Source: an uncultured archaeon
GTDB taxonomy: Archaea; Micrarchaeota; Micrarchaeia; Micrarchaeales; CABMGC01
Assembly (NCBI GenBank): GCA_963787445.1
Contig: CAWBCT010000005.1
Span: 160,001-224,000 of the forward strand
Reading direction: 5' to 3'
DNA length: 64,000 bases
Numbering within the stretch: position 1 is the stretch's first letter; each line of letters opens with the position of its first letter. Below, in pieces: positions 1 through 64,000 of this stretch. A model generated the notes under the pieces. It ran no database searches, was not told the origin of the DNA, and saw only the letters and a list, made by a program, of their open reading frames with translations. The position numbers were made by a program, and so were the translations under genes.

Positions 1-361
1 CCCTTGTGAATTTGCCACCGTCGTTGGGCCTTGACTCAATATTGTAAACCGGCATTCCATCAGGTATGTCACCTAGCTGCAGTACGCTGCCGAGTGTTAT
101 CTCTGCGCCCTTGCCCTCATGGACTCTGTCTCCTATCTTAATTCCTTCCGGAGCGAGCTGCACTGACTCTGTGAAATCATCATACCTTACCTTCATCAAC
201 GGGGCGGTGTGGCCAGGGTCGTCAATGAACTCGATGACCTCTCCGGTTATCTTTCCGGTCCTGCGACTAACGTGCATGACGTCTGCCTTGAAGTAGTTTG
301 GCGCCTTTGTGTACGCCAGGCTGCCCTTACCACGCCGCTGTTGTTTTAGTCGTTTTCCCAT
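1..361 (-). CDS. rpl2: 50S ribosomal protein uL2, 5' part (runs off the window)
   Basis: Manual translation from ATG at 361 gives MGKRLKQQRRGKGS...FIDDPGHTAPL; lies directly downstream of rpl23. Confidence 0.93.
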   Translation of the reverse strand, partial: MGKRLKQQRRGKGSLAYTKAPNYFKADVMHVSRRTGKITGEVIEFIDDPGHTAPLMKVRYDDFTESVQLAPEGIKIGDRVHEGKGAEITLGSVLQLGDIPDGMPVYNIESRPNDGGKFTR

Positions 362-370
362 TTTCTAACC

Positions 371-622
371 TTATACCAATTTCAGCTTCTTCGCCACATC
401 CGAGGCGAGAAACTCCTTCTTCAACTTTATGTAGGCGCGCTTGCTGTTCTTTGTGGAGACCATCGTGTTGACGCTCTGCACCTTCACGTTGAACATCTGC
501 TCAAAGTCCCTCTTTATCGCCTTCTTGTCGGCAGCCAGGGAGACGACGTATATTATCGTGTTCTCCCTCTCCGCCAGGTTGAGCGCCTTTTCGGTTGCTA
601 TTGGATATTGAAGTGCTTCCAT
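371..622 (-). CDS. rpl23: 50S ribosomal protein uL23
   Basis: P-x-x-TEKA, VKVQSVNT and KRAYIKL motifs; operon position. Confidence 0.95.
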   Translation of the reverse strand: MEALQYPIATEKALNLAERENTIIYVVSLAADKKAIKRDFEQMFNVKVQSVNTMVSTKNSKRAYIKLKKEFLASDVAKKLKLV

Positions 623-626
623 CTGA

Positions 627-1415
627 TCATTCCTTCTTGAGCTGTTCCTCTATCGACTCTACTGCGGACTTGCTCCACAGCATTAGTCTTGGCTTTGCGC
701 CTGGCGCAAGCTTGCTTATCTTAAGCGAGTTCAGGCTGACTACGTCGACGCCCGGGATGTTCCTTCCTGCTTTCTCGACCTTGCTCTCTCCCTTCGTAAC
801 TATAAGCACGCTGTTCCTGAAGTGGCGCTTGTTCGCCTTTCTTGCAACTCCTTTTCTGAGCGTTGGCTTGTGTGAGCGCTCCAGGTCTGCTGAAAGTCCA
901 AGCGAGTCGAGAACCTTTATAAGCTCTGAGGCCTTGGCGATGTGCTCGATCTTGTCGTCAATTACCAGGGGTGTCTTCTTGTCGAATGTGTGTCTCTGCG
1001 TTATAAGTGCCGTGTCTGCTGATCCCGCGACCGCGCATTGAATTGCCAGGTTGTACTCCTTCTTGTTTATCCTCTCCTCAAGCCTCTTCCAGACCTTGTG
1101 CGGGTGGGCTCTCCTTCCCTTTACTGAAGACGGGATACGCCTTACGTCTCCCATTGCCCCTCCTCCGAGCTTCTGGCGAGGCCTTATGGCGATACCCATG
1201 TGCCTTCCACGTCGGTATCCGCTGTACTTTCCTACGTAAATAGCAGTTGTGTGAAGTCCTGCAAGAGGGCTGTGTCCCTGAGGCTGGTACTCCATGGACT
1301 GCTCGCTGAGAAGAGCCCTCCTGACGAGGTCCTCTCGGAACTCGTGAGAGAAGACATGCGGCAAGGTAATCTTGCCCGAAACATGCCCGTCCAATCCGTA
1401 AATATCAGCTTCCAT
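627..1415 (-). CDS. rpl4: 50S ribosomal protein uL4
   Basis: FREDLVRRA, GRRAHP, INKKE, RNIPGVD and LAPG motifs. Confidence 0.96.
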   Translation of the reverse strand: MEADIYGLDGHVSGKITLPHVFSHEFREDLVRRALLSEQSMEYQPQGHSPLAGLHTTAIYVGKYSGYRRGRHMGIAIRPRQKLGGGAMGDVRRIPSSVKGRRAHPHKVWKRLEERINKKEYNLAIQCAVAGSADTALITQRHTFDKKTPLVIDDKIEHIAKASELIKVLDSLGLSADLERSHKPTLRKGVARKANKRHFRNSVLIVTKGESKVEKAGRNIPGVDVVSLNSLKISKLAPGAKPRLMLWSKSAVESIEEQLKKE

Positions 1416-1421
1416 TTAATA

Positions 1422-2381
1422 TCACTGTTTTGATGCCAGGGAGATGTAGCTAACCACCGGCGGCTTTCCTCCTGCCGTCGGTCGAAGCGCCTTTCTCAAT
1501 CTAACGAGTCTCTTCGGAGAGCCAGGGATGGTTCCGTCGACGACCAGATAGTCGTTCTTTATCAGTCCATATCGGACATATCCGCCCTTCACGTTGATCG
1601 CTGCTGCTTCCTGCGGCGTTCCCACTTTGAGCACGCGCTTGTTTATCTCAGTGCGATAGTTGTAACCTTTGTGACCCGAGTGAGGGACTCCGAAGAGAAC
1701 CTTGGGCGGGTGCCAAGCTCCAAGAGTACCAACGTGGCGAACCTTTCCTGTCGCCTTGCGGTACTGCCTCGATACTCCGAACCTCTTTATGACTCCTGCC
1801 CAACCCTTGCCCTTGCTGATGCTTGAAACGTCAATGTAATCTCCTGCCTTGATGAAGTTCGCTACCTTGAGCTCCTTTCCGATGTGGCTCTCAATGAATC
1901 CGAACCTTTCTGTCGCGTTCTTGCCGCCGACGTGAATCTCGAAGCGCATTATCTTCTTGTTTGCAAAGCCGAGATTTTCTGGGTCCAAGTAAGCGAGCAT
2001 TGTGACATCAATCATGTTTGCCAAGTCGTTCTTGAACGCATTGATGTCATTCTTCTTCGCCTTCTTTATTCCGACGTTAGCTGCAAGCGCCATGTCGTAG
2101 GCCTCTCCCGCGACCGTCTTGTAAGATGAGTAGGAGTTCTTGTAGAATCGCGCCCCGTAGACGAAAATCCTCGGTATCTCAAGAACGGTTACTGCACGTG
2201 CAACCTCGGTTCCCTTTGCAGGAGACTCGCTGTCGTCAGTCATCATAACGTGGGTCATGCCCACCTTGAATGCCGCAAAGCTCAGCAGGCTTGCCTCGTT
2301 CACTACAGGCGTGCTGCGAACGCGCGGCATCTGCTTTATTGCGCGCCTATGCGGCCAATACTCCAGTGAACCTTTTCTCAT
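1422..2381 (-). CDS. rpl3: 50S ribosomal protein uL3
   Basis: RKGSLEYWP, FKVGMTH, KGKGWAGVIKRFG and GTLGAWHP motifs. Confidence 0.97.
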   Translation of the reverse strand: MRKGSLEYWPHRRAIKQMPRVRSTPVVNEASLLSFAAFKVGMTHVMMTDDSESPAKGTEVARAVTVLEIPRIFVYGARFYKNSYSSYKTVAGEAYDMALAANVGIKKAKKNDINAFKNDLANMIDVTMLAYLDPENLGFANKKIMRFEIHVGGKNATERFGFIESHIGKELKVANFIKAGDYIDVSSISKGKGWAGVIKRFGVSRQYRKATGKVRHVGTLGAWHPPKVLFGVPHSGHKGYNYRTEINKRVLKVGTPQEAAAINVKGGYVRYGLIKNDYLVVDGTIPGSPKRLVRLRKALRPTAGGKPPVVSYISLASKQ

Positions 2382-2389
2382 CTACAGAC

Positions 2390-2656
2390 CTATTTGTGTG
2401 TTTTTGCGCTTAGCGCTTCCTTTTTCTGCTGCGCATCGAGCATCCTCACGACGCTGTCCACCACCGTGAGCTGGCGTATCACGCTGCCCATGGAGGTGAG
2501 AAGCGCCTTGTGGTCCGATGCGGTGAAGTGTGTGGTGAACCCGTTCTTTGAGTTCTGAATCTGAGCCTCAGCGTTCTGGTACTCGAGGTGCTTTCCGATG
2601 ACTCCTGAGTAGTCGAAGCCGCTGCCCAATTCAATTGTTATCGATGCTGATGGCAT
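2390..2656 (-). CDS. pcc1: KEOPS complex Pcc1-like subunit
   Basis: 88 aa; the C-terminal ASDHKALLTSMGSVIRQL resembles the Pcc1 A-x-D-x-x-ALRA-x-x-N-S pattern; next to rpl15e. Confidence 0.55.
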   Translation of the reverse strand: MPSASITIELGSGFDYSGVIGKHLEYQNAEAQIQNSKNGFTTHFTASDHKALLTSMGSVIRQLTVVDSVVRMLDAQQKKEALSAKTHK

Positions 2657-2664
2657 GTTGAAAC

Positions 2665-3243
2665 CTATACTACCTTTATGCCCCTGTGGGATGCGCGCAC
2701 GCTTGGCCTGTTTCCTTCAGTGCCCTTGCCCTTGATGCGCATTCCGCGGTGCTTCAGTCCGGCGCTGGTAAGGCCCCTGTAGGAACGGCCCTTCATGGAT
2801 GCGATGCCGGCATACTGCGGGTCCGCAAGCACTGCACCATGGGCCCTGTCCAATAGGATGACCTCGAAGTAGCGGAACTTTCCGTCCTCCCCGATATAAT
2901 ATGAATTTAATACTTCAGAATTAGTGTAAACGCGCGCAGCACGATCCTCAGCGATCGCCTGCAATGACTTCCTGTAGGAGAAGAAACGACCGCTCTTGGA
3001 CGGCTTCCTTCCTCCCGCCGCCTTTTCGCGCTTCGTCATTCCCTTGATTGTCCTTATCCTTGCTACGATGACTCCCTGCTTTGCCTTGTATCCGAGCTCC
3101 CTTGCGCGGGCGATATTCGTTGGCCCAGGCAGCCTTACTATGCTGTCCTGCTTCCTCCACTCCGCAACTCTGCCTCGAAGGGCCTCGCTGCGCTCGCTGT
3201 AGGAATGCTGGAAGTTTTCCTTTATGTATTTGTATGCGCCCAT
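2665..3243 (-). CDS. rpl15e: 50S ribosomal protein eL15 (start moved to MGAYKY at 3243)
   Basis: MGAYKY, ARELGYKAKQG, EVLNSY and RGLTSAG motifs. Confidence 0.96.
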   Translation of the reverse strand: MGAYKYIKENFQHSYSERSEALRGRVAEWRKQDSIVRLPGPTNIARARELGYKAKQGVIVARIRTIKGMTKREKAAGGRKPSKSGRFFSYRKSLQAIAEDRAARVYTNSEVLNSYYIGEDGKFRYFEVILLDRAHGAVLADPQYAGIASMKGRSYRGLTSAGLKHRGMRIKGKGTEGNRPSVRASHRGIKVV

Positions 3244-3355
3244 CGGGACACCGAATGCTGATGCTAACGTTAATATTCTAAGAGCTTGTGCAGTCCGCCG
3301 CAAACGCGAATCAGGACGACTTACCTTAAGCCACGTCGAATGGCTTTAGAATGAG
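3244..3355 (-). promoter_or_regulatory. Putative structured 5' leader of the rpl15e operon
   Basis: About 110 nt between an AT-rich TATA-like box and the ATG; hairpin AAGCCA-TTCGACG-TGGCTT and GTCC...GGAC pairing on the minus strand. Confidence 0.45.
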
Positions 3356-3424
3356 TTAAAATATACCTCAATTAATTTAAATACCTATCGCTTACGTATA
3401 TTCGTAATCAATGCGGGCTTAAAG

Positions 3425-3919
3425 TTGACTGATATGAGTGACAAGAAATTCATGAAAGCAGCCATAAAAGAGGCAATGAAGGCCTTCGCTAAGGGAGATT
3501 ATGGCATTGGTGCAGTGATAGTGAAGGATGGCAAGATAATAGCAAGGGCCGGAGAGACGCTGAAGTCCAAGCCAGATCCGGTCAACGGCCATGCGGAGAT
3601 AGGCGCCATACGAAAAGCCTGCAGGAAGTTGAAAAGAGGTTATGTTGAAGGAGGAACTATTTACTCAACACATGAGCCTTGTCCCATGTGCACAACGGCA
3701 GTTTACTGGGCAAAAATCGCAAAGATAGTTTATGGTGTGAGCAGACAGGATATGATTGAACACATGAAATCGAAAGGAAATCGGCAGTTTTCCTGGAGAC
3801 AAATAGACATCTCATGTAAGGAAATACTGGATAAGTCTACCCCCAACTTAAACATAGAAATTATGTCAGACTTCATGAAGGATGAGTGTCTGAAGCTTTT
3901 AGATTTGGAACAACATTAG
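3425..3919 (+). CDS. Nucleoside/guanine deaminase (CDA/TadA fold)
   Basis: HAE and EPCPMC zinc motifs. Confidence 0.88.
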   Translation: MTDMSDKKFMKAAIKEAMKAFAKGDYGIGAVIVKDGKIIARAGETLKSKPDPVNGHAEIGAIRKACRKLKRGYVEGGTIYSTHEPCPMCTTAVYWAKIAKIVYGVSRQDMIEHMKSKGNRQFSWRQIDISCKEILDKSTPNLNIEIMSDFMKDECLKLLDLEQH

Positions 3920-5097
3920 TTTCCAGATTGAACTATTTTTGCAACTCCCTTTAGGTAAAGATAGAGTGCGGCGTACATCGGCAGCTCGACGGTGTAGTCC
4001 TGATATGGTCCGAAGGTCTCACCTTTCATAACCAGCGACTTTGGCGTGGTTGCCTTGACCTTCATCCTCTCACGGGAAAAGACTATTGCCCCGGAGAGGG
4101 GGTCAAAGGCGGTTAGCTCCGAGGCGCTTATCTGTTTCGCAAGAAGGCCGGTCTCGCCGTGTATGGTATTATGAAGCCTTATCAGGTGCATCGGGTCTCG
4201 GGTGACGTTCTTGTCGATTTTGTCGCTCTGGGCCACGGCGTGGGCCTTTATCAGCTCAGTCCAGAAGGCCTCCTTGTCCTTTATGTAGACCATGTCCCAG
4301 TTCCCGTTGTTTATGCCCATCTCGATAAGCGCGCGCTTTTTATAGAGGTTCCTTGCGGTCGCCTTGTTTATCCCCTGGGCAACAAGATGGTCTACCCCCA
4401 ATTCAAGATCTTTTATGACACCCTGCGCAATCTTTCCCGACCAGCCAGGGTCTGCAGGTTTTGGTCCCGAAAGCCTCTTTATTCGACTGCCGCTGCCTAT
4501 CTCCTCTTCCCTAAAGAACTGGTCAAAGGTGACACCGGTGCCTGCGATATAGTCGCTTATCTCCTTTCTGGCATTCGCATCGAGAGTCAGAACAGATTCC
4601 CGGTTAATGTGCACGTGGTAGCCGCGGTTGCCGCTGAAGTTTATCGCTATCTCCCCCTTGGAGAAGCCGAAGTCGGGGATAAGGAATTCCTCTATCAGCT
4701 TTATTGTCTCATTTTTCACGCTGTCGAGGCATATCCTGCAAACCCATGAGGTGCCGTGCTCCTTTTGGCAGGGGAGCTTCATATCTGTCGCATCAAGGTC
4801 AAAAACAAGTTCCGCGCCGGTCCAGATCTTGTTCTCCATGGGCCTGAAGCTCGGGTGTTTGTAATATCCGGCAGAGTACGAGATAAACGGAGGGGCCTTC
4901 TCAACAAGGTAGTTCTTAAGCTCGGCATGGGTCTTGAACTCTAAATGCCTGAACCGTATCTTGGTTTCGTAGTCTCCAACGCCAAACTCGCGCTGGTCTG
5001 ACCGGTCAGGCGCTATCGTGGCGGGATTCTGACGCACATAGTACTCGCTAATCATCTTCGTGACAAGTTGGTTGCCCTGCTCGCGAGTAAGCTCCAG
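3916..5097 (-). CDS. priS: DNA primase catalytic subunit PriS (start uncertain, between 5055 and 5163)
   Basis: ELVFDLD, FSGNRGYHVH and IDKNVT-x-D motifs. Confidence 0.93.
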   Translation of the reverse strand: MELTREQGNQLVTKMISEYYVRQNPATIAPDRSDQREFGVGDYETKIRFRHLEFKTHAELKNYLVEKAPPFISYSAGYYKHPSFRPMENKIWTGAELVFDLDATDMKLPCQKEHGTSWVCRICLDSVKNETIKLIEEFLIPDFGFSKGEIAINFSGNRGYHVHINRESVLTLDANARKEISDYIAGTGVTFDQFFREEEIGSGSRIKRLSGPKPADPGWSGKIAQGVIKDLELGVDHLVAQGINKATARNLYKKRALIEMGINNGNWDMVYIKDKEAFWTELIKAHAVAQSDKIDKNVTRDPMHLIRLHNTIHGETGLLAKQISASELTAFDPLSGAIVFSRERMKVKATTPKSLVMKGETFGPYQDYTVELPMYAALYLYLKGVAKIVQSGN

Positions 5098-5209
5098 AAT
5101 TTCACCATATACCCTATCTCTTAGAGGGTTTTTATCCTTTCTCTTGAAAATCGAGATTTTCACACGGAAGTTTTAAATATCTAGGAAAAGAGCAATATCT
5201 TCTGATTAA

Positions 5210-6502
5210 ATGAACAAGCACAGCGATTTGTTTTTCAATAAGGCGCAGATAGAAAAATTGATAAGAACGCATCCGACGCCGTTTCACATCTATCATGAAC
5301 AACGGATACGCGACAACGCCAGAGCATTGAACAACACATTTTCATGGGCCCCGGGGTTCAGGAATTATTTTGCAGTAAAAAGTCTGCCGAATCCGTATAT
5401 TGTGGAGGTATTAAAGCAAGAGGGTTCTGGTGCCGATTGTAGTTCAGCTCCAGAACTTAAGATAGCCAGCGCAGTTGGTTTGGGGGGGCACGACATAATG
5501 TTCACATCTAACAACACCCCGGCAATCGAATACAAAAAAGCTATGGATCTCGGTGCAGTGATAAATCTTGACGACATAACACACATTCCGTTTCTTGAGT
5601 GGCACGCGGGAATTCCTAAGACTATTTGTTTCAGATATAACCCGGGCAACGTAATAGTTACAAGTGAGGGCAATACCATTGGAAAGCCTCCGGAACAGAA
5701 ATATGGGATGAAGAAAGAGCAGCTCTTTGAAGGTTATAAGATAATGAAGGAAAAGGGGGTTGAACATTTCGGTCTTCATATCATGATACAATCCAACGAA
5801 CGTAACCCAGCTGCATTCATTGCTATAGCAAAGCACGGTTATGAAACAATAGGAGAGTTGTCTAACGCGTTGAAGATACCGTTTGATTTTCTGAACATTG
5901 GGGGTGGATTCGGAATTGCGTACGAGCCGCAGCAGATTTCCGTGGACACAAAGGAAGTTTCTGAGGGGATGAAAATAGATTATGAAAGGTTGGTCGTAGC
6001 AAATGGCCTTGCACCGCTAAAAATCTTTATGGAGAATGGCAGATTTATGACAGGGCCTTTCGGTTATCTTGTTACGACTGCGATTCACGAGAAGCATACT
6101 TATCGGGATTACATCGGGGTTGATGCCTGCATGACCGATCTTCCAAGGCCGGGAATGTATGGAACATATCACCATATCACGGTAATGGGGAAGGAGTACG
6201 CGGTTGAGGACCATAAATACGACATAGTTGGATCGCTATGCGAGAACAACGACAAGTTTGCAATACAAAGAAGCTTCCCAGAGATAGTAGTGGGCGATAT
6301 ACCCGTCTTGCATAATGACGGTGCCCACACCTGGGCCATGGGTTCAAACTATAATGGAAAACTCCGTCATGGAGAACTGTTGTTTAAAGGATACGGACAC
6401 GGTCCAGACAGGGATTTGTTAGTCGAAATTATAAGAAGGGACGAAACCGAACATGATTATTTCGCCACCCTGCACTTCCCTGGATCCAAATTCCCGCTCT
6501 AG
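5210..6502 (+). CDS. lysA: Diaminopimelate decarboxylase
   Basis: TPFHIY, FAVKS (PLP lysine), NIGGG, ENGRF, GSLCENND and MGSNYN motifs. Confidence 0.9.
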   Translation: MNKHSDLFFNKAQIEKLIRTHPTPFHIYHEQRIRDNARALNNTFSWAPGFRNYFAVKSLPNPYIVEVLKQEGSGADCSSAPELKIASAVGLGGHDIMFTSNNTPAIEYKKAMDLGAVINLDDITHIPFLEWHAGIPKTICFRYNPGNVIVTSEGNTIGKPPEQKYGMKKEQLFEGYKIMKEKGVEHFGLHIMIQSNERNPAAFIAIAKHGYETIGELSNALKIPFDFLNIGGGFGIAYEPQQISVDTKEVSEGMKIDYERLVVANGLAPLKIFMENGRFMTGPFGYLVTTAIHEKHTYRDYIGVDACMTDLPRPGMYGTYHHITVMGKEYAVEDHKYDIVGSLCENNDKFAIQRSFPEIVVGDIPVLHNDGAHTWAMGSNYNGKLRHGELLFKGYGHGPDRDLLVEIIRRDETEHDYFATLHFPGSKFPL

Positions 6503-6546
6503 CAAAACATCAAGTTTGCTTTTTAGCTTTTTACTTCTCATATCCA

Positions 6547-6912
6547 GTGAACAAGATGGACGAGATCAAGCAGGCAATCATAGTCAGGAAGGACATCAAG
6601 ATGGGCACGGGTAAGCTTGCCGCCCAGGTCGGACACGCAGCAGTGATGGGGTATCTTGACGCAAAGAACAAGGACCCGAAGATAGCCGATGAGTGGATCA
6701 GAACAGGAGAGAAGAAGATAGTCCTGAAGGTTGAGGACGAGAAGGCCCTGAGGAAGCTTTTCACCGCGTTCCAGTACAAGGGGATACCCTCTGCGCTCGT
6801 CACCGACGCAGGCCTCACGCAGCTGCCCCCGGGAACAGTTACGGCGCTGGGGGTGGGGCCCTGGAACGCCAAGGAGATAGAGTTCTTCACCTCGGCACTC
6901 AAGCTCCTCTGA
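6547..6912 (+). CDS. pth2: Peptidyl-tRNA hydrolase Pth2
   Basis: MGTGKLAAQVGHA, KIVLKV and DAGLTQ motifs. Confidence 0.96.
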   Translation: MNKMDEIKQAIIVRKDIKMGTGKLAAQVGHAAVMGYLDAKNKDPKIADEWIRTGEKKIVLKVEDEKALRKLFTAFQYKGIPSALVTDAGLTQLPPGTVTALGVGPWNAKEIEFFTSALKLL

Positions 6913-6963
6913 AGAACAGCTACAATTATATTATAATACACAATATATGTAAACGATGATCTT

Positions 6964-7323
6964 ATGGCACAGCAGACTGCAGCGCAACCGGACGCCTCGG
7001 ACGTGGAGAAGCTATTGAGGGATTACCAGCTGATTCAGGAGCAGCTTCGCTCCGTCGCTATGCAGCTCGAGCAGCTTCAGGCCCAGAAGATGGAGGTGGA
7101 GCGTGCCAAGGATGAGCTCACCAAGTCAACCGGAAAAGTGTACTTCAGCGTAGGCAGTGTCATCGTCGAGACGACCAAGGAGAAGGCCCTCGCGGACGTT
7201 AATGAAAGACACGAGCTCACCACCACAAGGCTGACCTCGTTCAACAAGCAGTACACGGAGATCAGGGCGAAGGAGAAGGCCCTGAACGACAAGCTTACGC
7301 AGATGTACAAGCAAAACAAGTGA
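6964..7323 (+). CDS. pfdB: Prefoldin beta subunit
   Basis: Coiled coil / VYFSVGSVIV hairpin / coiled coil; upstream of a DHH gene, as is usual in archaea. Confidence 0.88.
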   Translation: MAQQTAAQPDASDVEKLLRDYQLIQEQLRSVAMQLEQLQAQKMEVERAKDELTKSTGKVYFSVGSVIVETTKEKALADVNERHELTTTRLTSFNKQYTEIRAKEKALNDKLTQMYKQNK

Positions 7324-7327
7324 GCTA

Positions 7328-8332
7328 GTGGACGCGTTCCTGGGCTTTTCTGATCTGGAATCTTTCCTTCTGAAAAACAAGGACGCGAAGACGGCGATAA
7401 CCTTCCATTCCATAGGCGACCGGGACGCGGTGGCATCCGCAATCTCATTGTCCCAGATCTTCAGCGACTCGCGGGTGATAATGCCCGACTTCATAACCAA
7501 CAATGCCAAGCACATGCTTGAGCACTCCGGCCATGGGGGCAGAATCGGCACCGCCCTCCCCGGCGGGATCGAACTGGTGGTGGTCGTAGATGCGAACAGG
7601 CTAGAGCTCCTGGGCAACCTGGAGCAGGAGCTCTTCGACTTTGACGGCGACATCCTTTTCATAGACCACCACAGCCTTCCAAGCAACACGGGCTACGGCG
7701 GCAGGATCTTCATCTTCAACGACGAGCAGTACAACTCGGCCTCAAGCATAGTGTACGAGGTCTTGAAAAGGAACTCGGTCAAGATACAGAAGCCGATAGC
7801 CTACATGCTGATCAACGGGATAGTCGCCGACTCGGCCGAGTTCCAGAACTCAAACCCTTTGGTGTTCAAGCAGATCTCGGAGCTTCTGGAGATCTCCGAC
7901 CTGCGCTACAGCGAGGTCGTTGAGACCTCCCACGGGCCCGCTGCCCCGGAGCTGCGCAACAAGATCCTCAGGGATGTCTTCGGGGCTTCCACCGAGGTGT
8001 GCGGGAAGTATCTCCTGGCCTATGGCAGCGCCGATTTCCAGGCGAACACGGCCGCCGAGACGGCGCTTCGCATCGGAGCAGACGCCTCGGTCTTCTGGTC
8101 GCTGCATGAGAAGGAGGTCTCGTTCGCGGGGCGCCTCAAGTCTCCGCTCGACAAGGAACTTGGGCTTCATCTTGGAAAGATTATGGAAGATGCCGGTAAG
8201 ATTATAGAGGGTACAGGAGGGGGACACCCGTGCGCGGCGGGAGCCTACGGGAAGAAGACAGGCGCAGCCGCGGCTGCGCGGGACCAGATCCTGAAGAGCG
8301 TGAGGGAGAGGCTTCGCGCGGGAACCGAGTGA
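7328..8332 (+). CDS. DHH/DHHA1 family phosphoesterase
   Basis: H-x-x-GD-x-D, IDHH and GGGHPCAAG motifs. Confidence 0.9.
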   Translation: MDAFLGFSDLESFLLKNKDAKTAITFHSIGDRDAVASAISLSQIFSDSRVIMPDFITNNAKHMLEHSGHGGRIGTALPGGIELVVVVDANRLELLGNLEQELFDFDGDILFIDHHSLPSNTGYGGRIFIFNDEQYNSASSIVYEVLKRNSVKIQKPIAYMLINGIVADSAEFQNSNPLVFKQISELLEISDLRYSEVVETSHGPAAPELRNKILRDVFGASTEVCGKYLLAYGSADFQANTAAETALRIGADASVFWSLHEKEVSFAGRLKSPLDKELGLHLGKIMEDAGKIIEGTGGGHPCAAGAYGKKTGAAAAARDQILKSVRERLRAGTE

Positions 8333-8336
8333 ATCG

Positions 8337-8576
8337 ATGGGCTGCTCGAACAAAAAGAAGCGCAGGGCAAGTGAAGGAGACGACAAGCTAACGTCGGCAA
8401 TGAAGATACGCAGGCTGCAGAAAGGCTACGGCTCGGTCATAACAGAGCCCATATTCGTCAAGGTTGGAAACAGTTTGGACGATAGGGAAGGGGATGACGA
8501 CTCAACCGCTGCAAGAATACTCATAACGAGCACCATTAACAAATGGGAGATACGCAGAATGGCAAGGCGCGCCTAG
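8337..8576 (+). CDS. Small hypothetical protein
   Basis: 79-aa ORF starting just after the DHH stop. Confidence 0.45.
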   Translation: MGCSNKKKRRASEGDDKLTSAMKIRRLQKGYGSVITEPIFVKVGNSLDDREGDDDSTAARILITSTINKWEIRRMARRA

Positions 8577-8581
8577 GCTCG

Positions 8582-9490
8582 CTAGGACAGGCTTATGGTC
8601 ACTATTCCTAGGAAAAGCACGAATATTCCAACGATGAACTCAGGAACGACTATTGAGAGAAGGAATATTGAAAAGAGTGCAACGCCAATTATCTCCAGAC
8701 TCGTCAGTATCTCGGACAGATTAAGATATTTTGCACCCATTTTTCGGACAAGTCTGGTTGCCAAAAAACCAGAGTAGGAGGCTAGAAGAAGAGTTATGGC
8801 AACCCCGAAAGAAAGGAGCAACTCCGTACTCGTTACCTGGCCCATTGTGCTGAAACCGCCTAGGACTAGCCCTCCCAGGATTACAACGAGTAGTATGGTG
8901 AGAAAACTTTTTGTGTTTACAACAATCGGGTCCTCTCCTTTGTAAAGCGGGTAAAAAACAAGGTAGTAACCGGCTGTGAAGAACAGCATTGTGATTACTG
9001 ATGCTATTATTATTGGTATTGAAGCGCTAATGTTGTTGCCATAGAGCGCAAGTGCCTGCAATATTAAGCCCACAAATACAAGCGCCGTGCCTATGAAATA
9101 GAAAACTTTTAACTTCTCCTTCGTCGTTATTTTTATCAAAACCGCCATAAAGACGACGCTGCTGAAGAGCATCGATACTACAAAGGGGTAGTTTGTATTT
9201 CCAATCAGTGTTAGAAGGATTATGTTTCCTACGCCAAACCCGATTCCGGCAAGGATTGGTGAAATTCTTGTTAAAATTGGCCTGTTCTGGTGCTTTTGCT
9301 TTCGAATAAACAGGAACAGGAGTAGGGATAGCAGAACAGCCACCGAATAGGAGATAAGAAGGTATGAAAATATTGGCTTGTTGTTTATCGAAACTAAAAT
9401 GTCAGAGAGTATGGACCACGAAGCCCATGCAAAAGAGGATCCTAGAGCGAGGGCCATCGCCATGGTGATCTTGCTTTTATTCGTAGCCAT
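8582..9490 (-). CDS. DMT/EamA-like 10-TM membrane transporter
   Basis: About 10 hydrophobic helices in two repeats; AT-richer than flanking genes. Confidence 0.7.
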   Translation of the reverse strand: MATNKSKITMAMALALGSSFAWASWSILSDILVSINNKPIFSYLLISYSVAVLLSLLLFLFIRKQKHQNRPILTRISPILAGIGFGVGNIILLTLIGNTNYPFVVSMLFSSVVFMAVLIKITTKEKLKVFYFIGTALVFVGLILQALALYGNNISASIPIIIASVITMLFFTAGYYLVFYPLYKGEDPIVVNTKSFLTILLVVILGGLVLGGFSTMGQVTSTELLLSFGVAITLLLASYSGFLATRLVRKMGAKYLNLSEILTSLEIIGVALFSIFLLSIVVPEFIVGIFVLFLGIVTISLS

Positions 9491-9549
9491 CGGATCAAAT
9501 ACTAGTTAATGGGGGCAAAGACTAAATAGATAAACAGGAATGTCCAACC

Positions 9550-11025
9550 ATGGCGCTTGATAAGAAGAGCTTGAGTGCAATCATACTGATTCTGCTAGTC
9601 GCCGTAGTGGCCGTGGCGTTCCTGTTCGGTGTTCAGAATGCAAAGGTCGGACAGAAAAGCCTGGAGAACGTTGCTGTTCAGATAACCGATCCCCTTTACG
9701 GCCCCAGCTCCGTGAGCTCGCTCAACGTGACCTACAGCTCGCTCGGGCTGGACGTCATGGCGGCCAATGGGAGCAGCTCCTGGTACTACTACAACGCGAG
9801 CGGGAACCTGGACCTACTGGAGCTGCAGAACTACAGCTACACCGTGGCCCAGTTCGGACTTCCGCTGAACTCCACCGTAGACGGGGCGAGGCTCTCCCTC
9901 ACTGGCGTAAACATCTCTATTTACGGCAACGCGGGGAAGGTCTTCCTGACCAACAGCTCGCTCTACGCGCGGCTCAACTCGGTGCCGATCAATGGCAGCG
10001 GCGAGGCCATCCTGCTGCAGCTAAACCCGTCGGTGCTCTCGGTGCAGAACCGGAGCGGCCTTTACTTTGCGGTAACCCCAAGACTTTCCGCGCATTCTGG
10101 AAAGGGAGGCCTCTCGTTCGCGGGCAGCTTTGAGCCGATAAACAGCTCTGTCGGAGCAGGACTCTCCTTCGGCTCTGGCAACCTCACGCTCCTATCCGCG
10201 CAGATAGTTCCCGAGGCGAATGCGACAAGCATCTCGGTCACGGTCAAGAACCAGGGGCTAACCCCGCAAAGGATTGGGCCGATAATGATTGTAGGAAACT
10301 TCAGCTCCCATGGGATCTCCAACTCCACGGCCCTTGCGGCGGTCCTGTCCAGCGTCATCAGCACCAATACGCTCAGCAGCATCTTTTCAGGCAACACACT
10401 TGGCAAATTGAACGCAACCGGCTCCGCCCTAGAGAACCTCAGCAGCTCGATAAACACGAGCGAGCTGACCAAGATAGAGCAGAACCTGCCGGCGGGGGTG
10501 CGCTCGAACCTGAGCGCCGCGGTGAGCAGCGGCGGCGCCGGGATCAGCAGCGCTATCGGCGGACTGCTGGGGCATCTGAACTCCAGTTCGCTGGGCAGCA
10601 TAACCTCCCAGCTCCACCTTGGCTCAAACTTCAGCCTCTCGTCTCTCGGCGGGCTCGCCGGAAGCATCGAGTCGGCGCTGGGCAGCTTCAGGAACAGCTC
10701 GCTGGAGGCGAGCGTGCTTTCCAACGCGGTGCAGAACCAGTACAACCAGTACGTGGCAAAGGCCAAGGTGCTGGGTGAGCAGGAGCGCGCGCTCAACGCA
10801 ATTACGCTGCTTACGCAGGCCAATGGGACCCTTGTTACAGCCTCAACGGCCTCGCAGCTCCTTCCGCAGAACTGGGATCTGCTGCAGCCGGGGCAGACCA
10901 CCACCCTCTCGTTCAACGGCCTCCTGACCAGCTCGGGCAATGGATTCTTCAGCGCGGCCCACAACAATACATATAAAATAATTCTGAGTGGAGATAATAG
11001 TACGTTGAATGTTACGACGCACTGA
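9550..11025 (+). CDS. Membrane-anchored surface glycoprotein with DUF4382-like domain
   Basis: N-terminal TM; VQITDP and LDLLELQN motifs; many N-x-S/T sequons; paralogous to 13032..14537. Confidence 0.7.
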   Translation: MALDKKSLSAIILILLVAVVAVAFLFGVQNAKVGQKSLENVAVQITDPLYGPSSVSSLNVTYSSLGLDVMAANGSSSWYYYNASGNLDLLELQNYSYTVAQFGLPLNSTVDGARLSLTGVNISIYGNAGKVFLTNSSLYARLNSVPINGSGEAILLQLNPSVLSVQNRSGLYFAVTPRLSAHSGKGGLSFAGSFEPINSSVGAGLSFGSGNLTLLSAQIVPEANATSISVTVKNQGLTPQRIGPIMIVGNFSSHGISNSTALAAVLSSVISTNTLSSIFSGNTLGKLNATGSALENLSSSINTSELTKIEQNLPAGVRSNLSAAVSSGGAGISSAIGGLLGHLNSSSLGSITSQLHLGSNFSLSSLGGLAGSIESALGSFRNSSLEASVLSNAVQNQYNQYVAKAKVLGEQERALNAITLLTQANGTLVTASTASQLLPQNWDLLQPGQTTTLSFNGLLTSSGNGFFSAAHNNTYKIILSGDNSTLNVTTH

Positions 11026-11033
11026 GTGATTGA

Positions 11034-11447
11034 ATGGGATTATTTGACTTATTCGGGAAGAAGGATGTTAATGCGGGGCTCTCAAAGCAGGTGCCGTACA
11101 TGCTGAAGACCGAGTTCGTCCCCTACCGGCTCAAGTCCAAGGAGAGAAGCTCGTCGGTTCTCTCCATCGGCCTGAAGAACATGACCGGAGAACCGGTCAT
11201 GGGTTCCGTGGTGGTCGAGGTCCCGAAGCAGCTCAGCTTTGACTCGATGGGCACCTCAAAGCAAAGGGAGGTCAAGTTCGGCACCATCGGGAAGGACGAG
11301 GAGAGGGTGACCTCCCTAGAGATCTACGGGGGCGTGGGAACCGACAAGGGCACCTACACGGTCACCATAACCGCGTTCGTGCACTACCGCGACTACGGCC
11401 ACGTGCTCAACGAGATGCGAAAGCGCACCGTCCTTGAAGCGGTCTAG
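11034..11447 (+). CDS. Hypothetical protein (probably beta-sandwich)
   Basis: Core-like codon usage; MGLFDLFGKK N-terminus. Confidence 0.7.
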   Translation: MGLFDLFGKKDVNAGLSKQVPYMLKTEFVPYRLKSKERSSSVLSIGLKNMTGEPVMGSVVVEVPKQLSFDSMGTSKQREVKFGTIGKDEERVTSLEIYGGVGTDKGTYTVTITAFVHYRDYGHVLNEMRKRTVLEAV

Positions 11448-11776
11448 GCTGCCGGCGGCTGCTTGACTTCAGGCTCGACAGGCACCTTTCCAGACATTAT
11501 TTTGAGGACCTCATCAATTCCCGAGGCTATCTTCTTGCCCTTATCGGTGAGGAAGAGCCCCTTTTTCTTTCCGCGCTGCTCCGCGCGCACTAGTCCCTCC
11601 ACCTCACACTGGCTTATGAAGCGGCTAGCGTGGACGTAGGTGGCTCCCGCCTCCTTCGCAAGCTCAGACAGGCCGCGCTGCTTTGCTTCATCCAGTAAAA
11701 GGACTAGAATCTTTGCCTGTTTCTCTTTGAAAAGCAGCTTTGAGGGCTCCGGCTCTGCCATGACTCTCTTACTCAT
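11444..11776 (-). CDS. Winged-helix transcriptional regulator
   Basis: LSELAKEAGATYVHAS...EGLV...GKKKGLFLTDKG. Confidence 0.85.
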   Translation of the reverse strand: MSKRVMAEPEPSKLLFKEKQAKILVLLLDEAKQRGLSELAKEAGATYVHASRFISQCEVEGLVRAEQRGKKKGLFLTDKGKKIASGIDEVLKIMSGKVPVEPEVKQPPAA

Positions 11777-11932
11777 AGCGTATTTTTATCCTTTCTGATG
11801 CCCGGGATTTGCGGGAAAACAGCCCAGAAATCCTTAAAACAGGGTTAAGACGAGAGTAAACTACTCTGCTAATTTTTAAGATAGATATATAAATAATACG
11901 TCATCATATATTTTGAAACGCACGGTGTTTGA

Positions 11933-12185
11933 ATGGTAAAATATGTTATAGCGGAACAGCTTGTAGGCAAAGAGGTCGTGACTAGCGATGGATTCGATTT
12001 AGGCAAGTTTATCGATGCTGAAGTTAACGAAGTGAACGGGAAGCTTAACCTCTCTCATAGTCGAGCCGAACGTGGACAGCGATCTGGTCAGCAAGCTAAA
12101 CGTGAAGGGCGGGAAGCTAAGCGTGCCGTACTCAAACGTTCTTGCGGTTAACGACTTCATCGTTGTAGAGAGGAAGGGACTCTAA
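11933..12185 (+). CDS. PRC-barrel protein with one extra base near 12047 (probable indel)
   Basis: LVGKEVVTSDGFDLG; the +1 frame continues TSLIVEPNVD...LSVPYSNVLAVNDFIVVERKGL* to 12185. Confidence 0.8.
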
Positions 12186-12202
12186 AATAATAGGGTGATC
12201 TT

Positions 12203-12916
12203 ATAATCATCGCCGGCGGGGATGAAGCCGGAAGGGGCGCAGTGGTAGGCCCTCTAGTTGTTAGCACCGTAAGCGTGAGCAAGGGAAAGGAGGGCAAGTT
12301 CTCCAAGATCGGGGTAAGGGACTCAAAGCTCCTGACAAGCAGGAAGCGTCTTTTTCTTTATGATGAGATTTACTCCATAGCGGAGGAAGTCAAGGTATAC
12401 AAGATAGCCCCCCTTGAGATCAACGAGGCGATGCGAAACAAGATCTCGATTAACGAGCTTGAGGCGCTCAACTTCGCGCGCTTGATAGACTCCCTGGTGG
12501 TTATACCATCAAAAATCTTCCTGGACTCACCTGACGTGATATCCGAAAGGTTTGGGACAAGAGTTGGCTTCTTCTGCAAGAGCGCGCGTCTCGTAAGCAG
12601 TGGAACGCGCAGGTCAAAGGATGATAAAAGTTCGGCGCAGAGCATACAGGTGGTGTCGGAGCACAAGGCCGATGCGCGCTATCCGGTTGTTTCCGCAGCA
12701 AGCATCATAGCAAAAGTCGTAAGGGACAAGGAGATGGAGAGGATCTCGGACAAGACCGGGATAGAGATAGGCTCTGGTTATCCTTCAGACAGGTACACGG
12801 TGGATGCAATACGGAAACATCTGGGCACGAACAACCTTGAGCCGTACTTGAGGAGCTACTGGAAGACTCTCAAGAACATACGCCAGTTGAAAATTGAGGA
12901 GTTCCTCGCCAAATAG
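12203..12916 (+). CDS. rnhB: Ribonuclease HII (start extended upstream to include the DEAGRG motif)
   Basis: GGDEAGRGAVVGP, RDSK, HKAD, VSAASIIAK, GSGYPSD and a C-terminal PIP-like QLKIEEF. Confidence 0.95.
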   Translation: MIIAGGDEAGRGAVVGPLVVSTVSVSKGKEGKFSKIGVRDSKLLTSRKRLFLYDEIYSIAEEVKVYKIAPLEINEAMRNKISINELEALNFARLIDSLVVIPSKIFLDSPDVISERFGTRVGFFCKSARLVSSGTRRSKDDKSSAQSIQVVSEHKADARYPVVSAASIIAKVVRDKEMERISDKTGIEIGSGYPSDRYTVDAIRKHLGTNNLEPYLRSYWKTLKNIRQLKIEEFLAK

Positions 12917-12950
12917 GACAAATTTGCAGCCTAATCCTTCTTGTAGGCAG

Positions 12951-12982
12951 AAAACCGAAATCAAAACCGAAAGAAAACCGAA
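12951..12982 (+). promoter_or_regulatory. Three direct repeats AAAACCGAA upstream of the HTH-TM gene (candidate operator)
   Basis: Copies start at 12951, 12963 and 12974, upstream of a TATA-like TATTTAATA. Confidence 0.45.
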
Positions 12983-13031
12983 CTTGCACATAAGGTATTT
13001 AATAGCCAAGGCAAATGTCATACTGGTGTAG

Positions 13032-14537
13032 ATGAGCAGTTTCGGCAAAACCAAGAAGGAGATAATAGGCCTTCTCTCAAAGCGTCAGCAGACGCTTACG
13101 GATCTGAGCAAGGAGCTTGACCTTTCGCCATCTACTGTAAAGCAGCACCTCGAAGAGCTTGAGGCGGCTGGTGCGATACTGCCTGTTGAGAACGAGTTCA
13201 TCAGAAGGTGGAAGTACTACAAGCCCAATCCAGAATTTGGAATGGCGGCAGCGAACCAGGGACAAGGCGGGATTGGTCGCGTCTTCCCGTACGCAGTTGG
13301 CGCGGCAATAATAATTGGGATAGCTTACTTACTGGTGTTCGGATTCTCCGGGCACGGCCTGCTTAATTCAGCGGTAACAAATAATGGGACATCGGCTACC
13401 TCGCTGATGTCGGTGCGCCTTACAGACCCGCCGAGCGTACCACCCGGCACAGATGCGCTTTACATCAGGTACTCCTCGGTCGAACTCCACGTTGTGGGCA
13501 ACAACACCTGGGTAAGGACCAATGGTAATGGCACTCTGGACCTTATGTCATTGATCAACTCAAGCCAGGTGATAAGCAACGCCTATCTCGGCAGCAATGC
13601 GATGATAGACGGGGTGAGACTGAACGTCACGAACGCAACAATAAACATAAACAGCACGGATTACGGCGTAAGCGTGGCGAACCCGAACCTGAAGGCAACC
13701 TTCAGTCAGCCCGAGATGGTCGGGCTGAACCAGAGCGTCCTGCTGGACTTCTCACCCACGGTTGCAACAGTGTACGGCATAAATGGCACTTCCTTTGTTC
13801 TAGTTCCGGCACTTAAAGCCGTGTTCTCGTCTGGCGGGACTAGAGCTCCAGGAAAGATAGGCACGGTCACCTCTCTCGAGATAGGGGAGAGGACCGAGCT
13901 TTATGAGGAGCAGCCAAACCTTACGGTTCTGAACGCCTCACTCGTCTCTGTTCCATCTGGAGTGGAGCCAAGCAACCAGATGATAAGATTGACCTTAAGA
14001 AACAACGGAAATTCAACAGTCGATATTACACAGGTAATAATCCAGGGCAACTTGCAGTTCTACCTGAATGCAAAAATGCAGCAGCCCGCTGTGCCTCCTT
14101 CACTTTCAACAACATCAGTACATGGATGGAAAAGGGCGAACATGGGAACATTCAGCGGCGGACAAGAGTATGGGGATGGCAGGACCAACATAAGCATACC
14201 ATGGATGCCGACGCCGTTTCCTGTATCGCCGGTCGGGCCTGCGCTAAGAGTTGGACAGAACTTCAGCATCAACAACACCGCATTCCGCGGAGTGGGCGGG
14301 ATGCTGATGTTCGGCGTTGAGGCGAACGGCACGCTTAGTTTGCCAGGAAACAAGATGGCATTCATAAGTTCGGGCTACCAGCTGCAGCCAGGGCAGAGCG
14401 TCACGCTTACATTCAACGGCACGATAGGCTTCCCGGAGGGAGGGATTGAGATAGGGCTCGTTCCTAACGACACCTACCGTGCGGTGGTAGTCTCTTCACT
14501 GTGCCCTGTCGCTAACTTTAACCTGAAGGCGCAGTGA
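13032..14537 (+). CDS. ArsR-type HTH + TM + extracellular DUF4382-like protein
   Basis: TLTDLSKELDLSPSTVKQHLEELE HTH; TM at about aa 85-105; VRLTDPP and LDLMSL motifs. Confidence 0.8.
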   Translation: MSSFGKTKKEIIGLLSKRQQTLTDLSKELDLSPSTVKQHLEELEAAGAILPVENEFIRRWKYYKPNPEFGMAAANQGQGGIGRVFPYAVGAAIIIGIAYLLVFGFSGHGLLNSAVTNNGTSATSLMSVRLTDPPSVPPGTDALYIRYSSVELHVVGNNTWVRTNGNGTLDLMSLINSSQVISNAYLGSNAMIDGVRLNVTNATININSTDYGVSVANPNLKATFSQPEMVGLNQSVLLDFSPTVATVYGINGTSFVLVPALKAVFSSGGTRAPGKIGTVTSLEIGERTELYEEQPNLTVLNASLVSVPSGVEPSNQMIRLTLRNNGNSTVDITQVIIQGNLQFYLNAKMQQPAVPPSLSTTSVHGWKRANMGTFSGGQEYGDGRTNISIPWMPTPFPVSPVGPALRVGQNFSINNTAFRGVGGMLMFGVEANGTLSLPGNKMAFISSGYQLQPGQSVTLTFNGTIGFPEGGIEIGLVPNDTYRAVVVSSLCPVANFNLKAQ

Positions 14538-14580
14538 AGGCATAGGAACAGATTTAAACACTGTAGTATTAACTTAATCC

Positions 14581-16428
14581 ATGGAAAACAAAAGCCTACT
14601 GTTGATAGCCGCACTTGCGCTCTTCGCGCTTCTGCCTACTTCAACCTATGCCTACACAACGCGGATACATGCCCCGGCAGTCCTTCAGAACCAGGACATG
14701 GGCGCGCTGACATTGATCTCCTTAAACCTGACCCGGGGCACCGGCACGACCAGGGTGATAGGCCCCAGCTATGTTGACAACAGCACTCTGGATTCTGCGC
14801 TGACCGCAAGCAGGTACGCGGCATCCTACCTGAACGTAAACTACTCAAAGTACAACTTCACCTACGCCATAGACGGAACCGAGAACGTCTCCGGACCCAG
14901 CGCCGGACTGGCGTTCACGCTCCTTGCGGATTACGCCCTAGGCGGAAAACAGCTGTACAACAACTTCTCCATCACGGGCACGCTCTCGCAGGATGGAAGC
15001 GTGGGCCCCGTGGGCGGCGTCTATGACAAGGTCTGGGCCGCAAGCCTCGGCGGGATAAAATACTTCGTTGCCCCGGTCGTTCCGGGCGGCACAAGCGAGC
15101 AGCTCATATACTACCTGGCGCAGCAGACGTTCAACATGCCCCTGGTGGAGGTCGGGAACTTCACCGGCGCCCTGCCCTACGCGGGCGGGATCAATCCCAG
15201 GGCGATAGCGCCGGTCGTGCCAAACGTTACCCATGGCTATGACATTTCAAGAATAACGAACGCTCCGCTCAACTGCACGAACTGCGATGAGAAGTACTTC
15301 GGGGAGCTGACGAACTTCACCTTCGGGCTGGTCAACGCCTCGCTGGCCGGGATAGAGAGCAACTACAGCGGGGTCTCGAGCCAGCTTGCAGGCCAGCTTT
15401 CGGAGTACAGGAACATCTCGGCCAGGGGTTACCTTTACACCGGAGCCGACCTCGCCTTCGAGTCCTACCCCTATGCGGTGACGCTGGACAACGCCCCCGC
15501 ATTCACCAACCAGAGCACGGGAAGCACGCTCCTTAACGACGTGAACAGTTACTGCTCCCAGATCTCCGTGCCCCAGATGACCGACAGGAACTATGAGTAC
15601 ATAGTGGGGGGTGAGGTCCGCCAGGCCTTCGCCGCAGTCAACCTGCAGAACGCCTACTCCCAACTGAACGCCTCCCAATCAACGGACGACGTGATCGACT
15701 CGGTCAGCACGGCTGCCCAGTCCTACGCCTGGTGCTCTGCGGCACAGGAGATGTACACCATCGCGGGCCAGCTGGGCGGGGCCCCGGTGGTCGAGTCCAC
15801 AAACCTGCAGCTTGCTGCGTCCGGCGCATTGCAGAACGCCACCAAGTATCCTGGAATCTATCTCCAGGCCGCCCAGCTGGCCTACAACAGCAGCGAGTAC
15901 TCGGCGGCGCTCTACGCGGCGGACTATGCGCAGACCTTGCAGAATCCGACCTACCTGGGCAGCGTCACAGGCTCTGAGATCTCGTCGATAACGGCGACGG
16001 CCTACAGCTCCACCTACGGCGTTTGGCCGACCCAGTTCTCCGACTCGGCGCTCTTCTGGCTCCAGGAGGCCCAGCTGGGCGGGCCGAACGCGGTCTCGTA
16101 CCTGAACTCGGCCTACAGCCTCTCCAATCTGGCCTCCGCCCTTTCGGCGCAGAACCGGTTCATCTCCGCCAACCTCGTCCCGCAGGCGAGCGACGTGAGC
16201 TCAAACCGGTTGATACTGAACATACTCATGAACCAGTCACAGCAGATCAGCAGTCTGAAGAGCAGCCTTGAGAACACGTACAACGCGATGGCGTTCTTCG
16301 TGGTGCTGATCGTCCTTGCCTGGGCGGTCATATTCTTCCTCTTCGCGAAGGAGCTGGGGCGGCTGCGCACGGCAAAAGCAAGGGCTGCGACTCCAAGGAG
16401 AAGGGCAAAACGAAGGGCGAGGAGGTAA
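14581..16428 (+). CDS. Secreted, C-terminally anchored S16 (Lon-like) serine protease
   Basis: Signal peptide; VSGPSAG, ITGT and VGPVGGVYDK (Ser-Lys dyad); C-terminal TM plus basic tail; no ATPase domain. Confidence 0.85.
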   Translation: MENKSLLLIAALALFALLPTSTYAYTTRIHAPAVLQNQDMGALTLISLNLTRGTGTTRVIGPSYVDNSTLDSALTASRYAASYLNVNYSKYNFTYAIDGTENVSGPSAGLAFTLLADYALGGKQLYNNFSITGTLSQDGSVGPVGGVYDKVWAASLGGIKYFVAPVVPGGTSEQLIYYLAQQTFNMPLVEVGNFTGALPYAGGINPRAIAPVVPNVTHGYDISRITNAPLNCTNCDEKYFGELTNFTFGLVNASLAGIESNYSGVSSQLAGQLSEYRNISARGYLYTGADLAFESYPYAVTLDNAPAFTNQSTGSTLLNDVNSYCSQISVPQMTDRNYEYIVGGEVRQAFAAVNLQNAYSQLNASQSTDDVIDSVSTAAQSYAWCSAAQEMYTIAGQLGGAPVVESTNLQLAASGALQNATKYPGIYLQAAQLAYNSSEYSAALYAADYAQTLQNPTYLGSVTGSEISSITATAYSSTYGVWPTQFSDSALFWLQEAQLGGPNAVSYLNSAYSLSNLASALSAQNRFISANLVPQASDVSSNRLILNILMNQSQQISSLKSSLENTYNAMAFFVVLIVLAWAVIFFLFAKELGRLRTAKARAATPRRRAKRRARR

Positions 16429-16432
16429 CTGA

Positions 16433-16873
16433 ATGAGAAGCGGCGATGCTTTCTGCAGCAGGAGGGTAGTGCGCCAGAGGTACCTTCTTACAAAGCACAT
16501 GATGGTCCTCTACAATATAGCGCCGGCGCTTCCGGGGCACTCACTGGTTGTGCCGAGGCGCCATGTTGAACAGCTTACAGAGCTGAAGCCTGTGGAATCG
16601 AAGGACCTGTTTGAAACCCTTCAGAGGGTTGTGCCGGTGCTTGACAGGCTTTACGCGGGCGGGTCTAGGTCCTACGAGCTCATCGCGCAGGTCGGGCCGT
16701 ACTCGAGCAGGACCGTCCCGCACGTACATATCCATGTAATACCGCGCAGGAAGCACGATAAGTACAGCAAGGTAGGGATTGTTGGAATTTTTAGCGAAGA
16801 GCCGAAGAAGCTGAGCAGTATTGGGATCTCGAAAGAGGTGAGCAGGCTCAGGAAGGAGTTCGCCACGAAGTAA
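16433..16873 (+). CDS. HIT family hydrolase
   Basis: PGHSLVVPRRH and VPHVHIHVIPR motifs. Confidence 0.92.
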   Translation: MRSGDAFCSRRVVRQRYLLTKHMMVLYNIAPALPGHSLVVPRRHVEQLTELKPVESKDLFETLQRVVPVLDRLYAGGSRSYELIAQVGPYSSRTVPHVHIHVIPRRKHDKYSKVGIVGIFSEEPKKLSSIGISKEVSRLRKEFATK

Positions 16874-17752
16874 TCAAACGGCAACGCAGAGTATGGCCAG
16901 CAGCGCCAGCCCCATGGCGGCCAGGGAGATGTTCCTCGCCCTCCTGTAGAAGGTGTGGGTGTCGGTGACCAGGTAGCCTATCACGACATAGCTGAGCATC
17001 AGGTCAGAGACAGCGATAACCGCCAGGTAGACAAGGTTCCCGGCGAAGGGCGCCACACGGAGGAAGAGGTCCACGCTTATGGTCATCGCCGCGGCGTAGG
17101 CCAGCAGGGAGATGTAGGCGGAGACCCGCACTCCCAGCAGGGAGGGCAGGGAGCGCACCTTCCTGACCTTCGTGTCACCGGCCAGGTCCCGGATGGTGCC
17201 GTGTATCTCCCGGGCGACTCCGCTCAGGAAGATCATCAGGCTGACCAGCATAAGCGGCAGGGCGATGCTGTTCGTGACCACGTAGCTTCCGTAGATGAAC
17301 GGGATCGCCATGGAGAAGGCGATGTAGGCGCTGCCCACCAGCGGGATCTCCTTCAGCCGGTAGCTGTAGAGCATGGCCAGGGTCGCAAAGACCAGGGCGA
17401 TGACGAAGCAGTTGACGTTTATCAGCAGGCTTGCGCCGACCCCTATTACCACGCAGGCGATGGTGACGTACAGCGCCTCCTGGGAGGTGAGCTCGCCGGA
17501 CACAAGGGGCGCCTTCAGCTTGTGGTTTATCCTGTCCACCTCTATGTCGAAGTAGTCGTTGATCGCGAATGCGGACATGCTGATGAAGATGGGCGTGATC
17601 AGGCTTGCGGCAAGTATGAGCGGGCTGGGGAACCCGCCGGCTATCAGCTCTGCCGCTAGCACCGCTAGGACCAACATCAGGCTGTGCTCCGCGCGGGTCA
17701 GCCTTATTACTGCAGAGACCTTTCCCATCTTACCAATAGCTCTGCTATTCAA
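16874..17752 (-). CDS. UbiA-family prenyltransferase, probably DGGGP synthase
   Basis: INDYFDIEVDRIN, YSYRLK and AREI-x-x-x-IRDLAGD motifs; polytopic. Confidence 0.8.
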   Translation of the reverse strand: MNSRAIGKMGKVSAVIRLTRAEHSLMLVLAVLAAELIAGGFPSPLILAASLITPIFISMSAFAINDYFDIEVDRINHKLKAPLVSGELTSQEALYVTIACVVIGVGASLLINVNCFVIALVFATLAMLYSYRLKEIPLVGSAYIAFSMAIPFIYGSYVVTNSIALPLMLVSLMIFLSGVAREIHGTIRDLAGDTKVRKVRSLPSLLGVRVSAYISLLAYAAAMTISVDLFLRVAPFAGNLVYLAVIAVSDLMLSYVVIGYLVTDTHTFYRRARNISLAAMGLALLAILCVAV

Positions 17753-17774
17753 AGATATAAAAAGGCAACACCGA

Positions 17775-18338
17775 TCAGTCGGCGCGCAGGAGTTCCATCA
17801 GCGGACGCAGGGAGATTTTCTCAAAAAAGCCCGGCTGCTTCCTGAATACGTAGAGCTGCCCGTTGGACTCGCAGGCCAGGCCGTAGCCCTTGCGCCACAC
17901 CTCCCAGTGTGCCTGGGCGGTTTTGACATAGCCCCTGCTCTCCTCTTCGTCGTCGAAAAGAAGCGCTCTGACCATCAGCGAGGCGTCGCGGGCGAGGCAG
18001 GGCGGGGAAGTGCCTGGTGATCTCCAGGTGGCTCGATGAACTTCGTCGTTGGCGGAGAGCAGGATGGTGCGGAAACGCATCTCGTTGGGTATTGTGTGCG
18101 CCGGATCAGAGATTCCGTCAGGCGCGGCAGCTCGGGCCGCGCTCCAGGCACGCTCCTCGGCCTCTGCCCAGGTGGGCGCGGTAAAGACCAGCCAGGAGGG
18201 ATCAGGACGTCCGTCTGGTTCAAGAAACTTGACTGTTTTTATGGTTTTCATGAATGAGTAGGCAAGGCGCTCGGCTCGCTCCGAAGTCTGGATTTTGGTT
18301 GCCTCAGCTCGAGGCGGCACTTTTTGATTGACTGACAT
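17775..18338 (-). CDS. Hypothetical protein
   Basis: GGTGA-N4-ATG start; AW-x-AARAA motif. Confidence 0.65.
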   Translation of the reverse strand: MSVNQKVPPRAEATKIQTSERAERLAYSFMKTIKTVKFLEPDGRPDPSWLVFTAPTWAEAEERAWSAARAAAPDGISDPAHTIPNEMRFRTILLSANDEVHRATWRSPGTSPPCLARDASLMVRALLFDDEEESRGYVKTAQAHWEVWRKGYGLACESNGQLYVFRKQPGFFEKISLRPLMELLRAD

Positions 18339-18653
18339 TTAGTCACCGGACGCTCTGCTTACTTGTGTGGATTTTAGATATATAAGCGTGCCGTGTAAAC
18401 TCCGTGCTTCACGCTGATTGATTAGGATAAAAGAAGGGTCCAAAGAGCAACAAGGTGCTCTTAAAGAGTGAAAATAGTTTGAAATCTCAAAATGAATCTG
18501 ACTAAAAGTCTTTTATAAAAATTTTAGATTTACTACTTTGTTGCTTTAGGATAAGCTGTAATTACTGGAACTTATCTGTTACTCCTTCTTCACATTATAC
18601 TACGTAGTACAGATATAAATGTCTTTTGTTCACTAATTTTTTCCCGTAAAAGA

Positions 18654-19028
18654 TTAGTTGTGGTCGTGCTCCTTCAGGTTCTTCATCATCCTCTTGAACT
18701 GGGCCTCGTTTATCTCTCCTCTGGCGTATCTTCTCCTGATAATTCGGAGATCCTTCCTGCCGCCATGTCCGAACATGCGGAAGGGTATTCTCACGATCCA
18801 AAGGATGAGCCAAAATACAACAAGGAATGTTATGACGCCTACAATGACCCCCAAGGGCGAGTAGGTCCATGCGGCCAGCCCGAAAGCCACGCCCATCGCA
18901 GTCCGAACTAGCCAAAAAACTAGCGCCAGGACAACTATGAAAACTAGTATGCCTGCAAGCACCTTGCCCACATTGCAAAAGCAGAAGGAACCGTGGTCGC
19001 ATCCCTCGCATCCATCTTTAACCGCCAT
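18654..19028 (-). CDS. 2-TM membrane protein with C-terminal SHOCT domain
   Basis: IIRRRYARGEINEAQF SHOCT motif; start placed at MAVKDG. Confidence 0.85.
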   Translation of the reverse strand: MAVKDGCEGCDHGSFCFCNVGKVLAGILVFIVVLALVFWLVRTAMGVAFGLAAWTYSPLGVIVGVITFLVVFWLILWIVRIPFRMFGHGGRKDLRIIRRRYARGEINEAQFKRMMKNLKEHDHN

Positions 19029-19142
19029 GAGCTTACCTTGGATAAACATCAACTGAAAGAAATATATAGATGGGCCAATTAAACTGCCGAGCCATGGCAA
19101 AGCTTAATTAATTTAGAGAGCCAGATATTAGCAGGGTATAGA

Positions 19143-19445
19143 ATGGCCAAAATTACGACGGAGGACGTCACAAAAGCGCTCAAAGGGACTGTCGACCCGG
19201 AGATCGGGCTCAACATAGTCGACCTCGGCCTGATCTACAATGTCAACGTGGATGAGAAGAACGACGTGGACCTGAAGATGACGATGACGAGCCCCATGTG
19301 TCCGGTCACGACGATAATACTTGCGGACGTCCAGCTGCGTTTAGAACAGATAAAAGAGATTGGTAAAGTAAACGTTGACCTGGTCTGGGACCCGGCCTGG
19401 ACTCCTGAAATGATAACGGAGGAGGCAAGGCTAGGCCTGCAGTGA
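19143..19445 (+). CDS. DUF59/SufT (MIP18) metal-sulfur cluster assembly factor
   Basis: DPEIGLNIVDLGLIY, TMTSPMCP and WDPAWT motifs. Confidence 0.93.
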   Translation: MAKITTEDVTKALKGTVDPEIGLNIVDLGLIYNVNVDEKNDVDLKMTMTSPMCPVTTIILADVQLRLEQIKEIGKVNVDLVWDPAWTPEMITEEARLGLQ

Positions 19446-19446
19446 A

Positions 19447-20010
19447 TCAGTAGAGAAACGCTTCGTCAGCCCTCCTGTAGCTCACTATCTCCTTCTCGCT
19501 GAACCAGATCTTTATCTCGCGTTCGGCAGCCTCCTTGTTTTCCGATACGTGGACCAGGTTTAGTATGGGCCTCTTTGCGGCATCGGCTGCAGGGTAGGTG
19601 TCCGGAGAGAACATGCCGCGAATGGTCGAAGGGTCGGCCTTCCTCGGCTCGGTGGCGCCCGCGATCTTCCGGCCTATGTCGTTTGCGGCGTTTCCTTCGA
19701 GGACCAGGGCTATCACCGGCTTGCCGGCGAGGTGCTTTATGAGCGCGGCGCGGATCCGCTCCCCTATCTGGATGGGCGTCTCGCTCATCTTTATCCCCTT
19801 CTCCAGGTTCGTCGCCTTGGTCTTTGTGCCGAGGGCGACCATCCACTGCTTGTCGTCAGCGTAGTGGTTGCCGGCGAGCTCGGAGGTCACCCTGACCAGC
19901 TTCATCGCGGTCACCTTGAGCCCCACCTCCTCAAACTTGGTTATTATGCGGCCTGTAAGCGCGCGCTGAAGGCCCTCGGGCTTTATCAATACCAGTGCTC
20001 TTTCTGCCAT
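19447..20010 (-). CDS. ndk: Nucleoside diphosphate kinase
   Basis: LVLIKPEG, GATEP, TIRG, NLVHVSE and EREIKIWF motifs. Confidence 0.93.
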   Translation of the reverse strand: MAERALVLIKPEGLQRALTGRIITKFEEVGLKVTAMKLVRVTSELAGNHYADDKQWMVALGTKTKATNLEKGIKMSETPIQIGERIRAALIKHLAGKPVIALVLEGNAANDIGRKIAGATEPRKADPSTIRGMFSPDTYPAADAAKRPILNLVHVSENKEAAEREIKIWFSEKEIVSYRRADEAFLY

Positions 20011-20086
20011 GCTCTCACGTCAATAGGATGAGCATATTTAAACCTTAAACCCTTATATATTTTTGTTTTAGCCATGGTGAAGCCCT

Positions 20087-21847
20087 ATGATACGCCAACC
20101 GATAATCGTAGTGATGGGTCACGTAGACCATGGCAAAACGAGCCTTCTTGACCGAATACGCAACACCACCATGGCCGCCAAGGAGGCGGGAGGGATAACC
20201 CAGCACATAGGCGCCAGCGAGGTCCCCCTCGACGTCATAAAGAAGACCTGCGGCGACCTGCTCACCAAGCTCAACATCAACATCACGATCCCGGGCCTTC
20301 TCTTCATAGACACGCCGGGCCACGAGGCCTTCACCAATCTAAGGAAGAGGGGCGGCTCGGTGGCCGACCTGGCCATCCTGGTGGTCGACGTCACCAAGAG
20401 CTTCGAGCCCCAGACCTACGAGGCCATAGAGATCCTCAAGGAGTACAAGACCCCTTTCATAATCGCGGCGAACAAGATAGACCTCATCACCGGCTGGAGG
20501 CCCTCCGGCGGCTCGAGCTTCCTTGACGCCATAGCCAAGCAGAACAAGAACGTCCAGGAGGTGCTCGAGTCGAAGATCTACGAACTGGTGGGCAAGCTGA
20601 GCGAGCTCGGCTTCAACGCCGAGCGGTTCGACCGGGTCAAGGACTTCAAGACCGAGCTCCTCATAGCACCCATAAGCGCGAAGACCGGGGAGGGCATCGC
20701 GGAGCTGCTGATCTATGCTGCGGGGCTGTCCCAGCGCTTCCTGGAGATGCGGCTGAACATAGAGGTAAAGGGACCGGGCATCGGCGGGATACTCGAGCGG
20801 AAGGAGGAGAAGGGGTTGGGCTCCACCATAGACGTCATAGTTTACAACGGGACCCTGAAGGTGAACGATACCATAGCTTTCGCGACCGTGGCAGGCATAG
20901 GCACTGCCAAGATAAAGGCGCTGCTGAAGCCGAAGCCGATGCAGGAGCTGAGGGAGTCCTCAAGCAAGTTCTACTACGTGGACTCGGTGAGCGCTGCCTC
21001 GGGAGTAAAGATAAGCGGGAGCGGGCTCGAGGAAGCGCTTCCGGGCTCTCTTGTAATCTCAACAGAGATGCCAAACTACGAGAACGAGATAAAATCTGAG
21101 ATTAGGGAGGTCTTTGAGGTGGATAAGTCCGGCCTGATACTCAAGGCGGACTCGATAGGAGGGATAGAGGCCCTCTCCAAGCTGCTCAAGGCGATAAATG
21201 TCAACATAGGTAAGAAGGGGATAGGCAGGATAACCAAGCGCGACATCATGGACGCGTTCGCGATGCGCGCGATAGACCCCTACAGCGCGGTGGTGATGGG
21301 CTTCAACGTGCAGATAGAGGAGGAGGCGGTGAGCGAGGCCTACGCGACGGGCGTCAAGATAATCAAGGGCAACATAATCTACAGCATGATAAAGGAGTAC
21401 GAGGAGTGGATGGCAGAGGAGAAGAAGCGCAGCAAGAGCATGCTCGAGAAGGCGCTCGTCTTTCCGGGCATGATTTACGTGCTGCCGGACCACTGCTTCC
21501 GGGTCTCCCATCCCGCAATCTTCGGCGTGGACGTTAAGAAGGGCAGGATAAAGCCCGGGGTTCAGCTGATGAACAAGGAGGGCGAGATAGTGGGCAGGCT
21601 CAAGGAGGTCCAGAACAACAGCAAGAGCGTCCAGGAGGCCAAGGCGGGCGACAGCGTGGCAGTTTCGGTGGATGGCGCGATCTACGGCCGCCAGATAAAC
21701 GAGAAGGATGAGCTCTATGTCTTCCTGAACGACGACGATGTGAGGGCGTTGAGGTACAAGTTTGCCGAGCTTCTTTCCGAGGACGAGCTGGGGGTCCTTG
21801 ACACGATAGCGCAGATAAAGGCGAAGAGGAAGGATAATCTCTCCTAA
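20087..21847 (+). CDS. infB: Translation initiation factor aIF5B (IF-2)
   Basis: GHVDHGKT, EAGGITQHIGA, DTPGHEAF and NKID motifs. Confidence 0.98.
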   Translation: MIRQPIIVVMGHVDHGKTSLLDRIRNTTMAAKEAGGITQHIGASEVPLDVIKKTCGDLLTKLNINITIPGLLFIDTPGHEAFTNLRKRGGSVADLAILVVDVTKSFEPQTYEAIEILKEYKTPFIIAANKIDLITGWRPSGGSSFLDAIAKQNKNVQEVLESKIYELVGKLSELGFNAERFDRVKDFKTELLIAPISAKTGEGIAELLIYAAGLSQRFLEMRLNIEVKGPGIGGILERKEEKGLGSTIDVIVYNGTLKVNDTIAFATVAGIGTAKIKALLKPKPMQELRESSSKFYYVDSVSAASGVKISGSGLEEALPGSLVISTEMPNYENEIKSEIREVFEVDKSGLILKADSIGGIEALSKLLKAINVNIGKKGIGRITKRDIMDAFAMRAIDPYSAVVMGFNVQIEEEAVSEAYATGVKIIKGNIIYSMIKEYEEWMAEEKKRSKSMLEKALVFPGMIYVLPDHCFRVSHPAIFGVDVKKGRIKPGVQLMNKEGEIVGRLKEVQNNSKSVQEAKAGDSVAVSVDGAIYGRQINEKDELYVFLNDDDVRALRYKFAELLSEDELGVLDTIAQIKAKRKDNLS

Positions 21848-21893
21848 TCAGATGATCCCCTCAGCGGCCATATATATCTGAAAAGGCATAATC

Positions 21894-22577
21894 ATGGTTA
21901 TGGCATTTAAAGTTGATGGAACAGTTGAGACCAGCATCACAAGGGAGAGCATAGCTCTGGCAAGGAGAAACAGAGATCATCCGGTTATCGAGACGATGGA
22001 CCAGATGGGCACGCCCTATTGGAACATTTTAAGGGAGAGCCTTAGGAGCAGAACTAACCCAAAAGAAAAGCATGAAATACGGTGGAGGGCCATGGTGCCT
22101 TTCGCAGAGGCGCTGAGAGGAAGAGAGTTCACGCTTGGGCCGCTTGAAATCGTGTCCATCTGGTCTAAGGCCATGAAAACCTTTCAGGGCAATTCCTTGC
22201 CAAATGAATCAGTCAGTTTAAGACATTCCCTGGCCAGCGCCATTGTGTGGAGCTATGTGGAAGATGGGATGCCACAGGACTGGAGATCCTTATTCAAGAG
22301 GCTGAGGGAGAGAGAGGGGCTGAGTTACCTAAGATCGCTTGTGGAACAGGGCGGAAGTGATGCGGAAAGGTTCTTCGCGAGGCGAAACGAGATAGAGGCG
22401 AGCATTGGGGCTTTGAAGGCCTATGCGGACAAGCCAAGGACTAATAACAGGTTTATCTTCGGGGTCTTGGAGAACTGGAATAACGGGATGGTCGAGATGA
22501 GCCTAATCGCCCCTCCTGCAAAGATAAACGAAAATTCTACTCAACAACAGACCTCTCCAGCAGTCGTATATATCTGA
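21894..22577 (+). CDS. Hypothetical protein, tandem paralog A
   Basis: Shares G-x-P-x-WN, P-x-AEAL-x-G-x-x-F-x-LGPLE-x-VSIW and QDW with the next ORF. Confidence 0.75.
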   Translation: MVMAFKVDGTVETSITRESIALARRNRDHPVIETMDQMGTPYWNILRESLRSRTNPKEKHEIRWRAMVPFAEALRGREFTLGPLEIVSIWSKAMKTFQGNSLPNESVSLRHSLASAIVWSYVEDGMPQDWRSLFKRLREREGLSYLRSLVEQGGSDAERFFARRNEIEASIGALKAYADKPRTNNRFIFGVLENWNNGMVEMSLIAPPAKINENSTQQQTSPAVVYI

Positions 22578-22592
22578 AAAGCGTAATTAGTA

Positions 22593-23270
22593 GTGAACAA
22601 AATGGATAATAATACACGTACAGCTCCAGCCAAGGAACCGTACAAACCCCTGACCAGGGCACAGGTAGAGAACGCCAAGAGGGACAGAAGCCATGTTGCC
22701 ATCACGGAGCTTGACCGGATCGGGCAGCCGCACTGGAACTCACTTGTTGACTCGTTGAGAGGTGCGGAAGACAACCGAGGCGGACAGATGCTTATAGAGA
22801 AGGCGTTCATCCCGCTGGCAGAGGCGCTTGAGGGAAAGCAGTTTTCATTGGGACCCCTTGAGTTTGTCTCCATATGGGTCAGGATGGACGAGCTACTGCC
22901 GTTAAATACAGATGTTAAGACTAGGGACGGGCTTGACGTGGGCCACCTTACGAACTTCACCTGCAGGTACGGGCTGGCGCAGAGCATATTGTGCCCCTAT
23001 GCCACGTTGACCATAGAATCCCAGGATTGGAAGCATCTCTACAAGAATTTTGTTGAAAGCCAAAAGGGAACCATGTATTTGCAGGATGTTGCAATCAAGA
23101 ATAGGGATGGTGCTCTTGTTTTCAGACAGCGCTTTGCTGAGATACGCAAAAACGTTGGCATGATTTCCAACTATGAGCACGAAGTGGAGTTTGACGCCAC
23201 GGTCAACAGGGTGGGCGAGAGCCTGGGAAACACCATGGTCTTTGACTCGATTGTCGAGCTTACTTTGTAG
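22593..23270 (+). CDS. Hypothetical protein, tandem paralog B
   Basis: Paralog of 21894..22577. Confidence 0.75.
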   Translation: MNKMDNNTRTAPAKEPYKPLTRAQVENAKRDRSHVAITELDRIGQPHWNSLVDSLRGAEDNRGGQMLIEKAFIPLAEALEGKQFSLGPLEFVSIWVRMDELLPLNTDVKTRDGLDVGHLTNFTCRYGLAQSILCPYATLTIESQDWKHLYKNFVESQKGTMYLQDVAIKNRDGALVFRQRFAEIRKNVGMISNYEHEVEFDATVNRVGESLGNTMVFDSIVELTL

Positions 23271-24429
23271 CGCTGACTATCTTTACGACATCGTTGTCCT
23301 TCAGCACCTGCTCCTTTGACATCCGGTTCTTGCTCCTTGCATCAACAGCGTAGAGCATGTGGTCCGCTATGTCGGTGTGGACGGAGCGCGCAAGGTCGAG
23401 GGCCGTAGAACCCTTGGTGAGTAGCAGGGCATCGGGCAGCACGTTTCCGTTTCCGTCCGTGTACTTGTGCTCATTTTCCACAGGGTAGACGACGATCTTG
23501 TTTGCCACGGTGAAGACCGCGGCGTTGACCAGCTCCTGGATCCCTGTGCCGTTCCTGCTTTCAACGTATTTCTTCATGTAATTTATCGCGGACTCCTGCT
23601 CCCGGGACAGTTTGCCCTTTATGGATAGCGTGTTGTCTCCGCTCTGATACTGAATCATGCCAGAATGCGCAGCCTTCCTCAACGCAAGATCAATCGCGCC
23701 CGAGCAGTCTACAACCACGTGGCCTTCAAGCTTATTCCGCAGCTCATCAAGCCTCTTTTTGTCGCAGAGGTCTGCCTTGTTCGCCGCGATTATCAGCGGC
23801 TTGTTGACTTTCAAAAAGGCATAGGCGAAGCGCAGCGTTGAAGAGGCGTCCCAGGCGATGGCAGCCAGGGACAGCTGCTCGGCGTCCGCCGACGACTTTA
23901 TCTGCTCGGGGGTTGCGTTGAAGCTTGAGAGAATCTCCTTGAGTGCAGTAATGCCGTCGCTTCTCTTGCGCAGCGTGGGGATATGGCGCTGGATTATCGC
24001 GGAAAGCCACTGGGCCATCTCGTCCCTGACCATCCTGACCTCTTCAGCAGGATCCTCGGACTGGGCAGGATTCCCGTTGATGTCGGTCTTGCCGCTCGCG
24101 TCTATGACCTGGATAAGCACGTCGGCGGCGACGAGGTCGTTGAGGAACTGGCTGCCCATCCCCTTCCCGAGATTTGCGCCGGGAACCAGGCCTGCGATGT
24201 CAACAAGACGCACCGGGAGCTGCCTTACGCCGTTCAGGCACAGCCCGTCGCGCGGCTTGCACCTGACCTTGAGCTCGGTCTCGACACAAACCCTGGTGGC
24301 GTAGGTGATGCCATGGTTCGGCTTTATGGTCGTGAAGGGGTAGTCCGCAATCGGGACGTCCAGAAGTGTCAGCGCGGAGAAGATGGTGCTCTTGCCCTTG
24401 TTTGGCGCGCCGACTAGGCCTATCAGCAT
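23260..24429 (-). CDS. ychF: YchF/OBG-family ATPase/GTPase with TGS domain
   Basis: GAPNKGKST, YPFTTIKPN, DIAGLVPGA and NKAD motifs; C-terminal TGS domain. Confidence 0.93.
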   Translation of the reverse strand: MLIGLVGAPNKGKSTIFSALTLLDVPIADYPFTTIKPNHGITYATRVCVETELKVRCKPRDGLCLNGVRQLPVRLVDIAGLVPGANLGKGMGSQFLNDLVAADVLIQVIDASGKTDINGNPAQSEDPAEEVRMVRDEMAQWLSAIIQRHIPTLRKRSDGITALKEILSSFNATPEQIKSSADAEQLSLAAIAWDASSTLRFAYAFLKVNKPLIIAANKADLCDKKRLDELRNKLEGHVVVDCSGAIDLALRKAAHSGMIQYQSGDNTLSIKGKLSREQESAINYMKKYVESRNGTGIQELVNAAVFTVANKIVVYPVENEHKYTDGNGNVLPDALLLTKGSTALDLARSVHTDIADHMLYAVDARSKNRMSKEQVLKDNDVVKIVSATK

Positions 24430-24495
24430 TTATACACAAGTAAGATAGCCCGTGTGCGTAATAAATATCTTTCTGGTGAATATTCCTACTACAAT

Positions 24496-24581
24496 GCAGG
24501 GGTGGCAGAGCTTGGCCAAATGCGACAGGTTCAGGGCTTGTTTCCTTTGTGGATACGTGAGTTCAAATCTCACCCCCTGCA
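24496..24581 (+). tRNA. tRNA-Leu(CAG)
   Basis: GCAGGGG/CCCCTGC acceptor; ACAGG-TTCAGGG-CTTGT anticodon arm; long variable arm; TTCAAAT T-loop. Confidence 0.92.
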
Positions 24582-24604
24582 CTCATCAGAAGTAAACTTA
24601 CTGC

Positions 24605-24677
24605 GGGGAGTTCTGCTAGCTTGGTAGGCTGTTGCCATGGGGTGGCAACGACACGAGTTCAAATCTCGTACTCCCCA
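24605..24677 (+). tRNA. tRNA-Pro(GGG)
   Basis: GGGGAGT/ACTCCCC acceptor; TTGCC-ATGGGGT-GGCAA anticodon arm; body almost identical to tRNA-Pro(CGG). Confidence 0.85.
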
Positions 24678-24689
24678 ATTTATATTTGG

Positions 24690-24851
24690 TTATATTTGAG
24701 AGTTCGGTTTCTTGGGCATAGGGCCTCTGAAGAGCGCTCTTACCATCTCCTTCATTCTCTGGTCTTTTCGTAGATAAGCAGACATCATCCTTACGTGAAA
24801 TTGCTCATTTGTCTCTACAATCTCCTTTGTAGGCTTCCGCTTTTTCATCAT
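24690..24851 (-). CDS. Small basic hypothetical protein (53 aa), absent from the ORF track
   Basis: Translates as MMKKRKPTKEIVETNEQFHVRMMSAYLRKDQ...; TATA-like TTTAAG upstream. Confidence 0.4.
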   Translation of the reverse strand: MMKKRKPTKEIVETNEQFHVRMMSAYLRKDQRMKEMVRALFRGPMPKKPNSQI

Positions 24852-25119
24852 ATATATCAGCTTATTGGCATTCCTTAAATGTCTTACATTTTACTGCATG
24901 TCGGGTAAAATTCCCAAGCAAAGCGGCGCTCAACAATAATGATATGCTATCTTCGATACAGATATATTATTCTTTCGTATCCCCCTCCCCCTAGATTTCC
25001 CGCCCGGTGTTTATGAGGGTCACATATGCCTCAATTTATCTTGAAGTGTATGTGGGTCTGTGCTACAAGACCGTTAGCAAGGGATTTATAAGATGCAGCA
25101 CCTTCTTCCTAGTGGTAAG

Positions 25120-25674
25120 ATGAAATCTAGGACGAACCTTCTTATGCTGCTTCCGCTGTTCTTGATGATTGCGATGGCCGGGGCTTTGAATTCCACTCCT
25201 TCGTACAATAATACCTACAATGTTGCAATTAATCTGTCGGCTGAGATAAGCAATTCCAATGCCGCCGGTTTTAGCTTGGCACAGGGATCTCTCGCATCCC
25301 AGTCGGCTTCGGGCTGCATCCGCGTGCTGATTACCTCTTGCAACAACAATGTTCCTGACCAGTTCATTTGCATAAATAACTCCTACTATGGCGCATATGA
25401 AAGCCAGAACCAAAACATCAGCATGGAAAGAGGGCAGCAGGCATGTCCGATGTTCCTCCTAGAGGGAAGCGTCTCTTGCGGAGTGGTAAGCGGCTACTGC
25501 GTAGTCACATACAGCGGCTCTGCATCTCCTTTGAACCCTACAACAACCGTGAATGGCACCGCCATATCTTTACCTGCTTCGAACAGCACCATAACGCAGT
25601 ATGTGGAGAGTGCTTTGAGTAGCATATTGGGTAAAATAATTTCGTTCTTCAAGAACACGCTCCACCTGAACTGA
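25120..25674 (+). CDS. Secreted Cys-containing hypothetical protein
   Basis: Signal peptide starting at MKSRTN; six cysteines. Confidence 0.7.
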   Translation: MKSRTNLLMLLPLFLMIAMAGALNSTPSYNNTYNVAINLSAEISNSNAAGFSLAQGSLASQSASGCIRVLITSCNNNVPDQFICINNSYYGAYESQNQNISMERGQQACPMFLLEGSVSCGVVSGYCVVTYSGSASPLNPTTTVNGTAISLPASNSTITQYVESALSSILGKIISFFKNTLHLN

Positions 25675-25805
25675 CCTGTTCTTTGGGCTGCGCAAAACAG
25701 ATCATAAAAAATGTTCCAGGAAGATCACCGCAGCAGGATAATTTAGATAAAACCTAATTTTAGGCATATTATTTTAAACATGAACTACGATTACTCATTG
25801 ATTTT

Positions 25806-26492
25806 ATGCCAAACTATCCTAATACGACAGACCAGAGCGCACAGCAGAGCACGCCACAGCGGCCAGCCAAAAGCAGCGGGAAGAGCAACCAGAAGCTCTA
25901 CATAGTAGCAAGTGTCGCTATCGTGGTGATACTTGGCATTTTGGTCCTGTTTTACTCCGGCATAGGGGGAGCTCCTGCCCAGAATCTCACGCCGTTGAAC
26001 AATGCAACTCCGATTTACATGAGCATTCCGCAGGCCCAGACGCTCCTCGGATCGCAGATAATAAACTACACGGCGAACTACAGCGCTTCGACGCTCTACA
26101 ATTCGTCATCTCCGATAAACATAACGCTTCTTGAGGGCTTGGTCCCGCAAATTGCAGGGAATGCGACCAACGGATGGGTTACCTTCGCAGATGGTTCGGG
26201 GATAGAAAATGCAAGCCTGCAGTATATCGTTATACAGACTGCAGACGCATCAAACATCTCTGCCGCGCTTGCCGACCTGCAGGCCACCTCGTTCTCGCCT
26301 CTCCCGACCTTGGTAAACGGTCAGGCGAATGGGATGAGCTACACCTATGAGACGTTTAGCAACATAACGGGAAGCTTCCAGAGCCTGGTTGGATGGAAGA
26401 ACGGCTATGTCACTGTTATAGACTTGGCAGCCAACAATTTCACCACAAACCAGACAGAGATGGCGCAAATTGCATCGAGCAATATACAGTAA
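25806..26492 (+). CDS. Single-TM surface protein
   Basis: N-terminal TM; many N-glycosylation sequons. Confidence 0.72.
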   Translation: MPNYPNTTDQSAQQSTPQRPAKSSGKSNQKLYIVASVAIVVILGILVLFYSGIGGAPAQNLTPLNNATPIYMSIPQAQTLLGSQIINYTANYSASTLYNSSSPINITLLEGLVPQIAGNATNGWVTFADGSGIENASLQYIVIQTADASNISAALADLQATSFSPLPTLVNGQANGMSYTYETFSNITGSFQSLVGWKNGYVTVIDLAANNFTTNQTEMAQIASSNIQ

Positions 26493-26568
26493 TCCGGTGC
26501 GGTTTTCCCTGCCGAAACGCACCGTAAGGCTTAAACTGTTGCGATGAGATTACTCTTGCAGTGGTCTG

Positions 26569-27788
26569 ATGTTCTTTGGGAAGGATAAGCCGGAGGAGAT
26601 TAGGCCAGACGCGCTGTACCAGCTGCTTAACTCCCTCTTTGAGAAAAAGCTGGGAGCCTTCCCCGGAAGGGCCGATGGGATAGCGCGCCAGATGCTGAAA
26701 TCCGGGGCGGGGTTCTCCGAGGCGTGCGACAAGTTGGAGAAACTCGATGCCGAGCCCTACGTGGAAAACATCTACTTCAAGACTGTCGGCTCGATAAAGA
26801 GCCAGAAGTATCCGTACGTCAAGGCGCTCAGGCAGATCATCAGCGAGAACGGCTTTGATGCCGGCGAGGCTCCGAACTCCTATGAGCGGTACACGGAGCT
26901 TCTCTCCAGGGCCGAGAAGATGACGGGCGAGGTGCTCAAAACGAACGCCGAATTCAAGCTCGTCCTTTACTGCTATGGCAACTACATGGGAACGTTCAGG
27001 AAGTCCTTCTCGGACATAGAAAGATGCAGGGAGAACCTGAGGCGCGAGATCGGCAGCAGGTCGAAGGAGCATGCGGAGTTCAGCTCGGTCAACGGCTGGG
27101 TCTCCAGGCTCGCGATGCTGCAGGAGGAGCAGGCGACCATGGGCAGAGAGCATAGGCTTGGCTCGGCGAGAGCCTCGGAGTGATAAACAAGAAGGTTCTT
27201 GAGAAGGACGAGGCGGTGCTGGTGAAGAAGCTTGATGGGATACGGTTTGAGCTCTCCGTGGTGGACGCGGAAGCCGACAGACTCTCCGACTAGGATAAGC
27301 CTGCTGACCACACCCCTCGAAAGGCAGGCAAGGAAGATGGACCACATCTCGCTCGGGAAGAGGCGGCTGTACCCAATGATGGCGGATCCAGTAGGTGAGA
27401 TGAAGAGCGAGGCAGAATACCAGGAATTCAAGGCACTGGTGAAAAAACTCAAGGAGGACGTTGAGAAGGAGAGCGTAGACGCAAAGAACAGGGTGGGGAC
27501 GCTTGAGTCCATCTCGCATGCTAATGAACTCAGATCTTTATGGCATGGTGACAGTCCCTGAAATCATTGCGGCAAAAGAAGTCCGAGATGGAGAACGAGG
27601 CCAGGATGGTAGAGGGAGTGCTTGGGGACGTGAAAGAGGGAAAGGGTTCTTCCGAGAAAACAGTCAGGGACATAGCCTCAATGGAAGAAAAGCTTAAGGA
27701 GACTGGGATATCGATCTCAGCGGCAAAACAGATGATAGAGAAGCTTTTCCTGGAGTACTACCGCAAGTCCATTTTGATAATATTGTAA
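26569..27788 (+). pseudogene. Helical/coiled-coil hypothetical gene broken by several frameshifts
   Basis: Consecutive fragments 26569-27183, 27232-27561 and 27567-27788 with continuous coding-like sequence in shifting frames. Confidence 0.6.
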
Positions 27789-27852
27789 GGCCCAGAAGTG
27801 GCTTACTCCATTGCCTTTTATACTTTTTTGACTACAATAAGCAAGTGCGATA

Positions 27853-29160
27853 ATGGCAAAAATTAGTACGTCCAAGGCCGTTGGCAGGCTTGGCAAGGAA
27901 GTTGAGGTCGCAGGGTGGGTGCACAGGAAGCGCGAGAGCGGTGGCATAATATTCGTCATAGTGAGGGACACGGAGGGCATACTTCAGGCCGCGATAAAGA
28001 AGGCCAGCGTTGACAGCAAGTCCTGGGAGGACGCAGTGAACTCCACCATAGAGTCAAGCGTTGTGCTGAAGGGCACTGTCAAAGAGGACAAACGCGCGCC
28101 CACGGGCTACGAACTTGATGCCAAGAGCTTCAGGAACGTCCATGTCTCAGAACCCTTTCCCATAACCGAATACCAGAGCACCGAGCTCCTGCTGGACAAG
28201 AGGCACCTCTGGCTCAGGAGCCAGAAGATGACCGCGATAATGCGCACGCGCTCCCATGTATTCAGGTACGCCCGCGAGTTCCTTGACAAGAAGGGCTTCT
28301 ACGAGATAACGCCTCCACTCATAACAAGCGCGGGAGGGGAGACCGGCGCAGACCTCTTCCAACTGGACTACTTCGGAGAGAAGATGTACCTTACCGAGTC
28401 CTCCCAACTCTACGCAGAGGCGATGGTGCCCACCCTGGGGCTGGTTTACTCGTTTGCCCCTTCCTACCGGGCGGAGAAGTCGCGAACTGTAAAGCACCTC
28501 GCCGAGTACTGGCACCTTGAGCCGGAGATGGCGCACTACAACCTCAGCATGAACATGAAGCTGCAGGAGAAACTTGTCAGTCATATAGCGAACAGGGTTG
28601 CCGATAGGGATGAAGTCACACTGAAGACGCTAAACCTGCAGAAGGAGGCGTTGTCAAAGATAAAACCGCCATTCAAGAGGATAACCTACGAGAAAGCGAT
28701 CGAGATACTCAACGGCAAGGGATCAGTGAAGAAGTGGGGCGACGACTTCGGAGTGGAGGACGAACGCCTGCTCACCGAAGAGGAGGAGAAGCCGATATTC
28801 GTCACGCACTTCCCGAAGGAGATCAAGCCGTTCTACATGCCGATAAATCCGAAGGACGAGCGGACGGTCATGGCCGCAGACATGCTGGCGCCGAAGGGAC
28901 ACGGGGAGATAATAGGGGGCAGCGAGCGCATCTGGAAGTACCAGGAGCTCATGGACCGCATAAGGGAGGTCGAGGTGGCGAAGAAGATGACCATGAACCT
29001 GAAGAACTACGAGTGGTGGATAGACCTGAGGCGCTACGGCTCTGTGCCGCACGCCGGCTTCGGCATGGGGATCGAGCGGGTGATAAAGTGGCTGCTGAGC
29101 CTTGACCACATACGCGATGCGATCCCGTTCCCGAGAATGGTAAACCGGATGCAGCCCTGA
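27853..29160 (+). CDS. asnS: Asparagine--tRNA ligase
   Basis: OB-fold N-terminus; RAEKSRT-x-x-HLAEYWHLEPE, GEIIGGSER and DLRRYGSVPHAGFG motifs. Confidence 0.88.
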   Translation: MAKISTSKAVGRLGKEVEVAGWVHRKRESGGIIFVIVRDTEGILQAAIKKASVDSKSWEDAVNSTIESSVVLKGTVKEDKRAPTGYELDAKSFRNVHVSEPFPITEYQSTELLLDKRHLWLRSQKMTAIMRTRSHVFRYAREFLDKKGFYEITPPLITSAGGETGADLFQLDYFGEKMYLTESSQLYAEAMVPTLGLVYSFAPSYRAEKSRTVKHLAEYWHLEPEMAHYNLSMNMKLQEKLVSHIANRVADRDEVTLKTLNLQKEALSKIKPPFKRITYEKAIEILNGKGSVKKWGDDFGVEDERLLTEEEEKPIFVTHFPKEIKPFYMPINPKDERTVMAADMLAPKGHGEIIGGSERIWKYQELMDRIREVEVAKKMTMNLKNYEWWIDLRRYGSVPHAGFGMGIERVIKWLLSLDHIRDAIPFPRMVNRMQP

Positions 29161-29166
29161 GCTGTA

Positions 29167-29238
29167 AGCCCCAAGAGGGAATTGAACCCCCGACTTCTAG
29201 TTTACGAAACTAGCGCTCTACCACTGAGCTACTGGGGC
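29167..29238 (-). tRNA. tRNA-Thr(CGT)
   Basis: GCCCCAG acceptor; CTAGT-TTCGTAA-ACTAG anticodon arm. Confidence 0.95.
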
Positions 29239-29295
29239 AAGTAGGCTTATGGTTTAAATAGATATGAGCAGAGATATATTAAATTTACCTGTGGT

Positions 29296-32200
29296 TTGAT
29301 GGCTTCGGACGACGTTATTGACCCTTCCAAGATGGAGGCTCTGCCCGAAGAGGCGCTGGACGTCGTGGGGGAGCCGCCGACCACCGAGAACGCAGAACCC
29401 GGCACGGGCAGTGCACCGGCTCCTGAAGCGATCGGGCAGGAAAAACCGCACTCTAATGTAAAGATTATAATATATGCAGTCATTGCCCTGCTTGTGGTAG
29501 TGGCCGTCGTTGTGGTTGCGCTCAGCTACAGGACAAAGCCGGCGGGCGTGACCACGAGCAGCACCCTCCTGACCACGACCATAGGCCACAACGGCACGGT
29601 CGTGCTCGCTCCTGGCGCGGTCTCCTCCTGCGGAGTCATAAGGAAGCCGGGGACCTATTACCTTACCCAGGGCTTTAGCGTGGGCCTGAACTCGAGCCCC
29701 TGCCTGGCGGTCTACTCGAGCAACGTGAAGTTCGACGGGCACGGCTACAGCATAGAGGGCAGCGGTCCCTACATCATCACCGCAAACCCCACCTACGGGA
29801 TCTACGCAGCAAACCTCACCAACGTTACCATAGAGAACCTCTCGGTCTCCCAGTTCTCCTACGGGGTGTTCTTCTCGGGGATGTACGGCTCAAAGGCGCT
29901 CCGCGTCAAGGCGACAAACGCGACGGTTTCTGACTTCTACCTTTACAGGTCGACGAACAGCACGCTCGGCTATGACACTGCCTCGGGAGCGGAGAGCGCC
30001 TTCGGCGGGATCTACCTGAGCGGCGGGGGCTTCAACAACGTCTCGAACAGCGAGATCCAGTCCAACGCCTACTACGGGCTCTACCTCAACTCGAGCAACA
30101 ACACCTTCTTCAGGAACACCTTCGCGAGCAACCCGGTCGACCTGGTCTGCAGTGCCAACGCGAACGGGAGGAAGAGCAACGCCTTTGGCAACTCCAGCTG
30201 CCAGGTGAACCAGTACTGCAACTTCGCCAGCTGCAGCAGCCAGAACCTCCCCTACAGCGTGCAGAACACGCAGCTGCAGAAGGCCATAAACAGCTGCGGC
30301 TCGATAGTCTCCCACGGCGTCTACGAAGCGGGGTCGAGCCTCTCGCTCTCAAACTACGAGAACATCTCCAACCCCGCCTCGAAGAAAGACGCCTGTATAA
30401 CGATCGACTCGCCCGACGTCACGCTCAACTGCAACAACCGGACCATAGGCAACGCCTACTACGGGGTGCTGGAGCAGGGGCTTTACAACACGAGCATAGA
30501 GAACTGCGTGTTCGAGAATGACAGCTACGGCCTGTACCTGAAGAACACCATAGGCGCGAGCCTCACAAACCTCCAGGCGCAGGGCGGCATCTACGGCATT
30601 TACCTGAACAATGCGACCGGGACCGTGCTCACGAAGGTCCAGGCGCAGGACAACACCTTCGGGCTTTACCTCCAGGGCGCCTCGGGCAGCAGCATCTACA
30701 ACATGAACATGTACAACAACACCTACGGCGTCTACGTAAACGGGGCAGGGGCGAACGGGTACTACAGCGGAAGCACCAAAGGGAACCTGAAGGCCGACCT
30801 TTACTGCTCCGCAAACTCCTACAACTCCACGGGCAACTTCTACAAGCCGATCGCCTGCGGCTCCAGCGACTGCGCCTGGGCAACCTCGTGCACCAAGATT
30901 CTCAACCCGCCCATCCCGCTGACCCCGCTCTTCGGGTGCGGAACCATACAGGCTGCAGGGAACTACACCCTGAAGTCCAGCCTGCTGAACCCGACCAGAA
31001 CCGGCACATGCCTGACGATAAAGGCGAACAACGTCAGCATAAACTGCAACAATGAGATAATCCAGGGCGGCGGGCAGGCGGTCGGCACCGGGGTGAGCCT
31101 CCAGGGCGTCTCCAATTTCAGGCTCGACAACTGCAACCTGCGCGACTTCCAGTACGCAGTATCGGCCGCCAACGCCTCCTACCTGCAGCTGCAGAACCTG
31201 AACATAAGCACGGTTGGATCGGGCATCTACGCCAAGGGCGCGTTCTTCTCCACCGTCAGCAACGTCAGCGTGAACACGTTCAGCAACTACGGCTTCTACT
31301 TCAACAGGACAAACAGCACGGTGATTGCGAACGACTCGGTCCGGGACGGGATCAACGGCGCCTCCGCCTACTCGTTCTCCAACTTCTATAACAACATCGT
31401 GCTGAACAACAGCGTCGATAACGTGAACCCCTACGGGTTTGTCTTCCAATCGGCGAGGGGCAATAAGGTGTCGGGCAACAGCGCAACGGGCACGGCAGTC
31501 GCAGGCTACTCCTGCGACCCGGCGAGCTCCGGGCTCTTCTCCCAGGGAAGCTACGTGAACTACGGGGTGGGCAAGGTGGGCTGCGTCTGGATGATAGAGG
31601 TGAACCCCTCGGTGTCGCAGACCTGCGGCGCCATCTACAGCTCCGCCATAGTGCAGCTCAGCCAGGACATGCTGTACACGTTCGGCAACGCCTGCTACAC
31701 TGTCGGCACCACACAGACAGTGGTGAACGGCACGAGCAACAGGACCACAGTAAACAACACGATCATAAACTGCGGCGGGCACACGGTCGTCTCGGATTCC
31801 GGAGGAACCTTTGTGAGCGCCAGCACCAACGCGGGCGGGGTCGTGCTCGAGAACTGCTACATAAAGAACTTCACCACTGCGATGTACATCCAGGGTCCCG
31901 GGGCCACGGTCATTAACAACACGATCTCGAACGTGAAGAACGGGGTCTACATAAACGGCGGCAGCAACGCAAAGATACAGAACAACCAGATAACCAACTC
32001 CTCCTACGGGATCTACGTGGGCAACGCCAGGTTCGGCAGCATCCTGCAAAACAACATAACCAACACGAACACGAGCATCCAGCTGGTGGGCACCTCGGGC
32101 GAGATGGTGACCGGCAACAGGGTGAACAACGGCGGCTACGGGCTTTACCTCACGAACTCCAGCGTGGGCCTCTTCAAGAGCAACTACCTGCTCAACCAGT

Positions 32201-32334
32201 CCAAGGCGGGCGCGTTCTGCACCTCGAGCGCGGGCGGCGCCAACAGCATCAACCGGGACAGCGGCGGGAACGTCTGCTCCTCGAACTCAGGATGCACGTG
32301 GATGAGTAGCTCTCCTCTCTGCAAGGCAGGCTGA
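29296..32334 (+). CDS. Large membrane-anchored right-handed beta-helix (NosD/CASH-like) surface protein
   Basis: Acidic N-tail and TM; repeated YG-x-YL-x-x-x-x-N rungs; four Cys-capped modules. Confidence 0.85.
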   Translation: MMASDDVIDPSKMEALPEEALDVVGEPPTTENAEPGTGSAPAPEAIGQEKPHSNVKIIIYAVIALLVVVAVVVVALSYRTKPAGVTTSSTLLTTTIGHNGTVVLAPGAVSSCGVIRKPGTYYLTQGFSVGLNSSPCLAVYSSNVKFDGHGYSIEGSGPYIITANPTYGIYAANLTNVTIENLSVSQFSYGVFFSGMYGSKALRVKATNATVSDFYLYRSTNSTLGYDTASGAESAFGGIYLSGGGFNNVSNSEIQSNAYYGLYLNSSNNTFFRNTFASNPVDLVCSANANGRKSNAFGNSSCQVNQYCNFASCSSQNLPYSVQNTQLQKAINSCGSIVSHGVYEAGSSLSLSNYENISNPASKKDACITIDSPDVTLNCNNRTIGNAYYGVLEQGLYNTSIENCVFENDSYGLYLKNTIGASLTNLQAQGGIYGIYLNNATGTVLTKVQAQDNTFGLYLQGASGSSIYNMNMYNNTYGVYVNGAGANGYYSGSTKGNLKADLYCSANSYNSTGNFYKPIACGSSDCAWATSCTKILNPPIPLTPLFGCGTIQAAGNYTLKSSLLNPTRTGTCLTIKANNVSINCNNEIIQGGGQAVGTGVSLQGVSNFRLDNCNLRDFQYAVSAANASYLQLQNLNISTVGSGIYAKGAFFSTVSNVSVNTFSNYGFYFNRTNSTVIANDSVRDGINGASAYSFSNFYNNIVLNNSVDNVNPYGFVFQSARGNKVSGNSATGTAVAGYSCDPASSGLFSQGSYVNYGVGKVGCVWMIEVNPSVSQTCGAIYSSAIVQLSQDMLYTFGNACYTVGTTQTVVNGTSNRTTVNNTIINCGGHTVVSDSGGTFVSASTNAGGVVLENCYIKNFTTAMYIQGPGATVINNTISNVKNGVYINGGSNAKIQNNQITNSSYGIYVGNARFGSILQNNITNTNTSIQLVGTSGEMVTGNRVNNGGYGLYLTNSSVGLFKSNYLLNQSKAGAFCTSSAGGANSINRDSGGNVCSSNSGCTWMSSSPLCKAG

Positions 32335-32354
32335 GCCTTTGAGATGGCCCTGTG

Positions 32355-32495
32355 TTAGGTTGGCCGCAGCATTCTGTTTAGCATGCTGCCCATGCTGAGC
32401 GCGTCTGCCAATGTGTCCCTTTTTGGCACTCGCAGCGCACGCTGGACATGTATGATCTCGGGCTTCTTCTTAGCTATGGCATGTACCTTTCGCAT
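32355..32495 (-). CDS. Small basic hypothetical protein (46 aa), absent from the ORF track
   Basis: Translates as MRKVHAIAKKKPEIIHV...; GGTGG SD-like motif and TTTAAA upstream. Confidence 0.4.
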   Translation of the reverse strand: MRKVHAIAKKKPEIIHVQRALRVPKRDTLADALSMGSMLNRMLRPT

Positions 32496-32609
32496 CAAAT
32501 CCACCGGAAGGAGTATTTGCATAAAACTTTAAAAACCTATGTTCGCTGACTTACGATTACCGGCAAGCCATTTTTAAGCCTTTTGAGAGATATAGTAGCG
32601 TAGGTTAGC

Positions 32610-33860
32610 ATGAAGCAGAGGTCAGGCTCAATCAAAAAGGAGGAACGTGTTCTCGTTCTGGTCACAGACATAGACAATGATCTGTACAGGAAGACGGGCA
32701 TCTCGGGCCCGCTCCTCGGCAGGGTTCAGACATTCAACGGCGCGACGCAGCTCGCGCTCGCCGATCCCGAGGACACTGACTCGAACGCCATGTTCCAGGC
32801 GGTCAAGATGTACGACCAGCTGAAGGAAGACGGGTACACGGTCAACGTCGCCGCGATAACGGGAGCTGAGAGCGAGGGCTACGAAGCCGATAGAGAGATA
32901 GTCCGCCAGCTCGAGCTTGTGCTTGAGCAGTACAAGGCGGACAGCTGCGTCTTCGTCACCGATGGCGCGAGCGACAAGCGCGTGCTCCCGATCGTGCAGG
33001 CGCGCATCAAGGTGAACAGCATACAAGTGGTCATAGTCAAGCAGGCGGAGAATCTTGAGAACACGTACTTCACCGTGCTGGAGAAGCTCAAGGAGCCCCA
33101 CTATGCAAGGATAATATTCGGCATACCCGCGGTCCTTCTGATACTTTTCGCAATAAGCTACATCGCCGGCACCGGCTGGGAGGCCCCTGCGGCGCTGGTG
33201 GGACTTTATCTTCTCATCAAGGGCTTCGGGCTCGAGAGCTCGCTGCTCGAGTCGTTCCGCAGCTTCGGCTTCAGCATAGACCGGATGAGCTTCGTCTTCT
33301 ACCTTGCATCCATCGTCTTCATAGTCGCGGGCTTCTTCATAGGTCTTGGCAATTACAACGCCCAGATCGCACTAAACAGCAGCAGCGGAGTGCTCGCTGC
33401 CGCATATGCCCTGCAGGGCTTCCTGCTCCTCCTGCCGGTGGTCCTGGTGCTCTACCTGCTAGGCAGGATAATCGACACGAGGAGCACGCGTTACCTCTTC
33501 AGGGGCTTTAGGTACGGGATGTACATCGGCTCCTCTATCATACTCTGGGTCCTGCTGTACTCGTTCATGGCGTGGATACTCGGCCAGATCTACTTCAGCT
33601 CTTTCATCGACCTATCGATAGCCGCAATTGTGCTAGGAATAGGCATCTCGTTCGTTGCGAGCAGCCTGAGGTCCGCGGTGATCAAGACCAAGAGGCTCAA
33701 CGGCAAGCTTGTCGTGAACGAGCTCGGGGCGCTGATAGGAAAAGTGGCGAGGATAGACCTGAAGCGCGGGAGGTTCATCATCAACACCAGCTTCGGAAAC
33801 CCCGTCAATTACAGCATAGACAGGATAGTTGAGATCTCGGACAAGGTAGTCGTGAAGTAA
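32610..33860 (+). CDS. DUF373 family membrane protein with C-terminal PRC-barrel-like domain
   Basis: LVLVTDIDNDL, LALADPEDTDSN and VTDGASD motifs; about 6 TMs. Confidence 0.88.
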   Translation: MKQRSGSIKKEERVLVLVTDIDNDLYRKTGISGPLLGRVQTFNGATQLALADPEDTDSNAMFQAVKMYDQLKEDGYTVNVAAITGAESEGYEADREIVRQLELVLEQYKADSCVFVTDGASDKRVLPIVQARIKVNSIQVVIVKQAENLENTYFTVLEKLKEPHYARIIFGIPAVLLILFAISYIAGTGWEAPAALVGLYLLIKGFGLESSLLESFRSFGFSIDRMSFVFYLASIVFIVAGFFIGLGNYNAQIALNSSSGVLAAAYALQGFLLLLPVVLVLYLLGRIIDTRSTRYLFRGFRYGMYIGSSIILWVLLYSFMAWILGQIYFSSFIDLSIAAIVLGIGISFVASSLRSAVIKTKRLNGKLVVNELGALIGKVARIDLKRGRFIINTSFGNPVNYSIDRIVEISDKVVVK

Positions 33861-33861
33861 A
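33834..33861 (+). repeat. Direct repeat copy 1 (3' end of the DUF373 gene)
   Basis: ATCTCGGACAAGGTAGTCGTGAAGTAAA, identical to 37742..37769. Confidence 0.9.
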
Positions 33862-33893
33862 AAGATTCGCTTGTTTTTATCTTAACTTGTCCA

Positions 33894-36800
33894 TCAGAAG
33901 CTATCTGTAGTGTGCTTCTTCCTCTTCTTGAGGGAGTAGTACACTATGCCAGCGACCGCAAGGACCGCTACAACCGCACCCACTGCTATCAAGGCGTTGT
34001 TGCCCGAGCCAGTATTTCCATAAGTGCCGATTGTTGTTTGAGGCGTCGTTGACGCTGCAATAGTGGTAGTCGTGGTAGTGACATTGTTGGTCTGGAAGAG
34101 TGCAACGATAGGGTCGTTAGGAATCATGAACGACACGGTGCAGGTTGCCGGGTCTACAATGAAGGGCGTAATCGCCACCCATGTGCTGGTGCTCTGTATG
34201 TACTCGTACGGTGCAAGTCCGGCGCTTGGCACTCCGCAATTGTACTTAGCAACCACCGAGGTCCTTATATCTGCGGTGGTGTTGACCGTTATGTTCAATG
34301 CTAGGACAGTATGCCAGCCTGGCGGCGCAGTTGTTGTATTTGTCGCGTCTGTCACGGTTATTGTGGCGCTTCCGCCTGATACCGCACCCAGAGAGACTGT
34401 TGTGGCTAAATTGTTGAAGTTTATATCCGTATTTGAGTCGGGGGTGAAGTTAACCGATACGGGAGTTACTACGGGTATGCTTGGTATCGTTGTCGTAGCC
34501 ACGGTAGACACCACAGTTGAGGTTCCTGTTGTTTCTGCCGTTGTGGTAGTTGTATTTGTGGTGGTAGTGGTGCTGGTTGCACTTCCGCCGCCGCCACCCC
34601 CTCCGCCGCCACCACCGCCGCCCGGTACCGGGCTCACCATCAGGGTAGAGGTCGTTGTGTTTGTTGTGTAATTTGCGTTTCCGTTACTGAAGGCGAAGTT
34701 GAATGTTCCTGCGTTCTCGAATGTGGACCAGGTTATTGTAGAATTGGTCATTCCGTAGAGAGCGCCGTTCACAAACAGGGACCACTGGGTTTGGTTTTTG
34801 ATAGTCAATGAACCGGTGAAGGTCTCGGCTACCGGGGTGTAGAAGGATGCCGACGTAGGTCCTGTCACGCTTGAGCTGAGCAAGGAGTTCATCGATACTA
34901 CCAAAACGTTTGCAATTTGTGGCAGGGCGTATGGCGTAGTCACGCCGTTGTCTTTCGCAATTACATTAAAGGTATATGAGCCTGAACCGGGCGTAGTCAG
35001 GATATTAGATGAGATGAATGTGTTTGCCGTGACTGAGTTCGAGGCACCGACTCCGTTGATTGTCCACGCATATACAAAGTTTCCTGTCCCGCTTCCGCCC
35101 GTCACTACCGCATTGAAAGTTACGGTGCTTCCGTAAGCAAAGGAGTTTGAAGAGACGCCTGCCGCTGTCTTGGCCGAGAGCGTTATCGTAGGCTGTGTGA
35201 AGACTGTTATGCTTGAACTCTTGATCGAATTTGTAGATAACAATGAATTATCCGTGATTATTACGTTTGCGGCAAGTGTGTTTCCAGCGGTAGCCGCATT
35301 AGGCGTGAATGAGAAGGTGTTGCTGGTTCCTGATACTCCAACCCAGAGTTGGTTTGCTACGAGTGCGCCAGTGACCGTGTTGGTTACTAGGTAATTGTAG
35401 GTGTAGGGACCTGTGCCGACAGAGCCGCCTGGCAGTGATGCAGTTATCGAAACTGATTGGACTGATGCTTCCAATGAGTATGCAGATGATGGTGTTATTG
35501 TAGGAACTCCTAACCCCTGGTCTATCGTGATCGTGCCCGTCTTTACCGAGTTGACCGTTTCTGGGGTGGTTGCCGAGTCGGTTATTATGACGTTCGCGGC
35601 AAGTGTGTTTCCGACGAGGTTTGCATTAGAAGTGAAGACGAATGAGTTGCTTGTGCCTACGACTCCGATGTACAACTGGTTTGCAACGCGTGCGCCGGTG
35701 ATCGTGTTAACCACGAGGTAGTTGTACGTGTACGGGGATGTTCCGGTACTTCCTCCCGGAAGCGTCGCGGTGATGGTTATGGACTGTCCTGCATCGAGGG
35801 TGTTTGCGGCGGAGGGGGTTATTGTCGGGGTGCCGAGAGCCTGGTCTATCGTGATCGTGCCCGTCTTTACCGAGTTGACCGTTTCTGGGGTGGTTGCCGA
35901 GTCGGTTATTATGACGTTCGCGGCAAGTGTGTTTCCGACGAGGTTTGCATTAGAAGTGAAGACGAATGAGTTGCTTGTGCCTACGACTCCGATGTACAAC
36001 TGGTTTGCAACGCGTGCGCCGGTGATTGTGTTAACCACGAGGTAGTTGTACGTGTACGGGGATGTTCCGGTACTTCCTCCCGGAAGCGTCGCGGTGATGG
36101 TTATGGACTGTCCTGCATCGAGGGTGTTTGCGGCGGAGGGGGTTATTGTCGGGGTGCCGAGAGCCTGGTCTATCGTGATCGTGCCCGTCTTTACCGAGTT
36201 GACCGTTTCTGGAGTGGTTGCCGAGTCGGTTATTATGACGTTCGCGGCAAGTGTGTTTCCGACGAGGTTTGCATTAGAAGTGAAGACGAATGAGTTGCTT
36301 GTGCCTACGACTCCGATGTACAACTGGTTTGCAACGCGTGCGCCGGTGATCGTGTTAACCACGAGGTAGTTGTACGTGTACGGGGATGTTCCGGTACTTC
36401 CTCCCGGAAGCGTCGCGGTGATGGTTATGGACTGTCCTGCATCGAGGGTGTTTGCGGCGGAGGGGGTTATTGTCGGGGTGCCGAGAGCCTGGTCTATCGT
36501 GATCGTGCCCGTCTTTACCGAGTTGACCGTTTCTGGAGTGGTTGCCGAGTCGGTTATTATGACGTTCGCGGCAAGTGTGTTTCCGACGAGGTTTGCATTA
36601 GAAGTGAAGACGAATGAGTTGCTTGTGCCTACGACTCCGATGTACAACTGGTTTGCAACGCGTGCGCCGGTGATCGTGTTAACCACGAGGTAGTTGTACG
36701 TGTACGGGGATGTTCCGGTACTTCCTCCCGGAAGCGTCGCGGTGATGGTTATGGACTGTCCTGCATCGAGGGTGTTTGCGGCGGAGGGGGTTATTGTCGG

Positions 36801-37616
36801 GGTGCCGAGAGCCTGGTCTATCGTGATCGTGCCCGTCTTTACCGAGTTGACCGTTTCTGGAGTGGTTGCCGAGTCGGTTATTATGACGTTCGCGGCAAGT
36901 GTGTTTCCGACGAGGTTTGCATTAGAAGTGAAGACGAATGTGTTGCTTGTGCCTACGACTCCGACGTACAACTGGTTTGCAATTAGTGCGCCCGTTATCG
37001 TGTTAACCACGAGGTAGTTGTACGTGTACGGGGATGTTCCGGTACTTCCTCCCGGAAGCGTCGCGGTGATGGTTATGGACTGTCCTGCATCGAGGGTGTT
37101 TGTGGCGGAGGGGGTTATTGTCGGGGTGCCGAGAGCCTGGTCTATCGTCAGCGTGTTTCCGATGGTTGTGATGGTGTTTGTGCCGCTCTGGTCCTCTGCT
37201 AATCCATTGAAGACCCATGCGCCATATATGGTGTTTACGCCTGTCGTGGTCAAGGTCAGGGAGTTACCCGGGGCAAACGTGTTGAATGTGAACTGAACCT
37301 GGGTGCTTGATATGGCACTGACGGTAAGGGTGAGTGCGTTGTTCGTGTTTAGTTCAAAGTTTATCGTGTTTCCGGAAATGATATTAGAGGCGCTTGGAGC
37401 GGTGTACATCCAGTTTCCTATGAAGGAGGTTGCTATTGCATTGCTTATTACGGTGTTAAATGTGGAAACTTGGCCTATGTCGATTATAGTGTTTGAGACT
37501 GTGGGGGGGTTAGGCGTTGCAACAATCGGGGCTGCAAATACTATGGAAGTGGACATCAAGAACATTAGAGTTACAAGAATGGCTTTTAGCCTGAGTCGCA
37601 TAGTACCACTAAGCAC
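33894..37616 (-). CDS. Large Thr-rich surface protein/adhesin with tandem 108-aa Ig-like repeats and C-terminal TM anchor
   Basis: Signal peptide; five near-identical repeats plus one diverged copy; poly-Gly and poly-Thr linkers; TM followed by KKRKK tail. Confidence 0.88.
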   Translation of the reverse strand: MLSGTMRLRLKAILVTLMFLMSTSIVFAAPIVATPNPPTVSNTIIDIGQVSTFNTVISNAIATSFIGNWMYTAPSASNIISGNTINFELNTNNALTLTVSAISSTQVQFTFNTFAPGNSLTLTTTGVNTIYGAWVFNGLAEDQSGTNTITTIGNTLTIDQALGTPTITPSATNTLDAGQSITITATLPGGSTGTSPYTYNYLVVNTITGALIANQLYVGVVGTSNTFVFTSNANLVGNTLAANVIITDSATTPETVNSVKTGTITIDQALGTPTITPSAANTLDAGQSITITATLPGGSTGTSPYTYNYLVVNTITGARVANQLYIGVVGTSNSFVFTSNANLVGNTLAANVIITDSATTPETVNSVKTGTITIDQALGTPTITPSAANTLDAGQSITITATLPGGSTGTSPYTYNYLVVNTITGARVANQLYIGVVGTSNSFVFTSNANLVGNTLAANVIITDSATTPETVNSVKTGTITIDQALGTPTITPSAANTLDAGQSITITATLPGGSTGTSPYTYNYLVVNTITGARVANQLYIGVVGTSNSFVFTSNANLVGNTLAANVIITDSATTPETVNSVKTGTITIDQALGTPTITPSAANTLDAGQSITITATLPGGSTGTSPYTYNYLVVNTITGARVANQLYIGVVGTSNSFVFTSNANLVGNTLAANVIITDSATTPETVNSVKTGTITIDQGLGVPTITPSSAYSLEASVQSVSITASLPGGSVGTGPYTYNYLVTNTVTGALVANQLWVGVSGTSNTFSFTPNAATAGNTLAANVIITDNSLLSTNSIKSSSITVFTQPTITLSAKTAAGVSSNSFAYGSTVTFNAVVTGGSGTGNFVYAWTINGVGASNSVTANTFISSNILTTPGSGSYTFNVIAKDNGVTTPYALPQIANVLVVSMNSLLSSSVTGPTSASFYTPVAETFTGSLTIKNQTQWSLFVNGALYGMTNSTITWSTFENAGTFNFAFSNGNANYTTNTTTSTLMVSPVPGGGGGGGGGGGGGSATSTTTTTNTTTTTAETTGTSTVVSTVATTTIPSIPVVTPVSVNFTPDSNTDINFNNLATTVSLGAVSGGSATITVTDATNTTTAPPGWHTVLALNITVNTTADIRTSVVAKYNCGVPSAGLAPYEYIQSTSTWVAITPFIVDPATCTVSFMIPNDPIVALFQTNNVTTTTTTIAASTTPQTTIGTYGNTGSGNNALIAVGAVVAVLAVAGIVYYSLKKRKKHTTDSF
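35516..37148. repeat. Intragenic tandem repeat, 324-bp unit, about five near-identical copies
   Basis: Antisense ORFs recur at 35722, 36046, 36370, 36694 and 37018 (period 324). Confidence 0.97.
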
Positions 37617-37719
37617 TAAAAGTAATAAACTTCATAGTATTTAAAGTCAACTACGACGGAATAAGTTGCATTCTGCACATTGTTGTACGAGTAGACCCAA
37701 GAGTAGTTCAATGGCGAAT

Positions 37720-37769
37720 AGCCTGAGGTCCGATAGCCGAAATCTCGGACAAGGTAGTCGTGAAGTAAA
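37720..37769 (+). repeat. Direct repeat copy 2: internally deleted remnant of the DUF373 3' end
   Basis: AGCCTGAGGTCCG (=33663-33675) joined to a near copy of 33824-33861. Confidence 0.85.
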
Positions 37770-37784
37770 GCTCAGGGTGCTTGC

Positions 37785-38069
37785 TTATCTTTTAGGGGCG
37801 TTGAAGATTACCTCAAGCTCCTTCGAAAGTTCTAGGACTTTCTTGCCTCTTTCGGTTGTCTTATACGCTATTACCCTTCTGCCCGTCTTTGACTTGATTA
37901 TTACTTCCCCCATGACCCTTATTTCAAGGAGTTCATGAATCCGCTTCGAGATTGTTGCGGAGCTCAGCCGCTTTCCTGCAATAGATATCCTCGTAAAATC
38001 GTTGAATGACTTTGGCTCACCGCCATTCGCCATTTTTAACATCTCAAGGACTCCTCTTATCATTATCAT
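37785..38069 (-). CDS. Winged-helix (HxlR-like) regulator
   Basis: SFNDF...LSSATISKRIHEL...YKTTERG. Confidence 0.8.
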   Translation of the reverse strand: MIMIRGVLEMLKMANGGEPKSFNDFTRISIAGKRLSSATISKRIHELLEIRVMGEVIIKSKTGRRVIAYKTTERGKKVLELSKELEVIFNAPKR

Positions 38070-38269
38070 AATAACACGCTTTAACATTGATAGCATGCAT
38101 ATATAAACTTTAAACTTGTTCAATATTTTTGGATTCTAAAGTTTGCTTTTCAAATATGCATTTTTAATAGAAATAACATGTTATATAACCAGGCGCTTGG
38201 TCTGCCGATAGAAAATGTATTGCAACAGTTTTTATATCCTAACTTCTTCTTGATTATCGGTTTGAGTGC

Positions 38270-38884
38270 ATGGTTTTCATAGATGATCTGGCTATAGAGC
38301 TCTTCAGCGTAGCGTTTGTAGGCTTCCTTACCCTGTACATGATAGTGAGGATGTATCTCTCTTACAGGAGAGGCGAGAAGAACCTCGAGAGCCAGCTGCG
38401 CTCGGGCATAATACCAATGGCAATCCTCGGCTCGTTCATCTTTGTATTGGCCCTGTACGGCGAGCTCGCATGGCCCCTCTCAGGCTCTTACAACATCCTA
38501 TTCTACGACCCGCTCATCATGCTCGGGGTGCTTATTCTGGGCGCTACAGCCTCGATAATGCTTAAGGAGAAGATGCAAAACGTAGGCTTCCTTGCGTTAA
38601 TGAGCGGGCTGGTCATCGCCTACTATGGCATCAGCGGGTATATGATAAACCTTACGGCTGCGCCTATCGCACTCCTGGGGCTGTTTGGCTTTGCCGGACT
38701 CTCCGGTGTATTCTTTTACCCCGTAACTCTCATGATCGACAGGACGCCGATCCACAAGAGCAATGTTTCGGGGGCCTGGCTTGCGGCGCTGGTGCTGTTC
38801 TGCCTGTTCTTGTTCCTCACCGCGTGCCTTGCTGCCTACGTGGGATACGCGGCTGTGCCTGCGCACCTGCTCTCTCCGCCGTGA
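38270..38884 (+). CDS. DUF981 family membrane protein
   Basis: MVFIDDL and WPLSGSYNILFYDP motifs; 6 TMs. Confidence 0.88.
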   Translation: MVFIDDLAIELFSVAFVGFLTLYMIVRMYLSYRRGEKNLESQLRSGIIPMAILGSFIFVLALYGELAWPLSGSYNILFYDPLIMLGVLILGATASIMLKEKMQNVGFLALMSGLVIAYYGISGYMINLTAAPIALLGLFGFAGLSGVFFYPVTLMIDRTPIHKSNVSGAWLAALVLFCLFLFLTACLAAYVGYAAVPAHLLSPP

Positions 38885-38926
38885 GGGAGAATAAAATAAA
38901 CCTCATATAGATATTGGGCCGATAAA

Positions 38927-39106
38927 ATGGGAAACTTCCAATGCAGCCAATGCGGGGATACTTTCGACAGCGCGGACGAGCTGGCGTTCCACATCAAGGA
39001 CGACCACTCCTCGGAGGAGGACGAGTTCGAGTGCTCCAAGTGCGGTGAGCGGTTCGAGTCAAAGGAGGAACTCAAGGAGCACATGGACTCTGCGCACAGC
39101 GGCTGA
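38927..39106 (+). CDS. Tandem C2H2 zinc-finger microprotein (59 aa), absent from the ORF track
   Basis: Translates as MGNFQCSQCGDTFDSADELAFHIKDDHSSEEDEFECSKCGERFESKEELKEHMDSAHSG. Confidence 0.88.
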   Translation: MGNFQCSQCGDTFDSADELAFHIKDDHSSEEDEFECSKCGERFESKEELKEHMDSAHSG

Positions 39107-39136
39107 TACGTCTTCTGGATATGAACTATAAGCATT

Positions 39137-39260
39137 CGCCAGGGTAGGGATTTGAACCCTAAAGCCCTTGCGGGCACCGGTTAGCCTGTTGCATCACTGA
39201 TCAGCTCTTGGAACTTTGCAAGTTCAAGACCGGCGCGTTACCGGATTCTGCCACCCTGGC
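39137..39260 (-). tRNA. tRNA-Ser(TGA) with a 40-nt intron (39183-39222) at position 37/38
   Basis: GCCAGGG/CCCTGGC acceptor; long variable arm; canonical bulge-helix-bulge (CTTG/CAGG helix, 3-nt bulges, TTGCA/TGCAA). Confidence 0.93.
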
Positions 39261-39368
39261 ATTGTGAATTCTATTTGGCTCACCTGAATTATAAGTCTAT
39301 CGCAGGCAGGGATAGGCCAGCCAGAAAAGGCTAAATACTTTGGGAGCCAGCAAAAAGGTATTGAGAGC

Positions 39369-40196
39369 ATGTCGGGCGAATCGGCAACCAGGAGCAGGAG
39401 AGCGGAGATAAGCGTCATGGCCAGCCTTATGCGCCCGGCCTCAAAGGAGAGCTACAAGCCGGTGAGGGTAACAGTCGGAAGCGCGACAGACAAAGGACTT
39501 AGAAGATCCTGGAATGAGGATGAGATACTCTCAAAACAGTTCGATGTGACGGTAAACGGCAAGGCGATGACTAGGGCCGTTCTTGCCGTGGCAGATGGGG
39601 TTGGCGGAATCAGGGCTGGGGATATAGCCAGCAAAATGGCCATAGATGCAGTGGACCGGAACTTGACAGGATTGCTTTCAAAGAACAGGGAACTAGAATG
39701 GGAGGAGCTGAATAGCCAGCTCAAGGCGGTGTTTAAGGATGCAATGTCAGAGATAGAGGCGTATTCGAAAAGGGAGCTGGGCGGCGAAAGAGTGGGAACA
39801 ACCCTTACCACAATGGTGATAGATGATGGAATTGGCTACATCGGCCATATCGGCGACTCTAAGGCGTATATTATAAGGAACGGGAGGATAAGGCAGATCA
39901 CCACAGAACACGATCAGAAGGAGACAGGGCATAGCAACATTCTAACCAGGGGACTTGCAACCGGGATGCCGGAAGGCAGCAACACTCCAGATATAAGTTC
40001 CATAAGGCTAGAAAAGGGTGACACGGTCGTATTGTGCTCTGATGGCCTTGAGAACTCGAGCATAAGCAATGAAATGATAGGCACAATGGTTCTTATGAGC
40101 AGAACGCTCCAGAATGGCTGCGATAGGCTTGTCAAACTCGCCAACGAAAACGGCGGCAGGGACAATGTCTCGGTCGTAGTTGCAAGAGTCGAGTGA
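39369..40196 (+). CDS. PP2C/PPM-family Ser/Thr protein phosphatase
   Basis: R-x-x-NED, VADGVGG, GTT, HIGDS, LCSDGL and GGRDNVS motifs. Confidence 0.93.
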   Translation: MSGESATRSRRAEISVMASLMRPASKESYKPVRVTVGSATDKGLRRSWNEDEILSKQFDVTVNGKAMTRAVLAVADGVGGIRAGDIASKMAIDAVDRNLTGLLSKNRELEWEELNSQLKAVFKDAMSEIEAYSKRELGGERVGTTLTTMVIDDGIGYIGHIGDSKAYIIRNGRIRQITTEHDQKETGHSNILTRGLATGMPEGSNTPDISSIRLEKGDTVVLCSDGLENSSISNEMIGTMVLMSRTLQNGCDRLVKLANENGGRDNVSVVVARVE

Positions 40197-40211
40197 ACTT
40201 GCAGGAAAAGC

Positions 40212-40607
40212 TTAAATTGCTTCAAACTTGAACTGGTAGATTATCAGTCCCTGGTCAGCGTCCGTGTGCATCTTTCTGAACACCATCCTGACCTTGGTGC
40301 CGATCTCTATCTTCTTCTCTGTCTCGACTATGTGGCCCTCCACCAGTGGCCCCTCCGGGGTCTTTACCACTGCTATCGTGTAGGGGGCCTGCTCCCTGAA
40401 CGCCTCTGCCGGGACGTGGATGTGGGTGTAGGAGTAGACCTCGCCGTCTCCCTTGAGCTTCCTGTGCTCCATCTTCGTGTCCCTTCCGCAGTTCTTGCAC
40501 ACTATCCTTGAGGGGAAGTAGACGGTCCTGCAGTTCTTGCACTCGCTCCCTACCATATTGTAGCGCGAGTTGAGCTTTCTCCACATTCCTGCCGGTGCTT
40601 TCTCCAT
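40212..40607 (-). CDS. DUF35 Zn-ribbon/OB-fold scaffold protein
   Basis: CxxC...CxxC; GEVYSYT; downstream of the thiolase. Confidence 0.92.
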   Translation of the reverse strand: MEKAPAGMWRKLNSRYNMVGSECKNCRTVYFPSRIVCKNCGRDTKMEHRKLKGDGEVYSYTHIHVPAEAFREQAPYTIAVVKTPEGPLVEGHIVETEKKIEIGTKVRMVFRKMHTDADQGLIIYQFKFEAI

Positions 40608-40614
40608 ATGATCA

Positions 40615-41778
40615 CTAGTTTGCCCGCTTCATTATGTGCACCACAGCCGTGGCGCCGCTGCCTCCAACGTTGTGGGTCATCCCTATCTCCACGCCCTTTA
40701 CCTGCCTCTCCTTCGCCTCTCCCCTGAGCTGCGTGACTATCTCGCAGGCCTGCTTGATTCCTGTCGCGCCGACCGGGTGCCCGCATCCCTTGAGCCCGCC
40801 GCTCGTGTTGACAGACAGCCTTGAACCCAGCGTGGTCTCTCCGTCCGCGATCGCCTTGGCCGCCCTGCCCTTCGGGTAGAAGCCCAGGTCCTCCATCGCG
40901 ACTATCTCTGCGATGGTGAAGCAGTCATGCACCTCGACCAGGTCGATGTCCTTGGGCGCGAGCTTTGCCTTCTTGTAGGCGTCCTTGGCTGCAATCACGG
41001 TCGACTTGAGCTCCGTCAGCTTCTCGCGCTCGGCGAGTCCCAGCGAGTCGCTCGCCTGCGAGCTGGCCAGGATCTTTATCGGGGTGTCGTTGTACTTCCT
41101 GGCCACTTCCATTGGAGCGAGGACCAGGACGGCGGCGCCGTCCGATATTGGCGAGCAGTCGAGCACGTGGAGCGGGTCCGCAACCATCTTTGACTCCAGC
41201 ACTTCGTCGATCGTTATGTGCTTCCTGAACTGTGCATACTCGTTCTTGACCGCATTTTCGTGATTCTTGACGGAGACGCTCGCCAGCTGCTCCGGCGTGG
41301 TCTTGTAATCGTGCATGTGCCTCCTTGCGATGAGCGCGTAAAGCCCGGGGAAGGTTATTCCCTGCGAGAGCTCCCACTCCTGGTCTCCGGCTCCACCGAG
41401 CGCGGTCGTTGCCTCGGCGGTGGTGACGTCCGTCATCTTCTCGACCCCTCCCACCACGGCTACGTCATGAATCCCGCTTGCAACCGAGATGTAGGCCTGC
41501 CGGAGCGCGCTTCCGCCGCTTGCGCAGGCGTTCTCGATCCGCACTGCAGGTATGTTCTTGAAGCCCATCTGGTCTGCCAAGAGGGCAGCCATGTGTTCCT
41601 GGCCTGCAAACGCTCCCGACGCCATGGTGCTACCGTAAACTATATCGACATCCTTGCTGCCAATATTCGCATCCGATAGGGCTCTCACTCCGGCCTCGGC
41701 TATGAGCTCGCGCATCCCGTGCTCCCATCTCTCCCCGAACCTGGTGAGCCCGACCCCTATAATTGCAACTTCGCGCAT
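40615..41778 (-). CDS. Acetoacetyl-CoA thiolase (archaeal type)
   Basis: ENACASG, GVEKM, EVHDCF, GHPVGATG and HNVGGSG motifs. Confidence 0.94.
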   Translation of the reverse strand: MREVAIIGVGLTRFGERWEHGMRELIAEAGVRALSDANIGSKDVDIVYGSTMASGAFAGQEHMAALLADQMGFKNIPAVRIENACASGGSALRQAYISVASGIHDVAVVGGVEKMTDVTTAEATTALGGAGDQEWELSQGITFPGLYALIARRHMHDYKTTPEQLASVSVKNHENAVKNEYAQFRKHITIDEVLESKMVADPLHVLDCSPISDGAAVLVLAPMEVARKYNDTPIKILASSQASDSLGLAEREKLTELKSTVIAAKDAYKKAKLAPKDIDLVEVHDCFTIAEIVAMEDLGFYPKGRAAKAIADGETTLGSRLSVNTSGGLKGCGHPVGATGIKQACEIVTQLRGEAKERQVKGVEIGMTHNVGGSGATAVVHIMKRAN

Positions 41779-41786
41779 GATTACAC

Positions 41787-42845
41787 CTACTCCTTCCTTA
41801 TGCCGTCCCTGTTCTTCAGGTAGGCGGCATAGTCTATGTATATTTTTCCTGTATTGATCATGTTATCGACCTTTGCGAGCCTCGACCTCTTCGAGTCTAT
41901 GGCATCGCTGACCTCAATTGCAAACGAGTCGCTGCCTGCGCCTGACCCGAAGCTCGTGACCATTATCTTCTCGCCCGGTTTTGCCTTATCAAGCACCGCT
42001 GCAAGGCCCAAAAGCGAGGCACCGGAATAAGTATTTCCGATCAGCGGCGTAATCAGGCCGTCCTTGACCTGCTTGTCGCTGAATCCCAGCTTCTTGGCAA
42101 CGACCAGAGGAAACTTTCCGTTCGGCTGGTGAAAAACCACGTAGTCGAAGTCCTCGGGCTTGAACCCGGTCTTCTCAAAAAGCAGCTTTGAAGCGCCGGT
42201 TATGTGCTTGAAGTAGGCCGGTTCCCCTGTGAACCTGCCGCCGTGGGAGGGGAAGTCCGCGCCCTCCCTTCTCCAGAAGTCCGGGGTGTCTGTGGTGAAG
42301 CTTACGGTGTCGAGTATCTCGGCGATGTTCTCCTTCTTGTTGCTGCCGACTATGAATGCGGCGCCTCCCGCGCTGGCGGTGTACTCGAGCGCGTCGCCGG
42401 GCCTCCCCTGCGAGGTGTCGGTGCCGATCGCCATCCCGTACCTGATCATCTTGCTGTCCGCCATGCCCATGACCATCTGCACTCCGGCTGTTCCGGCCTT
42501 GCATGCGAACTCGAGGTCTGCGGCGGTTATCCTTGGCCCAGCATTGAGCGCCTGGACCACTATCGTTGCCGTTGGCTTTACCGCGTAGGGGTGGGACTCT
42601 GAGCCCACATAAATGGCGCCCAGGTCCTGGACATTAATTCCTGCATGATGGACGGCGCGCCTTGCCGCCTCGACGGCTATGGTTGCTGCATCCTCGTCCT
42701 TGGCCGGGACGCTCTTCTCGCGTATGTTTAGCCCGTGCTTTATGCTTTCGGCATCCTCGTGCCAGACGCGCGCTATCTCCTCCACTTTTATGCGATAGTG
42801 CGGCACATGGACGCCATATCCTACGATACCGGCCATTTGAATCAT
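41787..42845 (-). CDS. Hydroxymethylglutaryl-CoA synthase
   Basis: [24 protein letters not shown] and GNTYS motifs. Confidence 0.95.
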
Positions 42846-42968
42846 ACCTCTTTGATTTTGGCTACTTATTAAGCTTATCTAGAGGTTAGTTGTTTTGACG
42901 ATTTCTCCCGTGCACCGCACCGAATTGAAGGGATAGGAATATTAATTCCTTCATGGAATTATAGGAAC

Positions 42969-43973
42969 ATGGAGGGTGAACAGCTCTACGAAAGCAAGAC
43001 CGTAGTCATACTCTTGATAATAGCCTCGCTCATACTCATGGGCAACGGGGTCTACACGATCCAGATCTTCTCGGTGCAGCAGGGGATAGGCGCGGGCGCC
43101 TACGTCCAGGCCAACCAGAGCCATGTAAACGTGACGCCGGCACTGCAGTATGTCGTCGGCAATCTGAACGTGATAAACCAGACCATCCTGGAGTCCTACC
43201 TCCTCTTTGCGATAGGGTTCGTGATGTGCGGCATCGCGTTCCTCATACTGATACACGGCGCCAGCAAGTACGAGGACTATGTGATACGGTACATACCGAC
43301 TCACCTGCTCCTGGCCCTGGTGTACGCAGGGCTGGTGCTGGCCATATACGCCACCTACGGCGACTCACTAATCACAAAGCACCTCTACGTCACCTACTTC
43401 GCCCTGGCCCTCTGCTTCGTCTTCGGGATCTACATGGGGTACCAGATGCGGAAGACCATCGCAAAGAGGAAGGTGACCAGGAGCATAAGCATAGACCCGT
43501 CAAAGCCGTATACGAATCTCGTTAACCTGCGCGAGCGGCTGTTCGACAACCTCTCGGGGGAAGTAAGGATTGTTGACAAGCACTTCAACTCGGGCGCGGT
43601 GACCAACCTGCACCGGCTGATGCCGATGGAGAGCTCCAGGATTAACAGCTACAGGATAATCACCTCCCCGGAGATGCTGGACACCGGCTTCGTGAGCAAC
43701 TACCGGGACCTGAAGAGCGAGCTGGCCAACAGGGGAATCGAGCTAGAGATAAAGGTGATGGGCAGGGAGGATGCAAGCTCGCAGCACGAGAGGTTCATGT
43801 TTGACGGCAGCTCCGCCTACAAGATCCCCCCGTTCAACATCATAAACAAGAAGAGCGAGCACATAGTGAAGATGAACCTGAGGGATGCGCAGAAGAGGTT
43901 TGAGTATCTCCACCAGAACTCCACAAAGATTGAGAATTATACGGGCGAACAGCAGAAGAACGGGCTGGTTTAG
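42969..43973 (+). CDS. 4-TM membrane protein with C-terminal PLD-like domain
   Basis: N-terminal TMs; IVDKHF...QHERFMFD resembles the HDRF motif of PLD-like domains. Confidence 0.6.
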   Translation: MEGEQLYESKTVVILLIIASLILMGNGVYTIQIFSVQQGIGAGAYVQANQSHVNVTPALQYVVGNLNVINQTILESYLLFAIGFVMCGIAFLILIHGASKYEDYVIRYIPTHLLLALVYAGLVLAIYATYGDSLITKHLYVTYFALALCFVFGIYMGYQMRKTIAKRKVTRSISIDPSKPYTNLVNLRERLFDNLSGEVRIVDKHFNSGAVTNLHRLMPMESSRINSYRIITSPEMLDTGFVSNYRDLKSELANRGIELEIKVMGREDASSQHERFMFDGSSAYKIPPFNIINKKSEHIVKMNLRDAQKRFEYLHQNSTKIENYTGEQQKNGLV

Positions 43974-43974
43974 C

Positions 43975-44280
43975 CTAAACTGCTTCGTCAAGTATTATCC
44001 TTTTCTTGAATCCGCCGCGCTGCGATGCTTTTTTCTTCCTTGCTGATTCGAGAGAGGCCTTGCTTATCCCCTTTTGCTCCGCAATTGCGTATACGACTTC
44101 AAGAATGTCGGCAAGCTCATCAACCTCGCTGCTTTTAGTGAACTCCTTAGCCTCCTCTAGTAGTTTTTCATAGAGCTTTTTCCTGTACTCGTTCCTGCTG
44201 GCTACGTGCGTCTTTGCAACTTTGTGCTTTTTCCGTATTATTGCAGGAATCTTGTCCCTTACGAGCTTGTTGTATCGCAT
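43975..44280 (-). CDS. MazG/HisE-like all-alpha NTP pyrophosphohydrolase
   Basis: YNKLVRDKIP, KLLEEAKE, ELADILEV and RGGF motifs. Confidence 0.9.
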   Translation of the reverse strand: MRYNKLVRDKIPAIIRKKHKVAKTHVASRNEYRKKLYEKLLEEAKEFTKSSEVDELADILEVVYAIAEQKGISKASLESARKKKASQRGGFKKRIILDEAV

Positions 44281-44345
44281 GGTCTCTTTTTTAGCTACAA
44301 TCTTTAAAGTTATATAGACCCCTAATGGGTGGCCTACCTGCGCAT

Positions 44346-44618
44346 TCAGATCTGAATTCCCAGTAATTTCAGGATGACTATCACAGCCACAGCCGGCAGC
44401 CCGAAGATCGCTACTATGATTATGGTTAGCAGGTTGATGGCTATGCCCAACGCGAAGTAGGAGTTTATCAGGTATATGGCGATTAGGCCCAGGATGCTGT
44501 TCAGTATGAGGCCGATAATCAGCTTTCCAAGTCTTAGGATGATGTACAATACCACAAGTATGGCTGCTATTACAAGTATCTCAGAGGTGAGAGATCCGAG
44601 CATTATTGCCAGCAACAT
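44346..44618 (-). CDS. BofA-like 3-TM membrane protein
   Basis: NSILGL...IN...IAINLLT...GLP pattern. Confidence 0.75.
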   Translation of the reverse strand: MLLAIMLGSLTSEILVIAAILVVLYIILRLGKLIIGLILNSILGLIAIYLINSYFALGIAINLLTIIIVAIFGLPAVAVIVILKLLGIQI

Positions 44619-44714
44619 AGCATCACTTGTTCAAGTTGGGCCTATGCCCGACTCCGTATAATCATATTCAGAGAATGTTACTTAATGCTTTACATTTGGG
44701 ATGGGAGTTGAACG

Positions 44715-45398
44715 TCACGCCTTTAGAATCAGATACTTGTACAGCAATCCAGCTATTACTGCGCCAGCGACAGGACCGATCCAGTAAACATACCAGTTCG
44801 AAAAGAATCCGGCAGCAATCATGGGACCCATCGCCCTGGCAGGATTCATCGCCGCCCCGGTGAACGGCCCGCCGGCGAGCACGTCTATTACAACGGCGAG
44901 GCCTATGCCGAATCCGGCAATCTTGGGAGCCCGTTTGTCCACCGCCGTGCCCATAACAGTAAAGACCAGGATGAAGGTCATTATGGCCTCGAAGAGTATT
45001 CCTTGCAGAACCGTAGTCGATGAGCTTAATGATGGGGCTCCGTAGTGTACGGCAATGCCTACAGCAGAGGGATAGACAGCTAGCAGCAGGGCGCCGGCAA
45101 TGATTGCTCCGGAGAGCTGGAAGATAATGTATACTAACGCATCCCTTGGTTTTATCGCCTTATTTACCAACATAGCTATGGTAACCGCGGGGTTGATATG
45201 ACCGCCAGAGATATTCATCGCGAACGAGACGGCGAGCGCCAGAGCAAGGCCATTCGCGAGCGCCACCACAAGAAGAGTGGAACCGCCTAATCCCGCCGCG
45301 CTGGCCGCTATCACTGCCCCTGCGCCTATGAATGTGAGGAAGAATGTGCCGACCGCTTCAACGAGGCCGCGCTGGCCCAGGGTGGGGTTCTTAGCCAT
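44715..45398 (-). CDS. Aquaporin (MIP family)
   Basis: SGGHINPAVT and AMNPARA motifs. Confidence 0.96.
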   Translation of the reverse strand: MAKNPTLGQRGLVEAVGTFFLTFIGAGAVIAASAAGLGGSTLLVVALANGLALALAVSFAMNISGGHINPAVTIAMLVNKAIKPRDALVYIIFQLSGAIIAGALLLAVYPSAVGIAVHYGAPSLSSSTTVLQGILFEAIMTFILVFTVMGTAVDKRAPKIAGFGIGLAVVIDVLAGGPFTGAAMNPARAMGPMIAAGFFSNWYVYWIGPVAGAVIAGLLYKYLILKA

Positions 45399-45466
45399 GA
45401 AATCATCAGTATTGTTGCCTCCGAACTCTTAAAAACATATCTCCGGCTGTTTACTTAATTAGATTA

Positions 45467-45539
45467 TGGGGAGTACGAGATTTGAACTCGTGTCACCACC
45501 TCCCGAAGGTGGTAGCCTACCAAACTAGCATAACTCCCC
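45467..45539 (-). tRNA. tRNA-Pro(CGG)
   Basis: GGGGAGT acceptor; CCACC-TTCGGGA-GGTGG anticodon arm. Confidence 0.93.
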
Positions 45540-45540
45540 G

Positions 45541-46656
45541 TTAAAGAACTTCAAAACCCTTGTCGGTGACCAGGATGTCGTCTTCTATTCTTACGCCGCC
45601 AAAACCATTTATGTATATGCCCGGCTCGGCGGTGATTACCATGCCGGGCTTGAGTTTCTGCTTCGCTCCGGGTGAGAAACCGGCGCCGTCATGCACCTCT
45701 ATTCCGAGCGAGTGTCCGAGAGCGTGTATGAAAGTGCCGGCGTACAGGCCGTCTGCCGCGGTATCGATTACGGTCTGGGCGGCTTTGTGTATTGAGGCGC
45801 CTGTGGCCCCGGGCTTTACCTTTCTTAATGCCTTCAGCTGTGCCTCCTTGACTATCCTCATTACGGCCTCCTTCTTGATGTACTCGGGAATTTTTTCCTT
45901 GTCATCACCGAAGATGAAGGTGCGGGTCATGTCCGAGCAGTAGTTCCCGACCTTTGCGCCTGCGTCAATCAGAATAAAGTCTCCATACTGTAGTTTCGTG
46001 TGGTCAGGCGAGTGATGGGGCTGCGAGGCGTTCTCACCAAAGCAGACGATGGTCTTGAATGATGGCCCTTCTGAGCCCAGCGATGAGGATGCGGCGTCGA
46101 ACTTTGAGGCAAGCTCGAGCTCCGTCATTCCCTCCTTGAACTCTTTCTGTATTAGGACAAGGGTAAGCTTCGTTATCCCGACCGCCTTCCTTATCAGGTC
46201 AATCTCCTCCCTTGATTTTATCAGCCTTGCCTGAAGCAGCGAGTCTGAGACGTCGAGCAGCTTCTTAGGCTTGTACTTCTTCTTTATCGCAGCGAACACC
46301 GCGTAGGGTATGAAATCGCCGTTTATACCCACCCGGAAGCCCGTAAGAAGCTCTTTTACCTGCTCCCTGAAGGCCCCTTCCATGTCCATCTTGACCACCT
46401 TGAGTATCTCCGGTGCCTGGGCCACGGCAGTCTCGTACTCGAGTGCCGATGTGAAGAGCGTTATGCCCGTCTTCTCCACTATGAGGTAGCTGGACTCGAA
46501 GAGCCCGCTTGTGAATCCCGTCAGGTAGAGGAAGTTCGGATCATCGTGCTCGGTGTTCATTATGAAAAGCTTATCGGCCTTCTTCGCATGCTCGAAGATG
46601 GCGTTTATCCTGCGCTTGAGCTCCTCTGACTGTATCGACAATGGACCGTGTTGCAT
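45541..46656 (-). CDS. Xaa-Pro aminopeptidase (M24)
   Basis: PHH, IDAG, YCSDMTRT, HALGHSLG-x-EVH, EPGIY and GVRIED motifs. Confidence 0.95.
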   Translation of the reverse strand: MQHGPLSIQSEELKRRINAIFEHAKKADKLFIMNTEHDDPNFLYLTGFTSGLFESSYLIVEKTGITLFTSALEYETAVAQAPEILKVVKMDMEGAFREQVKELLTGFRVGINGDFIPYAVFAAIKKKYKPKKLLDVSDSLLQARLIKSREEIDLIRKAVGITKLTLVLIQKEFKEGMTELELASKFDAASSSLGSEGPSFKTIVCFGENASQPHHSPDHTKLQYGDFILIDAGAKVGNYCSDMTRTFIFGDDKEKIPEYIKKEAVMRIVKEAQLKALRKVKPGATGASIHKAAQTVIDTAADGLYAGTFIHALGHSLGIEVHDGAGFSPGAKQKLKPGMVITAEPGIYINGFGGVRIEDDILVTDKGFEVL

Positions 46657-46743
46657 ACTCTAACATTTGACAACAACATATTTTATATGTGAGTCAAGAT
46701 GGTTTGCGTTAGGCTTTATGATTTAAATAGAAAGCTTTATATA

Positions 46744-46779
46744 TTAGTTGATACATAATTATTACTAGTTAATAACTAA
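46744..46779. promoter_or_regulatory. Palindromic operator candidate upstream of the TA-like pair
   Basis: TTATTA-CTAGT-TAATAA palindrome, with outer TTAGTT...AACTAA, right after a TATA-like TTTATATA. Confidence 0.4.
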
Positions 46780-46790
46780 AACTGATTTAT

Positions 46791-47069
46791 ATGTCAAGAA
46801 CAATAATGATGCAAAAACTGGAACATTCACCTACGCTCAACACCGTACTTATGGTGGAGAATGTAATAAAAAACTCAAAGAACTCCATCATAACAATACC
46901 TCAGATAAAACGTGCCCTCCCAAAGCAGGTAAATCACAATACGTTGCGGGTGGTTCTTGAGTATCTTGAGGTCAGTGGCAAGATAGCGGTGACCTTAAGA
47001 GGCATAACATGGGTGCACAACACTAACCAGAATCTGCGGAATGCAATCTCAAAAGGTCTTGAATTATGA
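46791..47069 (+). CDS. Small wHTH protein, putative antitoxin
   Basis: SPTLNTVLMVE...IKRALPK...LEYLE-x-SGKI; overlaps the next gene by 4 nt. Confidence 0.7.
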   Translation: MSRTIMMQKLEHSPTLNTVLMVENVIKNSKNSIITIPQIKRALPKQVNHNTLRVVLEYLEVSGKIAVTLRGITWVHNTNQNLRNAISKGLEL

Positions 47070-47418
47070 AGCCAGTAAGAGTGGTACTATCTCCTGAAGC
47101 CGAGGAGGCTTATAATGAACTCAACACCAAGGCTGCGGGCTCAAAAGTGGAGAGGAGCATATTAAATTCAATCAAGAAGAAAGTGGAACTTGTTAAGGCA
47201 AACCCACACTATGGGAATCCGATTGCAAAAGACCGCATACCGGAAGAGTACAGGATAAAATACGGAGCGATGAACCTGTTCCACGTGGAACTTTCAAGCT
47301 TCTGGCGAATGCTTTATACACTTACCAATGATGAAACAGAGGTAGAAATAATCGCTTTGTGCTTGACATAGTTGATCATAAAGAATACGATAAGAAATTC
47401 AAATACAGAGGCAGATGA
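47066..47418 (+). CDS. RelE/ParE-like toxin with a one-base deletion near 47356
   Basis: NPHYGNPI and WRMLYT motifs; the shifted frame continues VLDIVDHKEYDKKFKYRGR*. Confidence 0.72.
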
Positions 47419-47493
47419 GCATTAAGTTGTGTCAGTATACATGGATTTAACAGCAAATTATTTAGGAAAGAGTTCAGCACTTGTAATGGTTGC

Positions 47494-48702
47494 ATGCAGT
47501 ACACGGACATAGTATCGACAGGCTCCGTATACAGGAACATGCGCAATCCCTACTTTCTGAAGGATTACTTCCGCACAAAGACCATCGACCTGGTGAAGGA
47601 CAACGAGGTGTTCGGCTCCTCGCCTCCCGACATTTTCGTGGGCCGCATCGGTTACCCCAACGTCTACATCGGACCCATGGTACCGCCCCAGCTGGGCGAC
47701 ACCTCGATAATGGGCACCCCGGAGCGCTGGGTCGGGAAGAGCATCCCGGAGATAGTGGAGATGCGCTCCATGCTGATACGCGGGATGCACAGGACCAGCG
47801 TGAAGAACGTGGACGGGGGAAAGGTGGAACAGATGGTGAAGGAGATAGCGATAGCCGAGAAGTACAGCGACATCGACCTCAAGCTCAAGCGGGCGCCTTC
47901 CGGCGGGATGAGCTTCAACGAGAACAGCCAGCCGTTCGGCCCGAGCGCGCCGATGGAGTCGATGAGCATAAACAGCATAAAGGCGGACATAAGGCTCGAG
48001 AACGCATACCATGACGATGCCATGGGCGCCGCCACGGCGATGCTCGAGCTTTACGACAAGGGGGTCGAGATGTCCAAGATCCAGAAGGCCCTCGCAGCCG
48101 GAACGCTGGGAAGGAAAGGAAGGCGCGTCTTTGTCCCTACCCGTTGGAGCATAACCGCCGCGGACGACACAATTTCCAAAGCCAAGCTCAAGGCGATAAA
48201 GCAATATAATGCGCTCGATGCGGTGCACGTATTCGAGAACATAGCGCTCGACAACCGCTGGATCATAATCATGGTGCCGGGCAGCTGGGAGTACGAGTCG
48301 ATGGAGGCGTGGTATCCCAACACAACGTGGAACGCAACCGGTAGCTCGGTGGAGATCGGGGCCTCTTATGAGCCATTCGACGGACGCAAAACCTACGCCG
48401 AGATAGGTGGCTGCTACTACGCTGCGCGGCTGGCAGTGAGCGAGCTGCTCGAAAGGAAGCAGGCGCAGGCCAAGGTGCTGATACTCCGCGAGGTCCACTC
48501 GGGCTACATAATGCCCGTGGGCGTGTGGAACGTGAGGGAGCACGTAAGGCAGGCATTAACAACGCAGTCAACAATCTTTGGCGGTCTGGACGACGCTCTC
48601 AAGTATGCTGCTACAAAACTGGAGATACCGCTTGGCACATGGATGCAGCAGGGAAAGCTCCTCAAGCGGATGATTTACCAGAAACGGCTTGCTCTAGCCT
48701 GA
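47494..48702 (+). CDS. nreA: Nre family DNA repair protein (DUF650/DUF651)
   Basis: GSSPP-x-IFVG-x-x-GYP, VPTRWSITA, GGCYYAARL and PVGVWNVRE motifs; C-terminal PIP-like QKRL. Confidence 0.92.
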   Translation: MQYTDIVSTGSVYRNMRNPYFLKDYFRTKTIDLVKDNEVFGSSPPDIFVGRIGYPNVYIGPMVPPQLGDTSIMGTPERWVGKSIPEIVEMRSMLIRGMHRTSVKNVDGGKVEQMVKEIAIAEKYSDIDLKLKRAPSGGMSFNENSQPFGPSAPMESMSINSIKADIRLENAYHDDAMGAATAMLELYDKGVEMSKIQKALAAGTLGRKGRRVFVPTRWSITAADDTISKAKLKAIKQYNALDAVHVFENIALDNRWIIIMVPGSWEYESMEAWYPNTTWNATGSSVEIGASYEPFDGRKTYAEIGGCYYAARLAVSELLERKQAQAKVLILREVHSGYIMPVGVWNVREHVRQALTTQSTIFGGLDDALKYAATKLEIPLGTWMQQGKLLKRMIYQKRLALA

Positions 48703-50899
48703 TTGTCTGCGTGACTCCGCCCAAGATAGTTAGGCATCTGGCATCTTTTTTCTTCTCCCCGAGAATTAAGAGACGGTACTTCTTTTCTGGAAGGAGGCCG
48801 TCTATTTTAAGCATCCCATCGCTGCCTGTTTCGCCGGAAAAAACCTCTTCGCCAACGTAGAAAATCCTCGCCTTGCAGCTCTTAAGCGGCTCTTCCCGCT
48901 CATCCACCATTTTTATGAAAGTCGGGGTCTCGGCTTCGTCATTTGAGATGGGCAGTGTCGTATTTCTCGGGAGATTTAGGACTCCGGTCTTGAGAAAGAC
49001 AGGGTTCGCTGGCTGTTTCACGCCTTCTATCGAGATTACGTAGCTTGCGGCACACACACGCTGCTCAAGAGTCTTCAACTTGTCCGCAACCGCTTCCTTC
49101 ATTTCCTCGCTGAACACCAAATCGGCCACCGCTAGCTTAACGGCGTCCGCGCTCTGCCTGAAATAGAGCTTGTTCTGGCAAAGTCTCCTTATGCTAACGT
49201 CTATGTCGGTTACGCTATGGGTTATTATGGAAAGACAAATCCCCTTCTTCCTGAAATCCTGGATTCTCTGCCTTAGATCAAGGCTAGCCGCAGATTCATT
49301 CTCGCTATCGAAAATAAGCTGGGCCTCTTCGACACAGAGCATCATCCGCAATTTGTTATCCCCGCAGGTGTCGAACGAATCAGCGAAGCTATATGCTTGG
49401 TTGAGTATTAACGCGTAGAAGAAGGGCTTCATGGCATTGCTAACCAGCGACAGGTCAAAGACAACGCCCTTCCTTAATAGCTCGCCGAACTCCAGCCCAT
49501 CGGCGTATGCAAACGGACGTTTGAATAGCATCAGCCTCAGGCTTTGGAGGGCCGCCATTATGTTCTCTCCGTGTTTTGTATATTTTATGCCGGTGTTGGT
49601 TCTCTTTGCATGCCGCTCCACTATTGCGTTCTCTATGGCTTCGTACACCAAAAGGGGGTCTGGATTATGGGTCTTAGAATACACGCCTCGGAAAGCTGCA
49701 AGCAGGCATTTTTCCATAGGTCCGCGGTAGGGTCCTGCTGCAGATGCTGATGCCATCAGCATGGCGAGATTCTCGTAGAAGCGCTCTATGTTTATTTCTG
49801 CCGAGCATCTGAAGAAGTTGATCCTTGAACCTTTATCATAAAGCCTTATTATCTTCATACTTAACTTCTCTCCAAAATCGTTCCATTCGTCTGTTGGCGC
49901 AAGCACCATGGATAAAGGCCTGGAAGAGAGTAGGGCTTTTTCCATTATGCCCATCGCCGCGAAGCTCTTGCCAGCACCTGGCAAGCCAGTTATCATCAGG
50001 CCTAAATTTAGGTTCTGCATGGGTATTGCAGCTGGCTTGCTTGTCTCTAGGATCCCTTTATCCATATAAGTTCCAAGTGACAAAGTACCTTCTCCAGTTA
50101 GGAAAGATGTTTCTATTGCGCTTTTTCGTGGTATCGAATCGGAAAAGCTGAGCATCAGTGCTGCTCTCTGCATTGAAAAGGGTGTTGAATTAAACCTAGG
50201 AACAACAGCGTAGATCTTTTCGAGATTACGTTGCCCTAGCTTGAAACTTTCGGATATGAAAAGCTTGGAGCGTATATAATGCAGAATTTCTGGCGAGGGG
50301 CTGGTAACCACAATAATTACGTTGTAGGCAGTTCCATTGTTCATCAAGGAGGAATTAAGCATCTCTAACATTGATGACAAGACCCTGCGCTCATCAGAAT
50401 CGTAGTAAAGGTCGTTTTGCACAGAGCCAGAACCAGGGTTGCCTAGTGGTACGGTAAGCTTTACCTCCTTCCGGCTAAGCTCGTGTTCAATTTTATGTTT
50501 TACAGACAGTACATGATCCTGTGAAGCTGGGGTGAAAGAGATTACGATGTCCGAATCGTTTCCTGCAAATAAAGTGTATAGGTCACTGAAGCATTGTAAA
50601 ACAGTTTCAATTCTGGATTCCTTATAATCCAGATATGGAGATAACACCAGAGCCCCTTCAACGGTTGGTCTTGATTTTGTTTCAGACAACTTTAATCCGG
50701 GAATGGCATTATTCAGCCGATTAGCCTGTTGGGGATTCTCAAGTATCAAAAATGTCTCGGATGACTTAAGACAATGGTGCAAAAGAAATTGCTTTCCGTC
50801 AAGTAGATGAAGGAACTTCTCGTAGTCTACATCCATGGGCAAACTTTCAATTCTAAAGGTGTAGGGATTGCCCAGAGATTCACCAGAGAGAGTAAGCAA
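48662..50899 (-). CDS. HerA/VirB4/VirD4-family ATPase with C-terminal beta-sandwich domain
   Basis: Walker A GLPGAGKS, Walker B LCVEEAQ and FRKKG motif; start may be CTG at 50875. Confidence 0.85.
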   Translation of the reverse strand: MLTLSGESLGNPYTFRIESLPMDVDYEKFLHLLDGKQFLLHHCLKSSETFLILENPQQANRLNNAIPGLKLSETKSRPTVEGALVLSPYLDYKESRIETVLQCFSDLYTLFAGNDSDIVISFTPASQDHVLSVKHKIEHELSRKEVKLTVPLGNPGSGSVQNDLYYDSDERRVLSSMLEMLNSSLMNNGTAYNVIIVVTSPSPEILHYIRSKLFISESFKLGQRNLEKIYAVVPRFNSTPFSMQRAALMLSFSDSIPRKSAIETSFLTGEGTLSLGTYMDKGILETSKPAAIPMQNLNLGLMITGLPGAGKSFAAMGIMEKALLSSRPLSMVLAPTDEWNDFGEKLSMKIIRLYDKGSRINFFRCSAEINIERFYENLAMLMASASAAGPYRGPMEKCLLAAFRGVYSKTHNPDPLLVYEAIENAIVERHAKRTNTGIKYTKHGENIMAALQSLRLMLFKRPFAYADGLEFGELLRKGVVFDLSLVSNAMKPFFYALILNQAYSFADSFDTCGDNKLRMMLCVEEAQLIFDSENESAASLDLRQRIQDFRKKGICLSIITHSVTDIDVSIRRLCQNKLYFRQSADAVKLAVADLVFSEEMKEAVADKLKTLEQRVCAASYVISIEGVKQPANPVFLKTGVLNLPRNTTLPISNDEAETPTFIKMVDEREEPLKSCKARIFYVGEEVFSGETGSDGMLKIDGLLPEKKYRLLILGEKKKDARCLTILGGVTQTIRLEQAVSGKSSA

Positions 50900-51155
50900 T
50901 AATCATCAAGACCAGTAAGCTTGATAGGAGAAGAGAGAAAGCAGGCTAACACGGATAGAACGCACAATCGGCTTGTGCGTAGCAATCGTCACCATAACTA
51001 CGGCTAACGATAGCGAGGCGAGTTGTCGAGATCCACAGTTGTGAGGATAAAAGATACGAGATAACAAACGTGTTAATAAAGATTATATTGAATAAAAGAA
51101 CCAATTTTAGTGTTAGGCTGCTATTGCCACCGTATAGGTTTCTAAATTCTATCAT
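50880..51155 (-). CDS. Small membrane protein, possibly interrupted (TAG at 50946)
   Basis: Hydrophobic N-terminal segment; the same frame resumes hydrophobic (PAFSLLLSSLLVLMIIAYSLW*) after the stop. Confidence 0.45.
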
Positions 51156-51343
51156 AGAAGTTTCACCAAAGTAAAGGAAAGCAACAGAACCGCAATGAAG
51201 CCTCCCATTTTGGATAGAAGCCCATCGTAATGTCTATTACTGCCGGAAATTGAAATGTAGATTGCGATCAGCAATGTGATGAGACTTGCAGCAATTCCGC
51301 TGAAGTAAATTACAAAATAAAGAAATTCGGTTATCAAAAGCAT
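51152..51343 (-). CDS. Small 2-TM membrane protein (CedA2/minor-pilin-like size)
   Basis: 63 aa; two hydrophobic helices; overlaps the next gene by 4 nt. Confidence 0.6.
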   Translation of the reverse strand: MLLITEFLYFVIYFSGIAASLITLLIAIYISISGSNRHYDGLLSKMGGFIAVLLLSFTLVKLL

Positions 51344-51367
51344 ATCAAGACCTATATTAAAATGATA

Positions 51368-51907
51368 TTAGACGTTAGAAAAAAGGGAAGCGTGGCTGAA
51401 AAGCGGCTTCCGAAAAACAACAATTGCGATTTTATCCTTGGAATGTCGGATTTTGGTACTCGTATTATTTTGCTTAGAGTCCCGTACTTTGAGAGGGCAT
51501 TGCGATCCAAGTAATCTAGGACTCCAAAATTGTAAAAGCCAGATTTTTGGGTATCTGTAATTTGGGGTGCCGCGCCAGCCAATAATAAGCATGTCATTTG
51601 AGGTTTTTTCAAAGGTCTTTCGTCTTATGGAATCGGCGCCAGAATAAACATACCCATTCCAGATAATTGTCTTTGGATTTTTTGAGAGGGTTGCTTTATC
51701 TTCTGCGTGGTCAAGCCCAAACTCATCAATTTGTGTGGGCCTGATGGTTTCGGGAAAAACGATAGAGTGAATTTGATGTTCCGTTGTTTCGTCAGTTATT
51801 CGTATCTTATTTGCTTTGCTATGCAGCGAACGCACGAAGCACATGAAGGCTACTCCGCCCAGTATCACTCCAAATTCCCAAACGTAGTAGGAGATTATCT
51901 GGTTCAT
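51368..51907 (-). CDS. Single-TM hypothetical protein
   Basis: N-terminal TM; overlaps the upstream gene by 4 nt. Confidence 0.6.
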   Translation of the reverse strand: MNQIISYYVWEFGVILGGVAFMCFVRSLHSKANKIRITDETTEHQIHSIVFPETIRPTQIDEFGLDHAEDKATLSKNPKTIIWNGYVYSGADSIRRKTFEKTSNDMLIIGWRGTPNYRYPKIWLLQFWSPRLLGSQCPLKVRDSKQNNTSTKIRHSKDKIAIVVFRKPLFSHASLFSNV

Positions 51908-52587
51908 ATGCTCACCAGGCTAAAGAGGTCACCACTGTGCCATATTACATTCATCCCCTGGGTATCACACTTTTCAAGGACCTGCTTGATTACCAATTTT
52001 TCTAATCCTAATTCGGTAGCTACCTGTGTGATGCTTGAACGAGAGGCGTACTTCGTGGCTATCAATGCTGCCGCGAGCCTCTTCACGTTGCCCGAATTTG
52101 CCGAATTGCTAGCCTTGAGTTTCTCAAGTTCGTCTTTCAAAGAGAGTATGCGCCTTGAGAGCACCACCTCTGGCATGCTACCTGGCCTCTCGGGCGCTGC
52201 ATTAATCGGATACTGCTCAAAGTTCTGTCTTGTCAGGGTCTCGATCAAATACGGAAATATGCTCTCAATACGGAATTCGTAGCAGGGCTTTACGAATGAG
52301 GCAAGACTAAGAAGCCTTATCAGGGTTTCTCGCATGAGAAGGAGGGGGGAGGACTCAGAGTAGGTCTCCACGGCGATTCCGACGTTTGAGAACTCTGCCA
52401 TATGAAAATAGTTGTTTGGGGTCTCGCTTTTTATCACGTAACGCAGATCTGTCCCATCGCTAACCTGCTCAAGTGCCGGATAAAGCAGTAGTATCTTTCG
52501 GAGAGCGGCCTTGCTGTTGAGGCGGCCGCTAAGGGGCACCCGCATTGCAAGATAGCTCTTTGGGACCTTTTCACTTCTCATCTTCAA
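51904..52587 (-). CDS. Hypothetical protein with coiled coil and C-terminal wHTH-like domain
   Basis: LSRRILSLKDELEKLK coiled coil; SITQVATELGLEKLVIKQVLEK helix-turn-helix-like segment. Confidence 0.7.
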   Translation of the reverse strand: MKMRSEKVPKSYLAMRVPLSGRLNSKAALRKILLLYPALEQVSDGTDLRYVIKSETPNNYFHMAEFSNVGIAVETYSESSPLLLMRETLIRLLSLASFVKPCYEFRIESIFPYLIETLTRQNFEQYPINAAPERPGSMPEVVLSRRILSLKDELEKLKASNSANSGNVKRLAAALIATKYASRSSITQVATELGLEKLVIKQVLEKCDTQGMNVIWHSGDLFSLVSI

Positions 52588-53689
52588 TCGACCTGTTCAC
52601 AGAAGCTGCAAACGCATCGGCAAGCGACTTTTCCTTCAGGCCAACATGTCTTAAGCTGGAGAGTATCGCAAGCCGGTCTGCCTTCAGTTTTATAAGCTCT
52701 GTTACAAGCATCTCCGCAGAGATTTCGCGCTCGCTGCTGAGCTTGGCCAGCAGTACGGATGGATCGGAGTGCGCAATTTTTCTTATGATTCGCTCCAGTT
52801 TGTTGTATTCTATGTCCACCATGTTTGCACCTTGATTTAAGCGTATGATTGATGGAGGGGTGAATCCTGAAATGTGGGAGATTGCAAATGCCTCTCGAAG
52901 GCCGGCCTTCTTGAGCTGGATGAAAAAACAGGCCCCTATGGGAAGATTTTGGATGAGCGAGATCTGCTCGGTTTCGAGCTGGTAGTTTTTTTCTATCTTT
53001 GCTAGGCTCTCTTTGTTCTGTATTCGGAAGATGAGAATACTTGCAATATTGCCCAGAATGCTTAGCTCTATGTCTTCTATTAGCTGGGATGCTAGAATTA
53101 GCCCGGTATGATATTTCCGACCCTCTCTCACTATTATACTCAACGCGTCGCTTTCCAGCAAAAGCTTCCATGCCTCATCCAACACGATAAAAAGGCGGGA
53201 TTCATCCTTAGTCCCGCGCTGACGCATGTGGAGAGTCAATTCATCTATTAGGCTGGTACCAATCGCTATCTTTTCGTTGTCTTTCATGTTGGCTAAGTTA
53301 AAGTAGATCAATTGCCCTTTGGAAGATTCAAGTAATTTCATCAACTCATTGGTAGCCCCGCAGAGATAGCCAACGAACTCAGCAAATTCGCGGTACTCTC
53401 CGGTGAAATCGATTAGGACAACGCTGTATTCCAATAGCAAGCACATTTTCAGCATTAAATTTTTGGTCAGGTATGTCTTCCCCGAGCCGCTCATTCCAGC
53501 AATGAATATGTGGGGGTTAATTGCTGTAGTTACGTTTAAGAAGAATGGCATCCCCAGCCTTGTGGAACACCCTAAAAATATTCCCTCACCGATGGAAGAG
53601 AGTGTTTTGGCATAATCCGGTTCCGAAAAGCTCGGAAAGACGAGCAACTGTGAAAGTATCTCAGAACCGACTATCAGCTTGCTATCCAT
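52571..53689 (-). CDS. HerA/VirB4 (CedB-like) ATPase
   Basis: NPHIFIAGMSGSGKT, IDFTGEY, IVLDEAW and REGRKY-x-x-GLILASQ motifs. Confidence 0.9.
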   Translation of the reverse strand: MDSKLIVGSEILSQLLVFPSFSEPDYAKTLSSIGEGIFLGCSTRLGMPFFLNVTTAINPHIFIAGMSGSGKTYLTKNLMLKMCLLLEYSVVLIDFTGEYREFAEFVGYLCGATNELMKLLESSKGQLIYFNLANMKDNEKIAIGTSLIDELTLHMRQRGTKDESRLFIVLDEAWKLLLESDALSIIVREGRKYHTGLILASQLIEDIELSILGNIASILIFRIQNKESLAKIEKNYQLETEQISLIQNLPIGACFFIQLKKAGLREAFAISHISGFTPPSIIRLNQGANMVDIEYNKLERIIRKIAHSDPSVLLAKLSSEREISAEMLVTELIKLKADRLAILSSLRHVGLKEKSLADAFAASVNRSIEDEK

Positions 53690-54413
53690 ATATTACACCT
53701 GCACAGGAGAGAAGGACTTCGCCCTTTAGGATTTCATAGTTAAGTTTGGTTGTCGCCGCAAACGCATCGCATATGCGCTCCAATGACTTTGCAGAAATGC
53801 GTGCCGCTTCAGTAGCCGTTGGGGCAGAACCCATGGCCTTCAATATAAGAGAGATCTCAAATGCCTTGCCGCTGGATCGAATGCTCTCCATCTCGGTTTC
53901 GAGAGCCATGGCCTCGCGCCTCAATCCATTTATCTTGTCCTGTTTGTCTGGCCTTACTTTTGTTACTTCTATCTCCTTCATTCGGCGCTTATTGTCAAGG
54001 ATATCAAGCATTCGTTTCTTGTCTGCTCGGGCCATTGTTATAGAGAAGGTGAACGGCTCCTGGATGCTCTCTATAAGTGCTTTTAGAGATGATTGGTCAG
54101 ATTTTGCGGTTCCCTCAAAGGATAGTCTTGCTATCGATATTCCCCTGTAGGTGGAGCCCTCCTTGAGAGTCATCGAGCAGAGGTTCGGGTTGAGACTGTA
54201 TCCATTGTTTTTCTCTATTATTTTGGAGTGCTTTATGAGCAAGTTATTGATCAAATGGCCGGAGTTCATGCAAATGCCTGAAAACAAAAGACAGATGCAG
54301 GAAAATGGAATGACAATATAATTTCCAGTAACTAGGCTTAGGAGCCCAAGCAGCACGGCGCAGCCGTAGAAAAGGAACGAATAAAGCCTATTCACCAACT
54401 CTTTCTCGTCCAT
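53682..54413 (-). CDS. 2-TM plus coiled-coil protein (VirB3/VirB4 N-terminal-like)
   Basis: Two N-terminal TMs and a coiled coil; overlaps the ATPase start. Confidence 0.6.
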   Translation of the reverse strand: MDEKELVNRLYSFLFYGCAVLLGLLSLVTGNYIVIPFSCICLLFSGICMNSGHLINNLLIKHSKIIEKNNGYSLNPNLCSMTLKEGSTYRGISIARLSFEGTAKSDQSSLKALIESIQEPFTFSITMARADKKRMLDILDNKRRMKEIEVTKVRPDKQDKINGLRREAMALETEMESIRSSGKAFEISLILKAMGSAPTATEAARISAKSLERICDAFAATTKLNYEILKGEVLLSCAGVIYG

Positions 54414-54417
54414 TCAA

Positions 54418-55482
54418 TCACAGTATGTCAAATTTTCCGAAGAAAGCCTCCGAACCGAGTAGCTCAGCAAACTCGCGTATGGAGATCCCGGTCATTATCA
54501 AACTGAACACTGGGAGAACGAAGGCATAAACTATGAAATACGCTAGCTGACTTAGGAGCGAGTTGATCAAGGTCGCTATATAGCTTGTAAACCCAGTTAT
54601 GACAGATTCGATTGGCCCAATTAGGCTACCATAGGAGGCGCCTGTGGCGCTGGTCTGATTGGTTCCGGCCGTGCTTAATAGAGTGTCTTTGATGTTGGAT
54701 GCACTTAGCGATACTTGCTGCAGGCTGGTCTGGTTTACTGCAGAACCGTAGCTATTCGCCATAGTTGCATTGAATACGTAGGAGAGAGGCAGGACCACAT
54801 AAAGCCCTATGGCAACGGCCATTAGGAAACCTCCAAGCTTGCGTGTTGGGTAAAAAGTTCTTAGAATTATACCAGTTGGAAGCAATATGGTCAATGCACC
54901 TATTGCGGCAAATTGCAGCACCGCAGCTTGAACTATCGCACTTATTGCTATAGTGCTTAGTATTCGTATGATGTATGATACTTGGCTTATTATTGGGGCA
55001 AAAACATACGAAGGAGAAAAACTTACCAATATCAAATTGATTTTTATTGCAGCTATGAGACCCATTATGCCATTCAGTACCGTAAGTTCAGCCATCGTTT
55101 CGGAGACGCTGGAGAGTACCGAGTAGTGGGACGCGCCCATAAAAGTGTAGGGGGTTGGGCTGACAAGATAATCATAGGATAGGCATATTGCAGTATTGTT
55201 GGACATGAAGGAACTGCAGTTTAAGGATGTAGAGTTGGTCAATGTCAGTTGGTTTATGAGGAGAGTTACAGGCCCGTTGGTATAAAAAAGGGTAAAAATA
55301 GTTCCAATTATGATACCATTGAGTACGCATTCTAAAAGTTCTTTTCTTCCAAAGTCCTTAAGTCGTTTTTCATTGAATGCGTAGCCTAGACCAAATGAGA
55401 TTCCGGCTACTGCAATCATTATGCTTATCACGTATACGGCTACTGTGAATCCGTACTGTCCGATGGCCATAAGTATAACCAA
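54418..55482 (-). CDS. CedA/VirB6-like polytopic membrane protein
   Basis: About 6 TMs; LLPTGIILRTFYPTRKLGGFLMAVAIGLYVVLP resembles the CedA/VirB6 core hairpin. Confidence 0.65.
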   Translation of the reverse strand: MVILMAIGQYGFTVAVYVISIMIAVAGISFGLGYAFNEKRLKDFGRKELLECVLNGIIIGTIFTLFYTNGPVTLLINQLTLTNSTSLNCSSFMSNNTAICLSYDYLVSPTPYTFMGASHYSVLSSVSETMAELTVLNGIMGLIAAIKINLILVSFSPSYVFAPIISQVSYIIRILSTIAISAIVQAAVLQFAAIGALTILLPTGIILRTFYPTRKLGGFLMAVAIGLYVVLPLSYVFNATMANSYGSAVNQTSLQQVSLSASNIKDTLLSTAGTNQTSATGASYGSLIGPIESVITGFTSYIATLINSLLSQLAYFIVYAFVLPVFSLIMTGISIREFAELLGSEAFFGKFDIL

Positions 55483-55491
55483 ACCAATTGT

Positions 55492-55887
55492 TTAGAGCAC
55501 ATTAGCTGTTACATTGGTAAGCAAACCCGTTGATGCCAGCGCTAAGCCTGTAGAAGCAACAGAGAGAACCGCGACAATTATGGCGCCGATGATTATGTCA
55601 ATTGAGGCACTATGGAGTGTTGCTCGTTTCTGACTCGGAAAAAGTTGACCTATGGCATAAAATATTCCAGCTACTACAAAAAGTACGGCGCTTAGAGTTG
55701 GACCAACATGTACCAAGATGCTCTGTATCGAGTTTAGTGTTGATATTATGTCAAACAAATAAGTGCCAGAAGCATTGGTTGCTCGGATCAAACCGATTCC
55801 CAAACCAATCGAGAGAAGGGGTATTTTCACTGCAATGTTTCCGACATTTTGCATCTTAACAGACCATTTATTCATGTATCCCACCAT
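55492..55887 (-). CDS. VirB2/TrbC/CedA1-like pilin
   Basis: Leader peptide, then two hydrophobic helices (AGIFYAIGQ...KR...IIIGAII) separated by a short basic loop. Confidence 0.7.
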   Translation of the reverse strand: MVGYMNKWSVKMQNVGNIAVKIPLLSIGLGIGLIRATNASGTYLFDIISTLNSIQSILVHVGPTLSAVLFVVAGIFYAIGQLFPSQKRATLHSASIDIIIGAIIVAVLSVASTGLALASTGLLTNVTANVL

Positions 55888-56037
55888 ATATTCTAGTAAA
55901 TATTTTATACTTCAATAAATATATAAACTTTGGGGTGTGCCCGTGTTGGAATCGATGAAATATGAAGCAGGTCTAATCCGCTAAATCTCGTTAAGAAAGC
56001 AACGTTTATATTGCTGACAATGCTCATTCATACGTGT

Positions 56038-56110
56038 AGCCCCGTCATCTAGTGGCCAAGGATCGAGGGCTTTGGACCCTTGTACATCGGTTCGAATCCG
56101 GTCGGGGCTA
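56038..56110 (+). tRNA. tRNA-Gln(TTG)
   Basis: AGCCCCG/CGGGGCT acceptor (A1-U72); GAGGG-CTTTGGA-CCCTT anticodon arm. Confidence 0.94.
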
Positions 56111-56264
56111 TACTATTGCATAATGCCTAGCCGGTCTTATCTGACAGAATCTTATTATTCTTTAACTACCATAGTTAAGTGCATGTTATGGCACAGCCAT
56201 CTCATGCCTTGATGAGACGAGGTATTTCTGATCCGTGATGACAACATTCGTCTGAAGTGAGTCT

Positions 56265-56978
56265 ATGACAGAGAAGCTTTACTGGAATGATGCCTATCTA
56301 AAAGAATTTGAGGCCAAATTGACTGAGATTGCCCAAAACACTGTAGTCTTAGATAGATCTGCTTTTTATCCAACTGGTGGCGGTCAGCCGAACGATACGG
56401 GAACCCTGTACATCGGCAATGATGCTTACACGGTCCTCGACGTGAAAAAAGAGGGGGATAAGATTATACATGTTCTAGCCAAGCAGCCGATGTCTAATGC
56501 CGGAGATGGTGTGAAAGGCATAATTGACTGGCAGCGTCGCTATGCACACATGCGCTACCATACCGCTGTTCATGTGATAGACGGCATCATAGAAAAAGAT
56601 TACGGCGGGATGGCAACCGGGGGCCAGATATACGAAACGAGAGCCAGGGTTGACTTTGACCTCCCTAGCCTCAACGCGGATACGGCTCTGGCGATAATAG
56701 CAAAGGCTCAGACAGTTATAAATGAGGGGCATAGGATCAGCGCGCGGGTCATAAAGAGGGAAGAGGCACTGAAAATACCGAACTTGGCCAGGACCGAGCC
56801 AGGCAAGGAGCTCATAAAGTCGCTCCCGGAGGTGCGTGTTTTGGACATTGAGGGCTTTGACGTGCAATCAGATGGGGGGACGCACGTAGCAAACACGAAG
56901 GAAGTAGGCACAATCCAGCTGAAAAAGGTAGAGAGCAAGGGCACACACAGGAAGCGGATGGAGATACTTTTGATCTAG
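56265..56978 (+). CDS. alaXM: Alanyl-tRNA editing protein AlaX-M
   Basis: FYPTGGGQPND, HTAVH and DGGTHV motifs. Confidence 0.92.
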   Translation: MTEKLYWNDAYLKEFEAKLTEIAQNTVVLDRSAFYPTGGGQPNDTGTLYIGNDAYTVLDVKKEGDKIIHVLAKQPMSNAGDGVKGIIDWQRRYAHMRYHTAVHVIDGIIEKDYGGMATGGQIYETRARVDFDLPSLNADTALAIIAKAQTVINEGHRISARVIKREEALKIPNLARTEPGKELIKSLPEVRVLDIEGFDVQSDGGTHVANTKEVGTIQLKKVESKGTHRKRMEILLI

Positions 56979-56992
56979 TTATTGGGGATCCT

Positions 56993-57535
56993 ATGAAAGA
57001 GATTGAAACAAAGATACTTGAATTTGACGAGGCTAAGCTTAGGCAAAGCCTAAAGAAAGCAGGCGCAGAGTACCGGGGCAAGACGCTTATGAAGAGAGTG
57101 GTTTTTGATGCAAGACCAGAAACCACGGACGAAGACGAGATAATCAGAGTGAGAACGGACGGCAGGAAGAGCACACTGACGTGGAAGTATCGCGACAACA
57201 GGAAGAAAAGGCTGGACAATACAGACGAGATAGAGGTGGAGGTCGGCGACTTTGACAGGGCCGTTGAGATAATATCAAAGCTCTGGAAAGGGGTTAAACC
57301 CTATCATCAAGAAACAAGGGCAGAGGATTGGAAGTACAAAGACGTTGAGGTATCGATACGGGCGTGGCCACTGATCCCCGCGTTCCTTGAGATTGAAGGA
57401 CCTAGTGTGAAGTCTGTCAGAGATGCGGTGAAAGAGCTAGGGATAGTCGGGGAGGACGTAGGGCATAGCAGCCTTGCCATGATATTTAAGAGGTATGGAC
57501 AGAACGGTAAAGACGCTGGTGATCTGAGATTTTAG
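56993..57535 (+). CDS. CYTH domain protein (class IV adenylate cyclase-like)
   Basis: EIETK, IRVR, LTWK and FLEIEG motifs. Confidence 0.88.
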   Translation: MKEIETKILEFDEAKLRQSLKKAGAEYRGKTLMKRVVFDARPETTDEDEIIRVRTDGRKSTLTWKYRDNRKKRLDNTDEIEVEVGDFDRAVEIISKLWKGVKPYHQETRAEDWKYKDVEVSIRAWPLIPAFLEIEGPSVKSVRDAVKELGIVGEDVGHSSLAMIFKRYGQNGKDAGDLRF

Positions 57536-57540
57536 TTTGT

Positions 57541-57945
57541 TTAAAGCTCCTTTGTCTCCCGGTCTACTGGTTTCTTATCATACGCAAACGCAGCTTTCTT
57601 TGCCGCCCTAAGGCACAGGGTTGCGCAGTGCATGCGGACAGGGCCCGGGTCTATGCTTATTATCTTCAACAGGTCTTCCCGGGTCATCTTCTCAAGGAGG
57701 TCTAGACTCTTTCCCTTTAGCTCGTTAAGGACGAGCTCGGCAGAGCCCATCGAGATGACGCAACCCAGGCCGTCGAACTTTATCGACTCAATCTTCCTCC
57801 CGTTCAGCTTGATGTAGACATCCATCTTGTCGCCGCAGGAGATGTTCTCCTCGTGCATGTGTGCATCGGCCTTCTCGATCACGCCCTTATGCTCCGGGTG
57901 TTCGTAGGCCGTGATCAGCATCTCTGCGTACATGTCGAGTTCCAT
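57541..57945 (-). CDS. IscU/SufU Fe-S scaffold protein
   Basis: NISCGD, GCVIS and RMHCA motifs. Confidence 0.92.
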   Translation of the reverse strand: MELDMYAEMLITAYEHPEHKGVIEKADAHMHEENISCGDKMDVYIKLNGRKIESIKFDGLGCVISMGSAELVLNELKGKSLDLLEKMTREDLLKIISIDPGPVRMHCATLCLRAAKKAAFAYDKKPVDRETKEL

Positions 57946-58003
57946 AGACTCACTGGACCTTGATACATGGATTTATAGGTGAATCGGTATTAAAGATTTT
58001 CGT

Positions 58004-58375
58004 ATGGAGAGGCAGATAATCATAGACACCAGCTCGATACTCTTCGCGCTGTCCAACCGGAAGGATCTCTTTGCCATAGTCCAGGAGTCCCTGCCGAGCT
58101 ACACGATAGTCATCTCGGAGGGCGTGCTCGGCGAGCTGAAGAAGCTGGCGAAGAGCAAGAAGGGCTCGGCTGGAGGAGCCAGGCTGGCCCTTTCCATAAT
58201 AGAGTCCCTGGAGATACAGGTGGTGAAGGACAGCAGCTATGTGGACAGCTGGGTGGTTTCCGAATGGGAGAAGCGCAACTGCGCGGTATGCACCAACGAC
58301 TCCGAGCTCAAGAAGAGGCTCACCGGAAAGGGTGCCATGGTGGTCACGGTCACGAAGGACGGAAAGCTGCGTTAG
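58004..58375 (+). CDS. PIN domain protein (Fcf1/Utp24-like)
   Basis: IIDTS, VD and CTND-x-ELK motifs; located upstream of rpoE1. Confidence 0.85.
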   Translation: MERQIIIDTSSILFALSNRKDLFAIVQESLPSYTIVISEGVLGELKKLAKSKKGSAGGARLALSIIESLEIQVVKDSSYVDSWVVSEWEKRNCAVCTNDSELKKRLTGKGAMVVTVTKDGKLR

Positions 58376-58447
58376 CGGCAGGACAACGATAGTATTAAAT
58401 TAGTTAAAGATGTAGTTTGTATGACTAATTAGCCCCTAGGTGAGCTT

Positions 58448-59050
58448 TTGTACTATGTGCACACTATAAAGGATACCATCAGCATCCCACCCACACATTT
58501 CGGGGAGGACATAAACAAGGCGGCGAAGGAGATCCTCCGGGCCAGGTACGAGCGTACGCTGGACAAGCAGATGGGCATAATCCTGGCGCTTTTTGACGTC
58601 AGAGACGTCAGCGACGGCGCAATACTTCCAGGAGACCCGGCAACGCACCACACGGTCACCTTCGACCTTCTCACATTCAACCTCGACGTCGGCGAGATAG
58701 TGGTCGGCGAGGTTTCAGAACTTGTGGACTTCGGCTGCTTCGTAAGGCTGGGCCCCATAGACGGCCTCGTCCACATGTCGCAGATAACCAACGATTTCAT
58801 AAACTATGACCGCAAGGCGGGCAGCTTCGTGCTCAAGAACAGCGGGAGGAGCCTCAAGAAGGGCGACTCCGTTTACGCGAAGGTCTCAACGGTCAGCCTG
58901 AAGAACAACATAAAGGACACGAAGATTGCACTTACGATGCGTCCGGACGGGATGGGCAAGACAGAGTGGCTGAAGGAGCCCTCCTCGAAGGAAAAGAGGG
59001 AGGCAGCGGCGAACAAGGGCGGCCGAAGAGGACCGCCGCGCAGGAAGTGA
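58448..59050 (+). CDS. rpoE1: RNA polymerase subunit Rpo7 (E')
   Basis: S1 domain FGCFVRLGPIDGLVHMSQI; IALTMR motif. Confidence 0.95.
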   Translation: MYYVHTIKDTISIPPTHFGEDINKAAKEILRARYERTLDKQMGIILALFDVRDVSDGAILPGDPATHHTVTFDLLTFNLDVGEIVVGEVSELVDFGCFVRLGPIDGLVHMSQITNDFINYDRKAGSFVLKNSGRSLKKGDSVYAKVSTVSLKNNIKDTKIALTMRPDGMGKTEWLKEPSSKEKREAAANKGGRRGPPRRK

Positions 59051-59054
59051 GTGA

Positions 59055-59243
59055 ATGGAGAAGGCGTGCAGGAACTGTAAGCTGATTATAGCCCAGGGCG
59101 AGACCTGCCCGATCTGCAACCAGTCCAACCTCACGAGCAAGTGGAGCGGCTACATCGTGGTCCTCAATGTTGAGAAATCAGAGTTAGCGAAGAGGCTTGG
59201 AATAACGGTCAACGGGACCTACGCGCTAAACATAAACGGCTAG
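59055..59243 (+). CDS. spt4: Transcription elongation factor Spt4 (RpoE'')
   Basis: KACRNC...CPIC...WSG...SELAKRLGI. Confidence 0.95.
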   Translation: MEKACRNCKLIIAQGETCPICNQSNLTSKWSGYIVVLNVEKSELAKRLGITVNGTYALNING

Positions 59244-59259
59244 CCGAAGAAGCAGCGAT

Positions 59260-59955
59260 CTACTTTATCTCTTCCTGGGGCTGTTCCCTTGTGTAAGTTT
59301 CCTCAACAGACACGCTGGCGATCTCAGGCAGGTACCTGAAGGTCATCTCTATCGCGCTGGACTTGTCAAGGAAGAAGCGTGCATCCTTCTGGATCTTAGA
59401 ACCAAGGTGGATTACCGCGGTCTTTTCCTTAAGCTCGACCTTGTCGGGCTTGACATTGTTGAAGACAAAAACAGATCTTACTTTGTCAGCAGCCTGGTCT
59501 ATCTTCTCGGTCACCTTCACTTCGCATTTGAGGGTCTCTCCTGCAAAAGGGTGGTTTGCGTCGACCATAACTCTTCCCGAGTTCACGCTCTTGACCGTGG
59601 CTATCGCGCCGTCTATGTCGACCTGCATTCCGGGCACGGGCTCCATGTCGCGCTTCCTGAAATCAGATATCGGCATCACGTGCACGAGCTCCGGGAACCG
59701 CTCCCCGAACGCGTCAGCGGGCTTGAACTCTGCGGACTTCGTCTGACCTACGTCCATCCCGCGAACGAGGTCGTGAATGCCCTTTATCGTTCCGTCCTTG
59801 CCGATTACGACCAGCTGGGGCTCGTAGCGGGCATTCTCGTTGAAGATCCCCTTCTCCTCCGCAAGCTTCCTGCTGGTGGTGCGGACGAGCGACCCGTCTG
59901 AAGCGCGCCAAATGCTGTACTCTATCTTTACAAACTCTCCATCCTTGAGGGCCAT
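59260..59955 (-). CDS. slyD: FKBP-type (SlyD-like, long archaeal form) PPIase
   Basis: AFGER, PGMQV and VDANHPFAG motifs. Confidence 0.9.
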   Translation of the reverse strand: MALKDGEFVKIEYSIWRASDGSLVRTTSRKLAEEKGIFNENARYEPQLVVIGKDGTIKGIHDLVRGMDVGQTKSAEFKPADAFGERFPELVHVMPISDFRKRDMEPVPGMQVDIDGAIATVKSVNSGRVMVDANHPFAGETLKCEVKVTEKIDQAADKVRSVFVFNNVKPDKVELKEKTAVIHLGSKIQKDARFFLDKSSAIEMTFRYLPEIASVSVEETYTREQPQEEIK

Positions 59956-60055
59956 ATGATCACATGAATTAGCGTTAGCTTTTAGTTGGGAAAGACCTAA
60001 TAAATTAGTGCTTTGTATAAGTATGTTTCTACATTATTAAAAAGCTTGTGATTAT

Positions 60056-60682
60056 ATGCAGAAGAAGTCGATGGCGGAGATCATCCTCGCCGTGCTTGTC
60101 GGATTGCTGTTCATCTCCTCCTACAGCGCCATAGGCTCGCTTAGCGGAGGTAACGGCAACTCCAAGGGCAGCACGGCCACCACGACCATACCGCAGACGG
60201 TCTACTCCTACGGGTTTGCCAATGCGATGATACTGAACTATACTCCAAGCCTCGTTGTCAACGTCTCGTGCGGAAAGAATACGAGCAGCGTCCTGACCTA
60301 CATTGACAATATAGTGTCAGGGCTGCAGAACAACAACTCGGTTGCGAACTCCTACGAGGTAGGGAGCAAGATACTGGTGCTGTCCGGCAATATGAACTCC
60401 AGGGCCTTCTACAGGTACGTGAACTCCGCACTAAATGCGAGCTCGGCAGCGTGCACGGGCTTCCAGGGCACAGTCCAGGTCTCGCTGCCTGCGGCGATCA
60501 ACTTCACGGTGTCGGGGCAGCAGACGACGCGGAAGTTTCTGGAGCCGCTGAACGCCACCCAGCGCATAGTCTCAATGCCGCTGGGTCTTGGCTACAACGG
60601 CAACACCGTCTACGTGAAGGTGCTGGGGCTGCTCAGGACTGACGGCAGCATCTACCAGCTCAATGTGAGCGTGGTCGCATGA
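60056..60682 (+). CDS. Secreted or membrane-anchored hypothetical protein
   Basis: N-terminal hydrophobic segment; sequons; two cysteines. Confidence 0.7.
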   Translation: MQKKSMAEIILAVLVGLLFISSYSAIGSLSGGNGNSKGSTATTTIPQTVYSYGFANAMILNYTPSLVVNVSCGKNTSSVLTYIDNIVSGLQNNNSVANSYEVGSKILVLSGNMNSRAFYRYVNSALNASSAACTGFQGTVQVSLPAAINFTVSGQQTTRKFLEPLNATQRIVSMPLGLGYNGNTVYVKVLGLLRTDGSIYQLNVSVVA

Positions 60683-62403
60683 CTTTTGATGGCGCGGTTG
60701 AAGCCGAGGTTCTTAAGCTGGCCACGAAGAACGCGCTGGAGTACGGGAAGGCCGACACCGGCACGGTGATCGGCAAGGTGCTGGCGCGCTTTCCGGAGAT
60801 GAAGGGGCAGCTAAAGGAGCTCTCGACCTATGTCGCAAAAACTGTTGCCGAAGTAAACTTGATGGGCAAAGAGGCGCTGGAGAAGGTCGCGGAGCAGTAC
60901 GCTGATGAGTTTAGGAAGGAGGCTGCGGCGAAGGCGGAGAAGAGCGCAAAGCACAGCTTCTTCCTCGAGGGTGCTATGGAAAGAGACTTCGTGACCCGTT
61001 TCCCGCCCGAACCCAACGGCTACATGCAGATAGGGCATGCGAAGGCGGTATTCACCAACAGGGAGTTCGCCGATTTCTACAAGGGCAAGCTTGCGCTTTA
61101 CTTCGATGACACAAACCCGGAGAAGGAGAAGCAGGAGTTCGTCGACGCCTTCAAGCAGGACCTCAAGTGGCTCGGGATAAAGTTCGAGATGGAGTACTAC
61201 GCCAGCGATTGCATAGAGCAGACCTATGGGTATGCGGAGACCCTGATAAACAATGGACAGGCATATGTGTGCTCCTGCCAGCCTGAGAAGGTGAAGGAGG
61301 GCAGATTCAAAGGGATTGGGTGCGCGCACAAAACCCAGAGCGCAAGGGAGAACATGCGGCTTTGGAAGGCGATGCTCGCCAGCGGGGAGCAGCAGGAGAG
61401 CATGATACTGCGGCTGAACGGGGAGATGAAGAGCCAGAACACCGTTATGCGCGACCCTACGCTGTTCAGGACAAAGATACACCAGCACTACCGGCAGGGC
61501 TCGAAGTATAGGGTGTGGCCAACCTACGATTTCAACACCCCGATAATGGACTCGATCCACGGCATGACGGACATCATGAGGGACAAGAAGCTGGAGATAC
61601 GCATCGCGCTTTACGACCACCTACTGGACCTGCTGGGATTGAAGAAGCCTCGCGTGCACAGCTTTGCAAGGCTTGAGATAAAGGACAACGTGACCTCAAA
61701 GCGGCTGATCAACGAGCTCGTCAAGCAGCATGGGCTCTGGGGCTATGATGATCCGCGCCTGGTGACCATAGCCGGACTTAGGAGGAGAGGGATACAGCCC
61801 GCTGCGATAAGGAGCTTCGTGCTGCGCTTCGGGATGAGCAAGACGGAGAGCCAGGTGAGTCTGGACATGCTCCTTACGGAAAACCGGAAGATCGTGGACC
61901 CGAACGCGAAGAGGCTGTTTTACGTCGACAAGCCGGTGAGGATGGTGGTGAGCGGGATCCCAGAAAACGCGATGGAGGTGAAGATGAGGCTCCATCCTGG
62001 TGGCGAGATGGGCTATCGCAGATACAGACTGAGCAACGTATTCTTTATAAATGCATCGGACGCAAATAAGTTATCCGATGGCGACCAACTTCGGCTGAAA
62101 GATGCATTCAACGTAAAAATAAAAACCCATGATGAGAATGAAATCGTTGCCGAGTACTCAACCGAAACAGAAGCGCAGCAGCGCGTGCACTGGGTGAATG
62201 AGGGAAACTACGTGAGATGCAAAATATACAACATAGGACCTCTCATGGATGGCGAGAACTTCAACCAGAATAGCATGGAGATCAGAGAGGGATATGTTGA
62301 GAGCTATGCGGAGAGCATGGCGGAGGGCGAGATAGCCCAGTTTGAGCGGGTCGGGCTGTACAAGCTCGACAGCAAGGCGGAATTTGGTTTTATATCGTTG
62401 TAA
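60679..62403 (+). CDS. gltX: Glutamate--tRNA ligase
   Basis: RFPPEPNGYMQIGH, FDDTNP, MRDP, WPTYDF and DDPRLVT motifs. Confidence 0.95.
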   Translation: MTFDGAVEAEVLKLATKNALEYGKADTGTVIGKVLARFPEMKGQLKELSTYVAKTVAEVNLMGKEALEKVAEQYADEFRKEAAAKAEKSAKHSFFLEGAMERDFVTRFPPEPNGYMQIGHAKAVFTNREFADFYKGKLALYFDDTNPEKEKQEFVDAFKQDLKWLGIKFEMEYYASDCIEQTYGYAETLINNGQAYVCSCQPEKVKEGRFKGIGCAHKTQSARENMRLWKAMLASGEQQESMILRLNGEMKSQNTVMRDPTLFRTKIHQHYRQGSKYRVWPTYDFNTPIMDSIHGMTDIMRDKKLEIRIALYDHLLDLLGLKKPRVHSFARLEIKDNVTSKRLINELVKQHGLWGYDDPRLVTIAGLRRRGIQPAAIRSFVLRFGMSKTESQVSLDMLLTENRKIVDPNAKRLFYVDKPVRMVVSGIPENAMEVKMRLHPGGEMGYRRYRLSNVFFINASDANKLSDGDQLRLKDAFNVKIKTHDENEIVAEYSTETEAQQRVHWVNEGNYVRCKIYNIGPLMDGENFNQNSMEIREGYVESYAESMAEGEIAQFERVGLYKLDSKAEFGFISL

Positions 62404-62413
62404 AGGCGAGAAA

Positions 62414-63049
62414 CTGACCACTACACTCAATTATAATGAAAAGGCTCCGCACGTTACGGACCAGAGCTACGAAAAAACTGCCATGAGGCGGATCATAAAG
62501 GAGAGCTGGAGGAAGACCCTGCCGGAGATCCAGCGGAACAACGGGACCGAGGAGGTTCTTGACAGCCACGCCTCCAGGATGGGGCAGATGCTGAACAACT
62601 ACGACTACGAAGCCATCTGCATGCAGAACGTGATAGCGAACACCAAGCACATGAACATGGGCGAGCTCAAGGCCTACCTCTCCACCATAGAGAGGCTGGC
62701 GGCAGGATACCAGCAGCGGGTGGGGGACGAGCTCGCGAACGTTATAATAATAGGGATAACCACAAAGGCGAAGGACCTCCAGATCGCGCAGCGCTACTAC
62801 CAGACGCTGGTTTCAGGAGTGGAGAGGGTCCTTTCCAGGTCGGTGGCGGCTTCGGAGCAGGAGGCGAAGAGCCTGCGCACCTTCAGCGCCATCCTCTACA
62901 GCAAGGAGACGAGCATCTTCAGGTTCTTCAAGAAGGGCGAGATAGGCCTGCTGCGCAGCGTCGTGGCGACCAAGAGGAGGCGCATAACCAAGCTCTCCAG
63001 GAGGATAGAGCGGTACGCACGGGTCTCCCACAGGGCGAAGAGGGGCTAA
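62414..63049 (+). CDS. Helical hypothetical protein (start uncertain)
   Basis: Core-like codon usage; the called start overlaps gltX, and an in-frame CTG lies at 62414. Confidence 0.65.
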   Translation: MTTTLNYNEKAPHVTDQSYEKTAMRRIIKESWRKTLPEIQRNNGTEEVLDSHASRMGQMLNNYDYEAICMQNVIANTKHMNMGELKAYLSTIERLAAGYQQRVGDELANVIIIGITTKAKDLQIAQRYYQTLVSGVERVLSRSVAASEQEAKSLRTFSAILYSKETSIFRFFKKGEIGLLRSVVATKRRRITKLSRRIERYARVSHRAKRG

Positions 63050-63095
63050 TCCTACAACGGCACTTTTATATTTCATATCAGCGTAAGCATAGTGA

Positions 63096-63170
63096 GGGTC
63101 CGTAACTCAGTTTGGCTAGAGTGGAAGGCTTTTAACCTTTAAGTCGTGGGTTCAAATCCCACCGGGCCCG
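63096..63170 (+). tRNA. tRNA-Lys(TTT)
   Basis: GGGTCCG/CGGGCCC acceptor; GAAGG-CTTTTAA-CCTTT anticodon arm. Confidence 0.94.
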
Positions 63171-63188
63171 TGACGCTGAATGATTCGC

Positions 63189-64000
63189 ATGGAGAAGAAG
63201 ACCAAGAAGGAGATGGCCGACAAGAGCTGGGTAGACATCCTGGTTGAAAGAATAGCGGAGCAGAAGAAGCCGCCCTACGTCATAACAGGAGGCATGACCA
63301 CGAGCGGACCCGCACACATGGGAACCGTGTGCGAGTTTCTTTATCCCGCGACCATAACACAGGTCATGAAGAACGACGGGCTTCAGGTCGAGTTTCACTT
63401 CGTGGGGGACATATTTGACGCATTTGACGGCCTTATCCCGGAGCTGTTGCCCTACAAAGAGGCCATGGAGAAGGAGCTGGGCAGGCCCCTATCGGTAGTT
63501 ACAGACCCTTTTGGGTGCCACCCCTCCCTGGGCGAGCACTACCTCACGCAGGCAGAGGCCATAATGAAGGAGATGGGCTTCAGGATAGACGTGGTGCGCG
63601 CAAACCAGCTGTATGAGCAGGGCAGGTTCGATGAGTACGCGGTTTTCTTCCTGAACAATGAGCAGCAGGCAAAGGAGATCATAGCCCGAACCTCGATGAG
63701 GAAGATAGAGGAGATGAAGGACTGGAGCCCCATAATGCCCGTATGCGGCAACTGTGGCAGGATAGCGACAACAGTGGTCGTCTGGCATGATGACAAGAGC
63801 TACAAATACAGCTGCAGCAGGGATGTCAAGTACACAACGGGCTGCGGCTTCTCCGGCTCCAACAGGCTAAGCGAGCATAAATGGAAGCTCCAGTGGAGGC
63901 TTCATTGGCCCTCGTGGCAGAAGCTGTTCAATACGAGCGCGGAAGGAAGCGGTGTTGACCACATGACTGTCGGAGGTAGCGCTACAACGGCGGAGGCCAT
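63189..64000 (+). CDS. lysS: Class I lysine--tRNA ligase, 5' part (runs off the window)
   Basis: Manual translation: SWVD...TGGMTTSGPAHMG, DPFGCH, CGNCG and KLQWRLHWP. Confidence 0.92.
   Translation, partial: MEKKTKKEMADKSWVDILVERIAEQKKPPYVITGGMTTSGPAHMGTVCEFLYPATITQVMKNDGLQVEFHFVGDIFDAFDGLIPELLPYKEAMEKELGRPLSVVTDPFGCHPSLGEHYLTQAEAIMKEMGFRIDVVRANQLYEQGRFDEYAVFFLNNEQQAKEIIARTSMRKIEEMKDWSPIMPVCGNCGRIATTVVVWHDDKSYKYSCSRDVKYTTGCGFSGSNRLSEHKWKLQWRLHWPSWQKLFNTSAEGSGVDHMTVGGSATTAEA

Follow-up and report, generated by a model that had tools for sequence, protein, structure and literature searches.

A chromosomal nine-gene block in a Micrarchaeota archaeon, a probable relative of the Ced and Ted transfer systems

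Results and Discussion

Layout of the block

We analysed a window of 64,000 nucleotides from an uncultured archaeon with a DPANN-type genome of ~1 Mb. Nine ORFs are densely spaced on the minus strand at 48662-55887, exactly the co-oriented and tightly packed set described in an earlier note on this DNA. That note had also attributed the sequence to a DPANN-like archaeon, and the named homologues do come from Micrarchaeota/Micrarchaeia MAGs. The features, from the 5' end of the block to its 3' neighbour, are:

55901..55930, minus strand: AT-rich promoter-like stretch 5' of g1 (read from the sequence)
55492-55887, minus strand: g1, predicted VirB2/TrbC-type pilin precursor, 131 aa (ORF, alignment, AF2 model, Pfam)
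54418-55482, minus strand: g2, polytopic membrane protein, 354 aa, candidate VirB6/CedA-like channel or platform (ORF, homologues, AF2, Foldseek)
53682-54413, minus strand: g3, two-TM hairpin with a helical cytoplasmic domain, 243 aa (ORF, hydropathy)
52571-53689, minus strand: g4, ATPase-a, HerA/VirB4/CedB-like P-loop ATPase, 372 aa (Pfam, NCBIfam and PDB profiles)
51904-52587, minus strand: g5, soluble protein with a possible C-terminal HTH, 227 aa (ORF)
51368-51907, minus strand: g6, protein with one N-terminal TM segment, 179 aa (ORF, hydropathy)
51152-51343, minus strand: g7, double-TM miniprotein, 63 aa (ORF, hydropathy)
50946-51155, minus strand: g8, single-TM protein, 69 aa (ORF, hydropathy)
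48662-50899, minus strand: g9, ATPase-b, soluble, divergent HerA/VirB4/CedD-like ATPase, 745 aa (motifs, NCBIfam, hhalign)
47494..48702, plus strand: nreA, archaeal Nre DNA-repair factor family, context outside the machine (Pfam Nre_N 1.6e-83, Nre_C 9.4e-37)

The genes form a tight operon with stop/start overlaps between neighbours. From g1 to g9 the junctions are gaps of 9 and 4 nt, overlaps of 8 (the 3' end of g3 with the start of g4), 17 and 4 nt, a 24-nt gap, a 4-nt overlap and a 46-nt gap. The genes are real rather than chance ORFs: at 16 of 20 related loci, orthologues of g1-g4 and g9 with 33-84% identity follow one another as they do here. The sequence TTTATATA at 55927-55920 (minus strand), which lies inside the promoter-like stretch and 40 nt 5' of the g1 ATG, is a putative archaeal TATA box.

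The GC content is 0.450 in the block, 0.531 elsewhere in the window and 0.529 genome-wide, and only 4.1% of 925 equal-length genome windows match or undercut it. The AT-richness remarked on previously is correct for this copy but is not a family trait: among 16 related loci, the GC content of the block is below that of the flanks in 10 and above it in six.

A candidate pilin and a candidate channel

The g1 protein consists of a variable signal-like N-terminus followed by two conserved hydrophobic helices with a basic loop (K87, R88) between them. The mature part is invariant in the orthologue alignment A1, and an N-x-S/T sequon is found in the C-terminal part of all 17 aligned orthologues. The AF2 model (pLDDT 78) contains helices at residues 8-37, 42-82 and 85-130, corresponding to a signal-like helix and a two-helix hairpin. 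Of 17 orthologues, 16 are recognised by the Pfam T4SS_pilin model at E<=1, the best at 4.1e-7, and 13 by TrbC/VirB2. The PF18895 cut-off is passed by two of 16 relatives, while g1 of the window scores 14.7 bits against the 26.6 needed. Fold searches with g1 gave no informative match, and no sequence link was detected between the block and the solved CedA1, TedC and VirB2 chains. A profile comparison of g1 with g2 also gave nothing (probability 0.8%), unlike CedA and CedA1, which are reported to be related (PMC9905601). By predicted fold and family matches, we assign g1 as a VirB2-type pilin.

The neighbouring gene g2 has 157 homologues at E<=0.001, and none of the 120 listed carries a Pfam family. 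Two invariant cysteines, C89 and C100, fall in a predicted outer loop. With the AF2 model (pLDDT 77, pTM 0.69) as query, the top five Foldseek matches are all TrwI/VirB6 of R388, the best with E 0.041 and probability 0.97. VIA aligns the model with solved TrwI/VirB6 at Z 8.4-8.9 over 225-228 residues, the best being Z 8.9 over 226 residues, and the match spans nearly the whole model; however, these scores (Foldseek E 0.04, Z 8.4-8.9) are within the chance range for helical proteins. VirB6 being the top structural match by two aligners is suggestive, not decisive, of a VirB6-like fold for g2. The Atlas provides a further lead, as 23% of the members of a related cluster carry Pfam CedA1.

Two ATPases and a predicted membrane anchor

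The g4 protein contains Walker A and B motifs that are invariant across orthologues, and has neither a TM segment nor an N-terminal domain of its own. It is matched by Pfam AAA_10 (9.6e-13), DUF87 (2.6e-10) and the TraG P-loop family (6.5e-9). The best NCBIfam model is CedB (1.5e-16), with a score of 60 bits where 700 are required; among 17 orthologues CedB matches all and CedD 15. By PDB profile the match to HerA (8wiv, 6.4e-22) is stronger than that to VirB4 (4ag5, 4.9e-13). Further matches include Pox_A32 (3e-5), STIV B204 packaging ATPases (1.6e-6) and antiphage HerA models.

Searches with g3 returned neither a family match nor a PDB match. In a model of the g3-g4 complex the ipSAE is 0.62, compared with 0.00 for the best control; in a benchmark 58 of 80 solved complexes attained the ipSAE mark, as did two of 110 mismatched pairs. 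The contacts agree by at least 88% between runs, and the pLDDT of the partners is at least 74. We predict that g3 is the membrane anchor and N-terminal partner that binds ATPase-a. Combined, g3 and g4 match a TM+NTD+ATPase protein like CedB in size.

The second ATPase, g9, begins with a domain of ~290 aa, carries a large insert that separates Walker A from Walker B, and is extended at its C-terminus. The Walker A motif (G305-K311) and E524/E525 are invariant among orthologues. Its best NCBIfam model is CedD (2e-6), which it matches with 27 of the 600 bits required. The orthologues are matched by CedD in 12 of 21 cases, by VirB4-like CD1110 in nine and by CedB in five. The ATPase domains of g9 and g4 are mutually homologous by hhalign (probability 97.5%, E 5e-12), and the Atlas neighbours of g9 are DUF87/HerA_C clusters. 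Judged by these profiles, both g4 and g9 belong within the HerA/VirB4 superfamily.

Accessory genes

The gene order given in the earlier note is correct, and hydropathy assigns 1-3 TM segments to the small proteins g6-g8. The note's 'wHTH' label for g5 is only weakly supported, as residues ~160-220 give only sub-significant matches to HTH regulators (best E 0.046). BLAST orthologues of g5 are found at eight of 20 loci, and its position is occupied by an ORF of 207-226 aa in 15 of 16 loci and by a 263-aa BLAST orthologue in the sixteenth. Positional equivalents of g6 occur in 15 of 16 loci (148-336 aa, 0-3 predicted TM segments; not separable at locus L027), with no sequence match. A 40-69-aa ORF with 1-3 TM segments occupies the g7 position in all 16 related loci, and ORFs of 60-111 aa with 2-4 TM segments occupy that of g8 in nine of 16. 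A single weak orthologue of g8 was found, at locus L030 (37% identity).

Distribution and inheritance

An orthologue of g2 (best E<=1e-40) was counted by hand in 104 of the 128 genomes sampled from the order, and g9 is present in 49 of 61 related genomes. The operon varies in presence within genera, and some near-complete genomes in the same family lack it; it is therefore dispensable, not essential. Together with the synteny kept on the chromosome at 16 of 20 loci, this distribution agrees with the earlier view of the block as chromosomal; the block is not sporadic, as it would have been if that note's own refuting case applied.

On the g9 side, nreA is convergent with g9 and their 3' ends overlap. 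In eight of 20 related loci no more than 3 kb separates nreA from g9, and in five the two abut. This flank, with nreA and pepQ, is conserved, and the nreA junction is kept in two families; the flank on the g1 side differs between genomes. An ATPase phylogeny, suggested earlier as a check, was built for g9 and follows taxonomy: two taxonomic families split at 100/100, and the window groups with two genomes of the same genus at 100/98. A second, paralogous locus, better conserved and absent from the earlier reading, lies elsewhere in the same genome.

In line with the earlier note, we found no relaxase or TrwC (PF03432, PF08751), no integrase on the 659-kb contig, integrases occurring only on other contigs, and no att-like repeats bracketing the block. 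No VirD4 family match above its cut-off was found for a coupling protein. Searches by tblastn gave zero matches in 72,556 plasmids for g2, g9 and g4, and zero in 50,697 phage records for g4. An integrative conjugative element was rejected as the identity of the block, as these searches found no relaxase or coupling protein, no integrase on the contig and no plasmid or phage matches. A tRNA-Gln gene is located 150 nt past g1; it neighbours none of the 16 related loci.

Interpretation of the block

The block is probably a chromosomal, vertically inherited derivative of a conjugation-type type IV secretion system (T4SS), the Micrarchaeota counterpart of crenarchaeal Ced/Ted. The earlier proposal of a T4SS-derived set holds for the VirB2-type pilin and the two HerA/VirB4-superfamily ATPases, with g2 as a suggestive addition; no component of the window copy reaches its curated family cut-off. 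In such a machine g1 would enter the membrane as a hairpin of two helices, probably with cleavage of its signal, and would polymerise into a thin pilus or conduit like VirB2, CedA1 and TedC. The g2 protein, whose fold resemblance is weak, may serve as the VirB6/CedA-like polytopic platform or channel, and g3 is predicted to tether ATPase-a to the membrane. From its best family matches, g9 might have a CedD/TedD-like or coupling role. The g5 protein may bind DNA or regulate the operon, and g6-g8 could be small membrane accessories. This nine-gene relative of bacterial conjugation machinery, common to most related genomes, probably transfers DNA or other cargo between cells. We infer that DNA is the likeliest cargo and that, as with Ced, its passage from cell to cell would need no relaxase.

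The same T4SS-derived hardware could instead carry something other than repair DNA, as an obligate symbiont's host-directed conduit or adhesion pilus that would take in or hand over proteins, lipids or nucleotides. We consider this possible but rather unlikely. The small DPANN-type genome, the Micrarchaeota homologues and the wide retention of T4SS-like loci in the phylum are consistent with it, as is the parallel of a relaxase-free chromosomal T4SS in Patescibacteria (PMC12102498). However, both ATPases have their best family matches in CedB and CedD, which serve DNA import; the operon also includes a possible HTH protein, and the conserved neighbour nreA is a DNA-repair gene. In addition, the operon is dispensable in several complete genomes, a poor fit with an essential host interface. 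All of these points are indirect.

The adjacent tRNA-Gln, a GC content 0.08 under that of the genome, and the variable g1-side flank and presence within genera would suit an integrative conjugative element in decay or the remains of a conjugative plasmid of archaea, and such plasmids are likewise described as lacking recognisable relaxases (PMC9905601). Yet the nreA-side junction, the missing tRNA-Gln at related loci, the taxonomic g9 tree, the inconstant GC difference, and the absence of att-like repeats, a contig integrase and plasmid or phage matches make this very unlikely. We likewise regard as very improbable that the block has no T4SS kinship and is a HerA/FtsK-type ATPase module for repair, defence or virus packaging beside unrelated membrane proteins. 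The stronger HerA scores of g4, its matches to packaging and antiphage ATPases, and the weak fold evidence for the membrane proteins point in that direction. Against it, pilin families match 16 of 17 g1 orthologues, VirB6 is the top full-length structural match of g2, g3 is predicted to bind g4, and the pilin, channel, anchor and ATPase are strictly linked in 16 loci; no capsid, NurA or defence partner was seen in the block, and there were no phage matches.

Comparison with known systems

Ced comprises CedA, CedA1, CedB and CedD and is described as relaxase-free (PMC9905601, PMC11868833). Like the block, Ced of the Sulfolobales (CedA, CedA1, CedA2 and CedB, plus CedD/CedE) is chromosomal and combines a small pilin-type protein of two helices with a VirB6-like polytopic protein and a pair of HerA-clade ATPases (PMC11868833). 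In both, part of the ATPase is membrane-anchored, by prediction in the case of the block, and g4 and g9 find their best NCBIfam models in CedB and CedD, respectively, far under the equivalog cut-offs. The ced genes are dispersed, whereas those of the block are all in a single operon. In the block a gene of its own, g3, encodes the TM and N-terminal part, g9 lacks TM segments, g5-g8 are extra, and the host is a DPANN archaeon rather than a member of the Thermoproteota. The g1 pilin has a signal-like leader and in this resembles TedC, not CedA1 (PMC9905601).

Ted of the Thermoproteales (TedA, TedB, TedC, TedD) shares with the block the clustering of pilin, VirB6-like and ATPase genes, a pilin with a cleavable-looking signal sequence, and a second ATPase, TedD, near the locus (PMC11823120, PMC9905601). 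However, a profile search detected no similarity to solved TedC, TedB is described as VirB4-like while g4 is nearer HerA/CedB, and the block has nreA as its conserved neighbour in place of ParA, Rad50 and HerA-NurA.

Compared with conjugative and Patescibacteria T4SS, our searches of the block gave no relaxase or coupling protein and no recognisable VirB8, VirB3 or hydrolase component. The block does not reside on a mobile element, and its ATPase has no recognisable VirB4 N-terminal domain in one chain. It shares with conjugative T4SS (MPF-FATA) the VirB2-type pilin family match, the candidate VirB6-like fold and a VirB4-superfamily ATPase. The T4SS of Patescibacteria is likewise chromosomal, relaxase-free and widespread in an ultra-small symbiotic lineage, and is reported to be essential for epibiotic growth in Saccharimonadia (PMC12102498).

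The earlier description of the block as a distinct architecture was overstated, because Ced itself has two ATPases, CedB and CedD, in the extended Sulfolobales system (PMC11868833). We take the block to be a new, DPANN variant of Ced/Ted, in which the two-ATPase layout mirrors CedB and CedD.

Gene content and layout of the operon

The nine co-oriented minus-strand genes that the earlier note had read at 48662-55887 were recovered there with exactly the coordinates it gave. We refer to them as g1 to g9:

g1, 55492-55887, minus strand: pilin precursor, 131 aa
g2, minus strand: polytopic protein, candidate VirB6/CedA-like channel, 354 aa
g3, minus strand: two-TM protein, candidate membrane anchor, 243 aa
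g4, minus strand: ATPase-a, 372 aa
g5, minus strand: possible HTH protein
g6 to g8, minus strand: small membrane proteins
g9, 48662-50899, minus strand: ATPase-b, 745 aa

Of the eight junctions between the ORFs, four are gaps (9, 4, 24 and 46 nt) and four are overlaps (8, 17, 4 and 4 nt). The content, order and conservation of these genes are matters of observation. The genome (1.05 Mb in 19 contigs, 82% complete, contamination 5.4%) has a GC content of 0.529, close to that of the rest of the window (0.531), compared with 0.450 for the operon; among 925 windows of the operon's length across the genome, only 4.1% have GC as low as this. The operon is thus AT-richer than its flanks here, as the earlier note had remarked. 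However, this is not a trait of the family, as GC lies below that of the flanks in 10 of 16 related loci and above it in the other 6. The sequence TTTATATA lies within an AT-rich stretch 40 nt upstream of the g1 ATG, and a tRNA-Gln gene is found 150 nt beyond g1. Among the sequencing runs listed for the stretch, five from two studies are of DNA and none is of RNA.

The pilin

Among 17 aligned orthologues the N-terminus of g1 is variable and signal-like, and the mature part, which consists of two hydrophobic helices with a basic loop between them, is strongly conserved. An AF2 model (pLDDT 78) shows a leader helix followed by a helical hairpin. The Pfam T4SS_pilin family (PF18895) is matched at E<=1 by 16 of the 17 orthologues (best 4.1e-7) and at E<=0.01 by 13 of the 16 relatives, two of which pass the family cut-off of 26.6 bits with 30.0 and 30.4 bits. 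The TrbC/VirB2 family is matched by 13 of 17. [quoted passage not shown] The VirB2-like pilin of the earlier note is therefore supported through its orthologues, the copy in the window alone falling below the cut-off (E 0.032, 14.7 bits).

Generic helical hairpins were all that fold searches with g1 yielded (Foldseek pdb, VIA wide), which tells nothing for or against a pilin. The g1 profile found no pilin in the PDB at E<=10, a collection that should include the TedC and CedA1 pilus entries of PMC9905601. When the pilin profile was compared with the g2 profile by hhalign the probability was 0.8%, leaving a relation of the CedA1-in-CedA kind without support. The C-terminal tail carries an N-x-S/T sequon, read off the alignment, in all 17 orthologues (invariant N125). 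Were the tail to face outwards, the sequon would offer a site for N-glycosylation on the surface of the filament.

The channel candidate

We identified 157 homologues of g2 at E<=0.001. Among the 120 listed there was no Pfam family and no informative name, and those with an organism name are mostly Micrarchaeota or Marsarchaeota MAGs. The g2 profile matched 2186 clusters at E<=0.001 in a search of 1.84 billion representatives. Pfam recognised no family in 34 distant members, and the cluster names of ten distant members read only 'hypothetical', Micrarchaeota or 'uncultured archaeon'. Neither family models nor a PDB profile search gave a sequence match to a VirB6/TrbL-type channel, and NCBIfam at E<=1 returned nothing for g1 or g2 save one irrelevant match. 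In the ESM Atlas, an archaeal cluster related to g2 is automatically named 'CedA1 domain-containing', with PF27251 on 23% of its members (score 0.91).

The AF2 model of g2 (pLDDT 77, pTM 0.69) agrees in part with the VirB6/CedA-like channel proposed in the earlier note. TrwI/VirB6 of R388 takes the top five places in Foldseek (lowest E 0.041, prob 0.97) and ranks 1-3 in a second look by VIA (Z 8.9, 226 of 272 residues, rmsd 5.6). A search independent of Foldseek found VirB6 (Z 8.4, 225 residues) and Legionella DotA (Z 8.4, 289 residues), by far the longest alignments among its top-ranked matches, the others being mostly short helical hairpins. However, Z values of 8.4-8.9 are within the chance range for helical proteins according to the tool's own note, and because they lie within this background the predicted VirB6-like fold of g2 is suggestive only. 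Two invariant cysteines, C89 and C100, are located in a predicted outer loop of g2.

The ATPases and accessory proteins

The g4 protein is a P-loop ATPase of the HerA/VirB4 type, matching the Pfam families AAA_10 (9.6e-13), DUF87 (2.6e-10) and TraG P-loop (6.5e-9). Its best NCBIfam model is CedB (NF041017; 1.5e-16, 60.2 bits, model positions 247-317 and a second stretch). The CedB equivalog cut-off of 700 bits is not reached by g4, nor approached by any of 17 orthologues, all of which have CedB as their best model and 15 of which match CedD. Searched against the PDB, the g4 profile is nearest to HerA (6.4e-22), with VirB4 (4ag5) at 4.9e-13. The VirB4 model TIGR00929 matches the operon ATPases in part, at 28.5 bits against a cut-off of 643. 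Both g4 and g9 belong to the FtsK/HerA/VirB4 superfamily; the N-terminal domain of VirB4 was not recognised in them.

The ATPase domain of g4 begins at about residue 30, and g4 therefore does without the TM and N-terminal parts of CedB. The gene g3, whose end lies 8 nt inside g4, encodes a two-TM hairpin and a helical domain; no family in Pfam or NCBIfam matches it, and PDB profile searches with g1, g2, g3 and g5 gave nothing significant. Prediction of a g3-g4 complex gave an ipSAE of 0.62 (0.61-0.63 in three runs), compared with 0.00 for the best of three controls. Of 80 solved complexes 58 attain this mark, as do 2 of 110 mismatched pairs; the calibration is only rough for g3-g4 because our own alignments were used. 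The runs share at least 88% of their contacts, with a partner pLDDT of 74 or more, and the predicted interface lies between g3 residues 99-224 and the N-terminus of g4. The model supports, without establishing, that g3 serves ATPase-a as its membrane anchor and N-terminal module. Among proteins of 652-2000 aa, a search for g3 and g4 in fused form gave two matches, neither of them fused; as a fusion of about 615 aa would fall outside this range, the result is not evidence against fusions. One metagenomic homologue of ATPase-a (P0269, 1039 aa) carries inteins (PF14528 and PF14890) inside its DUF87/AAA_10 ATPase.

The second ATPase, g9, is soluble, and its Walker A and EE(A) Walker B motifs are invariant among orthologues. 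CedD (NF053655) is its best NCBIfam model (2e-6, 26.8 bits, below the cut-off of 600 bits). Among 21 orthologues, 12 match CedD (best 7.9e-13) and 9 the VirB4-like CD1110 model. The ATPase domains of g9 and g4 are homologous by profile comparison (hhalign, 97.5%, E 5e-12), with a large insert in g9. The ESM Atlas neighbours of g9 are DUF87/HerA_C clusters, and a single-sequence search of the PDB with g9 found nothing. The wHTH protein of the earlier note is in place as a soluble ORF, g5, but the matches of its C-terminus to HTH regulators are sub-significant (best E 0.046).

Distribution and inheritance

In the order Micrarchaeales, g9 is present in 49 of 61 genomes, including 33 of 40 of high quality. 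Across the phylum Micrarchaeota, 266 of 301 genomes have a match to the g2 profile, many of these matches being weak and from a paralogous second locus. We counted g2 orthologues by hand as genomes with a best match at E<=1e-40, including two unpublished genomes (G050 and G219). By this definition the window's family has the orthologue in 46 of its 54 genomes and the sister family in 58 of 74, which makes 104 of 128 for the order, compared with 9 of 172 elsewhere in the phylum.

We fetched 20 loci around g9 homologues. In 16 of them g1-g2-g3-g4 precede g9 in the same order. In the remaining four, g9 is apart from the other genes or the contig ends, and three of these genomes have a g2 orthologue elsewhere. 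The interval between g4 and g9 contains a g5-sized soluble ORF and a multi-TM ORF of about 60 aa in all 16 loci, an ORF of 148-336 aa with 0-3 predicted TM segments in 15, and a further TM ORF of 60-111 aa in 9, although g6-g8 have diverged beyond detection by BLAST. The flank on the g9 side is conserved: in 8 of 20 loci the DNA-repair family gene nreA (Nre_N/Nre_C) is no more than 3 kb away from g9, in 5 it abuts g9, and pepQ often comes next. The flank on the g1 side is variable, and none of 16 related loci has tRNA-Gln there. Between pepQ and nreA in the window, at 46791-47371 on the plus strand, is a two-gene cassette of a 92-aa ORF and a 101-aa protein of the ParE-toxin family (PF05016, E 2.6e-5), which together probably form a toxin-antitoxin pair. 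In a maximum-likelihood tree built from 21 g9 proteins, the two taxonomic families separate at 100/100 and the window groups with two genomes of its genus at 100/98; judged from these protein sequences, the gene tree follows taxonomy.

The absence of a relaxase noted earlier extends to the whole 82%-complete assembly, in which neither PF03432 nor TrwC (PF08751) has a match. The coupling protein VirD4 (PF02534) likewise has nothing over its cut-off in the genome, and its weak matches are to an ATPase on other contigs. The 659-kb contig that holds the window (C5) carries no integrase, as the earlier note had it for the window, and the four matches in the genome are on contigs C9, C14 and C17. 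Nor does any att-like repeat bracket the operon; the repeats detected are short, chance-level matches. By tblastn, g2, g9 and g4 found no match in a plasmid collection, and g4 found none in a phage collection. Together with the flank and gene order kept in 16 of 20 loci and the tree that follows taxonomy, these results speak against a plasmid- or ICE-borne operon.

The operon is missing from five near-complete genomes of the sister family, representing five genera, four of which include carriers. All five retain pepQ-nreA, but next to it stand other genes. In the single-contig genome G051 (C1:384094-385071), the copy of g2 contains an in-frame TAG and g9 was not detected; the operon may be decaying there. 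The operon is, on these observations, dispensable and was lost repeatedly. In other genomes, one or two in-frame stops each are listed for several of the g9 matches, and these may fall either inside the gene or at an end of the match.

A second T4SS-like locus

The g2 profile also matches five to six tandem genes on contig C5 of the same genome (G000), outside the window at about 554-567 kb.

Gene order of the second locus, G000:C5:~554000-567600 (L044:3081-16569), directly after a ribosomal-protein operon
1: 131-aa multi-TM protein
2: 558-aa protein with one N-terminal TM
3: six polytopic paralogues of 359-475 aa with the g2 core motif in common
4: two single-TM proteins of about 270 aa
5: 512-aa HerA/VirB4-like ATPase (BLASTP to g4, 3e-13)
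6: two small proteins

The ATPase of this locus is much better conserved than g4 and g9 (60-78% identity within the order, 50-58% across the class), and of 121 genomes sampled in the phylum, 111 have it at E<=1e-30, operon-free ones among them. In three genomes from other families of the class (G104:C30, G115:C1 and G091:C20), coordinates place a second ATPase of this type some 1 kb away from a strongly g2-like gene (E 1e-53 to 1e-65), which hints at a third arrangement of these parts. On the evidence of the second locus, T4SS-like loci form a wider family in the phylum, of which the window operon is the member that bears a pilin and evolves faster.

Further HerA-like genes were found in G000. 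A 551-aa ORF occurs at C11:42836-43639 and at C18:1643-2446; the two score identically against the CedB and VirD4 models, which suggests that the region is duplicated or redundantly assembled, and another fragment lies at C3:8097-8696.

Possible function of the operon

We consider it probable that the operon encodes a Ced/Ted-like machine derived from a T4SS, with DNA as its most likely cargo. In such a machine g1 would assemble into a pilus and g9 may play a role like that of CedD. DNA as the putative cargo is hinted at by CedB and CedD being the best matches of the ATPases, by the possible HTH protein, and by the neighbouring nreA, although this adjacency may merely reflect ancestral gene order. 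The same hardware could serve interaction with a host and move a different cargo, a reading that draws on the same components and sits less well with these hints; we regard it as unlikely. A remnant of an ICE might also be missing from some near-complete genomes. However, the breadth of the distribution (104 of 128 genomes), the conserved synteny and the lack of a relaxase are not ICE-like, and favour vertical inheritance with losses, so that such an origin is very improbable. That the genes form a module unrelated to T4SS could be argued from the closer match of ATPase-a to HerA than to VirB4 and the helical background of the g2 scores, but the pilin family of g1 and the linkage of g1-g4 in 16 loci leave this the least credible reading. 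A virus-packaging function was set aside for the lack of phage matches to g4 and of a capsid-like gene in the operon.

A broader and distinctly doubtful extension of the Ced/Ted-like reading is that Micrarchaeota possess a phylum-wide family of T4SS-derived machines, comprising this pilus operon and the more conserved locus of six VirB6-like paralogues and an ATPase, which together would be the long-sought apparatus connecting DPANN archaea to their hosts. Symbiont and host would be joined by a pilus or conduit of g1, through which host DNA, nucleotides or other macromolecules would be imported. If so, the imports would be what the reduced genomes of Micrarchaeota cannot make, and the family would be an archaeal analogue of the T4SS of Patescibacteria. 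The operon is a concrete, testable candidate for the exchange of DNA or other material by ultra-small symbionts with kin or hosts. Its gene set is now defined and testable in cultivable co-cultures of Micrarchaeota, and the natural operon-free relatives are ready comparisons.

Comparison with Ced, Ted and other T4SS

Ced and Ted are described as domesticated, relaxase-free T4SS with VirB2-, VirB6- and VirB4-like parts, whose components have no sequence similarity between the two systems, and the signal sequence of TedC is cleaved (Beltran et al., PMC9905601). Ced also depends on a further ATPase, CedD; both CedB and CedD belong to the HerA clade and have N-terminal domains that each match part of that of VirB4, and TM helices occur in about half of CedB, CedD and VirB4 proteins (PMC11868833). 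Some CedD orthologues are without a TM segment, and TedD is encoded near the ted genes (PMC11823120). The distribution given there is Sulfolobales, Desulfurococcales and Thermoproteales, possibly 'a common trait in thermoproteota'. In the main-text literature covered, Ced and Ted are described for Thermoproteota only, and no T4SS- or Ced-like system is described for Micrarchaeota. The one DPANN case met with in that literature consists of VirB4/TraG-like domains in giant nanohaloarchaeal proteins (PMC10266531). The nearest ecological parallel to the operon is the relaxase-free chromosomal T4SS of Patescibacteria (PMC12102498).

The operon has in common with Ced and Ted a pilin, a channel candidate, two HerA-clade ATPases, one of them predicted to be membrane-tethered, and no relaxase. 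A conserved, pilin-bearing T4SS derivative of this kind in DPANN would extend domesticated conjugation machinery to a second archaeal superphylum. However, g4 and g9 stay below the CedB and CedD equivalog cut-offs, the tether is split off as a gene of its own (g3), g5-g8 are added, and the host is a DPANN archaeon. For these reasons we file the operon as Ced/Ted-like in its working and as a member of neither system.
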